NCBI GenBank assembly: GCA_965214905.1 | Contig: OZ243984.1 | Location: forward strand, 3,504,628 to 3,568,627 | Length of the DNA stretch: 64,000 nt | DNA from: an uncultured Candidatus Binatia bacterium | GTDB lineage: Bacteria > Desulfobacterota > Binatia > UBA9968 > JAJDTQ01 | Direction of reading: 5' to 3' | Shown here: piece after piece, positions 1-64,000 of the stretch | How positions within the stretch are numbered: the stretch's first letter is position 1 | Layout of the letters: each line of letters opens with the position of its first letter | Notes under the pieces: generated by a model | What the model saw: only the letters and a program-made list of their open reading frames with translations | What the model was told of the DNA's origin: nothing | Databases searched by the model: none | Made by a program: the position numbers and the translations under genes

Positions 1-1
1 G

Positions 2-31
2 AAGGCCCTCGACGTTTTCCTGGGCGAGTAG
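2..31 (+). CDS. 3' end of an upstream gene (partial). The C-terminus ...KALDVFLGE* resembles the C-terminus of the DctP-type SBP at 1396-2427.
   Basis: In-frame translation ends ...LDVFLGE then TAG at 29-31; the DctP below ends ...LAVFLGE. Confidence 0.3.
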   Translation, partial: KALDVFLGE

Positions 32-241
32 TCCGGTCGGGGGCCCGGGTTGCGGGCCCCCTTCCCTGTGCATAACGCAGTATTCTCTTCAGCATCCCGG
101 ATAGTTCCCGGATAGCCCCTTGACATTGTTTCGGGGCTTCGACTAGGGTCCTTGTCACGCCGTGAGACGCGGGATGGTGTGGTCCGGACAGGAGAGAAGC
201 CGCATCGAACGTGGGCCACGCGAGCGGTTCGGGAGGATGCC

Positions 242-1309
242 GTGTCCTATGACGATTACTCCGTAGTGGATTGTGACGGTCATGTGGTGGAGTGGATCCC
301 CGACATGGCCGAGTACATGAGCGACCGCATCAAGGGCCAGGCCCTCAATCCGGCCCGAAACCGCCAGGGGGTTTTCCCTTCCATCGACGGAATGCATTTC
401 GCCTTGCGGGCGGGAACCATCGACAGCGAGAGGGTCACCGCCAGCGAGTACATGCCGGGCAGCGGCGAGGACTGGGTCGCCTTCCTGGAACAGGCCGGCA
501 TCGACAAAACCGTCCTGTTCAGCACCGAGGGGCTCTCGGTGGGCTTCATCCAGATACCCCGGTATGCGGTCGAGGTCTGCCAAGCCTACAACGACTACAT
601 CCACGAGAAGTTCGCCAAGGTGAGCGACCGGCTGCGGCCGGTGGCGCTCCTGCCCATGCAGGACGTTCCGGAGGCGGTGAAGGAGCTCCGGCGCGCGGTG
701 GACAAACTCGGCTTCGTCGGCGGCATGCTGCCGTCCACGGGACTGCCGCTCCACCTGGGCCACCAGAGCTACTGGCCGGTCTACGCGGAAGCCGAGCGCC
801 TGGGGGTGCCGATCGCCATTCACGGCGGCTCCAACCTGGGCGTCGGGATGGACACGTTCACGAATTTCACCGGCTCTCACGTCTTGCATCATTCGGTTCC
901 GTTGATGATCGCGCTCGTGTCGTTCATCTACCACGGCGTGTTCGACGCACACCCGAAGCTCCGGGCGGCGTTCATGGAGGGAGGCTGCGGCTGGCTCGAT
1001 TTTCTCATCGACCGCATGGTGCGGGACGAGAACTACTTCGACGCCGCGGATCAACCCGACATGCGGCCGGTGGAATATCTCAAGGGTGGCCGCATCCTGC
1101 TGGGATGCGAGGGCAGCGAGGAGACCCTGGCGTACGTCGCCAGCAGGGTGGGCATCGAGGCCTTCGCCTACGCGTCCGACTATCCGCACGAGGTGGATCT
1201 GCCGGCGGCGAAACACGAGATCGATGAGGTGGTGGAACGCGACGACATGTCCAGGGAGGACAAGCAGGCGGTGCTGGGTGACAACGCCAAGAGGTTCTTC
1301 AACTTGTGA
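242..1309 (+). CDS. amidohydrolase family protein (amidohydrolase_2 / ACMSD-like metal-dependent hydrolase)
   Basis: The ORF contains VVDCDGHVVEW near the N-terminus and a C-terminal AYASDYPH motif, both typical of PF04909. The likely start is GTG at 242, preceded by GGGAGGA; the track's 152 start is TTG with an Arg-rich non-native leader. Confidence 0.8.
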   Translation: MSYDDYSVVDCDGHVVEWIPDMAEYMSDRIKGQALNPARNRQGVFPSIDGMHFALRAGTIDSERVTASEYMPGSGEDWVAFLEQAGIDKTVLFSTEGLSVGFIQIPRYAVEVCQAYNDYIHEKFAKVSDRLRPVALLPMQDVPEAVKELRRAVDKLGFVGGMLPSTGLPLHLGHQSYWPVYAEAERLGVPIAIHGGSNLGVGMDTFTNFTGSHVLHHSVPLMIALVSFIYHGVFDAHPKLRAAFMEGGCGWLDFLIDRMVRDENYFDAADQPDMRPVEYLKGGRILLGCEGSEETLAYVASRVGIEAFAYASDYPHEVDLPAAKHEIDEVVERDDMSREDKQAVLGDNAKRFFNL

Positions 1310-1395
1310 GTCCGACGGGCAATTCGCGCCGACGACGTTGGGCCGTGATGCTTCAGCGTCACGGTAAAGGGAACTAACATCAGAAAGGGGAAAGC

Positions 1396-2427
1396 ATGAA
1401 GGCAGTATCGAAATCGTTGGCAGTCTTCCTGATGGCAGGCTTGCTGTGCGCTGCCGGGGCGGTGGTCCCGGAAGACGCCCAATCGAAGATCATCCTCAAG
1501 GTGGCGACCCAGTCGGCCCGCCCGGGAACGCCGCGCGCGGATTACCTGGTGCACTTCAAGAACGGTGTGGCGGAACGGACCAAGGGCGAGATCGAGGTTC
1601 AGATCTTCTGGGCCAACTCCCTCGTGCATGCCAAGGAGGCCCTGGAAGCGGTGCAGTTGGGCACGTCGGACATGGCCGATCTGGCCATCGGCTATTTTTC
1701 CGACAAGATCCGGCTGCTGCAGGTGGCGGGTCTGCCTTTTTCCGTCAGTGATCCGGTACAGGCCCGGAACGGCGGTCTGCGCGTGCTGGCGCAGGTCCCG
1801 GAGGCGTCCGCCGAGCTCACCAAGTTCGGTCACGTGGTGGTGGGCATGACCGCCACGGCGAGCTATCAGCTCGTGGCCCACGATCCCATCCGGACCCTGG
1901 CGGACCTCAAGGGCAAGAAGGTCGGCACCTTCGGTCGCATCGCACCCAAGGCCATCAAGGCCGGGGGAGCGATCCCGGTGAGCACCACCGGCGGAGAGAT
2001 GTACGAGGCGCTCCAGCGCAAGACCATCGACGCGCGCATCCTCTCTTTCGAGGCGGCCCAGCGGTTCAAGACCTACGAGGTGGCCAAGTACATGAGCCGC
2101 ATCGAGATGGGAGCGATCGCGGGTATCAACACGTTCACCATCAACAAGAAAAAGTGGGACTCCTTGTCCGAGGAACATCAGAAGATCCTCTTGGAGGAAG
2201 GCGAGAAGGTCGGAAAGTGGGAAGCCCAGGCGATGAAGGACGACGACGTCAAGTTCCAGAAGTATCTGAAGGACAAGGGCGTCGAGATCGTCGATTTTTC
2301 GGCCGAGGACAGGGAGAAGTGGAAGAACAGCCCTGGCGTCCGGAAGATCGCCGGAGACTGGGTGGCGGGCATGGAAAAGCTGGGTCTGCCCGGCAAGAAG
2401 ACCCTCGCGGTTTTCCTGGGCGAATAG
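1396..2427 (+). CDS. dctP: TRAP transporter substrate-binding protein, DctP family
   Basis: It has a signal peptide (MKAVSKSLAVFLMAGLLCAAG) and DctP-like length and composition. It is followed by DctQ and DctM genes. The RBS is GGGGAAAGC before the ATG. Confidence 0.85.
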   Translation: MKAVSKSLAVFLMAGLLCAAGAVVPEDAQSKIILKVATQSARPGTPRADYLVHFKNGVAERTKGEIEVQIFWANSLVHAKEALEAVQLGTSDMADLAIGYFSDKIRLLQVAGLPFSVSDPVQARNGGLRVLAQVPEASAELTKFGHVVVGMTATASYQLVAHDPIRTLADLKGKKVGTFGRIAPKAIKAGGAIPVSTTGGEMYEALQRKTIDARILSFEAAQRFKTYEVAKYMSRIEMGAIAGINTFTINKKKWDSLSEEHQKILLEEGEKVGKWEAQAMKDDDVKFQKYLKDKGVEIVDFSAEDREKWKNSPGVRKIAGDWVAGMEKLGLPGKKTLAVFLGE

Positions 2428-2548
2428 GTTTCGAACAGGTCTGTTCGAGGGGCGTGGGTAAGACCCGTTCCAGCAAAACACGCAGCTTGCGGGGGCGGCT
2501 GTGAGGCCGCCTCCGCAAGGCTGACCGTCAGCCACAGGATTAGTCATC

Positions 2549-3097
2549 TTGGACCAAACGAACGAACCCGTTGAATCCGTTGCGGACGTCGATAAGTTCT
2601 CGTCGCCGGCGGACGGGACACGGACCACCCGGTTCATCACTTTTCTGAATGAAGTAAGCGGCTATGTCCTCTTCTTCATGATGTTGCTGATCACGGTGGA
2701 CGTCACCGGGCGCTACGTGTTCTCGAGTCCCATCCCCGGGACCCTGGAATTTACCGAATTTCTCATCGTGTTCGTGGTCTTCTTCAGCATGGCGTATGTC
2801 CAGCTCACCAAGCGGCACATCTGCGTGGAGCTGTTGACGCAGCGGCTGCCACGGAGGGTTGCGGACGGACTTGCGGTGGTGGTCCTTCTGATCGCGGCGG
2901 TGTTTTTTCTGCTCATGTGCTGGCAGTCGTGGCATGCCGGGCTTTCGTCTCTGGAATACCGCGAGGCCTCCGACGGATTGGTGCAGATTCCGGTTTATCC
3001 GCCCAAGCTCGCCATCCCCTTCGGCGCTGCCCTGATCGCCATCCAGATGGTGCGAGACGCCTGGAAACGGTTTCGGAGTCTCATAACCCCGGGGTAG
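2549..3097 (+). CDS. dctQ: TRAP transporter small permease, DctQ family
   Basis: 182 aa with four hydrophobic segments and a DVTGRYVF motif. It lies between dctP and dctM. The start is uncertain: TTG at 2549 with no nearby ATG. Confidence 0.7.
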   Translation: MDQTNEPVESVADVDKFSSPADGTRTTRFITFLNEVSGYVLFFMMLLITVDVTGRYVFSSPIPGTLEFTEFLIVFVVFFSMAYVQLTKRHICVELLTQRLPRRVADGLAVVVLLIAAVFFLLMCWQSWHAGLSSLEYREASDGLVQIPVYPPKLAIPFGAALIAIQMVRDAWKRFRSLITPG

Positions 3098-3104
3098 GTT
3101 TTCC

Positions 3105-4418
3105 ATGGACCCGACCTTTCTGGCGATCCTCAGCGTCTTTGTTCTGATCATTCTGCTTCTGTGCGGCCTTCACGTGGCCGTGTCACTGGGGCTGGTCGGG
3201 GTGTTGGGCTTCGTCATGATCACCGATAGTTGGTCCGCCGGGATCGGCCTGTTACGGACGACCCCGTACAAGGTCGTGGCCAACTTCACGTTCTTCGCCA
3301 TCCCCGTTTTCATTTTGATGGGGCAGTTCGCCAACTACGGCGGCTTGAGCGCGGACATCTACTCGGTGGTTCACAAGTGGCTGGGGCGGGTCCGGGGCGG
3401 CCTCGCCATGGCCACCACGGCGAGTTGCGCCGCCTTTGCCGCGGCCTGCGGCTCGAGCGTGGCCACCGCCGCCACCTTTACCCAGGTGGCCTTGCCGGAG
3501 ATGCTCAAGTACGGCTACGACAAACGCATCGCCACCGGCGCCATCGCGGCCTCCGGGACCCTGGGAGCGCTGATTCCTCCCAGCGGCCTCATGATCATCT
3601 ACGGCATCATCACCGAGCAGTCCATCGGCAAGCTGCTGATCGCCGGCTTCATTCCGGGGCTCCTCTCGGCCCTGATCTACATGGGCATGATCTCGTTCTG
3701 GGTCAGGCTCCGGCCCGAAATGGCGCCCATCATCGACGAGCGGCCGCCGTTGAGGGAGAAGCTCCTGTCCCTGTACCGGGTGTGGGGCATCGTCACCCTC
3801 TCCATCATCGTCATGGGCGCCATCTACCTCGGCATCGCCACCCCCACCGAGGCGGGCGCCTTCGGCGCCTTCGGCGCGTTCGTGATCATGATCGCCAAGG
3901 GCGCTTTCTCGCGCCAGAGGCTGCGGAACACCGTGCTCGATACCGCCACCTCCACCACGATGCTGTTCACCATCATCATCGGCGCCTACATCTTCAGCCG
4001 GTTCCTGGCCGTCACCAACGTCGGTCCGCAGTTGGCCGACTATCTGGTGAGTTCGGGCGCACCGCGGCATCTGATCCTGGCGGGGTTCCTGCTGCTCTAC
4101 GTGTTCCTGGGCATGTTCATGGACCCGGCCGCGATGATGGCCATCACCTTGCCCATCGTCTTCCCCATCGTCATCGAGATGGGCTTCAGCGGCATCTGGT
4201 TCGGCGTGCTGGTGATCAAGACCTCCGAGATCGGCCTCATCACCCCGCCGGTGGGAATGAACGTCTACACCGTGAACGCTGCGGCCCATGGCATGGTGCG
4301 CCTTGAGGATATCTTCAAGGGCATCCTGCCGTTCTTTCTCATGGACGTCCTGACCCTCGTGGTCCTGGTGGCCTTCCCGCAGATCTCCCTGTGGCTGCCG
4401 GACCGGATGCTGGGGTAG
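3105..4418 (+). CDS. dctM: TRAP transporter large permease, DctM family
   Basis: 437 aa polytopic membrane protein with the DctM-like GSSVATAATF and GALIPPS motifs. Its ATG is 8 bp after dctQ. Confidence 0.9.
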   Translation: MDPTFLAILSVFVLIILLLCGLHVAVSLGLVGVLGFVMITDSWSAGIGLLRTTPYKVVANFTFFAIPVFILMGQFANYGGLSADIYSVVHKWLGRVRGGLAMATTASCAAFAAACGSSVATAATFTQVALPEMLKYGYDKRIATGAIAASGTLGALIPPSGLMIIYGIITEQSIGKLLIAGFIPGLLSALIYMGMISFWVRLRPEMAPIIDERPPLREKLLSLYRVWGIVTLSIIVMGAIYLGIATPTEAGAFGAFGAFVIMIAKGAFSRQRLRNTVLDTATSTTMLFTIIIGAYIFSRFLAVTNVGPQLADYLVSSGAPRHLILAGFLLLYVFLGMFMDPAAMMAITLPIVFPIVIEMGFSGIWFGVLVIKTSEIGLITPPVGMNVYTVNAAAHGMVRLEDIFKGILPFFLMDVLTLVVLVAFPQISLWLPDRMLG

Positions 4419-4424
4419 GAATCA

Positions 4425-6704
4425 TCAGCGATTATCAATTGGCTCCGCGTCGATTTCGGAACTGCCCTGCGACAGGGCTTGAGAACCGACAAACTCGATG
4501 ATCTGCGGCAGTGTCACGGCGCCGATGCGCCGGGCCTCGCGCAACAAGAGCAGCGCGGCAACGGTGGCCTCGGCACTCGTCGCAACCTGTTGCAGGTTTT
4601 GCCGGACGGTTTGGGGCAGTGCGTCGCCGATGGCCTCCAGGAGATCGGCTTCGATTTGCTGCTCGACGACGCGCCCACGTTCGGTTTCGTCGGCGAGGGA
4701 CAGCGCTCTGCGCCATTTGTCGAGATGTCTGGATCGGATCGCCAGTAGATCGAGCCCCGGGTTACCCAACCGGGCGGCGCACTCCGCAACCATCGGGTCG
4801 AACCGATACGCTTCCCATCCAAGATCGATGCGGCCAATGAGGTCTGCAACGAGCCTCGGGCCGTCCTCCGGGTGGTGGAGCAGGTCGCAGGCTTCAATTG
4901 CGTCGATACCTGAAGGCTGCTCGGCGACGAAATACACACTCGCGTAAAACGAGGTCCGGGTCGGACATCCTATTGTGCTCCCGCAACTGCTTCAGCGCAT
5001 CGGCAAACTGCAGGTACGCAGGGCGATACGCTTCTCCGCGCGGTCCGTTCCGGTCGAGCATGAGCAGCAGGTCGAGCAGGAATGACCGTTCGGTGCTTCG
5101 ATCCAACCCGGGTCTGACGCTGCCGATGAGGTCAAGCAGCCGCTCGATTTCCTGGCTTGGGCTGAGACGCCGTCCGCAAACGATCTCTGCCTAGAGTTGT
5201 ATGCGTGGCGAAATCATATAGTTCGATCCTTCCTCGTCCTCTCGCCAACGGAACAGGTCGAGGTCGGCAAGGAGATGGCTGATTTGATCCTGATGCAGTC
5301 CGCCGGTCTGACCAAGCACCCGAAAAACGAGATTGACGGGTACCGGGCAATTCAGCCGTCCGGCCACCATGACATAGTCGATCAGCCGTCCCGCCGCGTC
5401 GAGGCCCAAAACTGCGAGCTTTTCATCGTCCTCGAATACCTGCGAGGTAGGGCTGGCAATGCCCAACTCAATCAACTGCTCCGCTATGCTGGATAGTCCG
5501 TTAGAGGGTCGCGGCACATGCCGTGCCCGATCCCGTACGACACTTTCGGCAGCTCTGGCTTCCGACGACACGCCGGCGGCCAGCCGCCCGCGCGCCACGG
5601 GTAACCTGCGATACAGCATGGCAAAGATGGAGTCACTGGTGTTCGGTCCATAGTGCGGCTCAACCTGGAAGTCGTCCCGTAGTTTCTCGAACGCGGCCAG
5701 ATCCAGGGACGAGACACGGGCTGGCGCCTCGACGAACCGGTCCGACCTGCCGATGCTCTTTCCTGTGCCCGACTGTCCGTGCAGGACGACGACATCGTCG
5801 GAGTCGGGTTGCCCGAGCCGCTTCAGTTTGTCATTCACTGTCCTCCAAAGGGTATCCTCGAACTCGCGTTCCACCGCGAACCCGCGCGATATCCCCTCTA
5901 CCAGCAATCTGAAGTTGCCAGGGGTACTGTGGAAGCGACGGAACGCATCGTACGCTTCGGAGTCGTCCATTGGCTCGGGCTCTTGCGTCCACCCGTCATC
6001 GACAATGGCGGCCGATGCTTCTACTCGAAGACGCGCAGGGCCGGTGTAATATCCAGCGTCGCGTTCCCGGCAAGCGACACCAAGCCCGGATCGTCCGGCG
6101 CAGCGGACCCCGCAACGTCGAGCACCCCGCGAAGTTCAAGCTGACGGATTGCGCTCGCGAGAGTTGCCGTAGTCGGAATGAGCAATTTTTGCCGGATCAT
6201 CTCATCGGCTATGCTTGAGTCCTCGACTTCGCCGGGATAGCCGAACCATAGAACCCTGGGGCCTGCTTGGCCGGATAGAGGCGCCAATAGGGAATTCGGC
6301 GGTATCCAATCCCCGTTCGGGTCGTAACCCGCTATGACCACCAAACCGCCCACCGTCGCCGTCTCCGCGATACGGTTAAGCAATTGCGTTGCGTGCAGGA
6401 TGAGGCGGCGCGTCAGATCGCTTTGCTTTCGAGGTGATCGCGCTTTCTCAATGGTTTCACTGGACTTTCCAAGGAGATAGTAGATTGGAGGTCTCGATCG
6501 ACTGCGCGGCACCCTCGCGTAGGTGTCTTTGGAGAGTACCGGCTCGGGTTGCCTACCGCGGGTCTCGAAACGTCTCGCAAACCGGGGGTCGATGGAGGAC
6601 GTGAACACCGCGCTCCAGGCAACCTCGAAGATGGTGGCGGCAGCGTCGGAGGGTACGCTTCGCTCAAACCGTTCGGAAAGCCACGTCATGTCGGATGCGC
6701 TCAA
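4425..6704 (-). pseudogene. Fragmented large NTPase gene read across three or more frames: ORFs 6704-6021, 5970-5191 and 5106-4425. The middle piece carries a Walker A motif (VVVLHGQSGTGKS). The N-terminal piece has possible SIR2_2-like motifs (VFTSSIDPRFARRFE, IYYLLGKSS). The whole looks like a decayed STAND/SIR2-type defence ATPase.
   Basis: Three consecutive same-strand ORFs are separated by stops and frame changes. Sequence after the GKS motif looks out of frame. GC is lower than in the flanks. Confidence 0.4.
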
Positions 6705-7016
6705 ACCTTGCTTGATCGCCGCACGCCACCCCGAATCGCGGTCCGCGCCTTCAATGCGGCGGAGGAGGGTGCCGAGTATTGCATCGTGCGCCGTATCGAG
6801 ACTGTTTGACTCACCGTGTCGTCCACCATGGAGTAACCAGCCGGAACCGGCTGAACGACGGTCCTGCCCCGTTTCCCGATTCTCGCCGGTGCGCGGCGTC
6901 CGAGAGTGTCAAAGGCGGCGCTTCCGCACATCCTGCTCCGTCCAGTCAGGTAGGTGAGCCGTCATCAACGCCTTGAACAGCTTGCCGTGCCGGGTCGAGA
7001 ATACCACGCTGGCCAA

Positions 7017-7380
7017 TCAGTAGGCGCTGCCGCGGTAGGTGTACGGCCTCGACGTGCCTTGGCCTGCGCTGACTACGATCACCTCACGGTTGCCATCCAC
7101 GCGGACCCGTTCGACCGTCGGAAACGCCGGAGGATCGATTTGCTGAAGCTCGGCGCTCAAGTGCTCAATGGTGCGCTCGCTGACCTGCTGCCCAACCGGG
7201 ACCCGTCCGGCGTCACCCCGAGCAGCACCTGTCCGCCGCGCTGATTCAGAAAGGCGCACACTGTCCTGGCCGCCTCGCGGCGCGCCCAGTGGTCTTTTTG
7301 AACTCCAGCGTTTCCGACTCGCCGGACGCGGCCAGCGCTACGATCTCGTCAAGCGTCAACATAGTGACCTCACATCTTCT
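7017..7380 (-). pseudogene. Remnant of an AlbA_2 (Schlafen-like, 'divergent AAA'/RecG-like) DNA-binding protein gene, frameshifted
   Basis: The reverse strand at 7380-7262 translates to MLTLDEIVALAASGESETLEFK..., the hallmark AlbA_2 N-terminus, then hits a stop. A second frame, 7259-7017, continues through ...VDGNREVIVVSAGQG. Confidence 0.4.
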
Positions 7381-7553
7381 GTAGTAGCTGCCGAGTTCAC
7401 CCCTTGCTTCTCGTCATGTCGGGCGCGGCCAATCGGCCGTCTGCTTGATCCTGCTTGATAAGCTGACGGATTGGTCATATTGTTAATCCCTTATCCGTGA
7501 CGTTCTGCCGTTTTTGCTCCCAGCTATGCCGGGTTAGTGTCGAGGAGTCGGTT

Positions 7554-7787
7554 ATGGTCATGATAAGCGTCCATGAAGCGAAGATGCATCTGTCCCGCCT
7601 TCTCGTGCAGGTCGAGGCCGGCGGGGAGGTTGTCATCGCACGCAACGGTAAGCCGGTGGCACGGCTCGTAAGGGTCCAAAAGCGTGGCAAGCGGCAATTC
7701 GGCTCATGGAAGGGACGGATAACGATCGACGACAGCTTCTTCGACCCGCTGCCGGAGGATGAGTTGAAGGCATGGGAAGGTGAATAG
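7554..7787 (+). CDS. Type II antitoxin, Phd/YefM family
   Basis: MVMISVHEAKMHLSRLLVQVEAGGEVVIARNGKPVARLV is the classic Phd/YefM fold signature. A VapC-like remnant follows immediately. Confidence 0.8.
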   Translation: MVMISVHEAKMHLSRLLVQVEAGGEVVIARNGKPVARLVRVQKRGKRQFGSWKGRITIDDSFFDPLPEDELKAWEGE

Positions 7788-7901
7788 CAGTTGCGGGCAC
7801 TGTTGGATGCTCATACTTTTCTTTGGTGGATCACAGATAGCAGCCGTCTGTCTGAGGCGGTGCGCCAGACGATTGCAGGTGCGCAACCAAGCCGAATTTG
7901 A
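7788..7901 (+). pseudogene. Truncated PIN-domain toxin (VapC) remnant. Only about 37 codons remain (…LLDAHTFLWWITDSSRLSEAVRQTIAGAQ…), ending at TGA.
   Basis: The frame that starts directly after the Phd stop encodes LLDAHTFLWW, the VapC N-terminal motif, but stops after 37 aa. No PIN continuation appears in any frame. Confidence 0.55.
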
Positions 7902-8009
7902 CACTTGGCGCGCGACACGTCATCCTTCCGTCAAAGGTTTCCCCGATGACAAGTGCTCCAGGTGAGCACTCTCAGAAGGAGTAGTTGGGGGGATCTTTTT
8001 TGGGACCAG

Positions 8010-8336
8010 CTACTCCCTCACGTGGTAGATGCGCTTTTGCATATCGCCGGTGATTACATCGACCACTCGATGGACGAGCGGTCGTAATTCCTGTACGCGC
8101 GTTCGCGACGCGATCATCACCACTACCGGAATCGGCAGATCGTCCAGGTTCTGCTGGTATTCAATGCCCTGATCCGCAGTGATGAATGCATCGAAATCAT
8201 GGGCTGCCGCCAGTTTCAGAAGATCGCCATTCGATCTGCCCGCCCATCCCATTTCCGGCACCGTGACCATCTCGAAGCGACCTGGGAAGTGCGTACGAAG
8301 GGGCCTCGGCATCGACTCGTCAAGAAGCAGCCTCAT
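8010..8336 (-). CDS. DUF5615 family PIN-like putative toxin
   Basis: MRLLLDESMP... N-terminus. It is paired with, and overlaps by 17 bp, the upstream DUF433 gene. Confidence 0.7.
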   Translation of the reverse strand: MRLLLDESMPRPLRTHFPGRFEMVTVPEMGWAGRSNGDLLKLAAAHDFDAFITADQGIEYQQNLDDLPIPVVVMIASRTRVQELRPLVHRVVDVITGDMQKRIYHVRE

Positions 8337-8544
8337 CCGACGTTCCGGTGAGTGAAGCCTTTGCGCGTTCAAGGACCTCGATGGCTTGGCTACGCGACAC
8401 CGTGGGATAGCTTTCGAGGAAGTCGTCAAGCCGGTCGCCCGCTTCCAGGTGCTCGATCAGGATACGTATGGGGACCCTGGTCCCAGGGAACACCGCCGTC
8501 CCGCCGAGAATGCCGAGTTCTTTGCTGATGCTCTTTTCCTTCAT
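8320..8544 (-). CDS. DUF433 domain protein (putative antitoxin partner of DUF5615)
   Basis: MKEKSISKELGILGGTAVFPGTRVPIRILIEHLEAGDRLDDFLESYP is DUF433-like. The RBS is GAGGTG. Confidence 0.7.
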   Translation of the reverse strand: MKEKSISKELGILGGTAVFPGTRVPIRILIEHLEAGDRLDDFLESYPTVSRSQAIEVLERAKASLTGTSDEAAS

Positions 8545-8629
8545 GGTTGCACCTCGGTTGGTTTCAGTCCCTGTGGCTATCTCTGCAAGCAATGGGTCTC
8601 ATCTTCTAAGCGCACTCAGTCTTGGCTGC

Positions 8630-8896
8630 CTAGTGACGCGCCCCGATCCTCTCATCAAACACGAGGCGATTTCGCATTCCCAGGATTTCCTGCCAAGGGA
8701 CTCCCGGCGCTTGTGTTCGAGAAGATTCGGTTACTTGAGCTGCTGCTTCGCCAGTAATCTCAATGTCTTTGACCAACGACAGAAGCAGTTGGCGGTCGGT
8801 CTCCAAGTCACCTCGTGCTCGATCACGGGCAAACAACACGGCCTCACGGGGGGCGTCGAGCATATGGCGCAGGCGGATTACGTTATCCTTGAACAT
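8630..8896 (-). CDS. HepT-like (DUF86) toxin, apparently truncated or degenerate
   Basis: ...VPWQEILGMRNRLVFDERIGARH* stops where HepT proteins normally continue (Rx4HxY then ...VW). The catalytic H and Y positions read F and E. It overlaps the MntA gene by 14 bp. Confidence 0.55.
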   Translation of the reverse strand: MFKDNVIRLRHMLDAPREAVLFARDRARGDLETDRQLLLSLVKDIEITGEAAAQVTESSRTQAPGVPWQEILGMRNRLVFDERIGARH

Positions 8897-9188
8897 ATTG
8901 CACTTCCGCCGCGTCCAGCACTTCTTGCCGGAAATAGTGGCTCAGGTCCTCGATCGTTCGCAGATCGACCTTGCGTCCCGAGAACAGGTCGAACAACTCC
9001 ATCTCCATGCCGGCAACGCCCAGTAGCCCAGGAATCCGGTTCGGCTCGAACTCGACGAGTACGTCTATATCGCTCTCAGGTCCAAAGTTCTCGCGCAACG
9101 CCGAGCCAAAGACGGCAAGGCGCTTGATCCCATGCTCTTGGCAGAATGCGGCAAGCGCGTCCTTAGCGATCGATACCTGTGGATTCAT
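8883..9188 (-). CDS. MntA-type nucleotidyltransferase antitoxin
   Basis: LAVFGSALRENFGPESDIDVLVEF is the minimal NTase GS..DxD motif. Confidence 0.8.
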   Translation of the reverse strand: MNPQVSIAKDALAAFCQEHGIKRLAVFGSALRENFGPESDIDVLVEFEPNRIPGLLGVAGMEMELFDLFSGRKVDLRTIEDLSHYFRQEVLDAAEVQYVQG

Positions 9189-9224
9189 TGCTCGTGATCC
9201 TCCATTTCGGCAGAATTCCCCATC

Positions 9225-9509
9225 CTAGCCAAAAATCTCGCACTTCAGTTCTTCGTAGACCGTCATTCCAGGTTTGATGAGCGGGGCCAGGGTGTTGCGC
9301 ATGAATGCTTTCGCGTCGTTTCCACATTTCGTAAGGCCTGGAATTTGTTTGCTCGCAAGGTAAATCTCGCCACTGGCTGGCTTCAGGTCGTCGGGGGCAG
9401 CATCGGTTCTACCGGCAAGTGGTTTTCTCTTCTTCTTCAGGAGGTCTTCAAGCTTGTCTGCCTTACCAACCGACTCGGCGAGCGCCGTTAGGACCTCGTC
9501 GCAGAACAA
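9225..9509 (-). CDS. Hypothetical small protein. It may be a frameshifted C-terminal continuation of the upstream ATPase/Toprim gene.
   Basis: It begins 21 bp inside the end of the 9488-10798 ORF, in another frame. No motif was recognised. Confidence 0.3.
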   Translation of the reverse strand: MFCDEVLTALAESVGKADKLEDLLKKKRKPLAGRTDAAPDDLKPASGEIYLASKQIPGLTKCGNDAKAFMRNTLAPLIKPGMTVYEELKCEIFG

Positions 9510-10798
9510 GTATTATAAGACTCCAGATTACGCCTTGACAAGACCCGAACTCCGCCTTGCATCATATCGGCGACCTGTTGGTCGGATTGGTCATCACGGT
9601 CAATAAGTCTCACAACCTCCGAACCTTTGATTAACAAGCCGATGGCGTACGCTATCCCACGGCTGTCATTGGCTACACCTGATGCGTTGCCTCCGGGGAC
9701 GAATTGAGTTTCCGGGAACTTGTCTTGGAAAATAACTTCATAAGAAGGTGCATCATGGGCGTAGTTCTGTCCAGCGTTCTTGTTCTTCGGCTCGCCTTCA
9801 CAGATGACTACTCGTTCCGGCGCGACCAGCGTGGCCAAGTCGTCAAGCGCTACATCATGAGCTCTGTTCCAGAACACTCGATCGGGAGTCACGGGCTCAA
9901 TGACCTGTGGCTCATCAAAGTCGAGCTCATCGAAGTCAAGAAATACAACACTTCCAGGGTGCTCGGATTCAATGTCCCGAGCCCGGCGCATCATGCCAAT
10001 GGAGTGAGTCGCCAGCATCAATTGGCAATTTTCCGGAATTAGGCCGTAGAGCACAGACAGAAGTTCGGCCTGAAGAGGAGCGTTCAGGTGGGATTCGGGC
10101 TCGTCGATGCAAAACAGCGTGTCGTCGTAAGCCCGTCGCGCGACAATCAGATCAAGTATCAGGTCGACCGCAGCCTTTTCGCCCCCGGATAGGTTCTTGA
10201 ACGAGAAGCCGTTGCTCGTTCCTTTCGTGAATCGAAAGGTCCCATCCCCCAGCGGATTCCCGAGACTATCGAGCTCAACGTCGGAGAACAGCTTGGAGAA
10301 AGCTGTCCTTATATCTCCAATGACCAACTCTCGGAATTCGTTCAAAGTCACCAAGCCGTCTTCGGGGGCGAATATATCCTCAAGCGCTTGGCTGGCCAGT
10401 CGCTGAAAGTTTTTGGCTACAGCTCCATCGTTGTCGATCATGCGCGGAACTCGAATATCGTCCAATGGATCGCCAACTCGCTGAAGGTTCTGAATCTGGA
10501 ACCCTGGATCGTTCCTGTATGCTGATCTTACAAAGAGGGTCTTCTTTGGAGTTGGGGTAGGGATAGGATTGTGGAAATCTGTTTGGACATCATTACGCAA
10601 TCGGTCGCGAAATGGTGATCCGGTTTTGGCGTGATAATCCATTTCCCACGTTCGGTGTCTTTGGGACGTCCAGTTATGCCATGTATGAAGAGCATCAAGA
10701 AAGGATGACTTGCCGCATCCATTGGGTCCGGCGAGCATGATAAGGCGTGCCGTTTCCGGGATGCCTTGAATGGTCAGATGGGTGATTGCCTCATGCAC
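9488..10798 (-). CDS. OLD-family (overcoming lysogenization defect) ABC-type ATPase with a C-terminal Toprim-like domain. It is a PARIS/Gabija-GajA/DUF4276-like defence nuclease candidate.
   Basis: Walker A (LAGPNGCGKSSFLDAL), Walker B with downstream H (LFCIDEPESHLN...LMLATHS), and a C-terminal VVICEGEP...RLIDRDDQSD (Toprim E and DxD). The start is uncertain: GTG at 10798 is possible, but the ORF runs in-frame into the hsdS remnant. GC is lower, about 50%. Confidence 0.65.
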   Translation of the reverse strand: MHEAITHLTIQGIPETARLIMLAGPNGCGKSSFLDALHTWHNWTSQRHRTWEMDYHAKTGSPFRDRLRNDVQTDFHNPIPTPTPKKTLFVRSAYRNDPGFQIQNLQRVGDPLDDIRVPRMIDNDGAVAKNFQRLASQALEDIFAPEDGLVTLNEFRELVIGDIRTAFSKLFSDVELDSLGNPLGDGTFRFTKGTSNGFSFKNLSGGEKAAVDLILDLIVARRAYDDTLFCIDEPESHLNAPLQAELLSVLYGLIPENCQLMLATHSIGMMRRARDIESEHPGSVVFLDFDELDFDEPQVIEPVTPDRVFWNRAHDVALDDLATLVAPERVVICEGEPKNKNAGQNYAHDAPSYEVIFQDKFPETQFVPGGNASGVANDSRGIAYAIGLLIKGSEVVRLIDRDDQSDQQVADMMQGGVRVLSRRNLESYNTCSATRS

Positions 10799-11264
10799 AG
10801 GCCAAAGGACGCCAGCAAACTGGCGCTGTTCATCCAACGCGAAGTCGGGCGTTTCGAAGTCGCGTATGTGTGCCCATGAGGTCCTTGGATGCTGGACGCC
10901 AGTGGTTCCCGCTACGGCATAATCGAGGAAGGCAGGAGAATGCACGACTGTAACCAGGAAACGCGGGTCAATGCCTGCCTTCGCGCGCAGTACGAGCAAC
11001 TCCGTCGTACAGACGCCCGCCTCGTCAGCAAGGATCGCTTTTGTCGAGATAGGGACGGAGCTTTCCGTACAGCACGTCACCTGGTTGGAACGCGGACGCG
11101 GCGCTCCGCATGTCCGACGCTCGCCCGCCACCCGCGCGCGCAAGCCGCCCCGGAGCAAGATGTTCAAGGCCAAGGTAGAGAGAGTCCGGCCGCGCGCCCG
11201 GCTTGACCGGCTCCGCGATGAGATTGCACAGGTCCGAAAGGCGAGTGGCCTTACCATTCGTCAT
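10799..11264 (-). pseudogene. hsdS: Type I restriction-modification specificity subunit (HsdS) remnant. It has the N-terminal TRD plus the central conserved region, is frameshifted, and lacks the second TRD.
   Basis: Frame A (11264-11025) reads LSDLCNLIAEP...GDVLYGKLRPYLDKS. Frame B continues as ISTKAILADEAGVCTTELLVLRAK...LDEQRQFAGVLWPV. Both are HsdS hallmarks. Confidence 0.6.
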
Positions 11265-11287
11265 GCCATTACGCAGCCTTTGGCGTA

Positions 11288-11707
11288 CTATAACCGTTTG
11301 GTTCTGCTCAATCTTGAAATCGTCCGTGCCCGCAGTCCCTTGAGCCGTACCGCAGGCAGCCTTTTGAGCGTCTGGCTGCCCGGATCCACCTCTATGCCGA
11401 CCGACTCCAAAGCCGTTACACCCAGCAGCGGCTCGGTGTCCGCGTCTCCAAATAGGATGGTGGCCCCTACGAACTCCCCCATGAACTCTACCTGGGCGAC
11501 CGTGATGTCCATTCGGAGTTCACTACCGTCGGCAAGTTCGTAGACTCGCTGTCCTTTAGGCGCAAGGCCTATGGATTCCAGGCATTGCCTTGGCACGAGG
11601 CAATCGGTCGCGCCTGTGTCAACCAGGAACAGCCCTTCCCAAGTCCTGTCCGGCTCGGCCGGGTTGCGAATCAGAGCGGTCACGTGTGTTGCGCCCATTT
11701 CCGTCAC
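11288..11707 (-). CDS. Retropepsin-like (clan AA) aspartyl protease family protein
   Basis: [13 protein letters not shown] active-site motif, ...[15 protein letters not shown], and about 139 aa. This matches bacterial retropepsin-like proteases. Confidence 0.7.
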
Positions 11708-11726
11708 TTCTCCTTTCTTTTATTCA

Positions 11727-12180
11727 CTATAGTCGCGCCAACATTTTCGCCAACGTTGCATCGACCTTGCGGACCTCATCGTCAAGGCGCTGCATTGCAG
11801 CGATGATCCCGGAGATCGGACGCTGGGTCACGGCGTCGGTTTGTCCCACCCATCGGCTCGGGCTCAGGTTGTCGTCCGCGTCCTCCGTTTGCTCCCGCGT
11901 GATGACGGCGACCTCGCCCTCCACCGGCTCGCCCTTGGCGAACGCCGCTGCCAGCGGGGAGGTAGTCGTAGGCGCGGCCCAGGAAGTCGGGCTGCACGTC
12001 GGCGAGGCCGAGCCGGTAGCGTGGGTCGGAGAAGGTCTCCACCACCGCGGCGAGCCGGGCCGGGTTGACGTCGCGCTCGCCGTTGCGCTCGGACGCGAAG
12101 TCCACCAGGTCGATGATGCCGAGTCTGGCTCGGATAGCCCGTAGTGTGGCCGCTACCGAACGAGAACGAGATTCGGTCAT
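11727..12180 (-). pseudogene. hsdM: Fragment(s) of a type I RM methyltransferase subunit (HsdM), frameshifted and truncated
   Basis: ...[34 protein letters not shown]... matches the HsdM N-domain motif (D.LG.AYEYLL). It then degenerates into an Arg/Gly-rich out-of-frame tail. Confidence 0.4.
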
Positions 12181-12303
12181 ATCTTGCTTATGGCAGATAT
12201 GACTGAATAAAGCAGTCGACAGTGGGGTCGTGCGTCAGTTTGAAATCCCGTGCACTTACCCTGCACTCCGACCCCTCCCCCGGAGGGAGACGGGCTCTGC
12301 GGT

Positions 12304-13047
12304 TCAGCGGATCACTTCGTTGTTCTCGATGATGTCGAGCACCCGGTCTTCGAACTCGGCCATTTCCGCCCGGGTGGCGTTGGTGGGGGTTTCCATGTCG
12401 GCGAGGACCCGTCCGGGTTTTCCCAGGATCACTAGCCGCGAGCCGATCTCCAGGGCTTCGTGAATGTTGTGGGTGATGAGCAGGCAGGTCTTTCTGCTTT
12501 CCGTCACGAGTTCCAGGAAGACTTCCCGCAAGCGTCGGGCGGTGGACTGGTCCAGGTGGCCGAAGGCTTCGTCGGCAAAGAAGATCTCGGGCGAAAGGCA
12601 GAACGCCCGGGCCATGCCCACCCGCTGGCGCATGCCGCCCGACAGCTCGTGGGGATAGGCGTCCTCGAAGCCCTGGAGCTCCAGCTTGTGCAGCCATTCC
12701 AGGGCGATGTCGTTCTGTTCCTTGTCGCCGTACCCGAGGATCTCCAGGCCCACGCGGGCGTTCTCCAGTGCGGTGCGCCACGGCAGCAGGCGGTCGGTCT
12801 GGAAGATGACGCCCAGCTTGGAGCGGAAGTAGTCGAACTCCTTGTGGGGATCGTGTCCCAGGAGCGTGACTGATCCGGAAGTAGGCGGGTCGAGGCCCAG
12901 CAGCAGGTTGAAGGTGGTGGACTTGCCGCACCCGGTCTTGCCGACGATGGCGACGATGTCCCCGCTGCCGACCTCCAGGTTCAGACCGTCCACTGCGGTG
13001 AACCGGTCGCCGTCCACCGAGGTGAAGACCATGCTTACGTCTCGCAT
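12304..13047 (-). CDS. ABC transporter ATP-binding protein (NitT/TauT aliphatic sulfonate/nitrate family)
   Basis: Walker A (GKTGCGKST), signature (LSGGMRQRVGMARA) and Walker B (IFFADEAFGHLD). The track ORF 12304-13854 is an artefactual run-on through the permease gene. Confidence 0.85.
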   Translation of the reverse strand: MRDVSMVFTSVDGDRFTAVDGLNLEVGSGDIVAIVGKTGCGKSTTFNLLLGLDPPTSGSVTLLGHDPHKEFDYFRSKLGVIFQTDRLLPWRTALENARVGLEILGYGDKEQNDIALEWLHKLELQGFEDAYPHELSGGMRQRVGMARAFCLSPEIFFADEAFGHLDQSTARRLREVFLELVTESRKTCLLITHNIHEALEIGSRLVILGKPGRVLADMETPTNATRAEMAEFEDRVLDIIENNEVIR

Positions 13048-13067
13048 CCGGATGACGGCATCAGCGC

Positions 13068-13907
13068 TCACGTGGCCATGCCTCCCTGTTTCGCCGGACG
13101 CCAGCGCAGCAGCCTGTTTTCCAGCGTGAGAATGACGAGTTGGGTGATGAGCAGGAAGGTGACCAGCACCAAGGTCCAGGCGATGGCCTTGGGCATCTCG
13201 AACAGCTCCTGCGCCAGCAGCAGCTTGTTGCCCACGCCCCGTGTGGCGCCCACCAGTTCGGCGACGATGACCACGCGGGCCGCGAGCCCGAGATTCACTT
13301 TCCATGCCGTAAGCACCGCGGGGATCATCCCCGGCAGGATCAGTTTGGTGAACAGCTGCTTTCTCGTGGGGCGCATGGCCCGCAGCATATCCAGGTATTC
13401 CTTGGAGATGCTCTTGATGCCGTCGTGGATGATGAGGGCATAGTTGGGCAGGCAGCCGGCCAGCAGGATGAATGCGATGCGGGTCTCCACGTGGCTGAAC
13501 CAGATGATGGCGAAGACCACCCACGAGAGCGCCGGTATGCCCATGATGAAGTGGAGCACCGGCAGGGTGTGCTTCTCCGCCGTTTCCGTGAAGCCCATGA
13601 ACACGCCCAGGATGGTGCCGCTGATGAACGCCAGGACGAGCCCCAGGAAGATCCTCCCCATGGTGGTGAACGCGTCTCCCAACAGGGTCAGGCTCCCGAC
13701 GATCTCGATAAAGGCGGAAATGATGACGCCGACGCTGGGAACCAGGTAGGGCGGCAGAAAGTAGGACGTGATCTGCCAAGCCACCAGGATCACGGCAAAG
13801 GAGATGATCGGCTCCTTCCTGGTGGCCATGAGGCCCGCGAGGCGTGAATACCATGCCTCGCGGGCCACGGGCGGCGTTGCCGTCGTGGGGGTTGTCTCGG
13901 ATTCCAT
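13068..13907 (-). CDS. ABC transporter permease (NitT/TauT family, SsuC/TauC-like)
   Basis: 279 aa with six hydrophobic segments, and lies between the SBP and ATPase genes. Confidence 0.8.
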   Translation of the reverse strand: MESETTPTTATPPVAREAWYSRLAGLMATRKEPIISFAVILVAWQITSYFLPPYLVPSVGVIISAFIEIVGSLTLLGDAFTTMGRIFLGLVLAFISGTILGVFMGFTETAEKHTLPVLHFIMGIPALSWVVFAIIWFSHVETRIAFILLAGCLPNYALIIHDGIKSISKEYLDMLRAMRPTRKQLFTKLILPGMIPAVLTAWKVNLGLAARVVIVAELVGATRGVGNKLLLAQELFEMPKAIAWTLVLVTFLLITQLVILTLENRLLRWRPAKQGGMAT

Positions 13908-13928
13908 GCCAGCGAACGAGGCGCCGGT

Positions 13929-14894
13929 CTATCGGACGCGGCCCCGGTAGATGATGCCGTCGTCCGGCATATTCTTCATATAGCCGCTCTCGATGCCGGC
14001 CTGGAACAGCGCCTTGATGTTCTCCTCGATCTCCGCTGCCGGGACCACGTCCAGGGGATAGCGGGCCGCGCTCAGCGCCATCAGGAACGCCTGCTTGGGT
14101 ACGCCGGCCGCCTTCTCGATGATCGTGGCCGCCTCGTCATGGTGGGTCGGCAACCACGTGGCGAGCTCGGCAAAGGCCGCGTAGATCTTCGGGATCAGCT
14201 CCTTGTTGGCGTTGATCCAGCCCTCGTGCGCAGCCACGCCCAGAAAGCCCCGCTGGGGCGCTCCGTGGATGGCTTCCCACTGGTGAAAGTACTCGATCAT
14301 CTTGAACTTGCCGGGGTTGTCCACCAGAATCTTGGAGTAGTTCGGTTCCCAGAAGTGAACGGCGTCGGCCCGTTTGGCCATCAGGTAGGTGGCCAGGCCG
14401 GGCACGCTGGTGGACTGGATTGCAACCTTGCCGAGGTCGACGCCTGCCTTGTGGGCGAAGTAGCGGAACATGGCGTAGTTCGTCGTCACCGTAAACGCCG
14501 CCAGAGTCTTGCCCTCGAGGTCGTTGATGCTGTTGACCTCGGGATTCGACGTCAGCAGTGCGCCGTGCCCGTTCAAGACGTTGAACAGATAAACCGATTT
14601 CACGCCCTTGAGCCGGCGATTGGCCTCCGACAAGAGCGCTGAGGCGATGGTGAGTTGGTCCCTGCCGGTGGCGAAGTCCGTGTTGGCCGCGCGTCCCGGC
14701 TTGAACGCCCACTCGAGATCGATGCCGTGTTTCTTGTCGAAGCCGTTGGCCTCGATCAGCGAAGCCGTCGTATGACCGAAAGACGGCTTGTCGAAGGACG
14801 AGATCCGTACCTTGGTCAGCCCCTGAGCCAGGACCGGCGCGGCGCCGGCCAGGGCGACCGCGGCTATCAGGAAACTCGAAATGAGTCGAAACAT
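13929..14894 (-). CDS. ABC transporter substrate-binding protein (NMT1/SsuA/TauA-like)
   Basis: Signal peptide (MFRLISSFLIAAVALAGAAPVLA), about 320 aa, and it is the first gene of the ABC operon. Confidence 0.8.
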   Translation of the reverse strand: MFRLISSFLIAAVALAGAAPVLAQGLTKVRISSFDKPSFGHTTASLIEANGFDKKHGIDLEWAFKPGRAANTDFATGRDQLTIASALLSEANRRLKGVKSVYLFNVLNGHGALLTSNPEVNSINDLEGKTLAAFTVTTNYAMFRYFAHKAGVDLGKVAIQSTSVPGLATYLMAKRADAVHFWEPNYSKILVDNPGKFKMIEYFHQWEAIHGAPQRGFLGVAAHEGWINANKELIPKIYAAFAELATWLPTHHDEAATIIEKAAGVPKQAFLMALSAARYPLDVVPAAEIEENIKALFQAGIESGYMKNMPDDGIIYRGRVR

Positions 14895-15119
14895 GATTTG
14901 CCCTCCTTGTTACCGGGTTCTCAACGGAATTCGCTCGATGGATTCGAGGCTTCCTCCGTCAGAACCCCGGAACCTAGAAATTTTTGGTCTCCGTGTCAAC
15001 GGAAAACCGGACGGACCGACACGTTGCCAGCCTTGAACTGCTCTCTTGGTTGGGCTACATCCGGAGGGGTCGAACTCTTGAGCGATCGACGGGTTTGGCC
15101 CAACACACGGAGGTGAAAC

Positions 15120-16271
15120 ATGTACCTGGTTGATGCCGACGGACACGTGGAGGAAAGCGAAACCACATTCAGCGACAAATACCTGGATCCGGCATTCCGA
15201 GCCCAGCGGCCGCGGGTGGTGGCCATCGACCGGATGGTCTACTGGATGATCGAAGAGCAGATGTACCCGCGCCGTGTCGGCCGCGGCGCTCACAATCTGG
15301 GAACTCCGGCCAGCTACAAAGGCGAGAAGACGCCCCACGCGCAAAAGAAGTCCGACACCATCGGCAGCATGGAGATCCACGGCGTCACGGAGCGGATCGA
15401 GGCCATGGACAAGGAAGGGATCTCGCTGCAGGTCCTCTATCCCACGCTGTTCCTCGCCTATCCGCTGGCTGCGAACCCCGCGCTCGTGACCGCCATGGGC
15501 ACCGCCTACAACCGCTTCCTGGGCGACCAGATCGGCGCGCACGAGCGGCTCAAGTGGGCCGCGGTGGTGAATCTCGATGACGTGGAGGGGGCGGTGAAGC
15601 AGGTCCACGAGGCCCACAGCCTCGGGGCCGTGGCCGTCATGGTGCTGGGCACCATCGGCGACCGGATGCTCGACGACCCGGCTTTCCTGGCGTTCTACGA
15701 GGCTCTGGTCGAGAGGGATCTGACGCTGGCGATACACGTGGGTTGGGCGTGTCCGGCCCTGAACGGCCTCTTTACCCACATCTATCCGTCCTCGGTGAAC
15801 GCCTTCCTCATGCCGCTCATGCTGGGCTTCTCGGCCATGATCAACAGCGGCCTGCTGGACCGTTTCCCCACCCTGCGGGTGGGATTCCTGGAGGCCGGCT
15901 GCCAGTGGGTCCATTTCATGATCGACCGTCTGGATCACCGCTTCGGCCATTCAGGGAATTTTCTCGCCGAAATCCTTCCGGACACGGTTCCCAAGGCCAA
16001 GCTGGCGCCCATGGAATACATCCGGCAGGGGAATCTCTACCTGAGCGCGGAGGTGGAGGACACGCTGTTGCCCCAGGTGGTGGAGCTGGTGGGCGAGGGG
16101 CAGGTGGTCTACGGCTCGGATATGCCCCACGGCGACCGCGAAGTGCTGTCCAGCGACCACCTGAAGCAGCGGGGAGACCTCAGCGAGGCCGCCAAGACCA
16201 GGATCCTGCAGGACAACGGCGCCAGGCTTTACAACCTGGACATCAGCGACGCAGTGAGGAAGGCTTCCTGA
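15120..16271 (+). CDS. amidohydrolase family protein (amidohydrolase_2)
   Basis: MYLVDADGHVEESETTF N-terminus and a C-terminal ...YGSDMPHGD motif. The RBS is GGAGGTG. Confidence 0.85.
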   Translation: MYLVDADGHVEESETTFSDKYLDPAFRAQRPRVVAIDRMVYWMIEEQMYPRRVGRGAHNLGTPASYKGEKTPHAQKKSDTIGSMEIHGVTERIEAMDKEGISLQVLYPTLFLAYPLAANPALVTAMGTAYNRFLGDQIGAHERLKWAAVVNLDDVEGAVKQVHEAHSLGAVAVMVLGTIGDRMLDDPAFLAFYEALVERDLTLAIHVGWACPALNGLFTHIYPSSVNAFLMPLMLGFSAMINSGLLDRFPTLRVGFLEAGCQWVHFMIDRLDHRFGHSGNFLAEILPDTVPKAKLAPMEYIRQGNLYLSAEVEDTLLPQVVELVGEGQVVYGSDMPHGDREVLSSDHLKQRGDLSEAAKTRILQDNGARLYNLDISDAVRKAS

Positions 16272-16304
16272 CGAGCCGTGCCGGCCCGCAAGGCGATGCG
16301 GACA

Positions 16305-16332
16305 CGGAGCGGGTTTGGAACCCGCCCGTACA
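16305..16332. repeat. GGGTTTGGAACCCGCCCGTAC hairpin repeat copy
   Basis: cggagcgggtttggaacccgcccgtacact. Confidence 0.5.
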
Positions 16333-16358
16333 CTCGGGTCTTTCCGTGGCTAAGGCTC

Positions 16359-16622
16359 TTAATGGGCATCCGGTTGGCCGACGATGACTTCCCGCGAGCG
16401 GACGGTCACGAGGCGGTCGAGGCGGCGCAGCATGATCTGTGCCGCCTCGACCGAGATGGCTTGCCCGAAGATGTGGTAACGTTCTCCGTCCAACCACTGG
16501 TTGTTGGCCCAGAAGGCGAACTCGTGTGGGGTAGGGGTGTGGCCGAGATCCCTGGCGCAACGCCGCACTACAAAGCCGAGCACGACTTTGCGGCCCTTGC
16601 CGTTGTCGACGCCGGACGACAT
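16359..16622 (-). CDS. Hypothetical protein (87 aa). It has good GC3 codon bias, but no RBS or homology was recognised.
   Basis: The ORF lies in the 570-bp gap between the amidohydrolase and cyclase genes and is flanked by two GGGTTTGAAACCCGCCC hairpin repeats. Confidence 0.3.
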   Translation of the reverse strand: MSSGVDNGKGRKVVLGFVVRRCARDLGHTPTPHEFAFWANNQWLDGERYHIFGQAISVEAAQIMLRRLDRLVTVRSREVIVGQPDAH

Positions 16623-16775
16623 ACTCGGGATTCTTAGGTGATTCCAGCGAGAGGTTCAACCCGATCACGGTAACCTGTGTCGCCGGAAGACGGGTGTCGC
16701 GTCCTGAACAGACTGTGGAGAAATCTGCGGGTCCTTTTCGCCGTCGGCTGCGCCTCGCGTGGCATCGGCCACAGG

Positions 16776-16796
16776 GTCGGGTTTGAAACCCGCCCG
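16776..16796. repeat. GGGTTTGAAACCCGCCC hairpin repeat copy
   Basis: ggtcgggtttgaaacccgcccgcg. Confidence 0.5.
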
Positions 16797-16843
16797 CGCC
16801 CGCCGCCGGGCGTCAGCGGAATACAGGCTCGAAGGAGGAGGCT

Positions 16844-17821
16844 TTGGCGACTCGAAGACGTCCGAAACTGACCATGGAGCGCATCCGGGAGGCGGCCGAG
16901 CGGCTGCGCAACTGGGGCCGGTGGGGCGAGGACGACGAGGTCGGCACGCTCAACTTTACCACCCCCGAGGACATCGTCGCCGCTGCGCAGCTCGTGCGCA
17001 AGGGCCGGGTGTTCTCCCTGGCCCTCGGTTTCGATGCCCAAGGCCCGCAGGGAGGCAAGAGCAACTACCCGGCCATGGGCCGCTTCAATCCCATCCACCT
17101 CATGCTTCGCACCGGGACGGACGCCTACGCGGGGGTGCTCGACCACCGGGGCATCCGGGGTGCTGACGACGTGATCATCATGCCGCTTCAGGCCGGCACT
17201 CAATGGGACGGGCTGGCGCACATCTTCTATGAAGACCGAATGTACAACGGCTACGACTGCCGGCTGGTGACCACCGGCGGCGCCGCCAAAAACGGCATCG
17301 AGAAGACCCGTGACAAGATGGTCGGGCGTGGAGTGTTGCTGGACGTGGCCCGGACCAAGGGCTCGGACTGGTTGAAGGACGGCTACGCCATCACCAACCG
17401 CGATCTCGACCGCACCCTGAAGGCCCAGGACGTGGAGGTGGGCCGGGGCGACTATCTGCTGGTGCGGACCGGGCAGATGAAGGCCAAGCTGGACGCCGGG
17501 TCCTGGGACGGCTATCCCGGCGGAGACGCCCCGGGGCTGGGCTTCGAAACCCTGGACTGGCTCCACACCCGGGAGGTGGCCGCGGTGGCCACCGACACCT
17601 GGGGAGTGGAGGTCCGGCCCAACCAGACCCGGGAGGCCAACCAGCCGTGGCACTGGGTCAGCATTCCGAACATGGGTCTCACCGTGGGCGAGATCTTCCA
17701 TCTGGAAGAGCTCGCCGAGGACTGCGCCGAGGACGGGCGTTACGAGTTCATGTTCGTGGCCCCCGCGCTGCCGGTCACCGGGGCGGTGGGTTCCCCCACC
17801 AATCCCTTGGCGATCAAGTGA
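16844..17821 (+). CDS. Cyclase family protein (kynurenine formamidase-like, PF04199)
   Basis: Typical cyclase-family composition and length. TTG at 16844 has a strong AAGGAGGAGG RBS; the alternative ATG is at 16874. Confidence 0.8.
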   Translation: MATRRRPKLTMERIREAAERLRNWGRWGEDDEVGTLNFTTPEDIVAAAQLVRKGRVFSLALGFDAQGPQGGKSNYPAMGRFNPIHLMLRTGTDAYAGVLDHRGIRGADDVIIMPLQAGTQWDGLAHIFYEDRMYNGYDCRLVTTGGAAKNGIEKTRDKMVGRGVLLDVARTKGSDWLKDGYAITNRDLDRTLKAQDVEVGRGDYLLVRTGQMKAKLDAGSWDGYPGGDAPGLGFETLDWLHTREVAAVATDTWGVEVRPNQTREANQPWHWVSIPNMGLTVGEIFHLEELAEDCAEDGRYEFMFVAPALPVTGAVGSPTNPLAIK

Positions 17822-17835
17822 TCGGAGCAAGCAAA

Positions 17836-17868
17836 ACGCACGGGCGGGTTTGAAACCCGCCCCTACGG
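17836..17868. repeat. GCACGGGCGGGTTTGAAACCCGCCCCTACGGG hairpin repeat copy in the cyclase-creatininase spacer
   Basis: Direct read. Confidence 0.55.
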
Positions 17869-17879
17869 GAGGAGACGAA

Positions 17880-18695
17880 ATGGCGGCGCAACGGGGCTCG
17901 GTATGGCTTCAGGAACTGACCTGGGAGGATGTCGCGGCCTATCTCGAAGATTCCGACATCATCATCTGTCCGGTGGGCAGCACGGAAGAGCACGGGCCGG
18001 CCGGCCCGCTCGGACTTGACTGCCTCATCGCCATTGCCCTGGCGGAAGACGTGGCCCGCGCCACGGGGACGCTGTGCACGCCGCCGCTGTGGTTCGGCGA
18101 CTCGCCGCATCACCTGGGTTTTCCGGGAACCATCTCGCTTCGTACCGAGACCCTGATGGCGGTGATCCAGGATATGAGCCGAAGTCTGGCCAAACACGGG
18201 TTCCGCAAGATTCTCATCATCAACGGACACAAGGGCGCCAACCTCCCCGGCCTGCTGGCGGCTACCAAGAACTTGCGTGAGTACGAGATGCCCGAGGTCT
18301 TCTTCGCGGTCATCGACCCGGTGAAAATCGCCAAGAAGATCGCCAACGAGATCAAGGAAGCGAGAGAGCATCACAGCGGGGAGCTGGAGATCTCGGAGTG
18401 CTGGTACAAGTATCCCCACCTGGTCAAGCAAGAGAAGCTGACCACGTCGCAGGTCGACTTCGAGGAGAATTTCTCGCCATGGTCACACGGAGACCTCTTC
18501 TCCGCGCCGCACGAGGTGATCGATATTCCCTGGACCAGCACGGAACAGCGCCGTATCGTGCCTAGCGGCTCCTTCAGTCCTTCCATCAAGGCCTCGCCCG
18601 AGAAAGGCAAGGCGTACCACGACTACATGGTCGATCAGATCGTGCAATTCATCGGGTGGCTGCGGGATTACGAAGGACCCGTGGCCCAGGTTTGA
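17880..18695 (+). CDS. Creatininase family protein (creatinine amidohydrolase-like)
   Basis: ...IICPVGSTEEHGP...GFPGTISL...INGHKGA motifs. GGGAGGAG RBS before the ATG at 17880. Confidence 0.85.
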   Translation: MAAQRGSVWLQELTWEDVAAYLEDSDIIICPVGSTEEHGPAGPLGLDCLIAIALAEDVARATGTLCTPPLWFGDSPHHLGFPGTISLRTETLMAVIQDMSRSLAKHGFRKILIINGHKGANLPGLLAATKNLREYEMPEVFFAVIDPVKIAKKIANEIKEAREHHSGELEISECWYKYPHLVKQEKLTTSQVDFEENFSPWSHGDLFSAPHEVIDIPWTSTEQRRIVPSGSFSPSIKASPEKGKAYHDYMVDQIVQFIGWLRDYEGPVAQV

Positions 18696-18706
18696 CGCGC
18701 GTGGAC

Positions 18707-19900
18707 ATGGACGGTTCACAAAGCCCGGCCGTCACCGGGCTTCCGGCGAATACATGGCGCCTGCACGCCCGTGGCAGGGAGATCTACCTTGTCGGCACGG
18801 CGCACGTGTCGTCGGAGAGCATCGAAGACGTGCGCAACACCGTGGAGATGGTGGAGCCTGACGCCATTTGCGTGGAGCTGTGCCAAGCCCGGTACGAGGC
18901 ATTGACACGGCCTGATGCATGGCAGAAGACGGACGTCTTCAAGGTCATCAAGGAGGGCAAGGCGGCCCTGCTGCTGAGCCAGTTGATCATGTCGGCGTTC
19001 TACAAGCGCATGGGCGATCGGCTCGGGGTCCGGCCCGGCGCCGATATGCTGGAGGGCGTCAATCTGGCCCATGAGCGGGACGTGGAGCTGGTGCTGGCCG
19101 ACCGCGACGTCCAGGTGACGATGAAGAGAACCTGGCGGCATCTCGGCGTCTGGAACAAGCTGAAGCTGCTCTTCCTGCTCGTCACCAGCGCGCTGGTGGA
19201 GCCGGACATCGACAAGGACGCCGTGGACGATCTCAAGCGGCCGGACCGGTTGGGGGATGTCCTGATGGAATTCGCCGAAGCCTTTCCAGCCGTGAAGCAA
19301 TGCATTATCGACGAGCGAGACATCTACCTGGCGCAGCGGATCAGGGAGGCCGAAGGGCAGAAGGTCGTGGCGGTGGTGGGCGCGGGGCACGTGCCGGGAA
19401 TCGCTCGTGAGATTCACCGGGACCACCCGCTCGCTCCCCTCGAAACGGTGCCCGAGCGCTCGTACGGGTCCAGGAGCATCAAGTGGCTGGTGCCTTCGCT
19501 GATCGTGGCAATCATCGCGTATGGATTCTATCGCGCCGGCGCCGCTCATTCCCTGGAGTCCATCTCCATCTGGGTGCTGGTGAACGGCGTACTTGCGGCC
19601 GTTGGGGCGGCTCTGGCTCTGGGCCATCCGGTAACGGTGCTGGCCGCGTTCCTGGCGGCGCCCATCACCAGCCTCAACCCGACCATCGCCGCCGGATGGG
19701 TCTCGGGACTGGTTCAGGCCTGGGTCAAGAAGCCGACGGTGGCCGACCTCGAGGCAATGCCCGAGGTGGTGACGTCGTTTCCCAAGGGGCTTTGGCGGAA
19801 CACCGTCTCGCGTATACTGCTTGTGGTGGTATTCTCGAACCTGGGAAGCACCTTGGGAACGTTCATCGGCGGCAGTTGGATCGCCGCACGTTCGTTCTAG
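18707..19900 (+). CDS. TraB/GumN family protein
   Basis: EIYLVGTAHVSSESIEDVRNTVE...VELCQARY motif, and C-terminal TM segments. Confidence 0.8.
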   Translation: MDGSQSPAVTGLPANTWRLHARGREIYLVGTAHVSSESIEDVRNTVEMVEPDAICVELCQARYEALTRPDAWQKTDVFKVIKEGKAALLLSQLIMSAFYKRMGDRLGVRPGADMLEGVNLAHERDVELVLADRDVQVTMKRTWRHLGVWNKLKLLFLLVTSALVEPDIDKDAVDDLKRPDRLGDVLMEFAEAFPAVKQCIIDERDIYLAQRIREAEGQKVVAVVGAGHVPGIAREIHRDHPLAPLETVPERSYGSRSIKWLVPSLIVAIIAYGFYRAGAAHSLESISIWVLVNGVLAAVGAALALGHPVTVLAAFLAAPITSLNPTIAAGWVSGLVQAWVKKPTVADLEAMPEVVTSFPKGLWRNTVSRILLVVVFSNLGSTLGTFIGGSWIAARSF

Positions 19901-19952
19901 TGTTGCGTTTCATATTTGCGATGACTCATCACCGAGCCATTTGGACAGCCCT

Positions 19953-20100
19953 TCCGACTCCCTCTCCCTCTGGGAGAGGGTTGGGGTGAGGGTCCCCCGT
20001 GTGCGAGCCGCCGGTTGGGAGCGACCAGTAAAGGAGGGCAGGTTTGTTCGGGGCGCCCTCACCCGGCCTTCGGCCACCCTCTCCCAGAGGGAGAGGGGAG
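19953..20100. repeat. Inverted pair of roughly 33-bp palindromic units (CCCTCTCCCTCTGGGAGAGGG core) about 65 bp apart; a REP-like element
   Basis: 19953-19990 ccctctccctctgggagagggttggggtgaggg; 20058-20100 is its reverse complement plus an extra GGCCTTCGGCC hairpin. Confidence 0.7.
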
Positions 20101-20175
20101 TTATTCATCGCCGACCACTTCTTGCGGGAACGGGGTGAAGACATGGGACAGGGTCAACACATTTACGGAACGCGA

Positions 20176-20372
20176 CTCCAGGAGCCTGTATCGGCCGGTA
20201 GCGCGATGCAGGCAGGGGCGGGTTTCTACGGCGCAGGCTCCTAGGAGTCTGCGCCGTAGAACAGTTTTGGGCACATTATCATACCACATGTAGTGTTAAT
20301 GGAGTTACTATAACGCTATATATAGTGGCTAAGATTTCCTACGGCGCAGGCTCCTAGGAGCCTGTATCGGTT
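20176..20372. repeat. Composite REP/MITE-like element: a degenerate hairpin, then a perfect 34-bp palindrome CTACGGCGCAGGCTCCTAGGAG(T)CTGCGCCGTAG, then a 79-bp AT-rich insert (20259-20337), then a second half-palindrome
   Basis: This is a direct read of the sequence. The insert is about 33% GC against a roughly 65% background. Both flanks share the ...CTACGGCGCAGGCTCCTAGGAGCCTGTATCGG motif. Confidence 0.7.
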
Positions 20373-20413
20373 GATTCGTGTGAAGTATCCGTTTTCTCGA
20401 CAGGAGGGTACCC

Positions 20414-21139
20414 ATGGCAGAACCGGCAAACGTCAAGATCGGCTTCGTCACGCCGATATCGAGTTCCAGTCCCCACTTCGAGCCGTTCAAGGCGTTCATT
20501 CCCAAGGACGTGGAGATGGAATTCGAAGGTCTCGGAATCGTCCGCGGGTCCCTGGAGAGCCTCCGCGGCACCGGAGACAGGGTCGTGGAGACATCGGCCC
20601 GGCTGGCGCGGGAGCGCGGGTGGCAGGGCGTCATCGTCAGCGGGGCGCCGGTGGAAGTGCTCAACCCCGGACTGCTGGCGAGATTGAAGGACGCCGTGGA
20701 CGTGCCGGTGACGACGGCGCTGGAGTCCTGCGCCGAAGCGCTGAAGTCTCTTTCGACCCCCAGGGTGCTGCTGCTGACCCCGTTCGTCGAGTCCATGAAC
20801 AAGCTGATCCGCGACTATCTCGCCGACTGCGGCATCGAGGCAATCTCGCCCGCGGATACCTTCGACGACTATCGCGACGCGATGACGGTCGAACCCGACG
20901 AGGTGTACGCACTGACGGAAACGGCGTTCAAGGCGAACCCGGAGGTGCAGGCGATCTACTTCCAGGGAGCGGTGCTGGATCCGTTGAAGGTTCTGGACCG
21001 GATCGAGCACGATATGGCGAGACCGGTGGTGGCGAGCAATCCGGCCATGCTCTGGTTCATGCTCTCCAGGGTGGGTTTCTCGTGCAGCATTTCCGGCTAC
21101 GGAACGCTGTTGCGGGACTGGCCCGGCATCAAGAGCTGA
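20414..21139 (+). CDS. Asp/Glu/hydantoin racemase superfamily protein (arylmalonate decarboxylase / maleate isomerase-like)
   Basis: 241 aa with an Asp/Glu-racemase-like two-lobe pattern (...VLLLTPFVE..., ...IYFQGAVLD...). RBS is CAGGAGGG. Confidence 0.65.
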   Translation: MAEPANVKIGFVTPISSSSPHFEPFKAFIPKDVEMEFEGLGIVRGSLESLRGTGDRVVETSARLARERGWQGVIVSGAPVEVLNPGLLARLKDAVDVPVTTALESCAEALKSLSTPRVLLLTPFVESMNKLIRDYLADCGIEAISPADTFDDYRDAMTVEPDEVYALTETAFKANPEVQAIYFQGAVLDPLKVLDRIEHDMARPVVASNPAMLWFMLSRVGFSCSISGYGTLLRDWPGIKS

Positions 21140-21226
21140 GAAGCGGACGGGCCCTCTCGCCCCTTGTTTTCTTGCGGGAGGGGCGAGAGAGCGTCCGAGA
21201 CGGCAAGGTCCGGCGCGTCCCGCGCG

Positions 21227-24200
21227 TTACGCCCAGAATCTTGCGTAGCCCCAACCGAGGGCTCCGAGCCCCACCACCGCGCCGAAGATCCACTGCCAGT
21301 AGGGCTCCAGCACCAGCTTTCCCTCGATCTGCTGCTTGAGAGCGTCACGTTCAGCCGCCGCCACGGTCACCTGCCGGGTGAGTTCCTGTTTGTCTGCACC
21401 CAGGGCTGTTACCGCCTGTTCTTTTTCTGCGCGGGTCTGTTCGAGTGAGCGGGTGGTTTCATCGAGCTGTTGCTGCAGTCGAGCGGCAGTCTGGTCGTGG
21501 GCGGCAGCGAGGGAGGCGAGTTTTTCTGCGGCCTCCCGTTCCTTGGCGGCGAGGTCGGCTGCGGCCTGTTCTTTTTCTGCGCGGGTCTGTTCGAGTGAGC
21601 GGGTGGTTTCATCGAGCTGTTGCTGCAGTCGAGCGGCGGTCTGGTCGTGGGCGGCGGCGAGGGAGGCGAGTTTTTCTGCGGCCTCCCGTTCCTTGGCGGC
21701 GAGGTCGGCTGCGGCCTGTTCTTTTTCTGCGCGGGTCTGTTCGAGTGAGCGGGTGGTTTCATCGAGCTGTTGCTGCAGTCGAGCGGCGGTCTGGTCGTGG
21801 GCGGCGGCGAGGGAGGCGAGTTTTTCTGCGGCCTCCCGTTCCTTGGCGGCGAGGTCGGCTGCGGCCTGATCCTTTTCTGCGCGAGTTAGTTCGAGCGCAC
21901 GGGTGGTTTCATCGAGCTGTTGCTGCAGTCGAGCGGCGGTCTGGTCGTGGGCGGCGGCGAGGGAGGCGAGTTTTTCTGCGGCCTCCCGTTCTTTGGCGGC
22001 GAGGTCGGCTGTAGCCTGATCCTTTTCTGCGCGAGTTAGTTCGAGTGAGCGGGTGGTTTCATCGAGCTGTTGCTGCAGTCGAGCGGCGGTCTGGTCGTGG
22101 GCGGCGGCGAGGGAGGCGAGTTTTTCTGCGGCCTCCCGTTCTTTGGCGGCGAGGTCGGCTGTAGCCTGTTCTTTTTCGATCCGGTTTTGTTCAAGTGAGC
22201 GGGCTACCTCGGCCAAGCGCTTTTCAAGCTGTTCTATGGCGTTTTGATGCGCGGACGCCAGCGTGGCCATTTGCAATGCCAACTGTTGTTTGTCCGCGGT
22301 CAACGCGCCCATCGCCCGTTGTCGCTCGGCCTCCGTCTTCTCCAGGGAACGTTCCGTTTCGGCGAGTTGCTGCTCGAGTCGACGCCTGGCTGCATCGTCG
22401 GCAGGGTCTTGCGCCGCCATCTCCTGTTTGAGGGCGGCCAGTTCGGCCTGAGCCTGTGCCTTTTCGGTCCGGGCCTTCTCCAGTGATGTTGTGGTTTGAT
22501 CCAGTTGTTGTCGTAACTGTTGGACGGCCTGTTCATGGCCGGCCGTCAACTCCGTCAACTGTTGCGTGAGGTCCCGTTGGTCCGCGGTCAGGCCAGCGAG
22601 TGCCAGTTCCTTTTCGACCCGTGTCTGTGCCAGAGAACGTGTGGTCTGATCCAGTCGTTGCTGTAACTGTTGGACGGCCCGTTCATGGGCGGCCGTCAAC
22701 TCCGTCAACTGTTGCGTGAGATCCCGTTGACTGGCGGTGAGGGCAGCGAGTTCCTGGTCCTTTTGCGTCCGGACCTGTTCCAGAGAACCCGTGGCTTGCG
22801 CCAGTTGTTGCTGTAGCTGTTGGACGGCCTGCTCATGGGCAGCAGTGAGGGACGTGAGGCTTTGTGTGGTTTGTTTTTCCTTGGCGGCCAAGTCGTCCAG
22901 CGCATTTACGTTCTCGGCGCGGGATTGTTCGAGGGCGCGCGTGGTTTGGTCGAGTTGTTGCTGTAGCTGTTGGACGGCCTGATCATGGGCGGCGTTGAGA
23001 GACGCAATTTTTTGCACGGCCTCCTGTTCTTTGGCGGCGAGGTCGTCCAGGGTTTTTTCGTTTTCGGCGCGGGATTGTTCGAGGGAGCGGGTGGTTTGGC
23101 CGAGTTGTTGCTGTAGCTGTTGGACGGCCTGATCATGGGCGGCAGTGAGAGATGCGATTTTTTGAGCGGCGGCCTGTTCTTTGGCGGCGAGGTCGTCCAG
23201 GGTTTTTACGTTTTCGGCGCGGGACTGTTCGAGGGAGCGGGCGGTTTGGCCGAGTTGCTGCTGTAGCTGTTGGACGGCCTGATCATGGGCGGCAGTGAGA
23301 GATGCGATTTTTTGAGCGGCGGCCTGTTCTTTGGCGGCGAGGTCGTCCCGGGTTTTTACGTTTTCGGCGCGGGACTGTTCGAGGGAGCGGGTGGTTTGGC
23401 CGAGTTGTCGCTGTAGCTGTTGAACGGCCTGATCATGGGCGGCAGTGAGGGAGGCAATTTTTTGAGCGGCGGCCTGCTCTTTGGCGGCGAGGTCGTCCCG
23501 GGTTTTTTCATTTTCGGCGCGAGACTGTTCGAGGGAGCGGGTGGTTTGGCCGAGTTGCTGCCGTAGCTGTTGGACGGCCTGGTCGTGGGCGGCGTTGAGG
23601 GAGGCGACCTTCCGGGCGGCTTCCTCCTCCCCGGCGGCGAGGTCGTCCAGGGTTTTTTCGTTTTCGGCGCGGGATTGTTCGAGGGAGCGCGTCACCTGTG
23701 ACAACTGCTGCTCCAGTCGAGCCAGAGACGTTTTCTGGGTAGCGACTTCGGCCTCCAGGGACTGCCTGAGTGCGTTCAGCCGGTCGGTTTCGGTGCTCAT
23801 CTCTGTGATGGCACGGTCCTGCTGTGCGACCTGGGCAGCCAGCCCTTCCACTTGTGCGCTCAGTTCGTCCCGCTTGCGCACGAGTGCGGCGAAGTCGTCC
23901 TCCAGCGCGGTCTTGGCCGTGGTCAGAAGCGCGTTCTGCTGCACCAGAGAATCTCTCAGACTGGCCAGCTCCCGAGTCCTCGCGTTCAAGTCCAGCACGG
24001 TGGACGTTCTCTGGTCGAGCTGTACGGTGAGTTCATCGACGGTTCCGAGCGTGCTGTCCCTCTCGGCCGTCAAAGCGGCGACTCTCCGCCGGTACCGGTC
24101 CGCCGTGCGGCGTCCCTCGTCAATGACAGCGCTCATTTCCTGTCCGACCTGGGCCAGGGACGCCGTCAACTGGTTGATCTGCCGTTGGGCGTCCGCGAGC

Positions 24201-24445
24201 TCCCGCCCCCTCGACTCGATCAACTCCTCGGATCGGTTTGCGTCTTGCGTAAGCTGATCGACTCTGGCTTCGAGCGCGGTGACCTCCTGGCCTCGTTGCC
24301 GGAGGTCTTGCGTGAGGGCGGCGTTTGCCGCCTCGACGCTTTGCTTTTCGCGGTTCAGTTGCTCATGTTCTTCGACCGAGACGCATGAGGCGAGGGACAC
24401 GAATAGTGCGCCCAGAAGGCAAAGGGTTTTGGTGTGGTGCATCAT
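21227..24445 (-). CDS. Giant coiled-coil repeat protein (about 1070 aa). It has an N-terminal lipoprotein signal (…LFVSLASC) and a C-terminal hydrophobic anchor (…YWQWIFGAVVGLGALGWGYARFWA).
   Basis: The start MMHHTKTLCLLGALFVSLASC carries the lipobox LASC. The central roughly 750 aa are 50-aa heptad-rich repeats (…AAKEREAAEKLASLAAAHDQTAARLQQQLDETTRSLEQTRAEKEQAAADL…). Confidence 0.8.
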   Translation of the reverse strand: MMHHTKTLCLLGALFVSLASCVSVEEHEQLNREKQSVEAANAALTQDLRQRGQEVTALEARVDQLTQDANRSEELIESRGRELADAQRQINQLTASLAQVGQEMSAVIDEGRRTADRYRRRVAALTAERDSTLGTVDELTVQLDQRTSTVLDLNARTRELASLRDSLVQQNALLTTAKTALEDDFAALVRKRDELSAQVEGLAAQVAQQDRAITEMSTETDRLNALRQSLEAEVATQKTSLARLEQQLSQVTRSLEQSRAENEKTLDDLAAGEEEAARKVASLNAAHDQAVQQLRQQLGQTTRSLEQSRAENEKTRDDLAAKEQAAAQKIASLTAAHDQAVQQLQRQLGQTTRSLEQSRAENVKTRDDLAAKEQAAAQKIASLTAAHDQAVQQLQQQLGQTARSLEQSRAENVKTLDDLAAKEQAAAQKIASLTAAHDQAVQQLQQQLGQTTRSLEQSRAENEKTLDDLAAKEQEAVQKIASLNAAHDQAVQQLQQQLDQTTRALEQSRAENVNALDDLAAKEKQTTQSLTSLTAAHEQAVQQLQQQLAQATGSLEQVRTQKDQELAALTASQRDLTQQLTELTAAHERAVQQLQQRLDQTTRSLAQTRVEKELALAGLTADQRDLTQQLTELTAGHEQAVQQLRQQLDQTTTSLEKARTEKAQAQAELAALKQEMAAQDPADDAARRRLEQQLAETERSLEKTEAERQRAMGALTADKQQLALQMATLASAHQNAIEQLEKRLAEVARSLEQNRIEKEQATADLAAKEREAAEKLASLAAAHDQTAARLQQQLDETTRSLELTRAEKDQATADLAAKEREAAEKLASLAAAHDQTAARLQQQLDETTRALELTRAEKDQAAADLAAKEREAAEKLASLAAAHDQTAARLQQQLDETTRSLEQTRAEKEQAAADLAAKEREAAEKLASLAAAHDQTAARLQQQLDETTRSLEQTRAEKEQAAADLAAKEREAAEKLASLAAAHDQTAARLQQQLDETTRSLEQTRAEKEQAVTALGADKQELTRQVTVAAAERDALKQQIEGKLVLEPYWQWIFGAVVGLGALGWGYARFWA
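21380..23700. repeat. Tandem array of about 15 copies of a 150-bp unit inside the coiled-coil gene. Several copies are identical (for example 21481-21630, 21631-21780 and 21781-21930).
   Basis: Seen directly. Lines 21541-21600 and 21691-21750 are identical, and the period is 150 bp, which equals 50 aa. Confidence 0.85.
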
Positions 24446-24651
24446 ACCGTTGGTTCCGTTTATGGGCGGTTTCGCGACGCATGTAGTGGCGCGCGCCGCA
24501 AACACGCCGATGTTACAAAGTGTCAAGTACCTAGCAGACTTGGGCGGCAACAAGCAACGCCAGAACGTCCAACGACCTGTTTCCACACGGCGGGAGCGGG
24601 TCGGAAGCCCCCTCGCGCGGGCGTTCCGCGTGACCGGCCAGGACCTTCCCA

Positions 24652-25827
24652 TTAGATGACCTGTCGGCCGCGTAGCTCTTCGATGGCGCCCGGGGCGTAC
24701 CCCAGGGCTTGCAGGATTTCGTCGGTATTCTCACCGAGCATCGGCGGAGGCGTCGGAGTCTCCGGCGGCGTGCGGCTCATGTTGACGCCGCTGCCCACCA
24801 GCTTCACCTTCCCCATCGTCGGGTGCTCCACTTCGATGGGGAAGCCGTACTGCCGCACCTGCGGATCGTTGAACACGTCCTCGAGGTTGTTCAACGGGGT
24901 GGAGGGCACGTCGTGCTCTTCAAGCTTGCGCAGCCACACGTCGCGCGAGTCCCGGCCAAAGATGACCTGCAGTTCCTCTTCCAGCAGGTCGTGGTTGTCG
25001 GTGCGGCCCTTCTTGTCCGCGAATCGTGCATCTTCGGCCCATTCAGGCCTCCCGACGACTTCCAGCAGGCCGAGCCAGAACTTGGTGGGCGAGGAAAGGT
25101 GTACCACGAAGGGTTTGCCGTCCCGGTCGACGAATGCAAAGACGCCGGCGGTGCGGGTGCGGTCGGCCCGGCCGGGCACCACGCCGGTCTCGAAGAAACG
25201 GGCGCAGTTCTCCGCGGTGAACGACACCGACGCCCGCAGCAGGGACGTTTCGATGATCTGTCCCTCTCCGGTCATCATCCGGTTCACCAGCGCCGCCAGC
25301 ACGCCGTAGCACGCGTAGACCCCGGTGAGGTGGTCGGACAGGGATATGCCCATGCCCTTGGGTTGGTCGGGATCGGTGAGCAGGCTCAGCAACCCGCTCA
25401 TTCCCTGGCCCACGGTATCGAAGCCGGGCCGGTCACGATACGGTCCTTCCTGGCCGAAGCCGGAGATGGAGCAGTAGATGATCCTGGGGTTCAACGGGCG
25501 AATCGAGTGGTAATCCAGGCCCCGGCGGGCCATGACGCCCGGGCGGTGGTTCTCGATCAGCACGTCGGCCTCGGCCGCCAGCCGGCGGCAGATGTCCCGG
25601 CCCTCCTCGCTGCGGATGTCCAGGGTGATGCTCTTCTTGTTCCGGTTCAGGCTGCAGAAGGTGGCCGAATAGAGTCGCTCGCCCCAGCCCCGGAACGGAT
25701 CGCCGTGTTCCCGTTCCTCGACCTTGATGACTTCGGCGCCGAGGTCGGCCATGAGCATGGAAGCGAACGGGCCGGTGACGTAGCTGGCCAGCTCCAGGAT
25801 CCTTATGCCTTCGAGTGTTCCCGCCAT
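24652..25827 (-). CDS. CoA transferase, family III (CaiB/BaiF-like)
   Basis: The N-terminus LEGIRILELASYVTGPFASMLMADLGAEVIKVE is the family III CoA-transferase signature. Confidence 0.9.
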   Translation of the reverse strand: MAGTLEGIRILELASYVTGPFASMLMADLGAEVIKVEEREHGDPFRGWGERLYSATFCSLNRNKKSITLDIRSEEGRDICRRLAAEADVLIENHRPGVMARRGLDYHSIRPLNPRIIYCSISGFGQEGPYRDRPGFDTVGQGMSGLLSLLTDPDQPKGMGISLSDHLTGVYACYGVLAALVNRMMTGEGQIIETSLLRASVSFTAENCARFFETGVVPGRADRTRTAGVFAFVDRDGKPFVVHLSSPTKFWLGLLEVVGRPEWAEDARFADKKGRTDNHDLLEEELQVIFGRDSRDVWLRKLEEHDVPSTPLNNLEDVFNDPQVRQYGFPIEVEHPTMGKVKLVGSGVNMSRTPPETPTPPPMLGENTDEILQALGYAPGAIEELRGRQVI

Positions 25828-25831
25828 GGTG

Positions 25832-28060
25832 TCAAGCCTCGATGCGGATGTCCCAAAGGTCTTCCTCGCCGCCGAGTTCCGGGCAGTAGACGTCCACCTG
25901 GAGCAGCGTGGCGCAGCCGGGACAGATGTATTCGTGGTACCGTCCCAGATAGGGCTCACCGGAGGCCGGCCGCTGGCCGCCGATCTCGTCCAGCTCGACG
26001 ACGCGTTTGAGACAGCGCTTCTTGTAGTTTTCGTCGGGACCGCCGAAAACGAAGCCGCAGCGCATGCAGTGGATCCGCTTTCCGCTGCCGTTGCGGACCA
26101 CCTCGAGGGTCTCGTGGATCCGCGCCACCGGCTGCCGTTCGGCGGTGTCGCCGTTCGAGGCCGGGTCCGCGGTCACCGGCGTGGCCTGCTCGAACCGGGC
26201 CTGCCGTATGGCTCGGCGCCGTGCGTCGGTTTCGGCTTCGTCGACCGTGGCGCCCTCGCCGCGCAGGACCACGCCGTAGACCCGCCGCGCGGTTTCTTCC
26301 GTGGACACGCCCACACGGACGTCCCGCGCCACCGCCGCCGGGTCCCGGTCCAGCGGATCGCCGTAGCCGCCGCCGCTCTGGACGTAGTCGCTCAGGACCG
26401 TGAACTCGGGCAGCGATACGCGCCCCGGGGCGCCTTCCGGCACCAACACCTTGCCCCAGCCGTCGCCTTCGATCTCGTCCAGCCGGGCGGGGTAGTGGCC
26501 GTCCGCCAATCGCTTCTCGATGTCGCCGTCGGTCAGGAAGATGGCCCGGATGCCGCCGGGCCCCGCGGGATGCCCGCCGAAGAGTCCGTAGGCGCCCTGG
26601 GGTATCCAGCCGTAGGGCTTGAAGTCCGTGGAGAAGTCCTGCGAGCCGTAGACCATGAAGATCCGGTAGGTGCCGACCCCGCCGCGGTACTTGCCGAAGC
26701 CGGAGCCGTCGGTGTTGTGGTTGCGCGAGAAATAGAGCAGCGGGTACTGCATCTCGGTGCGCTCGACGTCGCTGATGCCCCCGGACGGGATGTTCATGTG
26801 GCCGCCGGTGTTGACGCCGTCCCGCAAGGGGCTGGCCCCGAGTCCGCTGCCGTGGATGTCGTAGATGCCCATGGCGGTGCGGACCCCTTCACGATTGTGG
26901 CCGGCGGGTATGTAGCCGGGACCGCCTTCGTACCAGGTGGCGTACCAGGTCGCGGGAACGTCCTGGGACCGCCCGGCGGCGAACAGCATCTTGCCGGCGG
27001 CCTCGCACACCGCCGCCACCAGGATGCCGCCCACCACCGGGGCGGCGGCGCAGGCCGCGGGGAAGCGGCAGTTCAACACCGACCCTTCCGGGACCACGAG
27101 ATCGATGGGGGCGAACTTGCCGTCGCTCCAGGGGACGTCCCAGAAGAGCGTGTTGGTGATGGCGACGCCGATCAGCGCCCGGGTGCTGGGGAAGGTCGAG
27201 TTGACGTCGCTGGTGGTCTGGGGGCTGGTGCCGGTGGTGTCCAGCGTCAGATGATCCCCCTTTTTCGTCAGCGTGCACATGATCCGGAGCGGTGCGGCCT
27301 TGCGGCTCCTGGTGTCCAGAAACGTCAGGTAGGTGCGTCCGGTCCAGGTGCCGTCCGGCAGGGATCGGAGCTTGGCGCGGGCCGCCGCCTCGGTGTCGCT
27401 GATGATCCGGGCGCCCGCGGCCTGGACGAACTCCAGGCCGAACTTGTCCACCAGGCCGAGATAGCGCCGGGCGCATACGTTATTGCCGGCGATCATGGCC
27501 TTGAGGTCCAGCCCCACGTACTGCGGGTCCCGGCACTGCTCGGTCAGGGACTTGAACACGTCCTCGCGGAAGATGTCGCGTTCCACCACCTTGAGGCCCA
27601 TGATCCGGATGCCCTCATGGAAGATCTCGGTGGCGGCGCCGCGCAGGTTGCCGCCGGTGTCCGCGGTATGGGTGCTGGTGGCCACCCAGCCGATGAGCCC
27701 GCCGTCGTGGAAGATCGGCTTGATCACCATCATGTCGTAGGTGTGCGCTCCCGCCACGTAAGGATCGTTGAAGAAGAACTGGTCGCCGTCGAAGAACCCC
27801 GGCGATTCTCCAAAGCAGTCGATGAGGTTCTTGATGGCGTCCGACGTGGCATGGGCGAAGCGCAGGTGCCCGGAGCAGGCCAGCACCATGGTGCCGGCGG
27901 CGTCGTAGAACGAGCTCATGCACTCTCCGCCCTGGGCGACGATGGGGGAGGCGGTGACGCGCTGCAGCGTCATCCGGCCTTCCTCGCCGATGGCCCAGAG
28001 ACGGTGCAGGAACATCTCGTAGCGGATGGGATCGATTTCGCAGGTATCGTGGGGGTTCAT
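25832..28060 (-). CDS. Hydantoinase B / oxoprolinase family protein (HyuB-like) with a C-terminal Cys4 zinc-ribbon extension (acetone-carboxylase-gamma-like)
   Basis: HyuB-like body (...DPYVAGAHTYDMMV...GGGYGDPLDRDPAAV...), then about 150 aa with CMRCG...CPGC. The start MNPHDTCEIDP has a GAGAAAGGG RBS. Confidence 0.75.
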   Translation of the reverse strand: MNPHDTCEIDPIRYEMFLHRLWAIGEEGRMTLQRVTASPIVAQGGECMSSFYDAAGTMVLACSGHLRFAHATSDAIKNLIDCFGESPGFFDGDQFFFNDPYVAGAHTYDMMVIKPIFHDGGLIGWVATSTHTADTGGNLRGAATEIFHEGIRIMGLKVVERDIFREDVFKSLTEQCRDPQYVGLDLKAMIAGNNVCARRYLGLVDKFGLEFVQAAGARIISDTEAAARAKLRSLPDGTWTGRTYLTFLDTRSRKAAPLRIMCTLTKKGDHLTLDTTGTSPQTTSDVNSTFPSTRALIGVAITNTLFWDVPWSDGKFAPIDLVVPEGSVLNCRFPAACAAAPVVGGILVAAVCEAAGKMLFAAGRSQDVPATWYATWYEGGPGYIPAGHNREGVRTAMGIYDIHGSGLGASPLRDGVNTGGHMNIPSGGISDVERTEMQYPLLYFSRNHNTDGSGFGKYRGGVGTYRIFMVYGSQDFSTDFKPYGWIPQGAYGLFGGHPAGPGGIRAIFLTDGDIEKRLADGHYPARLDEIEGDGWGKVLVPEGAPGRVSLPEFTVLSDYVQSGGGYGDPLDRDPAAVARDVRVGVSTEETARRVYGVVLRGEGATVDEAETDARRRAIRQARFEQATPVTADPASNGDTAERQPVARIHETLEVVRNGSGKRIHCMRCGFVFGGPDENYKKRCLKRVVELDEIGGQRPASGEPYLGRYHEYICPGCATLLQVDVYCPELGGEEDLWDIRIEA

Positions 28061-28427
28061 GGCCTGCCCTTTCTCTCGAATTCGACAGAGGACACTAACA
28101 ACTTTGGCAGGCCGGGTCCACATTGACTCGCCGGCGGCATTGTGTGAGGTTCGCGTTCATGGTCATGTTCGCGGCTTGGGTGCTGTTCGCCTGGGGCGCC
28201 CTGGCGGCCGGGTACGGCGCCTACGCGGCGGCGGCGGCGGCGGCTTCTCAGAGCACCTATCACGCGACGCAGGCGGGGGCCGCGTTGCTGATCGCCACCG
28301 TGTCCGTCAGCGCCGGCTTTCTCGTGTTGGTGGTCGGTCGTATCGGACGCGTTCTGCGGCCTCCGGCGGGCGTGGCGGAGGAAGAAAGCGGCGAACGCCG
28401 CACCCCGTAAATACCTGCGCCTGGCTC

Positions 28428-29492
28428 CTAGATCCCGCGCATCGCGGGCAGGGCGTCCTCGGCGAAGCGCTGCATGGATTCCTTGATGTGGTCATGGGAA
28501 ACGCTGCCGATGTTCATCCATGCCAGCACGTGCCCCGCTCCGGTCTCACGGGCCAGATCCGCTACTCTGTCCACCACCTGAGCCGCCGTGCCGATGGCGG
28601 CGAACTCGCTGCGTACCCGATCGAAGGTGAGGCCGCCCGCCGCCGCGTTCCGGCGTAGCCGTTCGGGCAGCGGACGTCCCTGGGCCGTGAGCCATTGGGC
28701 GTAGCTTCCCCGGGTTTCCCGAATCACGTCGTAGTAGCTCATGACGCCGGCCTCGGATCTGGCTTCGGCCTCCGCAGTGGCGCCGCCCACGTGCATGGGC
28801 AGCAGCAGGCCGAGCTCGTGTGCTTCCGGGTCGTGGCCGTGGTCCGCCAGGGCCTGCCGGTAGGTGGTCGAGAATTCGCGCAGCTCTTCCGCCGTCCGCA
28901 CGTGCACGGGGATGAAAAGGTCGAGTCCCATGCGCGCGGCGAAGTTCACCCCGTCGAGGGAACTCGCGGCGGTGTAGATGGGCGGATGCGGCTGTTGCAC
29001 GGGCTTGGGGTTGGCGACGATGCCGGGGATTCGGAAAAACCGCCCCTGGTAGTCCACGGCCTCCTCGGTCCACGCCAGCCGGATGACCTCGATGCTCTCC
29101 GCCATGATGTCCCGCACGTGCTCGTGCTCCACGCCGAAGCATTCGTAGGCCCGGGTGTGGGGATGCCCGCCGCCGGCGGCGAAGCACATCCTTCCGTTGC
29201 TCAGCACGTCCAGGGTGGCGGCGTTCTCGGCCAGTTGCATGGGGTGGTGCACGGGCAGCGTGTTGACCGCGACCCCGAGGCGCAGGTTGCGGGTGCGCTG
29301 GGTGGCGGCCCCCAGCACCACGTAGGGGGCGGACAAGAGCGAGAAGCCGGGAGTGAAGTGGATTTCGGCGATCCAGTAGCCGTCGTAGCCGAGGTTGTCG
29401 GCCAACTCGGCCTGTTCGAGAAACTGCTGCAGCAACTCGGCGGGGACGCTTCCCGGCGGGCACTGTATCTCGGTAAAAAGGCTGACCTTCAT
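28428..29492 (-). CDS. LLM-class flavin-dependent oxidoreductase (luciferase-like monooxygenase)
   Basis: MKVSLFTEIQCPPG... TIM-barrel LLM pattern and about 355 aa. Confidence 0.8.
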   Translation of the reverse strand: MKVSLFTEIQCPPGSVPAELLQQFLEQAELADNLGYDGYWIAEIHFTPGFSLLSAPYVVLGAATQRTRNLRLGVAVNTLPVHHPMQLAENAATLDVLSNGRMCFAAGGGHPHTRAYECFGVEHEHVRDIMAESIEVIRLAWTEEAVDYQGRFFRIPGIVANPKPVQQPHPPIYTAASSLDGVNFAARMGLDLFIPVHVRTAEELREFSTTYRQALADHGHDPEAHELGLLLPMHVGGATAEAEARSEAGVMSYYDVIRETRGSYAQWLTAQGRPLPERLRRNAAAGGLTFDRVRSEFAAIGTAAQVVDRVADLARETGAGHVLAWMNIGSVSHDHIKESMQRFAEDALPAMRGI

Positions 29493-29578
29493 CGCTGGAT
29501 TCTCCATCGAGCGGCCGGTGGTGGACGGCGCGCTCACCGGATTCTATACCGAAAAGGCCTTTGGAAACAAAATCGTCC

Positions 29579-30793
29579 ATGGAATCAATGCTTCGCCGGC
29601 TGTTCGCCGGCCTGCGCCACAGGAACTACCGGTTTTACTGGCTGGGGCAGCTCTCTTCGGTGCTGGCGCTCAACATGGAGTTGGCGGCCCAAGCCTGGCT
29701 GGTGTTCCTGCTGACGGATTCGCCCCTGATGCTGGGGGTGGCCGGGGTCGCCTACGCCGTCCCGCGGGTGTCTCTGGTGCTCGTGGGCGGCGCCATCGCG
29801 GACCGGGCCGACAAGCGGCGCATCATGGTGCTGACCCAGTCGCTGCTGGCCCTGGCCTACCTGGTGCTCGGCACGCTGGTGCTGATCGAGCGCATCGCGT
29901 TCTGGCACGTGCTCGTGTTCGCGTTCAACTCGGGTTTCCTGCGGGCCTTCGACCGGCCGAGCCGCTACGCGCTGTTACCCGAAATGGTGCCGCGCGAGGA
30001 ACTGGCCAACGCGGTGGCGCTGGGAAGCTCGGTGTGGCAGGCGTGCCGCCTCGTGGGCCCGGGGGTCGCCGGGGTCCTGATCTACTGGGTCGGCGTCGGC
30101 TACACGTTCGTGGCCTGTTTCGTGAGCTCGGCAGCCGCGGTGGCGTTGTGGGCGTTCATCCGGACCCGTCCCATCGTCACCCGGGACCGGGGCGGGGTGT
30201 GGCGCAACATCGTCGCCGGGCTCGACTTCGTTCGCCGGAACCGGCTCTTCTACAGTCTGTTGGGGCTCACGTTCTTCAACAGCCTCTTCGGCATGTCCTT
30301 CGTGATTCTGATGCCGGTCTTCGCCCGTGACATCCTGCGGGTGGACTCCCGCGGCTTCGGGCTGCTCCAGTCGGTCTCCGGCATAGGGGCGCTGCTGGGC
30401 ACGTTGACGGTGGCCTACCTTGCCCAGGCCGGGCGCAGGGGGTGGCAGGTGCTGGCGGGGTCGGCGGCCTTCGGCACATTGCTGATCGTGTTCGCGTACT
30501 CGTCTTCGTTTGCGTTGTCGCTCGGACTGATCTTTTTTCTCGGGCTCTTCAACCAGATCTACCTGACCTCCATCAACACGATCCTCCAACTGAACCTTCC
30601 CTACGACCTGCGCGGCCGGGTGCTGGGTCTGTTCGGCCTCACCTGGGACCTCATGCCCCTGGGCGGCGCGATTGCGGGCGCCGTGGCCGAGTACGCCGGC
30701 GCCCCCGCGGCGGTGGCCCTGGGCGGATTCCTGGTGGCGTTGATGGCCTTCTACGGTATGGCGCGGTTGCCGACGGTGCGGGAGATCGAATAG
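29579..30793 (+). CDS. MFS transporter
   Basis: 12 predicted TM segments and the MFS motif ...GGAIADRADKRRIMV. The start is uncertain (29561 TTG, 29579 ATG or 29588 ATG). Confidence 0.8.
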   Translation: MESMLRRLFAGLRHRNYRFYWLGQLSSVLALNMELAAQAWLVFLLTDSPLMLGVAGVAYAVPRVSLVLVGGAIADRADKRRIMVLTQSLLALAYLVLGTLVLIERIAFWHVLVFAFNSGFLRAFDRPSRYALLPEMVPREELANAVALGSSVWQACRLVGPGVAGVLIYWVGVGYTFVACFVSSAAAVALWAFIRTRPIVTRDRGGVWRNIVAGLDFVRRNRLFYSLLGLTFFNSLFGMSFVILMPVFARDILRVDSRGFGLLQSVSGIGALLGTLTVAYLAQAGRRGWQVLAGSAAFGTLLIVFAYSSSFALSLGLIFFLGLFNQIYLTSINTILQLNLPYDLRGRVLGLFGLTWDLMPLGGAIAGAVAEYAGAPAAVALGGFLVALMAFYGMARLPTVREIE

Positions 30794-30942
30794 TCGGGCG
30801 AAAGGAGACGGTGCCTTTACATGCGAGTGCCCGTGATTGGATTATTTCCAGGCGCGACCAACCCGGCCGATTGATTCGGCTCCGTCCGCATTGTAGATTT
30901 GTTCTTGAGGGCTGATATTCGCGAGAGGAAGGGAACAGGTCC

Positions 30943-31845
30943 ATGAAACGCGTTTTTCTTTTTCTGATCACCAACCTTGCGATCCTTTTTGTGCTCGCCG
31001 TCGCGCTCCGTGTCCTGGGTCTTGAATGGTTGCTTTTTCAATACGGCATCGACTTTTGGCCGCTGTTGGCCTTCTCCTTCATCTTCGGCATGGGCGGCGC
31101 CTTCATCTCCCTGGCCATCTCCAAGTGGACGGCCAAGCGATGGATGGGGTTGACGATCATCGAGCAGCCCCGGAACCACACCGAAAGCTGGCTTCTCAAC
31201 ACCGTGCAGGTGCACGCCCAGGCTGCGGGCATCGCCATGCCCGAGGTGGCGATCTACGATTCCCCCGAGCCCAACGCCTTTGCCACCGGTCCGAGTCGCA
31301 ACAACTCGCTGGTAGCGGTCAGCACCGGGTTGCTGCGAGCCATGAATGCCGACCAGGCCTCGGCCGTACTGGGCCACGAAGTGAGCCACGTGGCCAACGG
31401 CGACATGGTGACGCTGACCCTGATCCAGGGCGTTCTCAACACCTTCGTGATCTTCCTCTCCCGGGTAATCGGATACGTCGTGGACCGCGCGCTCCACAGG
31501 GACGGCGAAGGCGGCTACGGCATCGGTTACTTCGTCACGGTGATCGTGGCGCAGATCCTCCTGGGCATCCTGGCCAGCATCATCGTCTCCTGGTTTTCGC
31601 GCCGGCGCGAGTACCGGGCCGATGCCGGCGGCGCGCGGCTGGCGGGCACAGCCAACATGATCGGCGCCCTGCAGGCGCTCCAGCGCAGCGTGGAGCCCGA
31701 GCACATGCCGGAACAGCTCGCGGCAATGGGCATCTCCGGCGTCCGCAAGGGCGGTCTGCGGATGCTCTTTGCCAGCCACCCCCCCATGGAGGACCGGATC
31801 GCCGCGCTCCGAGAGGGCCGCCACTTCGCGGGCGTCGGATCGTAG
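30943..31845 (+). CDS. htpX: Protease HtpX (M48 family zinc metalloprotease)
   Basis: HEVSHVANGD zinc-binding motif, four TM segments and a C-terminal ...LFASHPPMEDRIAAL. Confidence 0.9.
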   Translation: MKRVFLFLITNLAILFVLAVALRVLGLEWLLFQYGIDFWPLLAFSFIFGMGGAFISLAISKWTAKRWMGLTIIEQPRNHTESWLLNTVQVHAQAAGIAMPEVAIYDSPEPNAFATGPSRNNSLVAVSTGLLRAMNADQASAVLGHEVSHVANGDMVTLTLIQGVLNTFVIFLSRVIGYVVDRALHRDGEGGYGIGYFVTVIVAQILLGILASIIVSWFSRRREYRADAGGARLAGTANMIGALQALQRSVEPEHMPEQLAAMGISGVRKGGLRMLFASHPPMEDRIAALREGRHFAGVGS

Positions 31846-31874
31846 CGCCCGGATGCGCCCGTCCCTCCACCGGT

Positions 31875-32027
31875 CATTCCCGCGAAAGCGGGAATCCAGG
31901 AGGGGAGGGGCATCCCTGCGCCGCGGTCCCGGGCATAATCGGCACCAGCGCCGCCATGCAGCAGGTGGGGCATCCCTGCGGCGCGGTCCCGCCGCCAGCT
32001 CCGAATTCCCGCTGTTCGCGGGACGCC
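31875..32027. repeat. Intergenic repeat cluster downstream of htpX. It contains a GNRA-loop hairpin (TTCCCGCGAAAGCGGGAA), two direct copies of GGGGCATCCCTGCG(C/G)CGCGGTCCCG spaced 60 bp apart, and a second TTCCCGC...GCGGGA hairpin.
   Basis: Seen directly at 31875-31897, 31907-31931, 31967-31991 and about 32003-32027. Confidence 0.6.
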
Positions 32028-32115
32028 GCATCGTGAAGTCTCGACCCACCGCGCTTGCCGCGGTGGTGGAATCGGGATACATCCCCACTTGAGCCTCAAG
32101 GCGAAAGGGGGCGCG

Positions 32116-33195
32116 ATGGCGATTTTCTCGGGGGAGTTCGGACTCCAGTTCGTGCTGCAGGCGGCTTCCTACTACACGACGCGGGAGTTGGTGGAGCTGG
32201 CCGAGCTCGGAGCTGAGAGGGGTTTCAGGCAGGTCTGGCTCAGCGATTCGCTGCGTTACCGCCAAGTGCTGAGCGTCGCAACCGCCATCGCCGCCCGCGC
32301 TCCTTTGAAGGTCGGCACCGCGATCCTGGTGCCTTATTTCCGTAACCCCATCGACGTGGCGGACGCCGTTCTGGCCATCTCGGAGCTCACTGACGGGCGT
32401 GAGATCAGCCTCGGCGTCGCCAAGGGCAGCAAGGGGCAGGTGCCGCAATACCTGGAGATGGCGAAACCGTTCCGTGTGGTCCGGGAGACGGTGGGTTTTC
32501 TCGGCACGCTGTTCCGCGGAGAGCGGGTGCGATTCGACCAATATCCCACCCTGTGCGAGTACTTCCACATGAATCCCCGGGGCCACATCGAGTTGGTGCG
32601 CCCGCCTGCGGCGCCGGTGCGGTTCTACGGCGGCGGCGTGGGGCCCCGATTCCTGGCCATTGCCGGCGAGACCATGGACGGCGTCCTCATGGGCGGCTAC
32701 TTCATCTCCATGCACAAGCTCGGCCGGCTGGAACGGGCCATGGCGGGCGCGGACAGCGCCGCCCGGGCGGTGGACCCCGACAAGACGCTGCGGAAGGTCT
32801 GCGAGATCAACCTCGCGGTATCGGAGGAGCCGGAGGCGGCGCTGGCCGAGGCCAGGAAGTACTCCGCCCACCACATGGTGAGCCTCCAGGCCCTGGGTTA
32901 CAGTCCCGAGGAGTTCGAGCGCATCGGCATCGACTACGAGCAGGTCAACCGCATCCGGGAGGCGCTTCACTCGGGAACGACCATCGAGCAGGCCGCGCGC
33001 GAGTTGGTGACCGACGCCATGCCGCGCGCCTGCTTCGTCTCGGGGACCCCGTCGGACTGCGTGGAACCGATCCTGGAGCTGGCGGCCGAGGCCGAGCGGC
33101 TGGGATTCCACCAGATCTCCTTTGCCAAGCTTGGCCGGGACTACGCTTCGGTGATCCGGTACCTGAGCGACGAGATCGTCCCGAGGCTGTCGTAG
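32116..33195 (+). CDS. LLM-class flavin-dependent oxidoreductase
   Basis: MAIFSGEFGLQ... with an AAGGGGG RBS, and a luciferase-like monooxygenase pattern. Confidence 0.8.
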   Translation: MAIFSGEFGLQFVLQAASYYTTRELVELAELGAERGFRQVWLSDSLRYRQVLSVATAIAARAPLKVGTAILVPYFRNPIDVADAVLAISELTDGREISLGVAKGSKGQVPQYLEMAKPFRVVRETVGFLGTLFRGERVRFDQYPTLCEYFHMNPRGHIELVRPPAAPVRFYGGGVGPRFLAIAGETMDGVLMGGYFISMHKLGRLERAMAGADSAARAVDPDKTLRKVCEINLAVSEEPEAALAEARKYSAHHMVSLQALGYSPEEFERIGIDYEQVNRIREALHSGTTIEQAARELVTDAMPRACFVSGTPSDCVEPILELAAEAERLGFHQISFAKLGRDYASVIRYLSDEIVPRLS

Positions 33196-33235
33196 CCTCA
33201 TGTCCGGTTGATTCAGGCAACCCGGTACCGTCCTC

Positions 33236-34522
33236 TTGAATGCATCAGCCGCCGATCCTGCCTCCGCTCGCACGGCCCGGCTCAACCGCGCCTATCCGTG
33301 GGTCGTATTAGGCATCTCGTTCATGACCGTAGCCGCAGCCTTCGGGTGCCGCGGGGCGTTCGCGCTCTTCTTCGTGGCGGTCATCGAAGAGTTTCACTGG
33401 AGCCGCGGGTTGTCCGCGGGCGCGCTGACCCTGGGCTCGGTGGCGTGGACCCTGTCCGCGCCGCTGTGGGGGCAGATGTTGGACCGCCTCGGGCCCCGGG
33501 TGGTGTTCCCCGTGGGCGCGGGCCTTATGGCCGCGGGCTTCATCGTCAGCGCCATGACCCGGCACGTCTGGCAGTACTATCTCGGAATGGGGCTTTTGGT
33601 GGGTCTCGGTTTCGCCGCGCTGCCGATGACCTCCCAGGCCACGGTCATCAGCAACTGGTTCGTCCGCAAGCGCGGCATGGCCATGGGCCTTGCGGCTGCG
33701 GGCATCGGCGCCGGCATCTTCCTGGTGGTGCCCGCCACCGAGATGCTGATCGTCGAGTTCGGCTGGCGCAACGCCTATCTGGTTTTGGCCGCGGTGATGC
33801 TTGCGGCGGTGGTCCCGCCTAACCTGTTCCTTCAACGCCGCCGCCCGCAGGATATGGGACTGCGGCCGGATTTCGGTGCCGCCGCCGTTGCCCCGAGCGC
33901 GGGTGCGGGTCGGGTACGGGCCGGCGGCGGGACTCTCGCCGAGGCCCTGTGCAGCTTCCGTTTCTGGACGCTGGCCCTGAGCTTCCTGCTGGGCGCGCTC
34001 CCCGTGCATATGGTGTTGGTGCACCAAGTGGCCGCCATGGTGGATGCGGGTTTTTCACGAGAGTTGGGAGCCTGGGTATTGAGCCTTACCGGGTTCTTCA
34101 CCATCTTCACCATGATCGGCATGGGGGCGCTATCGGACCGTGTCGGCCGGGAGTGGGCGTACACCATGGGAACCGTGGCCTTGGTGGCCGGCATTTTGTT
34201 CATTCTCTATCTCGACGGCACGTCGCGGTTTCTGCTGATCACCCTGTATCCGCCGCTTTTCGCCGTGGGTTTCGGGTCGCGCCAATCCCTCTATCCGACC
34301 GTTGCGGCCGATATATTCCATGGCGCCCATTTCGGTTCCATCATCGGCGTGCTGGCGGTTTGCATCGGTATCGGCGCGGGTGTGGGACCGTGGCTCGCGG
34401 GATACCTCTTTGACGTCTCGGGCAGCTACGCCAGCTCATGCTGGACCGCCATCGCCATGTGTGTGCTATCGTTGGGGTGTTTCTGGGCCACGGCGCCAAG
34501 CAAGGGGCCGAATTCCATGTAG
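33236..34522 (+). CDS. MFS transporter (OFA/oxalate-formate antiporter-like)
   Basis: ...NRAYPWVVLGISFMTVAAAFG... MFS_OFA-like N-terminus and 12 TM segments. TTG start. Confidence 0.75.
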   Translation: MNASAADPASARTARLNRAYPWVVLGISFMTVAAAFGCRGAFALFFVAVIEEFHWSRGLSAGALTLGSVAWTLSAPLWGQMLDRLGPRVVFPVGAGLMAAGFIVSAMTRHVWQYYLGMGLLVGLGFAALPMTSQATVISNWFVRKRGMAMGLAAAGIGAGIFLVVPATEMLIVEFGWRNAYLVLAAVMLAAVVPPNLFLQRRRPQDMGLRPDFGAAAVAPSAGAGRVRAGGGTLAEALCSFRFWTLALSFLLGALPVHMVLVHQVAAMVDAGFSRELGAWVLSLTGFFTIFTMIGMGALSDRVGREWAYTMGTVALVAGILFILYLDGTSRFLLITLYPPLFAVGFGSRQSLYPTVAADIFHGAHFGSIIGVLAVCIGIGAGVGPWLAGYLFDVSGSYASSCWTAIAMCVLSLGCFWATAPSKGPNSM

Positions 34523-34545
34523 GGCGGGTTTCAACCCGGACCGTG
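34520..34545. repeat. GGGCGGGTTTCAACCCGG hairpin repeat copy
   Basis: agggcgggtttcaacccggaccgtg; a member of the GGGTTTGAAACCC family. Confidence 0.5.
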
Positions 34546-34652
34546 TGGAATTCGCCTTGGCCGGGCCACTGCCTGGCTCGGACAGGCGCAAGAAAAGACG
34601 AACACACAAAACCGGACGAACACGTGAAACCTTTTGCATACCTGGAGCAGCC

Positions 34653-35657
34653 ATGGCCAAGACGCTGATCATCGACGCGCATCACCACTGGATGCCCGAA
34701 GAACACTACCGGAACCCGGATCCGCTCATCAGGTCCGGCGAGACGGTGGTGCGGCAGCCGGACCGGTTCGCCATCCGCCGGGAAGGAGTGCAGCTCTTCG
34801 GACCGCCCGCCATGACCGCGGACATGGCCGCGCAGGTGGCCGAGATGGACCGGGTCGGCGTCCAACGGGCAGTGCTCCATGTGGGCTGCTGGCTGGACTG
34901 GATCGACGTTCCCGCGGCGCGCTTCATCAACGACGAGATGGCCAGGGTCGTGGAACGCTTTCCCGGCCGCATTATCCCACTGGCGCACGTGCCGGCGCTG
35001 GAGGCCGGGGGCCGGCGGGAGCTCAAGCGCGCGGTGCAGAAACTCGGCTTCCGCGGCGTCGGCATCAACACGCATATCCGCGGCGCGCTGCTGGACGACA
35101 AGCGCTACCACCCGTTCTACCGGCTGGCGTCGGACCTGGAGCTTCCCATTTTCGTGCACCCTTCCTCGGAGCTCCCGCTGGCGCATCCCCACGGCATGGA
35201 GCCGTTCAACCTCACCCGTAACCTCGGGCGCGCCATGGACAACACCATCAACATCGTGCGCCTGATGCTGAGCGGCACGCTGGAGAAATTCCCCAGGCTG
35301 CGCTTCGTCTTCACCCATCTGGGCGGCGCCTGGTTCGCGCTCCGGAACCGCCTCAACCCGTCGTTCTGGGACAAGCGCGAACAAGGCTACTTCGACAAGT
35401 TCCGGGAGCGGATCTTCATCGACACCGCGCCTCCTTTCTGGGGGCCGGGCGAGATCCGCTTCGCCATGGACATGGTGGGCGAGGACCAGGTGCTCATGGG
35501 CAGCGACTTTCCCACCATCGACCGGCTCGGCGACGCGGTGGCCATCGTGAAGGCCACAAGGGCCGGCGCCGCCGCGAAGCGCAAACTGCTGGGCGGGAAC
35601 GTGGCCAGGCTGTTTCCGGCGAACACGTCTGTCGAGGGAGCTGCCGAGGGAGGGTGA
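34653..35657 (+). CDS. amidohydrolase family protein (amidohydrolase_2)
   Basis: MAKTLIIDAHHHWMPEEHY... and a C-terminal ...MGSDFP motif. Confidence 0.85.
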   Translation: MAKTLIIDAHHHWMPEEHYRNPDPLIRSGETVVRQPDRFAIRREGVQLFGPPAMTADMAAQVAEMDRVGVQRAVLHVGCWLDWIDVPAARFINDEMARVVERFPGRIIPLAHVPALEAGGRRELKRAVQKLGFRGVGINTHIRGALLDDKRYHPFYRLASDLELPIFVHPSSELPLAHPHGMEPFNLTRNLGRAMDNTINIVRLMLSGTLEKFPRLRFVFTHLGGAWFALRNRLNPSFWDKREQGYFDKFRERIFIDTAPPFWGPGEIRFAMDMVGEDQVLMGSDFPTIDRLGDAVAIVKATRAGAAAKRKLLGGNVARLFPANTSVEGAAEGG

Positions 35658-35669
35658 CGGGAGACTCCC

Positions 35670-36449
35670 ATGAAGGTCCTGATGTGCCCGCCGCTCCATT
35701 ACGCCCCGGACCCCGGAGAAGACCTCTCCGCGGTCATGGCCGAGTGGCGCGGACTCTACCGGCTCCTGCACGAGGAGCTGGACGTGCAGGTGGATCTGCT
35801 GGAGCCGAGGCCCGACCTGCCGAAGCTGGTGCTGGCGGCCAGTGGCGGCTTCGTCTGGGAGGACGCCTTCGTCTGGGAGGACGCCTTCATCGTGAGCCGC
35901 TTTCGCGATTCTTCAAGACGGCCCGAAGCCGAAGCGTGGGCCAATTTCTTTCTGGTGCGCGGCTACGCCATGCCGTCTCTGCCGGAAAGCTGCTGTTTCG
36001 AAGGCCAACGGGACCTCGTGGCGGTTGGCGGGACGCTGTTTGCCGGGCATCGCTCCGACGACGACTTGGCGGCTCACCGAGCCCTGTCGGCGATCCTCGG
36101 GCGCGAGATCCGCTCGCTCCGCCTGTCCAACGACTGGGACTTTCCCCTCGATTCCTGTCTGTGCCCGCTGGGTGAAGGCAGTGCGCTGTTCCATCCGAAC
36201 GCCTTCCACCCGGCCGCGCGCAAGGTGTTGGAGGACAACGTGGCGCTCCGTCCCATGGAGGAAGCCGACGCCCGGCGTTTCGGATGTAACGCTTTGGTGG
36301 CGGGCCCGCACGTAATCCTGCCGGAGGATTGCGGGGCTACCGCCCAGTGGCTGGAGGGGGAGGGCTTTCAGGCCCACGCGCTGCCGCTGGCGTCTTATGC
36401 CGGGCACGGCGCCGGGCCGAAGGCCCTGGTCCTGAAGATTGCGGACTGA
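35670..36449 (+). CDS. Amidinotransferase / DDAH-superfamily protein
   Basis: The MKVLMCPPLHYAPDP N-terminus is typical of the family. It contains an 18-bp tandem duplication (VWEDAF x2). Confidence 0.6.
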   Translation: MKVLMCPPLHYAPDPGEDLSAVMAEWRGLYRLLHEELDVQVDLLEPRPDLPKLVLAASGGFVWEDAFVWEDAFIVSRFRDSSRRPEAEAWANFFLVRGYAMPSLPESCCFEGQRDLVAVGGTLFAGHRSDDDLAAHRALSAILGREIRSLRLSNDWDFPLDSCLCPLGEGSALFHPNAFHPAARKVLEDNVALRPMEEADARRFGCNALVAGPHVILPEDCGATAQWLEGEGFQAHALPLASYAGHGAGPKALVLKIAD

Positions 36450-36579
36450 CGGTCTCGGACCGTACCAACCCGTTGATTCAAGATCCTTTTGATCAGGAGT
36501 TCCTGCGCCACGTGGCACGACCATGACGGGGACGGGTTTCCTTCTTCCCATGTCACATGCCTTATGTTACATCATACAA

Positions 36580-36819
36580 ATGGCGAGAGGACCTTCCGGT
36601 CGGATAGTCGTGGAAGTGGATCCAGATCTCAAAAGGGAGTTGTACGTCGCGCTGGCTTGTCACGGAATGACGTTGAAGGACTGGTTGGTTGGAGAAGCAC
36701 GGACACTGATAACAACGGGCCGTCAGTTGCCTCTGTTTGGCTCTGATGAAAGCCGGGCAATCCATGAGCCGGATCCTGTCAACCGCTCGGAAACGGGCGA
36801 TTCCGAGGAAGAAACATGA
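36580..36819 (+). CDS. Ribbon-helix-helix (CopG/Arc-like) DNA-binding protein. It is a putative regulator of the downstream methyltransferase operon.
   Basis: RIVVEVDPDLKRELYVALACHGMTLKDWLVGEARTLI has a beta-alpha-alpha pattern. Its stop overlaps the next ATG (ATGA). Confidence 0.5.
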   Translation: MARGPSGRIVVEVDPDLKRELYVALACHGMTLKDWLVGEARTLITTGRQLPLFGSDESRAIHEPDPVNRSETGDSEEET

Positions 36820-38108
36820 GACAACAAGTTCTGGTCGGGCTGGAAGACCGGAGAACATCCAACCGGGCGGACTCCTCGTCGAACGGTGCCGATTCCACGG
36901 TTCTCCGAGGTGGGCGAGCGGGCGGTCCTTCTTCGTTGGCCAAGGGGCCGTGTGTCGGGACGAGGACGAATGCTTTCGTGGCTTCTCCGCCTTTTCGGCA
37001 TTTGGCCAGGTTGAGTTATGGTGACGCAGATACCGGAAATTCGCTGATTCAAGGGGACAACGTTTCCGTATTGCGGTCGCTGCAAGAGAAGCTGGTCGGG
37101 AAGGTCCGGTGTGCTTATGTAGACCCTCCCTATAATAACCAGGAGCGGTATGGCCACTACAGGGATGCCCGGAGTCACAGCGAGTGGCTGACGGTGACGA
37201 CCACGCAGCTCAAGGCGATAAAACCTCTTTTGTCCCAGGATGGTTCCATCTGGATTTCCATCGACGACAGGGAATTGCACTACCTCAAAGTAGCGGCGGA
37301 CAAGGTCTTCGGGCGACAGAATTTCATCTCCACCATCGTATGGCAGCAGCGGACCACGAGAGAGAACCGTAAGGTTTTTTCGAACAATCACGAGTATCTT
37401 CTTGTATACGCCATCCATGCGGCTGCTTTTCGACAGAGCCGTAATTTGCTGGCGGCCGGCCCCGAGCTACTCTCCCGATACAGGAATCCGGACTCGGACC
37501 CGCGTGGCCCATGGCAGTCCATATCAGCGAATGTCCAGGGCGGCCATGGTACGGCGTCTCAGTACTACGATTTGATTGCGCCCAATGGAAGAGTCCACCG
37601 TCCTCCGAAAGGGCGATGTTGGATCTACACCTGGGAGAGAATGCAGAAGGAAATTGCCGCCAATAACATCTGGTTCGGTAAAGATGGCCATAGGGTTCCT
37701 CGAATCAAGCGATTCTTGAGTGCATCACCTGTCGGCCTTACTCCCGAGACCTTATGGAAGGCAGAGGATGTGGGTACCAACGACGATGCCAAAAAACAGC
37801 TTTTGCGGCTCTTTCCGAGCGAGCCGGTATTCGACACTCCCAAGCCCGAGACTCTGGTTGCCCGGATTCTCGAAATTGCGACAAACGAGGGAGACCTTGT
37901 CGTAGACGCATTTCTCGGCTCGGGAACTACCGCAGCGGTCGCACACAAGATGCAGAGACGGTATATCGGCGTCGAGGCAGGTCCGCATGCCGTTACCCAC
38001 TGTGCGCGTCGGCTGCAGATGGTTGTTGAGGGGGAGCACACCGGCATTTCTTCTGCCGTCGGTTGGGCTGGCGGTGGCGGTTTCGACTTTTATGGAAGTA
38101 GCGGATGA
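36816..38108 (+). CDS. Site-specific DNA methyltransferase, beta-class N6A/N4C (PF01555-like)
   Basis: YVDPPYNN (motif IV) precedes DAFLGSGTTAAVAHKMQRRYIGVE (motif I), which gives the beta-class order. An N-terminal low-complexity extension of about 60 aa is present. Confidence 0.85.
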   Translation: MRQQVLVGLEDRRTSNRADSSSNGADSTVLRGGRAGGPSSLAKGPCVGTRTNAFVASPPFRHLARLSYGDADTGNSLIQGDNVSVLRSLQEKLVGKVRCAYVDPPYNNQERYGHYRDARSHSEWLTVTTTQLKAIKPLLSQDGSIWISIDDRELHYLKVAADKVFGRQNFISTIVWQQRTTRENRKVFSNNHEYLLVYAIHAAAFRQSRNLLAAGPELLSRYRNPDSDPRGPWQSISANVQGGHGTASQYYDLIAPNGRVHRPPKGRCWIYTWERMQKEIAANNIWFGKDGHRVPRIKRFLSASPVGLTPETLWKAEDVGTNDDAKKQLLRLFPSEPVFDTPKPETLVARILEIATNEGDLVVDAFLGSGTTAAVAHKMQRRYIGVEAGPHAVTHCARRLQMVVEGEHTGISSAVGWAGGGGFDFYGSSG

Positions 38109-39565
38109 GAACGATGGAAACCGCCACCTCACCCCCGGGGGGTGGCGGGCAGTCGCCGCTGTCCGCAGAAGGGTTTCCGGTCTCCCTGACAGAGTCGGAT
38201 TCGGCCGAAGCCGTATGGCTCTCCTCGCAATCTCGGGACCCGGCGCCGCGAATCGTGCACTATTTGGGGAGTAAACTGCGATTACTGGGACCCATTCGGA
38301 AAGCCGTGGCGGAGTTTGTTTCGCCCGGCGCAAGGATCTGCGATCTTTTTGCCGGCTCGGGAGCCGTTTCTCTGTGTCTGGGAAGGGAATGGGAGATTGC
38401 GTCAGCCGACATTCAGGAGTACTCGAGGGTGCTCTGTAACGGGCTTCTGAATCCTCCTGTGGAACCGATGTCTACCGGCCATGTCTTACGGAACGCTGCC
38501 TTCGGAGGTGCGCTCGGGAAGCGCTTGTATGATTCCGTGAGTGAGTTGATCGATTATGAGAGGGAGTGCCTCCATCGAGCCGAAGGTGGCGATGTCGGAG
38601 GCCTGTGCGACCTGGTCGAGTTTGGATCACTCATCAGGTTGGAATCCGGAAGGGATCTCGTCGATGGAAAACTCGGCAACGCATTGCGCGAGTGCCGGGG
38701 CCGCCTCTGCTCCGAGGAGATGGGTGAAAGTCCGGAAACTGTCATGACACGCCACTTTGGGGGCATGTACTTCTCCTGGCAGCAAGCTGTCGATCTGGAT
38801 CTTCTCCTTGCCGCTATTCACAAACTGGATGACGATAACCGGGACCATTTCCTGGCCGTTGCGCTTGCCGTAGCCAGCGACGTGGTCAATACCGTAGGGA
38901 AGCAGTTCGCCCAACCGATCAAGCCCCGGAATTCGAATCGGCGACCCAAGCGACATCTCGTAAGGCAGATGATCCGGGATCGTTCCATGAGTGTTCCGGT
39001 ACGGTTCATGGAGCGACTCCGGCAGTTTTCGACTCTACCAAAGCATACTCGTAATCACCAGGCCTTTCGAGGCGACTATCGAGAGATACTGGCGGATCGA
39101 AGGATACGCTTTGATGCGGTGTATGCGGATCCGCCTTACACGCGCGACCACTACAGTCGCTATTACCATGTGCTGGAGACCATGTCGCTCCATGATGAAC
39201 CCGAGATATCGACCACGACCATCCGATCCGGAGGCAACCCGAGGCTCAGTCGTGGACACTATCGTGGCGGCCGACACCAATCCCCGTTCTGTATCAAATC
39301 GCAAGCCCCGGGCGCGTTCGAAGCGTTATTTGCCGGGGTCGCCGCTCGGGGAATTCCTCTTGTCGTTTCCTATTCACCTTACAGGAAAGCTACCCGGAAT
39401 CGTCCACGGCTACTGACGATTGACGAACTAAAGGCTATTGCGACTCGGTACTTCCGCAGCGTAGAGTTCCAGTCCATCGATGGTTTGTCGCATAACAAAT
39501 TGAATCGTTCTGGAAGAAATGTGGTCGTCGATTATGCCGCGGAAGCTCTTCTTCTTTGCTCTTAG
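38105..39565 (+). CDS. D12-class (Dam-like) N6-adenine DNA methyltransferase
   Basis: VHYLGSKLRLLGPIRK...DLFAGSGAV (motif I) then DAVYADPPYT (motif IV), the alpha/D12 order. ATGA overlap with the preceding methyltransferase. Confidence 0.85.
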   Translation: MRTMETATSPPGGGGQSPLSAEGFPVSLTESDSAEAVWLSSQSRDPAPRIVHYLGSKLRLLGPIRKAVAEFVSPGARICDLFAGSGAVSLCLGREWEIASADIQEYSRVLCNGLLNPPVEPMSTGHVLRNAAFGGALGKRLYDSVSELIDYERECLHRAEGGDVGGLCDLVEFGSLIRLESGRDLVDGKLGNALRECRGRLCSEEMGESPETVMTRHFGGMYFSWQQAVDLDLLLAAIHKLDDDNRDHFLAVALAVASDVVNTVGKQFAQPIKPRNSNRRPKRHLVRQMIRDRSMSVPVRFMERLRQFSTLPKHTRNHQAFRGDYREILADRRIRFDAVYADPPYTRDHYSRYYHVLETMSLHDEPEISTTTIRSGGNPRLSRGHYRGGRHQSPFCIKSQAPGAFEALFAGVAARGIPLVVSYSPYRKATRNRPRLLTIDELKAIATRYFRSVEFQSIDGLSHNKLNRSGRNVVVDYAAEALLLCS

Positions 39566-39579
39566 CGGGCGAACACGCG

Positions 39580-40635
39580 CTAAAGGGTTACGCTCGGCAA
39601 GGCGCGTCGGAAGTTTTCCAACGGTACGATGACTCTCTTCATTCTGTCCGCACGGCCGGTCCAAAGCCCGTCAACGAATGCCGAAACCGTCCTGTAGTGG
39701 CGATCTGACGGCATCAAAAGTCGATACCGAAACCGTCGTGTACCAACCTGCAAGAAGATGCCAATGGGTCGATCGTCACGCGGGTATTCCAATCCTGATG
39801 CTTGGCCGAGTTCGATCCGGAAGTTGCGGCTTTTGACGCTTACACCCTGGCGACTTTCCGGTTCTCCAACCGTGCCGTCTGGAGCAACCGGCAAGAGTAT
39901 TATGCGCTGGTGTGTTCCAGGTTGGAGCTTGAAAAAGCTCGTAAACGTTTCGAGGTCAAAGGTGGCTTGATTCCACCTGCTGGATCCTTTCGGGATTTGT
40001 GCGAGCAGTACGGAAGCACCGGCGGGGCCGTCGTCTATGGCGTCGTCGGCTTCTTCGATCTCGTCCTCCTCGTGTCGACGGCGAATGTCCCCTTCGTTAC
40101 GGTGCGCCCGCGCAAGGACATCGGCATCTCCGACCATTCGGAATAAAGGATCGTTGAGCTTTCGCCACGATGCCCAACTCGCCAGAAGGCGATCCCTTTC
40201 CCCGTCGTGCAATGTCGAGTCGGCGAAGGCTTCCCAATTCTTTAGCAGTCCGCTTCTTGTCAGGTTTCCCGAACCGACCAGGACGCGAACATGATCTGAA
40301 GATGCAAACCAGCAAAGTTTCGGGTGGAATAACGTGCCAGATCGCTGGTGAAAGAATACGCGCGCCTGAAAGCCCTCATGAGCTTCCTCGATCTCACCCA
40401 CAAGGTTTAGAGTCGCTGGTACTGTGACGGCGTCCACACCCACAATGATCTCGAACCGACTTCGTCGGAGAAATGCCTTGAAGTCCGGATGGTCCATGAG
40501 CAGCTTCACCCCGTTCGTGGACGCAAACGAAAACATGGCGGCGCCGCGATCAGCACCCATTGCGCCCTCCAACAGTAGCTCCAGCAAGGTCGCATCATTG
40601 GACGCAGGGTCCTGAATGCGCAAGGAGAAGGTCAT
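39580..40635 (-). CDS. PLD-family (single HKD) nuclease; a restriction endonuclease candidate of the BfiI/NgoFVII type
   Basis: HPKLCWFASSDHVRVLVGSGNLTRSGL is a single HxK(x)4D...GSxN motif. About 200 aa of C-terminal domain follows and could be a B3-like DNA-binding module. The gene is convergent with the methyltransferases and 14 bp from them. Confidence 0.7.
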   Translation of the reverse strand: MTFSLRIQDPASNDATLLELLLEGAMGADRGAAMFSFASTNGVKLLMDHPDFKAFLRRSRFEIIVGVDAVTVPATLNLVGEIEEAHEGFQARVFFHQRSGTLFHPKLCWFASSDHVRVLVGSGNLTRSGLLKNWEAFADSTLHDGERDRLLASWASWRKLNDPLFRMVGDADVLARAHRNEGDIRRRHEEDEIEEADDAIDDGPAGASVLLAQIPKGSSRWNQATFDLETFTSFFKLQPGTHQRIILLPVAPDGTVGEPESRQGVSVKSRNFRIELGQASGLEYPRDDRPIGIFLQVGTRRFRYRLLMPSDRHYRTVSAFVDGLWTGRADRMKRVIVPLENFRRALPSVTL

Positions 40636-40643
40636 TCCGGATG

Positions 40644-42929
40644 CTATTCCCGCATCGCTCGCCACATCCGCTCCGGGGTGACGGGCAGGTCGCGCACGCG
40701 CACGCCGACGGCGTCCTCAATGGCGTTGCCGATGGCGGGGGCCACGGGCATGAGGCCGCCTTCACCCAAGCCTTTGGAACCGTAGGGTCCCGGGCCGTTG
40801 GCCTCCTCCACCATGATGGTCTTGAAGGTGCCGGGGATGTCGGCGAACGACGGCAGGCGGTAGTCGATGAGGTTCGGGTTGAGCAGGTGGCCGTTGTCGT
40901 ACTGCATTTCCTCCATGAGCGAGTGGCCGATGGCGAACATGACCGCGCCCTCGTCCTGGCCTTCGCATTGAAGCGGGTGGATGGCCTTGCCCACGTCCGC
41001 GGTGGATACGTACTTCAGGAGCTTGACCACGCCCGTGTCCGGGTCCACCTCCACCTCGGCGCCGCCCCAGCTCGTCTCCCAGAAGGTGGTGGGCGAGCCC
41101 AGCACGGCCCTCTTGCTGTGAACGTCCTGGTAGGTTCCCTTGGCCAGCAGTTCGCCGCCCTTGGCGCCGAAGGTGAGGTTGAGCACCTGCTCGTAGCTCA
41201 GGCGCTTGCCCTTGCCGGCCCGGACGTGGCCGTCCCTGAACGTGATCTTGTCGGCCTTGCACTCGAGCAGCCTGGCCGCGGCCCGGCGCAACTGCCGTTT
41301 CAACTCCGCCGCCGCCCGCTCCACGCACAGGCCCATGATGACCATGGAGCTGCTGGCGTTGGTGGCCGCGTCGTAGGGGGTGGAATCGGTATCGAGCTGG
41401 GCCACGGTCACCGCCTCCCAGGGCAGGGCCAGCTCCTCGGCCGCCACCTGGGCCAGGGCGGTACGGCAACCCTGGCCCATCTCCACCGTGCCGGTGAACA
41501 GCACCGCGCTGCCGTCGGAGTTGAGCTTGATGGCCGCCGACGCCACCTTGTAGGTGCCGCCGCCGTCCTTCATGCAGCAGCTCAAGCCCATGCCGCGGTT
41601 CGTCCCCCTCTTTTTGTCCCAGCCCAGGGCCTTGGCGGTGCGCCGCAGACCCGCCTCCAGGTCGCAGTCCACCCGGGTGTCGCCCCTGGTGTAGGCGTCG
41701 CCCTTCTTCAGCAGGTTCCGGACCCGGAACTCCAACGGATCGATGCCGAGCCTGCGGGCGATCATGTCCATCTGGGACTCGTAGGCCCAGGTGACCTGCA
41801 GGGTGCCGAAACCCCGGAACGCACCCGCGGGCACGGCATTGGTATAGACCGTGTAGGAGTTGACCTTGACGTTGGGGATGCGGTACGGCCCCGGCGCCCG
41901 GTAGCCGGCCTTCTGGGAAACGCGCGGCCCGTAGTCGGCGTAGGCGCCGGTGCCCATGTGGACCTCGCACTCCCGTGCCACCAGCCGCCCGTCGCGGGTG
42001 ACGCCGGTCTTGATGCGGAACCGGGCGGGATGCCGGGTGATGGTGCGGAAGGTCTCCTCCGACGTGTGGGTGATCTTCACCGGCCGGCCGGTCTTCCACG
42101 CCAGCGCCGCCGCCAGCGGCTCGTTCTTCACCGAGAGCTTGCCGCCGTAGGCGCCGCCCACGTGGGGCACGATCACCCGCACCCGGTTGATGGGGATGGA
42201 GAAGAACTCGGCGATGTGGCGCTGGAGCGTGAACGGGTCCTGGGTCGACGCCCACAGGGTCACGTGGCCGTCCTCCACCCGGGCGATGGCGATGTGGGGC
42301 TCCAGCGGGTAGTGCTGGATCTGGGGGAAGGTGAAGGTGTCCTCGAAAATCTCGTCGGCCTCGGCGAACCCCTTGTCCACATCGCCCCGGGCGTAGTCGT
42401 AGGCGTAACAGATGTTGGTGCCGCGGAATTCCTCGGGCACGCGGTAGGCGTGGCCGTGCAGTTCGTCGGCGTCGGCCACCTGCTCGTGTACCAGCGGCGC
42501 GTCCGGCGCGATGGCGTCGGCGATGTCCGTGACCGCCGGAAGCTCCTGGTATTCCGTCTCGATGAGCGCCAGCGCCGCGGTGGCAGTGGCCTCGTCAACG
42601 GCCGCCACCGCGGCCACCGGGTCGCCGTCGTAGCGGACCTTGTCCAGGGCGACGATGGTCTGGTCCTTGTAGGCCGAGCCGAAGTACGGGTTCATGCCGT
42701 CCAGGGTCTCGCGGGTGAGCACCGTGGCCACCCCCGGCAGCGCGGCCGCCTTGCCGGCGTTGATCCGCACCAGCCGCGCGTGGGGGAAGGGGCTGCGCAG
42801 GACCTTTGCGTGGAGCATGCCCGGGAGCTCCAGGTCCATGGCATAGACGGCCTTGCCGGTTGCCTTGACGATGCCGTCCACCCGTTGCCGGGACTTGCCG
42901 ACGACCTGGTGTTTCGCCGCTTTGCTCAT
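40644..42929 (-). CDS. Xanthine dehydrogenase family molybdopterin-binding subunit (CoxL/aldehyde oxidase-like)
   Basis: 761 aa. N-terminus MSKAAKHQVVGKSRQRVDGIVKATGKAVYAMD... is typical. Confidence 0.85.
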   Translation of the reverse strand: MSKAAKHQVVGKSRQRVDGIVKATGKAVYAMDLELPGMLHAKVLRSPFPHARLVRINAGKAAALPGVATVLTRETLDGMNPYFGSAYKDQTIVALDKVRYDGDPVAAVAAVDEATATAALALIETEYQELPAVTDIADAIAPDAPLVHEQVADADELHGHAYRVPEEFRGTNICYAYDYARGDVDKGFAEADEIFEDTFTFPQIQHYPLEPHIAIARVEDGHVTLWASTQDPFTLQRHIAEFFSIPINRVRVIVPHVGGAYGGKLSVKNEPLAAALAWKTGRPVKITHTSEETFRTITRHPARFRIKTGVTRDGRLVARECEVHMGTGAYADYGPRVSQKAGYRAPGPYRIPNVKVNSYTVYTNAVPAGAFRGFGTLQVTWAYESQMDMIARRLGIDPLEFRVRNLLKKGDAYTRGDTRVDCDLEAGLRRTAKALGWDKKRGTNRGMGLSCCMKDGGGTYKVASAAIKLNSDGSAVLFTGTVEMGQGCRTALAQVAAEELALPWEAVTVAQLDTDSTPYDAATNASSSMVIMGLCVERAAAELKRQLRRAAARLLECKADKITFRDGHVRAGKGKRLSYEQVLNLTFGAKGGELLAKGTYQDVHSKRAVLGSPTTFWETSWGGAEVEVDPDTGVVKLLKYVSTADVGKAIHPLQCEGQDEGAVMFAIGHSLMEEMQYDNGHLLNPNLIDYRLPSFADIPGTFKTIMVEEANGPGPYGSKGLGEGGLMPVAPAIGNAIEDAVGVRVRDLPVTPERMWRAMRE

Positions 42930-44266
42930 GGTTCGTCGCTCCCTTCGTTCTCGTCCAGCGGGTAGCTCTGCCGCACCCATGCCACGGCCTGTTCCGGTGT
43001 CCGGAGCAGGCCCTCTAGCTGAGCTTCTTCAACCGCGCCCAACATCGCCGAGAAAGAGGGCCCCGGCGCGTAACCGAGGCGGATGAGGTCGCGCCCGCGC
43101 AGGAGCGGTTCCGGGTTCACTTCCTCCCGGCCCAACTCGGCGAGCTTTTGCCGGCAGAATTCGTAGTAGCCCAGATCCCCGTTGGATGAAAGGGCATCGA
43201 TGCGGCAGAGTTCCAGCAACTCGTCGATGCCGTCCTCCCCGAGAAACCGCTTCAGGGTGCTGAGCCGCATCTTCGGCGCCTGGATGTAGCGCAGATGGTG
43301 CCGCACCAGCCAGGCGACCCTCCCGGCCACCGTGCGGCTGCGCTTGAGCCGGCGGAGGATTGCCGTGGCCATTTCCGCCCCGAGCTCCGGATGCCCGTAG
43401 AACGTCACCCGGTCCCCCGCCGGTTGGCGGCACGGCGGCTTGGCCACGTCGTGCAGCAGGCAGCCGTAGGCCAGGGTTTCCGTCGGGGCGTCCAGGTGTT
43501 GGAGCAGCGTCAGCGTGTGAACGAAGACGTCCCCCTCGGGATGGTAGTCCGGGGTCTGCTCGACTCCCTTCATGGCCGCGATCTCGGGCAGGATCACCTC
43601 CAGGAGCCCGGTCTCGTCCAGCAGCTCGACTCCCCGCCGGGCGCCGCCTTCGGTGAGCGTCCGGGTGATCTCCGCGCCGATGCGTTCCCAAGCCACCTGG
43701 GTGACGGTCGAGGCGTGGCTCCGGATGGCCTGAAGCGTCGGGCCGTCGATGGCGAAATCAAGCCCGCAGGCCAGACGTACGGCCCGGACCATCCGCAACC
43801 GGTCCTCCGCAAACCGCTCATGCGGATCGCCGATGGCCCGGATCAGACCCCGGCGCAGATCTTCCCGGCCGTCTACCAGGTCGATGACCCGATCGTCTAC
43901 CGGGTCGTACATCATCGCATTGATGGTGAAGTCCCGACGCCGGACGTCTTCCTCCAGGGTCCCGTAGCGAATGTCGATGGGACGGCGGCCGTCGCTGTAG
44001 GGTCCGTCGAACCGGAAGGTGGTGACCTCGAACGGATCGCCGTCCGCCACCACGACCACCGAGCCGAACTTCGACCCGATGGGGACGGTGTCGGGGAAGA
44101 CCGCCTGAACGGACTGGGGCGTGGCGCTGGTGGCGATGTCGTAGTCCTTGGGCGGTCTGCCCAGGAGCCGGTCGCGCACGCATCCGCCGGCAAGGTAGGC
44201 TTCGTGGCCCGCTTCCCGGAGACGCTGTAGGATATGGAGGGCCTTGTCCTGCTGTGACACCGACAC
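42926..44266 (-). CDS. cca: CCA tRNA nucleotidyltransferase (HD-domain containing)
   Basis: GGCVRDRLLGRPPKDYDIAT and RRDFTINAMMYD (PolyA_pol head) plus a C-terminal HD domain. GTG start. Confidence 0.85.
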   Translation of the reverse strand: MSVSQQDKALHILQRLREAGHEAYLAGGCVRDRLLGRPPKDYDIATSATPQSVQAVFPDTVPIGSKFGSVVVVADGDPFEVTTFRFDGPYSDGRRPIDIRYGTLEEDVRRRDFTINAMMYDPVDDRVIDLVDGREDLRRGLIRAIGDPHERFAEDRLRMVRAVRLACGLDFAIDGPTLQAIRSHASTVTQVAWERIGAEITRTLTEGGARRGVELLDETGLLEVILPEIAAMKGVEQTPDYHPEGDVFVHTLTLLQHLDAPTETLAYGCLLHDVAKPPCRQPAGDRVTFYGHPELGAEMATAILRRLKRSRTVAGRVAWLVRHHLRYIQAPKMRLSTLKRFLGEDGIDELLELCRIDALSSNGDLGYYEFCRQKLAELGREEVNPEPLLRGRDLIRLGYAPGPSFSAMLGAVEEAQLEGLLRTPEQAVAWVRQSYPLDENEGSDEP

Positions 44267-45586
44267 CTAGTTCTCGAGGCCGGCCTGCTCGAGGTTCCCG
44301 ACCACCACGAGGATGAGCTTCTCCGGTTGCAGGTATTTCCGGGCGGCCCCGAGAACGTCTTCCGCGGTGACCTTACGGATCAACTCGGGGTATCGCTCGA
44401 CGTAATCCGGCCCGAGTCCCAGATACTCCACCTGTCCCAGGAAGTCGGCGATATCGTCGTTGGTCTCGAGTCCCAGCACGAAGCTCCCGGTGAGGTAGCT
44501 CTTGGCGTCTTGGAGCTCCTCGGCGGTGACGCCCTCGCGCCGGATCCGTTCGATCTCGGCCTTGGCCACGTCGATGGCTTCACGGGCGCTCTCGTTCCGG
44601 GTCTGCATGGCCAATTGAAACCGTCCCGCGTTCCTGCCCGCGACAAAATAACCGTAGATGGAGTAGGCTAGGCCGCGCTGGTTCCGGATGCTCTCCCCGA
44701 GCCGGGACGAAAGGTCGCCGCCGCCGAGGATCTGATTCATCACCCGGATGGCGTAGTGGTCCGGGTTCATCCGGAGCGGACCCTCGTGGCCCATGATGAT
44801 GTTCGACTGGACGAGGTTGCGGTCGATCTTGACGGCCGCCCGATTCGGCGGCTGCAGCACCACCGGCGCATCGGCCTTGCCGTCGCCCTTCGTCCAGTCC
44901 GCCAGGGCCTCCGTGAGCTTCTGCTGCATCTCTTCGTGAGTGATGTCTCCCACGGCTACCAGAATGCTCCGGTCGGGCCGGTAGTAGCGCCGGTGAAATC
45001 CGACCGCGGCGTCCCGGTCCAGGCCCCGGACCGAATCCTCGGAGCCCTCCACCGGGCGCCCGTAGAAGCTGTCGGGGTAGAGCGCGGCCCGGAACGCGTC
45101 CCGGGCGATGGCGCGGGGACGGTCCTTCTTGGCCCGGATGGAGGCCATGAGGGCCTGCTTCGTGCGGACCACCTCCCTCTCCGGGAACGACGCGGTCGTC
45201 AGTACTTCGCTCAGGAGGGCGAGGCCGGTGTCCAGGTCCTTCTTCAGAATGTTCAGGTTTACGGTGGCCTGCTCCCGGCCGCAGTCGGCCCAGAAGTGGG
45301 CGCCCATGCCCTCGATGAGGCCGCTGATGCTCATGGCGTCTCGCGTCGGGGTGCCGAGGGTCAGGAGCCGCGATGTGAGGTTGGCGAGGCCGTGCCGGCT
45401 GCCGGGGTCGTAGCGCGAGCCTGCCCGGATCAGCAAGCGCACCGAGACGATGGGGAGCGAGGGTTGCGCTGATGTCACCAGCACCAGTCCGTTGGGCAGT
45501 GTCGTGCGCTGGGCGTTCATGGCGGCGAGGGCGACGGTGTGAGGGCTCAGGAGCAGGCACAGCAACAGCGGCAGCCAGGTTTTCAT
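44267..45586 (-). CDS. M16 family peptidase, non-catalytic (no HxxEH) partner subunit
   Basis: Signal peptide (MKTWLPLLLCLLLSPHTVALA) and an insulinase fold. It overlaps the upstream M16 gene (ATGA). Confidence 0.75.
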   Translation of the reverse strand: MKTWLPLLLCLLLSPHTVALAAMNAQRTTLPNGLVLVTSAQPSLPIVSVRLLIRAGSRYDPGSRHGLANLTSRLLTLGTPTRDAMSISGLIEGMGAHFWADCGREQATVNLNILKKDLDTGLALLSEVLTTASFPEREVVRTKQALMASIRAKKDRPRAIARDAFRAALYPDSFYGRPVEGSEDSVRGLDRDAAVGFHRRYYRPDRSILVAVGDITHEEMQQKLTEALADWTKGDGKADAPVVLQPPNRAAVKIDRNLVQSNIIMGHEGPLRMNPDHYAIRVMNQILGGGDLSSRLGESIRNQRGLAYSIYGYFVAGRNAGRFQLAMQTRNESAREAIDVAKAEIERIRREGVTAEELQDAKSYLTGSFVLGLETNDDIADFLGQVEYLGLGPDYVERYPELIRKVTAEDVLGAARKYLQPEKLILVVVGNLEQAGLEN

Positions 45587-46920
45587 GATCGCTTTCTCGC
45601 CTGGGGAACGAGGATGCCCACGGTGCGCCGGTCGCGGTCGAGGTACTGCCGCGCCACCCGGCGAACATCGTCGGCGGTGACGTCCTGGATGCGCTGGAGG
45701 TATTCGTTCATCCGTCGCCATCCTCCGGTCAACTCATGGAACCCGATCCGCATGGCCTGCCCGGAGTTGGACTCCTGGGCGAAGATGAAGGCTGCCGCCA
45801 CCTGGTTCCTGGCCTTGTCGAGTTCCGCCTGGGTAACGCCCTCGTCCCGGACCGCGGCAACGACCTCGTCGATGGCGGCCTCCAGTTCGGCGGTCTCCCT
45901 GCCCGGCATGGCCTGGGCGCCGATGGTGAAGGTGGTGGGGTCGATGGACACCCGGTGGTAGCCGGCGTAGGCGTAGCGGGCGATGCGCCGGTCGTAGACC
46001 AGATCCCGGTGGAGCCGCGAAGTGCGTCCTCGCGAGAGGATCATTTCCAACACGTCCAGCGCATAGCTGTCCTCGTGGTCCACGCCGGGCACGTGGTAGT
46101 TCATCATCAGCACCGGGAGCTCCGCCTCCTTCTTGAGCCGCACCCGCCGCTCGCCCCGCTGCGGCGGCTCCGTGAGCCCCACGGAAGGAGGCTCGGATCC
46201 CCGGGGGATCTTGCCGAAGGTCTCGCGGATCCGCGTCAGGATTTCCTCGCCATCGAAATCTCCGGCTACCACGATGAAGGCGTTGTTGGGCGAGTAATAG
46301 GTCCGGTAGAAGTCCTCCAGGTCCGCCAGGGTCATGCGGCGGACATCTTCCGGCCAGCCGATGATGGGGCGGCGGTAGGGGTGCACGGCGTAGGTCACCG
46401 CGTTGGTGATCTCGGCCAGCGCCGCCCGCGGCCGGTCGTCGGTCCGCAGGCGCCGTTCTTCCTGCACCACGCGCTTCTCCGGCGTGAAGTAGGCGTCCTC
46501 GAAGCGGGTGTTCACCATGCGGTCGGCTTCCAGCTCGATGGCCACGCCGATGGTGTCCCGGCTCATGGTGGCGTGATAGACGGTGGCGTCGCGGGAGGTG
46601 AACGCGTTGGAACGGCCGCCGTGCTTTCGGATGATGCGGGAATATTCCTCGGGGGCCACCTTGTCGGTGCCCTTGAACAGCATGTGCTCGAGGAAGTGGG
46701 CGATGCCGCTCTTGCCGTCCACCTCGTTCCGCGACCCCACGCGGTACCAGACCTGGAAGGTCACTGCGGGGCTCCTGTGGTTTTCCAGCAACAGCACCTT
46801 GAGGCCGTTGTCCAGCATCTCCTCTCGAACCTCCACCATGCCCTTGGGAGCCGATGCTCCGGCAACGGCCGGAAGCAGGGCGGCCAGCATCAAACCGGCG
46901 AGGCGGTGTGTCCAGTCCAT
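45583..46920 (-). CDS. M16 family zinc peptidase (catalytic, HFLEH motif)
   Basis: GIAHFLEHMLFKGT inverted zincin motif. Signal peptide begins at MDWTHRLAGLMLAALLPAVAGA. Confidence 0.8.
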   Translation of the reverse strand: MDWTHRLAGLMLAALLPAVAGASAPKGMVEVREEMLDNGLKVLLLENHRSPAVTFQVWYRVGSRNEVDGKSGIAHFLEHMLFKGTDKVAPEEYSRIIRKHGGRSNAFTSRDATVYHATMSRDTIGVAIELEADRMVNTRFEDAYFTPEKRVVQEERRLRTDDRPRAALAEITNAVTYAVHPYRRPIIGWPEDVRRMTLADLEDFYRTYYSPNNAFIVVAGDFDGEEILTRIRETFGKIPRGSEPPSVGLTEPPQRGERRVRLKKEAELPVLMMNYHVPGVDHEDSYALDVLEMILSRGRTSRLHRDLVYDRRIARYAYAGYHRVSIDPTTFTIGAQAMPGRETAELEAAIDEVVAAVRDEGVTQAELDKARNQVAAAFIFAQESNSGQAMRIGFHELTGGWRRMNEYLQRIQDVTADDVRRVARQYLDRDRRTVGILVPQARKRS

Positions 46921-46992
46921 AAGATTGAAAATAGCGGCCTGATCGGCCGAGCGCAACAGGGTTCGACGGCCCGCCGAAAAGATCGCTGGCAG

Positions 46993-47088
46993 CCGGTATC
47001 GGCCGGTAGCGCGATGCGGGCACGGGCGGGTTTGAAACCCGACCCTGCACCGGGTGTCCTGGTTCTACGGCTCAGGCTCCTGGCGCCG
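46993..47088. repeat. Composite REP/MITE-like element (TATCGGCCGGTAGCGCGATGCGGGCACGGGCGGGTTTGAAACCCG...GTTCTACGGCTCAGGCTCCTGG)
   Basis: It shares over 80% of its positions with the copies at 52962-53056 and 20176-20258. Confidence 0.7.
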
Positions 47089-47188
47089 TTCACGCCGGGT
47101 CGGCCCTTCGACAAGCTCGGGACAGGCGTAGCGGAGTCGAAGGGCGCCGTTTTCGGTTCCGGCTCTGCCGGGTTACGGGTCGCCGACT

Positions 47189-48229
47189 TCAGTGACCGTT
47201 GGGCGTTAACAGCCGGCGCGGCACCAGCGAGCCCAGCCCGTGGCGTCGCAGCCGTTCGATGAACGTGGTGCGGTTCAAACCCAGCAGGCTTGCCGCCGCG
47301 GTCTTGTTCCCGCTGGCGCGTTCCAGGGCCTGGACCATCATGTCGTGCTGGAAGCGTTGGATGCACCGGTCGATGTCGATACCGTCGCTCGGCAGGGTGA
47401 ACTCGTTCAGATGAGTGTCGCGAAGGTCCGGCTTGAGGTAGCCCGCGAGCTCCGGCAGGTTGTCCAGGCGAATCACCGGGTGGTCGGTGAGCGTCACCAG
47501 GCGCTCGATGAAGTTTTCCATTTCCCTCACGTTACCGGGCCAGTCATAGGCTTGCAGTCGTTTCATGGCCGCTTCATCAATGGTGCGTGGATCGTCCCCG
47601 CTCAAGCGTTCCAGGAAATGCTCCACCAGGGGAGGGATGTCTTCCCGCCGTGCCCGCAGAGGGGGTAGCTCCAGGGAGAGAATGGCGAGACGGTAGTAGA
47701 GGTCTTCACGAAACCGTCCGGCGGGTATCGCCTCTTGCAGATCACGATTGGTGGCTGCAATGAAACGCGCGTTGGTGCGCGTGGCGACATCGCTTCCCAA
47801 CGGATTGAATTCACGCTCTTGAAGCACCCGCAGCAGTTTTGCCTGCAGCCTCGGAGTGGTCTCGCCGATTTCATCCAGAAATATGGTTCCTTCCTTTGCG
47901 GTCATGAACCGACCCGATCGGGATTGTTGTGCGCCGGTGAACGCGCCTCTGACGTGCCCGAACAACTCGTTCTCAAGGAGGTCTTCGGGTATCGCACCAC
48001 AGTTCACGGCAACGAATGGCTGTGCCGCGCGCCGACTTCGGTCGTGAATGGTCCGTGCGATAAGTTCTTTGCCCGTGCCGCTTTCGCCGGTTATGAGAAC
48101 GGTCGAGTTGCTTGCCGCAATCCTGAGCGTGAGCTCGAAGACCGACCGCATGGCTTCACTTTTTCCGATCATGGAGCCTAACGTTTCGCAACGCTGTTCA
48201 TCCATCGGGCAGTTCTTCAAATGGCCCAT
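47189..48229 (-). CDS. Sigma-54-dependent transcriptional activator (bEBP). It has only an AAA+ sigma54-interaction domain and an HTH, with no N-terminal sensory domain (PspF-like).
   Basis: GESGTGKE Walker A, GAFTGA motif, and a C-terminal Fis-type HTH. AAGGAGG RBS. Confidence 0.85.
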   Translation of the reverse strand: MGHLKNCPMDEQRCETLGSMIGKSEAMRSVFELTLRIAASNSTVLITGESGTGKELIARTIHDRSRRAAQPFVAVNCGAIPEDLLENELFGHVRGAFTGAQQSRSGRFMTAKEGTIFLDEIGETTPRLQAKLLRVLQEREFNPLGSDVATRTNARFIAATNRDLQEAIPAGRFREDLYYRLAILSLELPPLRARREDIPPLVEHFLERLSGDDPRTIDEAAMKRLQAYDWPGNVREMENFIERLVTLTDHPVIRLDNLPELAGYLKPDLRDTHLNEFTLPSDGIDIDRCIQRFQHDMMVQALERASGNKTAAASLLGLNRTTFIERLRRHGLGSLVPRRLLTPNGH

Positions 48230-48656
48230 TCGGTCCTCCTTTGGCGAATTCCTGGCTTATCTGTAACAAATGTTTCGTTAACGCAAGAGTAGGGCCATCG
48301 CCGTCCGGCAATGAATTCGCACACTCATGAATTTGCCTGCGATTCTGGCGTGCTGCATGAAGAAATGGAGGAGGATCCCGGCGACCCGTGTGGAAGTCGT
48401 CAGCGAAATGACGATCGGAGAAGGACCTTTCGCCTCCGTCGGAAAAACAGCTTGCTGGTTTCCGCCGGGTTATCGCCGCCAGAAGTTTGACATGGCGCCG
48501 TCAACATCCCGGCGGTCCCGGGCGGAACCACGCACGCGAGGCGGAGCAACCCGGCCGACAGGATCAGCAGATGCTCCCCGGTTTATTCAGGACACCACAC
48601 CGGGGCCTTCGTATTCGCTTGAAAACCGTCGCTGAAGAAAGTTAATTGGTGGGATC

Positions 48657-49541
48657 GTGTCCGACGGTGAACCCACGAGCAATAGAAACCCCGCCGGCGA
48701 CGGACATCTTCCCCCCGTCCCCCTGACCCTCGAGGGCTGGAGCGTCCTGCACCAGATGTTCCGCATCCGCTGGTCGGAGTGGAACGAGATGGCCCCGGCG
48801 CCGCGTCAGCGGGCCGTCGACCAAGCCGTGGCAGCCTTGAAATCCATGGAGCACACCGCCGCCGGCCGCAGCGGACTCGTGTCGCTGCTGGGCCACAAGG
48901 GCGACCTGATGCTCATCCATTTCCGCGAATCGTTCGACGCCCTGAACGAGGCCGAGTTGGCGCTGGCCCAGCTCGATCTGGCGCCCTTCCTGGAGCAGAC
49001 CACGTCCTATCTCTCGGTGGTGGAGTTGGGGCTCTACAGCGGGTCGGGCCAGCTCTACCGTTCCCTGGGGGAGAAGGGCATGGAGCCCGACACGCCGGAA
49101 TGGAAGGAGCAGGTGGCGGCGTATCTGGCCCGGGCCCGGAAGACCATGGGAGGCCGGCTCCGGCCCGACATACCCGCCCGGCGCTACGTATGCTTCTACC
49201 CCATGGACAAGAAGCGCGGCGAGGAGAAAAATTGGTACGATGCCCCATTCGCGGAGCGGCAGCGGATGATGCAGGACCACGGCTTCATCGGCCGGGGCTA
49301 CGCCGGCCGGGTGACTCAGATCATCTCGGGCTCCATCGGCTTCGACGACTGGGAGTGGGGCGTGGACCTCTTCGCCGACGACCCGGTGGTGTTCAAGAAG
49401 CTGGTCTACGAGATGCGCTTCGACGAGGCCAGCGCCCTCTACGGCCTGTTCGGCCCGTTCTACATGGGACTCCGGTTCCGGGCGGAGGAGCTGGGTGCGT
49501 TGCTGGAAGGCCGGACGCCGGGGTTTCCGGGAGGCGGATAG
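48657..49541 (+). CDS. Chlorite dismutase family protein (Cld/HemQ-like heme-dependent enzyme)
   Basis: ...LTLEGWSVLHQMFRIRW..., ...YVCFYPMDKKR... and ...WEWGVDLFADDP... motifs. GTG start. Confidence 0.7.
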   Translation: MSDGEPTSNRNPAGDGHLPPVPLTLEGWSVLHQMFRIRWSEWNEMAPAPRQRAVDQAVAALKSMEHTAAGRSGLVSLLGHKGDLMLIHFRESFDALNEAELALAQLDLAPFLEQTTSYLSVVELGLYSGSGQLYRSLGEKGMEPDTPEWKEQVAAYLARARKTMGGRLRPDIPARRYVCFYPMDKKRGEEKNWYDAPFAERQRMMQDHGFIGRGYAGRVTQIISGSIGFDDWEWGVDLFADDPVVFKKLVYEMRFDEASALYGLFGPFYMGLRFRAEELGALLEGRTPGFPGGG

Positions 49542-49604
49542 CGGTATGGCAAGGTTTCGCCGATCGCGAGGCAATCTTCGGATGTCGAGTCGCGACTTGT
49601 CCCC

Positions 49605-50648
49605 TCAGAACTCCATCCCGATGCCCTTGGCGCTGGCGCGGGCGAAGATCCGGCTGGCGATGGCGACGTCGGCGACGCCCTGTCCGGCGTTGTTCTTGAA
49701 CAGGGTGATCTGGTCCCGGGCGGTGCGGCCGGGTATCCGTCCTGTGAGGAGATCGCTCAGGTTGCCGACCTGATCCCATTGCAGCAACCCCCTCTCCACG
49801 GGCTCGTAGAAGTCTCCCTGCTGATCCTGGATGGCTTGCTCGCGGGAGTTGGCGACGAGGACGTCGGCTCGGCGCACGGTGGCGTCGTCGATCTCGCGGC
49901 GTCTGTGCTTGATGAGGCCGGCGTTCATGAGGCCGATGTTGCCGCCGACGATGGAGGTGACGTGGACGCCGGGCTCCAGCCAGGAGCCGTCGAATACCGG
50001 GACGTTGGAGTTGGTGGCGGTGAGGACCACGTCGACGCCCTGGACGGCCTCCCGTGCGCTGGCCACCGGGACGAGTTCGCATGAAACCAGCGGTTGCATC
50101 TCCCGGCAGAAGGCGGCCCGTGTTTCCGGGGTGCGGCAGAAGATCCGGACCTTCTTGAAGGAGCGTATGGCGGTGAAGGCCAGCAGGTGATACCGGGCTT
50201 CGGCGCCGGCGCCGAGCAGGCCCAGAACCGCGGCGTCCTCGCGCGCCAGGTGGCGGGTTCCCACCGCGCTGGTGGCCGAGGTGCGCAATTGAGTGGCCCG
50301 GGTGGCCGGTGCGCCCTTCACGCCGAAGCGCCCCGCCAAAACGCCCTTGAGGGAGGCGTCCCGGGTGTCGAAGAGCACCACGCACGGACGGCCCATGTGG
50401 TGGTAGGTCTGGTTCCCCGTGGACGTGGCCACGAACTCGGAGTGCGCCAGGACGCCGATGCCGCCCAGGCTGGGCACGCCGCCGGGATGCACGCTGACCC
50501 GGGCTCCTTCCCGGGTCATGACCCGGCGGCGCGGAGCATTGAGCTCCGGGTTGCCACCCAGCTCCCGGAAGCCCGCTTCTACCGCATCGATGGCTTCTTC
50601 CATGGTGATGATATCGGCTGCGTCTTCCGCTCGAATCAACAGCGCCAC
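49605..50648 (-). CDS. Ornithine cyclodeaminase / mu-crystallin family protein
   Basis: Rossmann motif GLLGAGAEARYHLLAF and an OCD-like N-terminus. GTG start with an AAGGACGGG RBS. Confidence 0.8.
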   Translation of the reverse strand: MALLIRAEDAADIITMEEAIDAVEAGFRELGGNPELNAPRRRVMTREGARVSVHPGGVPSLGGIGVLAHSEFVATSTGNQTYHHMGRPCVVLFDTRDASLKGVLAGRFGVKGAPATRATQLRTSATSAVGTRHLAREDAAVLGLLGAGAEARYHLLAFTAIRSFKKVRIFCRTPETRAAFCREMQPLVSCELVPVASAREAVQGVDVVLTATNSNVPVFDGSWLEPGVHVTSIVGGNIGLMNAGLIKHRRREIDDATVRRADVLVANSREQAIQDQQGDFYEPVERGLLQWDQVGNLSDLLTGRIPGRTARDQITLFKNNAGQGVADVAIASRIFARASAKGIGMEF

Positions 50649-50690
50649 GTTCTTCCCGTCCTTTCGATCGTCGCCGCGTCCGACTGGAGG

Positions 50691-51908
50691 CTATGCCGCG
50701 GCCGGCGCGGTCCTGGGGATGGCCCGCTCGTCGATGGGCCAGTGTAGCACCGCCGCCGCCACGCCGAGGCCCGCGCCGGTCCACCAGATGATGTCATAGG
50801 ACCCGGTGTAGTCGAACAGCACGCCGCCCAGCCAGATGCCGATGAAGCTGCCGATCTGGTGGTCCAGGAACACGATGCCGTAGAGCATGGCCATGTAGCG
50901 GGTGCCGAAGACCTGGGCCACGATGCCGCTGGTGAGGGGGATCGTGCTCAGGAACAGCAGGCCCATGAGCGACGAGAACACCACGACGCTGAGCGGCGTC
51001 ATGGGGAGCAGGAAGAAACCGGCCATGACCACGGCGCGCCCGAAGTAGATGAGGCTCAACAGGTTCTTCTTGCTGTAGCGGTTGCCGAGGGCGCCGGCGG
51101 CAAGACACCCGACGACGTTGAACAGTCCGAGGAGCGAGATGGCGGTGGCGCCCAGGGCGGGAGACAGCCCGTTGTCCAGGAGCAGCGGGGGCAGGTGGTG
51201 GGCAATGAACAGGGTTTGGAAGCCGCAGACGAAGAACCCCGCGGTCAGCAACAGATACCCCGTATGGCGCCGGGCCTCCCTCAGAGCCTGCCACAAGGTT
51301 TGGTCCGCCTGCGCCGCGCCCGCTGCCGGAGCCTTCTCGGCCAGCGCCGCGGACAGCGGGACAATCAGCGCGGCCGTGGCCGCCAGCAACACCAGGGCGT
51401 TCACCCACCCGTAGGACGAGAGAAGGACTTGCGCGAAGGGCACCACCAGGAACTGTCCGGAAGAGCCGCCGGCGCTGCCGATGCCGAGGTACAGACTGCG
51501 CCGTTTCGGCGGCGCGCTGCGGCCGATGACGGCGAGCACCATGGAGAAGCTGGTGCCGCTCATGGCCACGCCGGTGAGAAGGGCGGTGCTGAAGGTCATG
51601 CTCCACGGGTCCGTGGACACGGACATGAGATAGAGTCCGGCTGCGTAGGTCAGAGCGCTCAGGGACACGACCTTGGCGGAGCCGTAGCGGTCGGCCAACC
51701 CGCCCAGAACCGGTTGCGCCAGCCCCCAGACGAGGCTCTGGAGCGCCACGGCGAAGGAGAAAATCCCCCGCGGCCAGCCCAGGGTCTCGCTGATAGGGGT
51801 TTGGAACAGTCCGTAGGTCTGGCGGATGCCGAAGGCCAGCGTCATGACCAGGGTGCCGCAGATCAGTACGACCACGGGTGTGCGCCAGGACTGTTGCATG
51901 AGTGTCAT
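50691..51908 (-). CDS. MFS transporter
   Basis: 12 TM segments and the ...GGLADRYGSAKVV... motif. Confidence 0.8.
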   Translation of the reverse strand: MTLMQQSWRTPVVVLICGTLVMTLAFGIRQTYGLFQTPISETLGWPRGIFSFAVALQSLVWGLAQPVLGGLADRYGSAKVVSLSALTYAAGLYLMSVSTDPWSMTFSTALLTGVAMSGTSFSMVLAVIGRSAPPKRRSLYLGIGSAGGSSGQFLVVPFAQVLLSSYGWVNALVLLAATAALIVPLSAALAEKAPAAGAAQADQTLWQALREARRHTGYLLLTAGFFVCGFQTLFIAHHLPPLLLDNGLSPALGATAISLLGLFNVVGCLAAGALGNRYSKKNLLSLIYFGRAVVMAGFFLLPMTPLSVVVFSSLMGLLFLSTIPLTSGIVAQVFGTRYMAMLYGIVFLDHQIGSFIGIWLGGVLFDYTGSYDIIWWTGAGLGVAAAVLHWPIDERAIPRTAPAAA

Positions 51909-52037
51909 GAGTCATAGAGGGTGCGGGCAATCCAGTCAAGGTGCCTTGGCCGCGCGGGCGAGGGTGACAAGGGGCGGCGCATGGGGCATAAAGGCTCCAC
52001 CGCCTTCGAGCGGGAACCGACCAGCGGAGGTTGTTCG

Positions 52038-52934
52038 ATGGTTTTCAGGATCGGCACAGCGGACACCGGCGGTACTTTCGACACCCAGGGCACGGCTATT
52101 GCCGAGGTGTTCAACCAGTCTCGTCCGCCGGAGGAACGCTGTGAGCTCACCCGAAGCTCGGCAAGCATCGACAACGCCAACCGGCTGGACCGGGGTGAGA
52201 TCGAGTTCGGCTTCATGGCTTCCAACTGGGTCCCCCGGGCAGCTCGGGGAACGGCGCCCTTCGACCATCCCATCGGACTGCGCATGGCGTCGCCGGCCAA
52301 TGCCGGCCCGATATTCTTCGTCACGCTGGCCGATACGCCCATGGACAACATCGGCGAGCTCGCCGGCAAACGGGTGGCGGTGGGGGCCCGGGACAGCGGC
52401 ATGACCCAGCACGTCCACACCCTTTGCGACGCCCTGGGCATTCCCTTCTCGGACTTCACCCCGGTCTATCTGGGTTTCCCCGAAGGGGCCGACGCGTTGG
52501 TGGCGGGAGAGGTCGACGTCCAGTTCCAGTGCCCGGTCCCCAACGCGGTGATGACGGACCTGAGCCGGCGGGCCCGGGTCAAGGTGGTCCCGTACCGGGA
52601 GGATCAGATCGAGCAGGTGTCGTCGAAGGTATTCTTCTACCGGCGGGTGCTGATGCGCCGGGGCGTATTCCGGGGAGTGGATGACGACATTCCCCAACTC
52701 GCGGTGCTCAACGTTCTGGTGACCCACGAGCGCGTGGACGAGGAGATCGTCCATTCCCTGGTATCCGCGTTGGTGGAGAACACCGGGCCGCTGGCGCGGC
52801 TCAACCCCTTGTTCGAAGGTCTCGCCGACCTGTACGAACCGCTGCGGAGCCGGGGGCCGGAGGCGTTGGAACTCGATGGAGCGCCGCTGCATCCAGGCGC
52901 CTTGAGGGCGTACCGGGATGCGGGCTATCTTTAG
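52038..52934 (+). CDS. TAXI-family TRAP transporter solute receptor-like protein
   Basis: ...GTADTGGTFDTQGTAIAEV...FGFMASNW... TAXI pattern. GGAGG RBS. No obvious signal peptide and no adjacent permease. Confidence 0.65.
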   Translation: MVFRIGTADTGGTFDTQGTAIAEVFNQSRPPEERCELTRSSASIDNANRLDRGEIEFGFMASNWVPRAARGTAPFDHPIGLRMASPANAGPIFFVTLADTPMDNIGELAGKRVAVGARDSGMTQHVHTLCDALGIPFSDFTPVYLGFPEGADALVAGEVDVQFQCPVPNAVMTDLSRRARVKVVPYREDQIEQVSSKVFFYRRVLMRRGVFRGVDDDIPQLAVLNVLVTHERVDEEIVHSLVSALVENTGPLARLNPLFEGLADLYEPLRSRGPEALELDGAPLHPGALRAYRDAGYL

Positions 52935-52961
52935 TGGGGCAGGCCCGTATCCGGGCCAGGA

Positions 52962-53056
52962 GCCGGTATCGGGCGGTAGCGCGACGCGGGCACGGACGGG
53001 ATTGAAACCCGCCCGTGCATCGGGCGTCCGAGTTCTACGGCGCAGGCTGCTACGAT
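52962..53056. repeat. Composite REP/MITE-like element (CAGGAGCCGGTATCGGGCGGTAGCGCGACGCGGGCACGGACGGGATTGAAACCCGCCCGTGC...GTTCTACGGCGCAGGCTGCTACG)
   Basis: It lies between convergent gene ends. Confidence 0.7.
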
Positions 53057-54423
53057 GCGGCTTTGCCGGCCATCGCCGCCGCTTGCTGACCGCGCCGCTC
53101 CAGGTAGTCCCTGGCGATGTCCGGAAACAGCGTGTAGGAGAGCAGGTCTTCCTCGGTGGCGGCGAGGTCGCCGATCTCCTTGCGGGCTTCCTCCATCCTG
53201 GGCTTCAGCAGATCGGCGGGACGGCAGCGGATGGGATCCTTTTTTCCCAGGACCATGGCCTTGATCTCTTCGCTCACCGCGCCCGGCGGCTGGCCGTAGT
53301 GCCCCATGACGTAGTTGCGCACTTCCATGGTCACGACGCCGTAGCGCTTTCCGGTGAGGACGTTCAGCGTCGCCTGGGAGCCCACGATCTGGCTGGTGGG
53401 GGTCACCAGCGGGGGATAGCCGAGGTCCTGCCGTACCGTCTGCACTTCCTGGAGCACCTCATCCAGCCGGTTCTCGGCGTTCTGTTGACGCAATTGGGTC
53501 ACCAGGTTCGAGAGCATGCCGCCCGGAATCTGTGACTCGACGATGTCGGCATTGACCCGGTTGCTGATGGGACTCTCGAAGTCACTGTATCGGTTGCGTA
53601 CCTCGGTGAAATAGTGCGCGATGCCGTGCAACGGCTGCAGGTCGAGGCCGGTGTCGTAGGGGGTTCCCTTGAGGGCCACCACCATGGCCTCGGTGGCCGG
53701 CTGGGAGGTGCCGTGGGATAACGTGGAGATGGCGGTATCGATGATGTCCACCCCGGCTTCCACGGCCATGATGTAGGACATGTGGGCCATGCCGGTGGTG
53801 CAGTGGGAGTGCAGGTGGACGGGGATGTCGAAGCGCTTCTTCAACGCGCCGATGAGGTCGTAGGCCACGTACGGCGACAGCAGGCCGGCCATGTCCTTCA
53901 CGGCCAGCACGTCGGTGCCGGCGTCCACGAGCTGTTCGGCGAAGTCGACGAAGTATTGCAGCGAGTGGACCGGGCTGATGGTGTACGATACCGCGGCCTC
54001 CAGGATCTTTCCGGTGCGCTTTACCGTGTCCATGGAGGTCTTGATGTTGCGGATGTCGTTCATGGCGTCGAAGATCCGGAACACGTCGATGCCGTTATCC
54101 GCGGACTTTGCGATGAAGGACTCGACGGCGTCATCCGGGTAGTTGCGGTACCCGACGATGTTCTGCCCCCGTAGCAACATCTGGAGCCGGGTATCGGGCA
54201 TGGCCTCCCGGATCAACCTCAATCGGTCCCAGGGGTCCTCGTTCAGATACCGGAGGCAGGCGTCGAACGTGGCGCCGCCCCACATCTCTACCGACCAGAA
54301 GCCGATCTTGTCGAGATCCTGGGCGACGGGCAACATGTCCTCCGTGCGCATGCGCGTGGCCAGCAGCGACTGGTGTGCGTCTCTCAGCACGGTTTCGGTG
54401 ATCCCGACCTTCTTGCCTTCCAT
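53050..54423 (-). CDS. Carboxyltransferase subunit (pyruvate carboxylase subunit B / oxaloacetate decarboxylase alpha-like). No biotinyl domain is present.
   Basis: ...ETVLRDAHQSLLATRMRTEDM... TIM-barrel HMGL-like domain plus the conserved carboxyltransferase C-terminus. It ends without an AMKM biotin motif. Confidence 0.8.
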   Translation of the reverse strand: MEGKKVGITETVLRDAHQSLLATRMRTEDMLPVAQDLDKIGFWSVEMWGGATFDACLRYLNEDPWDRLRLIREAMPDTRLQMLLRGQNIVGYRNYPDDAVESFIAKSADNGIDVFRIFDAMNDIRNIKTSMDTVKRTGKILEAAVSYTISPVHSLQYFVDFAEQLVDAGTDVLAVKDMAGLLSPYVAYDLIGALKKRFDIPVHLHSHCTTGMAHMSYIMAVEAGVDIIDTAISTLSHGTSQPATEAMVVALKGTPYDTGLDLQPLHGIAHYFTEVRNRYSDFESPISNRVNADIVESQIPGGMLSNLVTQLRQQNAENRLDEVLQEVQTVRQDLGYPPLVTPTSQIVGSQATLNVLTGKRYGVVTMEVRNYVMGHYGQPPGAVSEEIKAMVLGKKDPIRCRPADLLKPRMEEARKEIGDLAATEEDLLSYTLFPDIARDYLERRGQQAAAMAGKAAS

Positions 54424-54567
54424 CAGGTTCTCCTAATTTGCGATTGGTGAGGGATGCGGTATTTGGACCGCGATGATATTGACCCGACAGAATAGGGAAT
54501 CGCGGTCGTATATGCAAGCAAAATCGCGCCTGTGCGCATCTTTTCGGACGGAAACGGCGGCCGCGGG

Positions 54568-56055
54568 TCAGGCGGCCTCGCTCTTTGCCGGAGTGTCCCG
54601 GCCGGACGGAGGCTCACGGCCGGCGGCGGATTGCAGGTAGATGGAGACGCGGGTGCCTTTTCCCAACTGGCTCTCGATCTTCAGATCGCCGCCGTGGGCC
54701 TGGGCGATGTGCTTGACGATGGCGAGGCCGAGGCCGGTTCCGCCCAGCTCCCGGGACCGCGCCTTGTCCACGCGGTAGAATCGTTCGGTGAGCCGGGGCA
54801 GGTCCTTGTCCGGGATGCCGCAGCCGGTATCCGACACGGTCAACGCCACCCGGGGCGCCCCATCGCCGTTCGACTTCGGCTCGAAGCCTGCACGGACCAG
54901 CACCTCGCCGCGGTCGGGGGTGTACTTGAGGGCATTATCGATAAGATTGATGAGCAACTGCTGCAAGCGATCTTCGTCTCCCAGGATATCCGGCGTACCG
55001 GTGTCCACCTCGGCGCGGATACGGATGCGTTTCTTGCCGGCCTGATCGCGAAACAACTCCAGCATGCGTTCCAACAGCGGCTTCGTCGCCACCTGCTGCA
55101 TCCTCACGTTGACGTTGCCCATCTCCAGGTCCGACAGGGCGAGCAGATCGTCGATGAGCCGGCCCAGACGCTCGGAGTGGCGCGTGACGACGTTGAGGAA
55201 CTGCCGCGCCGTTCGCGGGTCGTCGGGCGGGTTGTGCAACAGCGTCTCGGCATAGCCCTGTATGGCCGTCAGCGGCGTGCGCATCTCATGGGAGACGTTG
55301 GCGACGAAATCGGCGCGGATCTGTTCGAGCCGCTTCAACTCGGTGACCTCGTGGAACACGAGCACGTAACCCAGGAGGGCTTGCGGCGAGTGCTCCAGCC
55401 GCGCGGCGTTGACCGCGAACCAGCGGTCGTCCCCGAGGGTCATCTCCCGATGGAGCGCATCGCGGCCGCTTTCTCCTTCCACCACTTCGCGAATGAGGGT
55501 CTGCATCTCCGGATGGCGTGAGACCTCGACGCTGGACATGCGGCGGACACGGGTGTCCGCGGGCAGGTCGAACATCATCCGAGCCATCTGGTTCACGAGG
55601 ATGACCTGGCCGTGGATGTCCAGCACGATCACGCCTTCCATCATGCAACTCAGGATGGACTGGAGCTTCTCCCTCTCCGCCGTCATGTCCTGAAGGCGGC
55701 CGTTCAGCGTGTGAGCCAACTCGTTGAGGCCCTCCTCCAACGCTCCCAACTCATCCCGGCGTCGTACCGGAAGCACCTTGTCGGACGGAGTTTCGAGGCT
55801 GGCCTTGCGGCAGAAAGCCACCATGTCGGCGACGCGGGTTCGTCCTCGTCGGAGCCACACGGCCGCCGCCAGGAGTCCGACCGGAACGGCCAACCACAGG
55901 GCGCTCGGCAACCAGGCCGCGGCGGCGTTCCGGGATGCTTCGGCCGGCTGCGAGTTCGCGTATTGAGAATGGATGAAGGCCAGGACCAGGAGAGTGAGGG
56001 GGAGGTAGCCAAGACACCACCTGGCCAGCACGCTATGTCTCCAGGGATCTTTCAT
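54568..56055 (-). CDS. phoR: Phosphate regulon sensor histidine kinase
   Basis: TM, HAMP, PAS, HisKA (SHEMRTPLT) and HATPase_c (GGTGLGLAIVKH) domains. ATGA overlap with phoB. Confidence 0.8.
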   Translation of the reverse strand: MKDPWRHSVLARWCLGYLPLTLLVLAFIHSQYANSQPAEASRNAAAAWLPSALWLAVPVGLLAAAVWLRRGRTRVADMVAFCRKASLETPSDKVLPVRRRDELGALEEGLNELAHTLNGRLQDMTAEREKLQSILSCMMEGVIVLDIHGQVILVNQMARMMFDLPADTRVRRMSSVEVSRHPEMQTLIREVVEGESGRDALHREMTLGDDRWFAVNAARLEHSPQALLGYVLVFHEVTELKRLEQIRADFVANVSHEMRTPLTAIQGYAETLLHNPPDDPRTARQFLNVVTRHSERLGRLIDDLLALSDLEMGNVNVRMQQVATKPLLERMLELFRDQAGKKRIRIRAEVDTGTPDILGDEDRLQQLLINLIDNALKYTPDRGEVLVRAGFEPKSNGDGAPRVALTVSDTGCGIPDKDLPRLTERFYRVDKARSRELGGTGLGLAIVKHIAQAHGGDLKIESQLGKGTRVSIYLQSAAGREPPSGRDTPAKSEAA

Positions 56056-56743
56056 CCAGTTTGTAGCCTACGCCGCGTACCGTGACGATCCACCCGGGAT
56101 TCCGGTCATGGTGTTCCAGGGCTTCCCGGATCCTTCGGATGTGGACATCCACCGTACGAGGCGTCACATACACGTCGGAGCGCCATACGCCATCGAGAAT
56201 CTGGTCCCGGCTCAGCACCCGGTTGCGATTCTGAATCAGAAACCGGAGAACTTCAAACCCTTTGAGGGTGAGCCTGACCGGCCTCCCCCCGACCTGCACC
56301 TCGTAGGTCGTGAAGTCGACCTTCAGGGGGCCCTTCTCGTAGATCTCGGCCAGGTCGGGCGAAGCCGGAGACTCGGTTCGCCGCAGCACCGCCTTGACCC
56401 GCGCCACCATCTCCCTGGGGCTGAAGGGTTTCGTGATGTAGTCGTCCGCCCCCAGTTCCAGGCCCACCACGCGGTCGGCTTCCCCTGCCTTTGCGGTGAG
56501 CATGAGGATCGGCGTTTGGGCGGTTTCGGGGGTTTGCCGGATGATCTTGCAGAACTCGAGGCCGGAGAGGCCGGGCAACATCAGGTCGAGCACGATGAGG
56601 CGTGGCGTCTCCTTCCGCACCAGGTCCAGAGCGTCTTCACCGTTCTCGGCTTCCAGCACCCGAAAACGCTCCTGATGCAGATGGTACGAAACCAGCCTGC
56701 GTATGTCCTCCTCGTCCTCGACGACGAGGATTTTGTCGGCCAT
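56033..56743 (-). CDS. phoB: Phosphate regulon response regulator (OmpR/PhoB family)
   Basis: Receiver domain (DLMLPGLSG...MLTAK) plus winged-helix domain (RTVDVHIRRIREAL). GGGAG RBS. Confidence 0.85.
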   Translation of the reverse strand: MADKILVVEDEEDIRRLVSYHLHQERFRVLEAENGEDALDLVRKETPRLIVLDLMLPGLSGLEFCKIIRQTPETAQTPILMLTAKAGEADRVVGLELGADDYITKPFSPREMVARVKAVLRRTESPASPDLAEIYEKGPLKVDFTTYEVQVGGRPVRLTLKGFEVLRFLIQNRNRVLSRDQILDGVWRSDVYVTPRTVDVHIRRIREALEHHDRNPGWIVTVRGVGYKLDERSLET

Positions 56744-56761
56744 GAGGCTCCCGTGCTTCGT

Positions 56762-57448
56762 TCAGATGAACCGAGGCACTTCCTTGACGTGGCGAATGCT
56801 GGTCCCCTTGACCAGGAATACGACCATTTCCGCGATGTTGGTGGCATGGTCCGCGATTCGTTCCAGGTATTTCGAAACGAAAGTGATCTTCATGGCGCGG
56901 TTGATGGTCCTGGGCTCGCTGATCATGTACGAGACCGTCTCGCGGAAGATCTGCTCGTTCAGGTCGTCGATCTCCTGGTCGTCCTGGCAGACCTTGAGCG
57001 CCAACGAGGTGTCCTCGTGCACGAAGGCGTTCAGGCTTTCCGATATCATCCGCCGGGAGATTTCGGCCATGCGCGGTATGTCGATGTAGGGTTTGAGCGG
57101 GGCCTCGCGGATCAACTCGATTGAACGCTCGGAAATATTCACCGAGATGTCGCCGATGCGTTCCAGGTCCGTCGTGATCTTGAGCGCCGTCGTCACGAAC
57201 CGAAGGTCCTTGGCCGTGGGCTGGTGCAGGGCGATCAGGCGCACGCACAACTCGTCGATGTCGGCGTCCATCCGGTTGACCTCGGCATCTCTTTCGATGA
57301 CGGCTTCGGCGAGCGCTGCTTCGCGTTCCACCAGCGCCTTGATGGATCGGTCGATCTGGTCCTCCACCAGGCCGCCCATCTGTATGATCCTGTCGCGGAG
57401 CGACTTGAGCTCTTCCTCGTATTTCCGATCGGTGTGTTCAGGGCGCAT
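56762..57448 (-). CDS. phoU: Phosphate signalling complex protein PhoU
   Basis: Duplicated PhoU helices (...DLERIGD..., ...YLERIADHATNIAE). Confidence 0.9.
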   Translation of the reverse strand: MRPEHTDRKYEEELKSLRDRIIQMGGLVEDQIDRSIKALVEREAALAEAVIERDAEVNRMDADIDELCVRLIALHQPTAKDLRFVTTALKITTDLERIGDISVNISERSIELIREAPLKPYIDIPRMAEISRRMISESLNAFVHEDTSLALKVCQDDQEIDDLNEQIFRETVSYMISEPRTINRAMKITFVSKYLERIADHATNIAEMVVFLVKGTSIRHVKEVPRFI

Positions 57449-57478
57449 GGGCGGCCTCGCGGGTATGGCAACGCCGAT

Positions 57479-57524
57479 TGTCACGGATACAGGTCGCCAC
57501 ACGATGTCGGTGGTTCGTGTGACG
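57479..57524. promoter_or_regulatory. Nested palindrome upstream of phoU (TGTCAC...CACACGA-N10-TCGTGTG...GTGACG); a candidate operator
   Basis: Seen directly about 30-75 bp upstream of the phoU ATG. It does not fit the E. coli Pho-box repeat geometry. Confidence 0.25.
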
Positions 57525-57555
57525 TTACCATTACAATCGCATTAAATTCAAAGAT

Positions 57556-57632
57556 CTACGGGGTTGCAGGGGCGGGTTTCCAACCCGCCCCTGCAACCCG
57601 TTCATCCCCGTTCTACGGCGCCGGCTCCTAGT
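57556..57632. repeat. REP/MITE-like element with a perfect 38-bp palindrome (GGGTTGCAGGGGCGGGTTTCCAACCCGCCCCTGCAACCC) followed by GTTCTACGGCGCCGGCTCCTAG
   Basis: Seen directly. Located between the rng stop and the phoU promoter region. Confidence 0.75.
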
Positions 57633-59130
57633 CGGTCTTGATCCGGTAGGCTTCCTGGTGCAGCTCGGAATTCGCCTTGATGATCACCTTGCGGTCGATC
57701 TCGCGCTCCAGGGCCTCCAGTCCTTCATGGGCGTCGTCGTACAGGAAGTTGGCGATGCCGGGGTGGACGTGCAGGGTGATGCGGGCGCCGTTTTCGAGTT
57801 GGGCGCACTCCCGCTTGATGTTGCGGAGGATCTCGTAGGCAATGGTGGGTTGGGACTTGATGCGGCCGCGTCCCGCGCAGTAGGGACACGGACTCAACAG
57901 GACGTTGCCGAGATTCTCCCGGGTGCGTTGCCGGGTCATCTCCACCAGCCCGAGCCTGGAGATGGGGAGCACGCTGGTCTTGGCCTTGTCTTCCTTCACT
58001 GCCTCTTTCAGCGCGTCGTAGATCTTCTTCCGGTTGGCGGCCTGCTCCATGTCGATGAAGTCGATGATGATGATGCCGCCGACGTTGCGCAGGCGTAACT
58101 GATGCACGACCTCGCGCGCGGCCTCCAGGTTGATCTTGAAGACGGTGGCTTCCAGATCCTTCTTCCCGACGTAACGCCCGGTATTCACGTCCACCGCCGT
58201 CAACGCTTCGGTCTGTTCGATGTTGATGTGTCCACCGGAATTGAGCCAGATCTTCGGCTCCAGCGCCTTGCGGACCCTGCGTTCGACCTCATGGCGGTCG
58301 AGCAACGGCTCGGGCTCGTCGTACAGCACGACGCGCCCCTTGAGGCGCGGCATGAACTGATCCACGAACTCGACCACCCGGCGATATTCCCTGGCGTCAT
58401 CCACCACCACCTCGTCGGTGTTGGCGTTGAAGAAGTCGCGAATGGTGCGCGGCACCAGGTCCAGATCCTGATGAATCAGCTCGGGCGTGGCCGCCGATTC
58501 CAGCCGCTTGCGAATCCGGCTCCAGAGCTTGGTCAGGAACCGGACGTCGCTCTGGATGTCTTTCTTGTTGCGTCCCTCGCACGCGGTCCGGATGATGAAC
58601 CCTTCATCCTCCCGAGCCAACCCTTGGACGAGTTCCTTCAGCCGCTTTCGTTCCTTCTCGTCCTCGATCTTGCGGGAAACGGCCACGTGGCGGGTGTTGG
58701 GCATGAAGACGAGGAACCGACCGGGCAGGGAGATGTGAGTGGTGACGCGGGCGCCCTTCATTCCCAGCGGGTCCTTGGCGACCTGAACCAGGATCTCCTG
58801 GTCCGGGCCGAGTTGCTGTTCGATCCGGAGCCGGCCGGGTTCGGGGGCGGGCGCGAGCAGGACCTCGTCATCGGTTACGTCGGCGGCCGCCGGCAGCGGG
58901 GCTGAAGGGGATTGGATGTCCGAAGCATGGAGGAAGGCCGCTTTCTCCAGTCCGATGTCTACGAACGCCGCCTGCATTCCGGGCAGCACGCGTCCTACCC
59001 GGCCCTTGTAGATGTTGCCGACGGAGCCCTTTTCCTGGTTGCGCTCGATGAGGAACTCGGCCAGGCCGTTGTCCTCCATTACCGCGATGCGGGTTTCCTG
59101 GGGGGTGGTGTTTATAAGTATCCGTCTCAT
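57628..59130 (-). CDS. rng: Ribonuclease G/E family endoribonuclease (RNase G-like, about 500 aa)
   Basis: S1 domain (MRRILINTTPQETRIAVMED...GNIYKGRV), DNase-I-like catalytic core (...TAVDVNTG...IIIDFID...) and a Zn-link CPYCAGRG. Confidence 0.85.
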   Translation of the reverse strand: MRRILINTTPQETRIAVMEDNGLAEFLIERNQEKGSVGNIYKGRVGRVLPGMQAAFVDIGLEKAAFLHASDIQSPSAPLPAAADVTDDEVLLAPAPEPGRLRIEQQLGPDQEILVQVAKDPLGMKGARVTTHISLPGRFLVFMPNTRHVAVSRKIEDEKERKRLKELVQGLAREDEGFIIRTACEGRNKKDIQSDVRFLTKLWSRIRKRLESAATPELIHQDLDLVPRTIRDFFNANTDEVVVDDAREYRRVVEFVDQFMPRLKGRVVLYDEPEPLLDRHEVERRVRKALEPKIWLNSGGHINIEQTEALTAVDVNTGRYVGKKDLEATVFKINLEAAREVVHQLRLRNVGGIIIIDFIDMEQAANRKKIYDALKEAVKEDKAKTSVLPISRLGLVEMTRQRTRENLGNVLLSPCPYCAGRGRIKSQPTIAYEILRNIKRECAQLENGARITLHVHPGIANFLYDDAHEGLEALEREIDRKVIIKANSELHQEAYRIKTD

Positions 59131-59421
59131 GGGTCGGATCGTTGCGGACTCGCTGACAAGGAGAAGGGCGTAGGCACCCCGGTCCAAACAGTGGGCAGTC
59201 AACAGCAGGCAGTCTATAGTAACACGCGGTCCGGAATACCGATAACCTGGAGGATAGGCCAGTTGATGCGAAATGGCAAGTTGACGTCCGGCCGGTGCGG
59301 AACACCGCGTGTTTGACAAGGCGCCTGCCGGACGATAAGTTCCTCTTGATTCGGTCAGGGGCCTTCGTGAATACCGGTACAGGCAGGGAGTCCAGGGAGC
59401 ATCGCCGTGGGCCGTTCTCCG

Positions 59422-60018
59422 ATGCACACAAAAGTGCTGATGTTGAATCGTTCGTATCTACCGATACACGTCACGTCGGTACGCCGGGCCTTCACGCTGC
59501 TCTACCTGGGCCTCGCCAGGGTCGTCAACGAAAGATACCAGACCTTCGACTTCGAGGGGTGGAGCGACCTTGCGGTTTCGGTCCATGAGGAAACCGTGGG
59601 ATTGGTCGACCACGTCGTACGTGTGCCGCGGGTCATACTCCTGGTCCGGTACGACCGCGTGCCGAAGCGGCAGGTCCGATTCAGCCGCTACAACATCTAT
59701 GCTCGTGACCAGTCCACCTGCCAGTACTGTGGCCGCAATCTGCCGCGGCACCAGCTCAACCTGGATCACGTGATTCCCCGTTCCCTGGGCGGCACCTCCA
59801 GGTGGGAGAACGTCGTCTGCTCCTGTGTTCCGTGCAACCGCAGGAAGGGCGGACGCACCCCCCAGGAAGCCCGGATGAAGCTGTTGCGCGAGCCCTACAA
59901 GCCTACCTGGACCCCTTTCATCCAGGAGGGCGACGGTAACGTCCGCTATCGCGAGTGGCGGCCGTTCCTTTCAACCGTCGATGCCTCCTACTGGAACTCC
60001 GCCTTGCTGCAGGAATAG
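59422..60018 (+). CDS. HNH endonuclease family protein
   Basis: ...CQYCGRNLPRHQLNLDHVIPRSLGGTSRWENVVCSCVPCNRRKG is a textbook HNH motif. Confidence 0.8.
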   Translation: MHTKVLMLNRSYLPIHVTSVRRAFTLLYLGLARVVNERYQTFDFEGWSDLAVSVHEETVGLVDHVVRVPRVILLVRYDRVPKRQVRFSRYNIYARDQSTCQYCGRNLPRHQLNLDHVIPRSLGGTSRWENVVCSCVPCNRRKGGRTPQEARMKLLREPYKPTWTPFIQEGDGNVRYREWRPFLSTVDASYWNSALLQE

Positions 60019-60085
60019 GCATTTCCCGCGATTCAACATGTTGTGGTGTGGAGGCCACTCCGTCACTTCATGTTGTGACTTTCCC

Positions 60086-60115
60086 TTGACAGTAGTCCCC
60101 TGGGTGTGAAATAAA
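60086..60115 (+). promoter_or_regulatory. Candidate sigma70-type promoter for smc: TTGACA, 18-bp spacer, AATAAA
   Basis: cccTTGACAgtagtcccctgggtgtgaAATAAAag lies about 55 bp upstream of the smc ATG. A direct repeat CATGTTGTG x2 sits just upstream. Confidence 0.3.
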
Positions 60116-60170
60116 AGTACAATAGGATTCCCGTTTCGGCGGGTGTCCTGAAGAGTACGGGATTCATTGT

Positions 60171-63100
60171 ATGCGTCTGAAGGCTCTGGAAGTTTCCGGG
60201 TTCAAGTCTTTCGCGGGGAAGACCGTCCTGAATTTCACCTCCGATATCACCGGGATCGTGGGACCCAACGGTTGCGGGAAGTCCAACGTCGTGGATGCGC
60301 TCCAATGGGCCATGGGCGAGCAGAGTGTCCGTTATCTCCGTGGCCGGACCATGGAGGACGTCATTTTCAGCGGCAGCGAGCAGCTCGCCCCCATCGGGAT
60401 GGCCGAGGTCACCGCGCTGCTGGACAATTCCGATGGCAGCGCGCCGGCCGACTACGGCGCCTTCGGTGAAATCGCCGTCACCCGGCGGCTCTTTCGCTCG
60501 GGCGAGTCGGAGTATTCCATCAACCGGGTGACTTGCCGTTTGCGCGACATTGTCGAGCTCTTCATGGGGACGGGAGTCGGTAACAAGTCGTACTCCATCA
60601 TCGGGCAGGGGCGCGTCGCGGAGTTGGTGAACTCGAAGCCTGAAGACCGGCGCCGCATCATTGAAGAGGCCGCGGGCACGAGCCGGTTCAAGAGCCGCCG
60701 GCAGGCGGCGGAAAGGAAGATGGAGCGAACGCGGCAGAATCTTCTGCGCGTCGATGACATCGTCCGCGAGGTAGAGCGGCAGCTTCACAAGATCGAACTG
60801 CAGGCAAAGAAGGCCGAACGGTACCGGAACCTTCAGGAACAATTGCAGGACAAGGAGCTTCGTTGGGCCGCCGTCCGCAGGCTGGAGTGGGAGCGAGAGA
60901 TCGCCGAGCGCGGCGCCGAAGTGGATGCCGTCGAAGATCGGATTGCTTCGCTCATGGCCACGGTGCGGGCGAGAGAGGCGGAGTGCGAGCGCAGTCGAGT
61001 CGCCCTGCTCGACATGGACGGCGAGATCGGATCATCGCAGGAGCGGCTCTACCAGCTCAGGCTGGAGGTCAAGGCGGAAGAGCAGAGAATAGGGTTCTTC
61101 GAGCGTGAAGAGGACGAACGGAAGGATTCCGTCGCAAGGGCCAAGGCCGATGCCGTCCATACCGGCGCGCGGCTGGAAACGGTGGCGAGCGAGATAGCGG
61201 ATCTGGGCAAGGCGAGCGAAGACTTCGCCCGACTCTCCCTTTTCGAAGCGGAACGGGTGACGCGTATCGAGGTGGACGTGGCGGGTTTGCGGACCCGTAT
61301 CGAGACGCTTCAGGCGACGGTCGAGCGTGACAGAGATCTCTTGGTGGATCGTGTCGGAGCCCACTCGCAACTCACCAATACCCGACGGGCTCATGAAGAG
61401 CGTCTGGGGCATTCGAGAGCCGGATCGGCGGAGAAGGAGAGTCGGCGAAAGGGTGTCGAGCAGACGCTGGAAGCCCTGGACGGCCGGCGCGCCAGGGAGT
61501 CCATGGAGCTCGAGCAGTGCGGGACGCGCGTGGCCGAGCTGGGTGAGCGTCTGCGTCGGGCCGACACGGAGTCGGAGAGCGTCAAGGCGGCCCTGGCCGA
61601 GCACGAGGAGGTCCTGGCCCGACTCAAGGACGAGTTGCACGAAGCGCGTTCCGGCCTGAGCTCCCTTGAAACATTGCAAAAGAACTTCGAGGGCTATCAG
61701 GAGGGTGTCCGGGCCGTCATGCTCAAGCATCAAAGCAACGGCCGGTCGGACGGGATTTGCGGCGTGGTCGCCGATTTTATCGAAGCCCCCGAAAACGTGG
61801 AGAAGGCATTGACGGCGGTGCTGGGCGATCGCCTTCAATACGTGATCGTGCAGGGACACCAGGAGGGGGTGGAGGCCATCGAGTATCTGAAGCGCGAATC
61901 GGCGGGTCGGAGCGGATTCATTCCGCGCCGTCTCGAACGCCGGTGCGGCGCCCCGCCGGTTACGCTTTCGGGTCCGGACGTCATCGCCCCCCTGCTCGGG
62001 CTCGTGGAGGTTAAAGAAGGTTACCGGGAGGTGGCCGACTATCTGTTGGGCGACGTGGCGGTGGTCCGGGATCTGGAATCGGGACTGGGGCTTTGGCGCT
62101 CCAACGGATTCAGTCATTCGTTGGTGACGCTGGACGGCGAGGTCATCGATCCCGTGGGGATGGTCACCGGAGGGAGTGCGGAAAGCCTGGAAGGCAATCC
62201 GATCTCGCGGCGCCGCAGGATCAAGGAGCTGAAGCAGCAGGTCGCCACCGGCGAGAAGCAGGTCCGGGATCAGGAAGAACGGGTCGTCGCGACAAGGTCC
62301 GAGTTGCAGCGAATGGAGTCCGAACGCCAGCGGTTGACGGATGAGGCCCGGGACCTGGCGGTCGCCAAGGTTCAACTCGAGCACGAGTTGTCGGCGACGG
62401 ACCAGGCCATTGCCCGTTCGCGCCGGGACTTGGCAACCATCGGCCAGGAGTTGCGTAACCTGTCGGACGAGATCGGCGGCCTGACCAACTCCATCGCGGC
62501 GTGTGATACGGCCATCGCCGGGAGCGAGCGTGAACGGGCGGCGTTGGAGTCGCGCGTGCGGGAGCTCCAGGGCTCATGCCGGCAAACCGAGGAAGAGTTG
62601 CGGACCGCGGAATCACGGCTTACCGACTCCCGCATACGGGCGGCGGCGGCGAAGGAGAAGGAGGAGAACTCCAGGTCGAATCTCGAGAATCGGGTCAGAT
62701 TACGCGCCGAGCTCGCATCGCAGCTCCAGGAGCGCGAGGCGCGGATCGCGGAAACGGCTCGCAGGACTCACGAGATGAAGGTAGCCCGCGAGCAGTCGGA
62801 AGCGCGGATTCAGGCGTTGCGGGTGCAGCTCCGGGATGCGGAAGGTGAAGTGGCGTCGCGGCAGCAGGAGTACCGCGGGCTCTCGACCCGGATCCGTGAG
62901 GTGGAAGAGGCCATTCACCTCATTCGTCCCGACATCGACGCCAGACAACAGGACAAGGTGCGGCTTCTGGGGTTGCAGAACGAGAAGGTTACGGCACTGC
63001 GTTACCTGTGCGACGAGATGCGGGAGAAGTACGCCGTGGAATTGGCGGAGTTCACACCGGAAGCCGACGTCGAGGCCTCGGTCGCCGGTGACCTGGCCGA

Positions 63101-63728
63101 AGAGGTTGCGGAGTTGCGGGCCCGGCTGCAACGGATGGGTGAGGTGAATCTCGCGGCCATCGGCGAGTTCGAAGAGCTCACCGAACGGAACCGTTACCTG
63201 AGCGGGCAACGAGACGATCTGGAACGGTCCATGGCCGATCTGCAACAGACCATCACCAAGCTGAATCGAATCTGCCGGCTGCGGTTCAAGGAGAGCTTCG
63301 AAAAGATCAACCAGGAGTTTCAGGCGATCTTCCCCAGACTGTTCAACGGCGGGAAGGCGTTGTTGACGCTGACCGACGAGAACGACTATCTGGAAACCGG
63401 GGTCGACATCGTTGCACAGCCGCCCGGCAAGACGCTTAGATCCATCGGCCTGCTGTCGGGAGGCGAGATGGCCCTGACGGCGGTGAGTCTTCTGTTCGCG
63501 ATCTTCCTGACCAAACCGAGCCCGTTCTGTTTTCTCGACGAGGTGGATGCGCCGCTCGACGACGCGAACATCGATCGGTTCATCGATGTGGTAAAGGAGA
63601 TGACCCGCTTGTCGCAGTTCATGATCATCACCCACAACAAGAAGACGATGCTGGCGGCCGACATGCTCTACGGTATCACCATGGAAGATCCAGGGGTTTC
63701 CAAGGTCGTATCCGTAGAGATGGTCTAG
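60171..63728 (+). CDS. smc: Chromosome segregation protein SMC
   Basis: The N-terminus contains the Walker A motif (GPNGCGKSN). There are long coiled coils and a hinge. The C-terminus has the signature motif (LSGGE) and Walker B (LDEVDAPLDD). Confidence 0.95.
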   Translation: MRLKALEVSGFKSFAGKTVLNFTSDITGIVGPNGCGKSNVVDALQWAMGEQSVRYLRGRTMEDVIFSGSEQLAPIGMAEVTALLDNSDGSAPADYGAFGEIAVTRRLFRSGESEYSINRVTCRLRDIVELFMGTGVGNKSYSIIGQGRVAELVNSKPEDRRRIIEEAAGTSRFKSRRQAAERKMERTRQNLLRVDDIVREVERQLHKIELQAKKAERYRNLQEQLQDKELRWAAVRRLEWEREIAERGAEVDAVEDRIASLMATVRAREAECERSRVALLDMDGEIGSSQERLYQLRLEVKAEEQRIGFFEREEDERKDSVARAKADAVHTGARLETVASEIADLGKASEDFARLSLFEAERVTRIEVDVAGLRTRIETLQATVERDRDLLVDRVGAHSQLTNTRRAHEERLGHSRAGSAEKESRRKGVEQTLEALDGRRARESMELEQCGTRVAELGERLRRADTESESVKAALAEHEEVLARLKDELHEARSGLSSLETLQKNFEGYQEGVRAVMLKHQSNGRSDGICGVVADFIEAPENVEKALTAVLGDRLQYVIVQGHQEGVEAIEYLKRESAGRSGFIPRRLERRCGAPPVTLSGPDVIAPLLGLVEVKEGYREVADYLLGDVAVVRDLESGLGLWRSNGFSHSLVTLDGEVIDPVGMVTGGSAESLEGNPISRRRRIKELKQQVATGEKQVRDQEERVVATRSELQRMESERQRLTDEARDLAVAKVQLEHELSATDQAIARSRRDLATIGQELRNLSDEIGGLTNSIAACDTAIAGSERERAALESRVRELQGSCRQTEEELRTAESRLTDSRIRAAAAKEKEENSRSNLENRVRLRAELASQLQEREARIAETARRTHEMKVAREQSEARIQALRVQLRDAEGEVASRQQEYRGLSTRIREVEEAIHLIRPDIDARQQDKVRLLGLQNEKVTALRYLCDEMREKYAVELAEFTPEADVEASVAGDLAEEVAELRARLQRMGEVNLAAIGEFEELTERNRYLSGQRDDLERSMADLQQTITKLNRICRLRFKESFEKINQEFQAIFPRLFNGGKALLTLTDENDYLETGVDIVAQPPGKTLRSIGLLSGGEMALTAVSLLFAIFLTKPSPFCFLDEVDAPLDDANIDRFIDVVKEMTRLSQFMIITHNKKTMLAADMLYGITMEDPGVSKVVSVEMV

Positions 63729-63763
63729 GAGCCTGTCCGGATTTCAAACGAGATCATCGATCC

Positions 63764-64000
63764 ATGGAGCAGCGAGAAGGGTTTTTTGCGCGTCTCAGGC
63801 GGGGTCTGTCGCGGACGAGGGCGGCATGGGCCAGCCGTCTGGAGGGGGTCCTGGCGAAGGCCGGCTCGTCGGAAGACGACTGGGATGCGTTGGAGGAGCT
63901 CCTCCTCGGCGCCGACTTCGGCGTCCAGGCGACCCAGCGGCTGCTGGCTTCCGTGCGCAGCCGGGCCGGAAACGGCGATGGAGCCGTATTGTTGCGACGG
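63764..64000 (+). CDS. ftsY: Signal recognition particle receptor FtsY (5' partial; runs off the window)
   Basis: GFFARLRRGLSRTRAAWASRLEGV...DDWDALEELLLGADFGV is the conserved FtsY N-domain start. Confidence 0.7.
   Translation, partial: MEQREGFFARLRRGLSRTRAAWASRLEGVLAKAGSSEDDWDALEELLLGADFGVQATQRLLASVRSRAGNGDGAVLLRR

What the first reader, a model, noticed from the sequence alone, without database searches (positions are those of the whole stretch)
21227..24445. Roughly 1070-aa periplasm-spanning (?) coiled-coil protein built from about 15 near-identical 150-bp tandem repeats, with a lipobox N-terminus and a TM C-terminus
The N-terminus has a lipoprotein signal (LASC). The C-terminus has a 20-residue hydrophobic anchor after roughly 1000 residues of uninterrupted heptad-like repeats. 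An alpha-helical coiled coil of that length would be about 150 nm if fully extended. Having both ends membrane-anchored suggests a tether or ruler between two membranes or envelope layers, or a surface fibre. Several DNA repeat units are 100% identical. That points to recent expansion and to copy-number (length) variation by recombination. Assembly collapse or expansion is also possible.
Basis: seen in the sequence. Interest (0 to 1): 0.6.

Follow-up and report, generated by a model that had tools for sequence, protein, structure and literature searches.

The report
Length-variable coiled-coil envelope lipoprotein of Binatia
This is a real gene, found only in a small group of uncultured soil bacteria (Binatia), for a very long rod-shaped protein with a lipid anchor at one end and a membrane helix at the other; its length changes several-fold between close relatives, so it is more likely a loose envelope tether or strut than a fixed ruler.

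Summary
Window 21227-24445 (minus strand) encodes a 1072-aa protein. It has a canonical lipobox (LASC, Cys21), about 1020 residues of coiled-coil-periodic helix, and a 20-residue Gly/Trp-rich C-terminal hydrophobic helix with a short basic tail.

Two corrections. There are 14 full 150-bp units plus one degenerate 138-bp unit, in two near-identical sub-arrays (84-97% and 91-100%) plus four diverged units. Only one pair of units is 100% identical.

Eleven syntenic orthologues exist, all in Candidatus Binatia: nine single-contig MAG chromosomes, one metagenome contig and one partial contig. The complete orthologues keep the lipobox, and all keep an almost invariant C-terminal helix. Their lengths range from 456 to 1730 aa (1 to 27 units). 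Inner units are homogenised within each genome. An assembly artefact is therefore excluded, and rapid change in length is shown.

No relatives were found elsewhere in 1.84 billion protein representatives, and none in phage collections. The two membrane signals match the topology of phage unimolecular spanins (outer-membrane lipid anchor plus inner-membrane helix), but this is a chromosomal gene among metabolic genes.

Best reading (confidence about 0.4): a slack, hinged tether between inner and outer membrane, or a periplasmic strut. A strict ruler is disfavoured because length is not conserved and even the shortest rod (about 60 nm) exceeds a normal periplasm.

The parts
21227..24445 (-). Complete CDS, 1072 aa plus stop at 21227-21229.
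   Evidence: ORF list and translation. The start is fixed by orthologue conservation. dN/dS is 0.2-0.5 for the N-terminal region and 0.12-0.5 for the C-terminal region against orthologues.
24383..24445 (-). Lipoprotein signal peptide, aa 1-21: MMHHTKTLCLLGALFVSLAS-C. The lipobox is LASC and Cys21 is the acylated residue. The mature N-terminus is C-V-S-V-E-E-H.
   Evidence: PS51257-type rule met in 11 of 11 proteins, with K/R within the first 7 residues. The Cys is conserved in all complete orthologues.
23651..24382 (-). Non-repeat N-terminal coiled-coil arm, aa 22-265, with canonical heptad periodicity.
   Evidence: Hydrophobic period 3.51. 55-90% identical to orthologues, dN/dS 0.19-0.48. Predicted helical from residue 24 in a low-confidence AF2 model.
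22451..23650 (-). Repeat block A: eight 150-bp (50-aa) units, aa 266-665. The first five are 80-97% identical in DNA. The last three are diverged.
   Evidence: TRF, unit table and identity matrix, repeat HMM scores of 74-89 bits per unit.
22313..22450 (-). Degenerate 46-aa central unit, aa 666-711. It holds the only Pro of the rod (AAQDPADD) and is the probable hinge between two arms.
   Evidence: The QDP motif is conserved in L001-L005. The same place is Pro-rich in L006 and has PP in L007. The AF2 helix breaks at 679-683.
21413..22312 (-). Repeat block B: six 150-bp units, aa 712-1011. The first is diverged. The last five are 91-100% identical. Units 21563-21712 and 21713-21862 are identical.
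   Evidence: TRF array 21414-22203 at 95% matches; identity matrix.
21302..21412 (-). Non-repeat C-terminal coil, aa 1012-1048, ending in the conserved ...ERDALKQQIEGKLVLEP.
   Evidence: Alignment A2; the invariant columns include E44, K46, L47, V48 and E50.
21242..21301 (-). C-terminal hydrophobic glycine-zipper helix, aa 1049-1068: YWQWIFGAVVGLGALGWGYA.
   Evidence: It is identical or nearly so in orthologues that are only 41-47% identical overall.
21230..21241 (-). Short basic/aromatic tail RFWA (RFRA, RWFRA or RFRRSA in orthologues). Inferred to be cytoplasmic by the positive-inside rule.
24521..24560 (-). Conserved 40-nt upstream block (GCGTTGCTTGTTGCCGCCCAAGTCTG.TAGGTA), about 80-115 nt before the start. 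It is a probable promoter or operator of its own. The gap to the upstream CoA-transferase gene is 207 nt.
   Evidence: Alignment of 10 upstream regions. The simple sigma-70 scan found nothing, so the promoter type is unresolved.

Best explanation
The gene encodes a lineage-specific cell-envelope protein of a Binatia clade.

Inferred from the sequence signals:
- The precursor is exported by Sec and cleaved by signal peptidase II before Cys21, which is lipidated.
- The rest is a two-armed alpha-helical coiled-coil rod. One arm is the N-terminal arm plus block A. A Pro-containing hinge follows. The other arm is block B.
- The protein ends in a highly conserved glycine-zipper transmembrane helix. 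This helix stops transfer in the inner membrane and leaves a 4-7-residue basic tail in the cytoplasm.

Membrane assignment: there is no Asp at +2 or other known retention signal. [quoted passage not shown] That gives the topology proven possible by phage unimolecular spanins: outer-membrane lipid anchor plus inner-membrane helix. The protein would then physically link the two membranes.

Geometry: the rod is 60-250 nm long, far longer than a normal periplasm, and its length is not conserved. I therefore propose that it lies obliquely or folded at its hinge as a slack tether or strut. Such a tether would become load-bearing only when the membranes separate, for example during plasmolysis or desiccation. 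It would not act as a spacer that sets the intermembrane distance.

Length evolution (shown): rod length changes quickly by unequal recombination among 150-bp units, which preserves the helical phase.

Inferred only: lipidation, which membrane holds which end, oligomeric state and function.
For: - Lipobox and conserved Cys in 11 of 11 proteins; a single C-terminal hydrophobic helix with a basic tail; no other hydrophobic segment.
- Coiled-coil periodicity of 3.51 and 3.57 over about 1020 residues, with long continuous helices in the low-confidence AF2 model.
- The coil starts 2-3 residues after the Cys, as in Lpp (the Lpp comparison is from general knowledge).
- u-spanins show that an outer-membrane lipoprotein signal plus a C-terminal TMD yields a protein spanning both membranes (PMC6139136).
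- The C-terminal helix is invariant across orthologues that are 41-47% identical overall, while the signal peptide varies. This suggests a specific membrane-embedded interaction.
- A conserved central hinge.
- The gene sits at one conserved chromosomal locus in 9 complete genomes and 1 metagenome contig, under purifying selection.
- Lengths of 456-1730 aa with lineage-specific unit expansion. Independent 14-aa and 63-aa duplications occur elsewhere in the rod.
- Lpp itself is confined to some Gammaproteobacteria, so other diderm lineages plausibly have their own coiled-coil lipoproteins (bioRxiv 10.1101/2021.05.31.446380).
- The repeat gives a direction-specific hit to the salt/osmotic-stress protein family sll1863.
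Against: - There is no experimental or omics evidence of expression, lipidation or localisation.
- The diderm status and Lol system of these Binatia were not checked here. No envelope genes occur in the 64-kb window.
- Outer-membrane sorting rules are known only for a few Proteobacteria.
- The C-terminal segment is only marginally hydrophobic on the Kyte-Doolittle scale (1.16). It could escape the inner membrane, as the hydrophobic C-terminus of Thermotoga Omp-alpha does.
- The rod is 2-8 times longer than a normal periplasm, so a simple perpendicular bridge is impossible.
- Neighbouring genes are metabolic and give no functional link.
- The AF2 model is low confidence (pLDDT 55) and monomeric.
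Confidence: 0.4

Rival explanations
1. In-plane inner-membrane scaffold. The lipoprotein is retained in the inner membrane, so both ends sit in the same membrane. The rod, a parallel or antiparallel oligomer, lies flat on the periplasmic face as a strut, corset or spacer between apposed membranes such as intracytoplasmic membrane stacks.
For: - A 60-250 nm rod fits only roughly parallel to the membrane.
- Length variation is easily tolerated in this geometry.
- Retention signals outside model Proteobacteria are unknown.
- The acidic +5/+6 residues (CVS.EEH) are strictly conserved and could be such a signal.
Against: - No Asp at +2 and no known retention motif.
- There is no precedent known to me for a lipoprotein that also carries a C-terminal TM helix and stays entirely in the inner membrane.
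- Nothing in the sequence indicates lateral polymerisation.
Confidence: 0.25
2. Size-variable surface fibre or stalk. The rod projects from the cell. It is anchored by one end, either the lipid in the outer membrane or the C-terminal helix in the outer membrane as in Omp-alpha. Repeat number varies under diversifying pressure from phage, predators or matrix thickness, as in streptococcal M proteins, mycoplasma Vsa lipoproteins or trimeric autotransporter stalks.
For: - Rapid copy-number change with nearly identical units is typical of surface proteins.
- The lengths fit extracellular fibres.
- The C-terminal segment is only marginally hydrophobic on the Kyte-Doolittle scale.
- Omp-alpha shows that a coiled coil with a hydrophobic C-terminus can reach the outer membrane (PMC3387000).
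Against: - No sorting motif: no LPXTG, and no hit to PEP-CTERM or other C-terminal sorting HMMs. The 'EP' before the helix is ET in L010.
- No beta-barrel, SLH or adhesin head domain.
- Repeat sequences are conserved rather than diversified between species (units are 80-90% identical across genomes). dN/dS is below 0.5.
Confidence: 0.12
3. Bulk stress protectant. The repeat is a multiplied sll1863-type domain. The protein acts through abundance and hydrophilic helices, LEA-like, protecting the membrane or periplasm in osmotic or desiccation stress. Geometry and exact length would be irrelevant.
For: - NF052504 sll1863_fam hit of 65 bits (cut-off 35), E 4e-18, 8 stretches.
- The hit is absent from the reversed and shuffled controls.
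- Sll1863 is among the most strongly salt-induced and most abundant proteins in Synechocystis (PMC8670252).
- Length tolerance fits.
Against: - Two units alone score 32 bits, below the cut-off.
- Exhaustive phmmer and a profile search find no cyanobacterial relatives.
- The function of sll1863 is itself unknown and its knock-out has no salt phenotype.
- This reading does not explain two conserved membrane anchors and an invariant TM helix.
Confidence: 0.08
4. Domesticated or cryptic phage spanin-like membrane-fusion or lysis protein.
For: The signal topology is the same as u-spanins. The two helical arms with a hinge recall lambda Rz CC1-linker-CC2 (PMC6139136).
Against: - No PHROG hit and no relative in 2.9 million viral contigs.
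- The locus is flanked by conserved metabolic genes in every genome, with no holin or endolysin.
- The protein is 4-13 times longer than typical u-spanins, which are predicted to be beta-rich.
Confidence: 0.03
5. Assembly artefact or non-functional repeat expansion: a collapsed or inflated array, or a pseudogene.
For: Three units are 98-100% identical, with a 212-bp exact run at period 150. The exact number of block-B units in this window could therefore be off by one or more if the assembly was made from short reads. Public short-read data contain only 58-221 aa fragments of the family.
Against: - The reading frame is intact over 3.2 kb.
- Ten complete orthologues have the same architecture. 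Nine are in single-contig 3.6-5.7 Mb chromosomes and carry arrays of up to 27 units.
- There is purifying selection.
Confidence: 0.02

Closest known systems
Unimolecular spanins (phage T1 gp11 type)
   Same: [quoted passage not shown] Between them is a periplasmic domain that links the inner and outer membranes. Neither has a periplasmic cysteine (PMC6139136).
   Different: - u-spanins are phage lysis-cassette genes that are short and predicted beta-rich.
- This is a chromosomal gene among metabolic genes, 456-1730 aa, all-alpha coiled coil, built of 50-aa repeats.
- It has no PHROG or viral relatives.
Thermotoga maritima Omp-alpha (OmpA1)
   Same: Both are long coiled-coil rods in the envelope of a diderm with a hydrophobic C-terminal anchor. 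Both act between the cell body and the outer layer (PMC3387000, PMC5082667).
   Different: - Omp-alpha is anchored at its N-terminus by an SLH domain, not by a lipid.
- Its rod is about 316 aa (about 50 nm), non-repetitive, and matches the intermembrane distance.
- Here there is no SLH domain and the length is unconstrained.
Braun's lipoprotein Lpp (and engineered longer Lpp variants)
   Same: Both are lipoproteins whose coiled coil starts right after the acylated Cys. Both are envelope coiled coils whose length matters mechanically (PMC5736177, PMC8824477, listed).
   Different: - Mature Lpp is 58 aa, trimeric, and linked to peptidoglycan through its C-terminal Lys.
- Lpp is restricted to some Gammaproteobacteria.
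- Here there is a C-terminal TM helix, no terminal Lys, a protein 8-30 times longer, and no Pfam LPP hit.
Size-variable repeat surface proteins (streptococcal M/Alp proteins, mycoplasma Vsa/Vlp lipoproteins)
   Same: Both have tandem, nearly identical in-frame repeats whose number changes by recombination. Vsa/Vlp also carry a lipoprotein N-terminus, and M proteins are coiled coils (general knowledge).
   Different: - Those proteins are in monoderm or wall-less pathogens. They are surface exposed and have LPXTG or no C-terminal anchor.
- Only a chance-level Pfam M-repeat hit was seen (E 1.1).
sll1863 family stress response protein (NCBIfam NF052504)
   Same: The 50-aa unit aligns to profile positions 33-84 of 93. 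The whole protein scores above the curated cut-off, and the hit depends on sequence direction.
   Different: - The sll1863 family model is a single domain of 93 profile positions, named for a cyanobacterial protein of unknown function.
- No pairwise-detectable homology was found.
- Lipobox, multi-repeat rod and TM helix are not known features of that family. I did not inspect its members.

Membership tests
Unimolecular spanin | N-terminal outer-membrane lipoprotein signal (lipobox plus Cys) | tested here: met
   LASC-Cys21; the rule is met in 11 of 11 proteins.
Unimolecular spanin | C-terminal transmembrane domain | tested here: met
   Y1049-A1068 is uncharged and followed by a basic tail.
Unimolecular spanin | Encoded in a phage lysis cassette next to a holin or endolysin | tested here: not met
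   The flanks are CoA-transferase, hydantoinase B, Amdase-like and TraB/GumN genes, syntenic in 9 chromosomes. No viral relatives and no PHROG hit.
Unimolecular spanin | Short periplasmic domain predicted to be mainly beta strands | tested here: not met
   About 1020 residues with helical coiled-coil periodicity. The AF2 model is almost all helix.
Unimolecular spanin | Disrupts the outer membrane and complements an Rz/Rz1 defect | not testable with these tools
   Requires a lysis complementation assay.
Braun lipoprotein Lpp | Small lipoprotein (about 58 aa mature) matching Pfam LPP | tested here: not met
   1072 aa; no LPP hit in Pfam at E<=1.
Braun lipoprotein Lpp | C-terminal Lys for covalent attachment to peptidoglycan | tested here: not met
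   The C-terminus is ...GYARFWA. Orthologues end in A, V or S.
Omp-alpha / OmpA1 of Thermotogae | N-terminal SLH domain | tested here: not met
   No SLH hit in Pfam or NCBIfam.
Omp-alpha / OmpA1 of Thermotogae | Long coiled-coil rod followed by a hydrophobic C-terminus | tested here: met
sll1863 family (NF052504) | Whole-protein score above the curated cut-off (35 bits) | tested here: inconclusive
   The score is 65.4 bits summed over 8 stretches. Two units alone give 32 bits. Reversed and shuffled controls give no hit. No relatives by phmmer or profile search.
PEP-CTERM / exosortase-type C-terminal sorting signal | PEP motif, TM helix and Arg-rich tail recognised by the TIGR02595-type HMM | tested here: not met
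   The motif is LEP (LET in L010). No sorting-signal HMM hit at E<=10 on the C-terminal 32-70 aa.
LPXTG sortase substrates (M-protein type) | LPXTG motif before the hydrophobic segment | tested here: not met
   The sequence before the helix is EGKLVLEPY.
Recombination-driven size-variable tandem-repeat proteins (a descriptive class) | In-frame, near-identical units whose number differs between close relatives at an orthologous locus | tested here: met
   Units are up to 100% identical. There are 1-27 units in syntenic orthologues. Inner units are homogenised within each genome.

The most novel reading that the evidence does not exclude
A cellular protein that natively uses the unimolecular-spanin topology. 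It would be a lipid-anchored, TM-anchored, hinged coiled-coil cable permanently joining the inner and outer membranes. Its length (60-250 nm) would be tuned by repeat recombination. This would be a new class of trans-envelope tether. It would imply either an unusually wide or compartmented periplasm in this Binatia clade, or a 'leash' that limits membrane separation during plasmolysis or desiccation.
Probability: 0.25. Interest if true: 0.75.

Novelty: new variant of a known kind. Interest (0 to 1): 0.5.

Why it matters
How diderm bacteria outside the Enterobacteria hold their two membranes together is largely unknown. The textbook coiled-coil lipoprotein Lpp exists only in part of the Gammaproteobacteria.

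This protein combines a lipid anchor, a very long coiled coil and a transmembrane helix. That combination is otherwise documented only for small phage lysis proteins.

Nature has also supplied a length series at one orthologous locus: 456 to 1730 aa, or about 60 to 250 nm. If cells of this clade can be imaged or the protein expressed heterologously, the series tests directly whether envelope geometry follows tether length.

It is also a clean example of concerted evolution of a coding tandem repeat, and a warning that such genes fragment in short-read metagenomes.

The limits are plain. The organisms are uncultured, there is no expression or localisation evidence, and the gene neighbourhood gives no functional link.

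Tried and rejected
1. Word-indexed homology search with the whole protein and with a 62-unit repeat profile: no hits.
2. Exhaustive phmmer against 1.84 billion representatives: 26 hits. The specific ones are short fragments of the same family, 58-221 aa at up to 82% identity. The longer weak hits that I inspected (P0009, P0011, P0013, P0016, P0018) are unrelated repeat coiled-coil proteins.
3. Pfam, PHROGs and PDB sequence searches: only generic coiled-coil noise (FAM184, SMC, designed helical proteins).
4. C-terminal sorting-signal idea (PEP-CTERM, glycine-zipper Pfam families, DUF883/ElaB-like tail anchors): no HMM hit. The Pro is not invariant.
5. AlphaFold2 on the single sequence: pLDDT 54.7. 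It is useful only for showing long continuous helices without a turn inside each 50-aa unit. I did not take it to a fold search.
6. Symmetric hairpin folded at the central hinge: rejected as a simple model, because the arm lengths are unequal in every orthologue (for example 659 versus 366 residues here).
7. Promoter typing: there is a conserved upstream block, but it shows no clean sigma-70, sigma-54 or sigma-E match by eye.
8. Operon or context inference: the neighbours are metabolic and the whole 64-kb window holds no envelope genes.
9. Exact-sequence look-ups of this protein, its longer ORF and a neighbour in public assemblies: not on record, so the source sample and read technology remain unknown.
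10. The longer ORF starting at 24652 was rejected as the true start.

Full report
**Observation**

The minus strand of window 21227-24445 carries an uninterrupted ORF. A longer version starts at an ATG at 24652 that overlaps the stop of the upstream CoA-transferase gene. It is not the real start. In ten complete orthologues the protein begins MM[YH]xxK. The sequence upstream is either closed by a stop within a few codons or is conserved only as DNA.

The product is 1072 aa. Its composition is 19% Ala, 14% Gln, 13% Leu and 10% Glu. It has two Cys (positions 9 and 21) and two Pro (681 and 1048).

Tandem Repeats Finder reports period-150 arrays with scores of 1384, 490 and 1271. At protein level there are fourteen exact 50-residue units (aa 266-665 and 712-1011). 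They are separated by one degenerate 46-residue unit.

- Units 266-466 are 80-97% identical in DNA.
- Units 762-962 are 91-100% identical.
- Units 516, 566, 616 and 712 are only 52-82% identical to anything else.
- Just one pair is 100% identical (21563-21712 and 21713-21862).
- The longest exact period-150 run is 212 bp.

**The two ends**

Residues 1-21 (MMHHTKTLCLLGALFVSLAS-C) satisfy a PROSITE PS51257-type lipobox rule. The same holds for all ten complete orthologues, and the Cys is invariant.

The last 24 residues are YWQWIFGAVVGLGALGWGYA followed by RFWA. This is the only other hydrophobic segment.
- It is marginal on the Kyte-Doolittle scale (1.16), because it is rich in Gly and Trp.
- It is favourable on the Wimley-White octanol scale (-6.4 kcal/mol; scale values entered from memory).
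- It is followed by a basic tail, as expected for a stop-transfer helix with a cytoplasmic C-terminus.

This segment and the preceding KLVLEP are identical in orthologues that share only 41-47% identity overall. The signal peptide varies freely. The helix therefore does more than provide a greasy anchor.

It matches none of the known C-terminal sorting or tail-anchor models (PEP-CTERM, glycine-zipper families, DUF883). The Pro before it is Thr in the metagenome orthologue L010.

**The rod**

Hydrophobic periodicity is 3.51 in the non-repeat N-terminal 244 residues. That is canonical heptads. It is 3.57 (= 50/14) in the repeats, equivalent to four heptads plus two hendecads per unit.

Across 62 non-redundant units from all orthologues, L4, A6, L18, H22, L29, L33, L40 and R44 are nearly invariant. 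His22 and Arg44 fall on the hydrophobic stripe. I cannot explain this.

A single-sequence AlphaFold2 model is of low confidence (pLDDT 54.7). It shows helices up to 172 residues long running through several units, so a unit is not a helix-turn-helix.

The degenerate central unit carries the only Pro of the rod, in AAQDPADD. This motif is conserved in six proteins. It is replaced by a Pro-rich stretch in L006 and by PP in L007. The rod thus has two arms and a hinge. The arms are never equal in length, so a simple symmetric hairpin is unlikely.

At 0.1485 nm per residue (textbook coiled-coil rise), the rod would be 152 nm here and 60-249 nm across the family.

**Relatives**

A scan of one genome per species (185,579 species) found nine loci. 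All are in Candidatus Binatia MAGs deposited as single 3.6-5.7 Mb chromosomes. A scan of JGI metagenomes with the C-terminal profile added one complete and one partial orthologue.

All lie in the same gene neighbourhood: hydantoinase B, CoA-transferase III, this gene, an Amdase-like gene and a TraB/GumN gene. The neighbours are 76-97% identical in protein.

The orthologues are 456, 467, 558, 582, 622, 822, 841, 1372, 1404 and 1730 aa long. They carry 1, 1, 3, 4, 5-6, 9, 8, 20, 17 and 27 clear units respectively.

The two closest genomes have neighbouring genes about 95% identical. They carry 622- and 822-aa versions against 1072 aa here.

Edge units (the first unit, the three before the hinge and the first after it) have their best DNA match in other genomes (84-93%). 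Inner units match their own-genome neighbours (95-100%) better than any foreign unit (about 80%). This is the classical signature of unequal crossing-over.

Other parts of the rod have expanded independently. There is a 14-aa repeat of about 14 copies in L001 and a 63-aa duplication in L008 and L009. Both are multiples of seven.

dN/dS is 0.19-0.48 for the N-terminal arm and 0.12-0.50 for the C-terminal region. The gene is therefore real and under purifying selection. The assembly-artefact alternative is excluded as an explanation of the architecture. The exact count of the three 98-100% identical units in this window still deserves long-read confirmation.

Outside this clade nothing was found:
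- No hits came from the word-indexed searches.
- Only short fragments of the same family turned up among 1.84 billion representatives. This is probably because short-read assemblies break in the repeats.
- There were no viral relatives and no PHROG hit.
- PDB hits were only to designed helical proteins.

**The one annotated similarity**

NCBIfam NF052504 (sll1863 family stress response protein) scores 65 bits, E 4e-18, over eight stretches. Two units alone give 32 bits, below the cut-off of 35.

As a control I scanned the reversed and a shuffled sequence. The reversed protein still hits SMC-type coiled-coil models but not sll1863_fam. The shuffled one hits nothing. The similarity is therefore not only composition or periodicity.

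Sll1863 is one of the most strongly salt-induced proteins of Synechocystis. It has no known function, and its knock-out has no salt phenotype (PMC8670252). I treat this as a lead, not a classification.

**Mechanism**

The pair of signals, a lipoprotein signal plus a C-terminal TM helix, defines phage unimolecular spanins. In those proteins the acylated N-terminus is in the outer membrane and the C-terminal helix is in the inner membrane, so one polypeptide connects both membranes (PMC6139136). This shows the topology is biologically attainable.

Here the mature N-terminus (CVS[ILV]EEH) has no Asp at +2. The coil starts almost at the Cys, as in Lpp. By default, then, the protein would bridge the envelope. 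This step is an inference, because sorting rules are unknown in this phylum.

A perpendicular spacer is disfavoured for two reasons:
- Even the shortest rod (about 60 nm) exceeds a usual periplasm.
- Length is the least conserved property of the protein. Bona fide coiled-coil spacers conserve length while their sequence drifts (PMC5082667). Omp-alpha of Thermotoga matches its 50-nm intermembrane gap (PMC3387000).

I therefore favour a slack, hinged tether or strut lying obliquely in the periplasm. It would possibly bear load only when the membranes separate (confidence about 0.4).

The rivals, with my confidence in each, are:
- an inner-membrane in-plane scaffold (0.25);
- a size-variable surface fibre (0.12);
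- a bulk sll1863-like stress protectant (0.08);
- a domesticated spanin (0.03);
- an artefact (0.02).

That the protein is a membrane-anchored, exported coiled-coil lipoprotein with rapidly evolving length I hold at about 0.8.

**Novelty and verdict**

No defining-feature test supports filing this under spanins, Lpp, Omp-alpha, PEP-CTERM or LPXTG proteins. It shares individual features with each.

It is best described as a new, clade-restricted variant of the known kind 'coiled-coil envelope tether or spacer'. It has an unprecedented anchor combination for a cellular protein and a natural fourfold length series.

Interest is moderate (0.5). The anatomy is striking and the comparative evidence is clean, but function rests on inference in uncultured organisms.

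Noticed in passing
window 8800-11300: A low-GC islet (0.53 against 0.63 overall). It holds a 589-aa AAA ATPase at 9488-11257(-), with Pfam AAA_21/AAA_15, PADLOC AriA/PtuA-like matches and an HsdS-like N-terminal stretch. It also holds a 101-aa ORF at 8883-9188(-) matching the PADLOC candidate PDC-S09. This is probably a small defence or toxin-antitoxin island.
   Followed up: partly
L001 8130-8720 (aa ~44-240 of the orthologue): A second, unrelated tandem repeat within the same protein family: the 14-aa unit LTQDLEQRGQQVSA, about 14 copies. It is present only in this genome. L008 and L009 instead carry a 63-aa duplication in the N-terminal arm. The rod has thus been lengthened independently in three ways, always by multiples that keep the helical phase.
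   Followed up: partly
window 22313-22450 (aa 666-711): The degenerate 46-aa unit with the conserved motif AAQDP[AEG][DE]D is the only helix breaker in about 1020 residues. Its position between the two repeat blocks is conserved in most orthologues.
   Followed up: yes
every 50-aa unit, e.g. window 22901-23650: His22 and Arg44 are nearly invariant in each unit, over 62 non-redundant units. Both sit on the hydrophobic stripe. This gives 14 to 27 regularly spaced polar core layers per molecule, of unexplained purpose.
   Followed up: no
window 24521-24560 (minus strand): A 40-nt block conserved in the upstream regions of the orthologues (GCGTTGCTTGTTGCCGCCCAAGTCTG.TAGGTA). It does not fit the simple sigma-70 scan.
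   Followed up: partly
window 21227-24445 versus its neighbours: The gene has GC3 of 0.68, while flanking genes have 0.79-0.92. The + strand shows a strong AT skew (-0.4) over the gene. This is a consequence of the Ala/Gln/Glu/Lys-rich repeat codons, or of different codon selection.
   Followed up: no
window 21336-22014 and 23481-24257 (+ strand): Long antisense and alternative-frame ORFs of 177-258 aa lie inside the repeat array. They are themselves repetitive (for example SAASRSLAARSAAACSFSARV...). They are by-products of the repeat and not genes, but an automatic caller could report them.
   Followed up: no
window 25832-28123 (minus strand): The hydantoinase B/oxoprolinase ORF carries a C-terminal stretch like the acetone carboxylase gamma subunit. 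It overlaps the start region assigned to the CoA-transferase ORF by about 130 nt, so the GTG start at 25959 of the latter is probably too far upstream.
   Followed up: no
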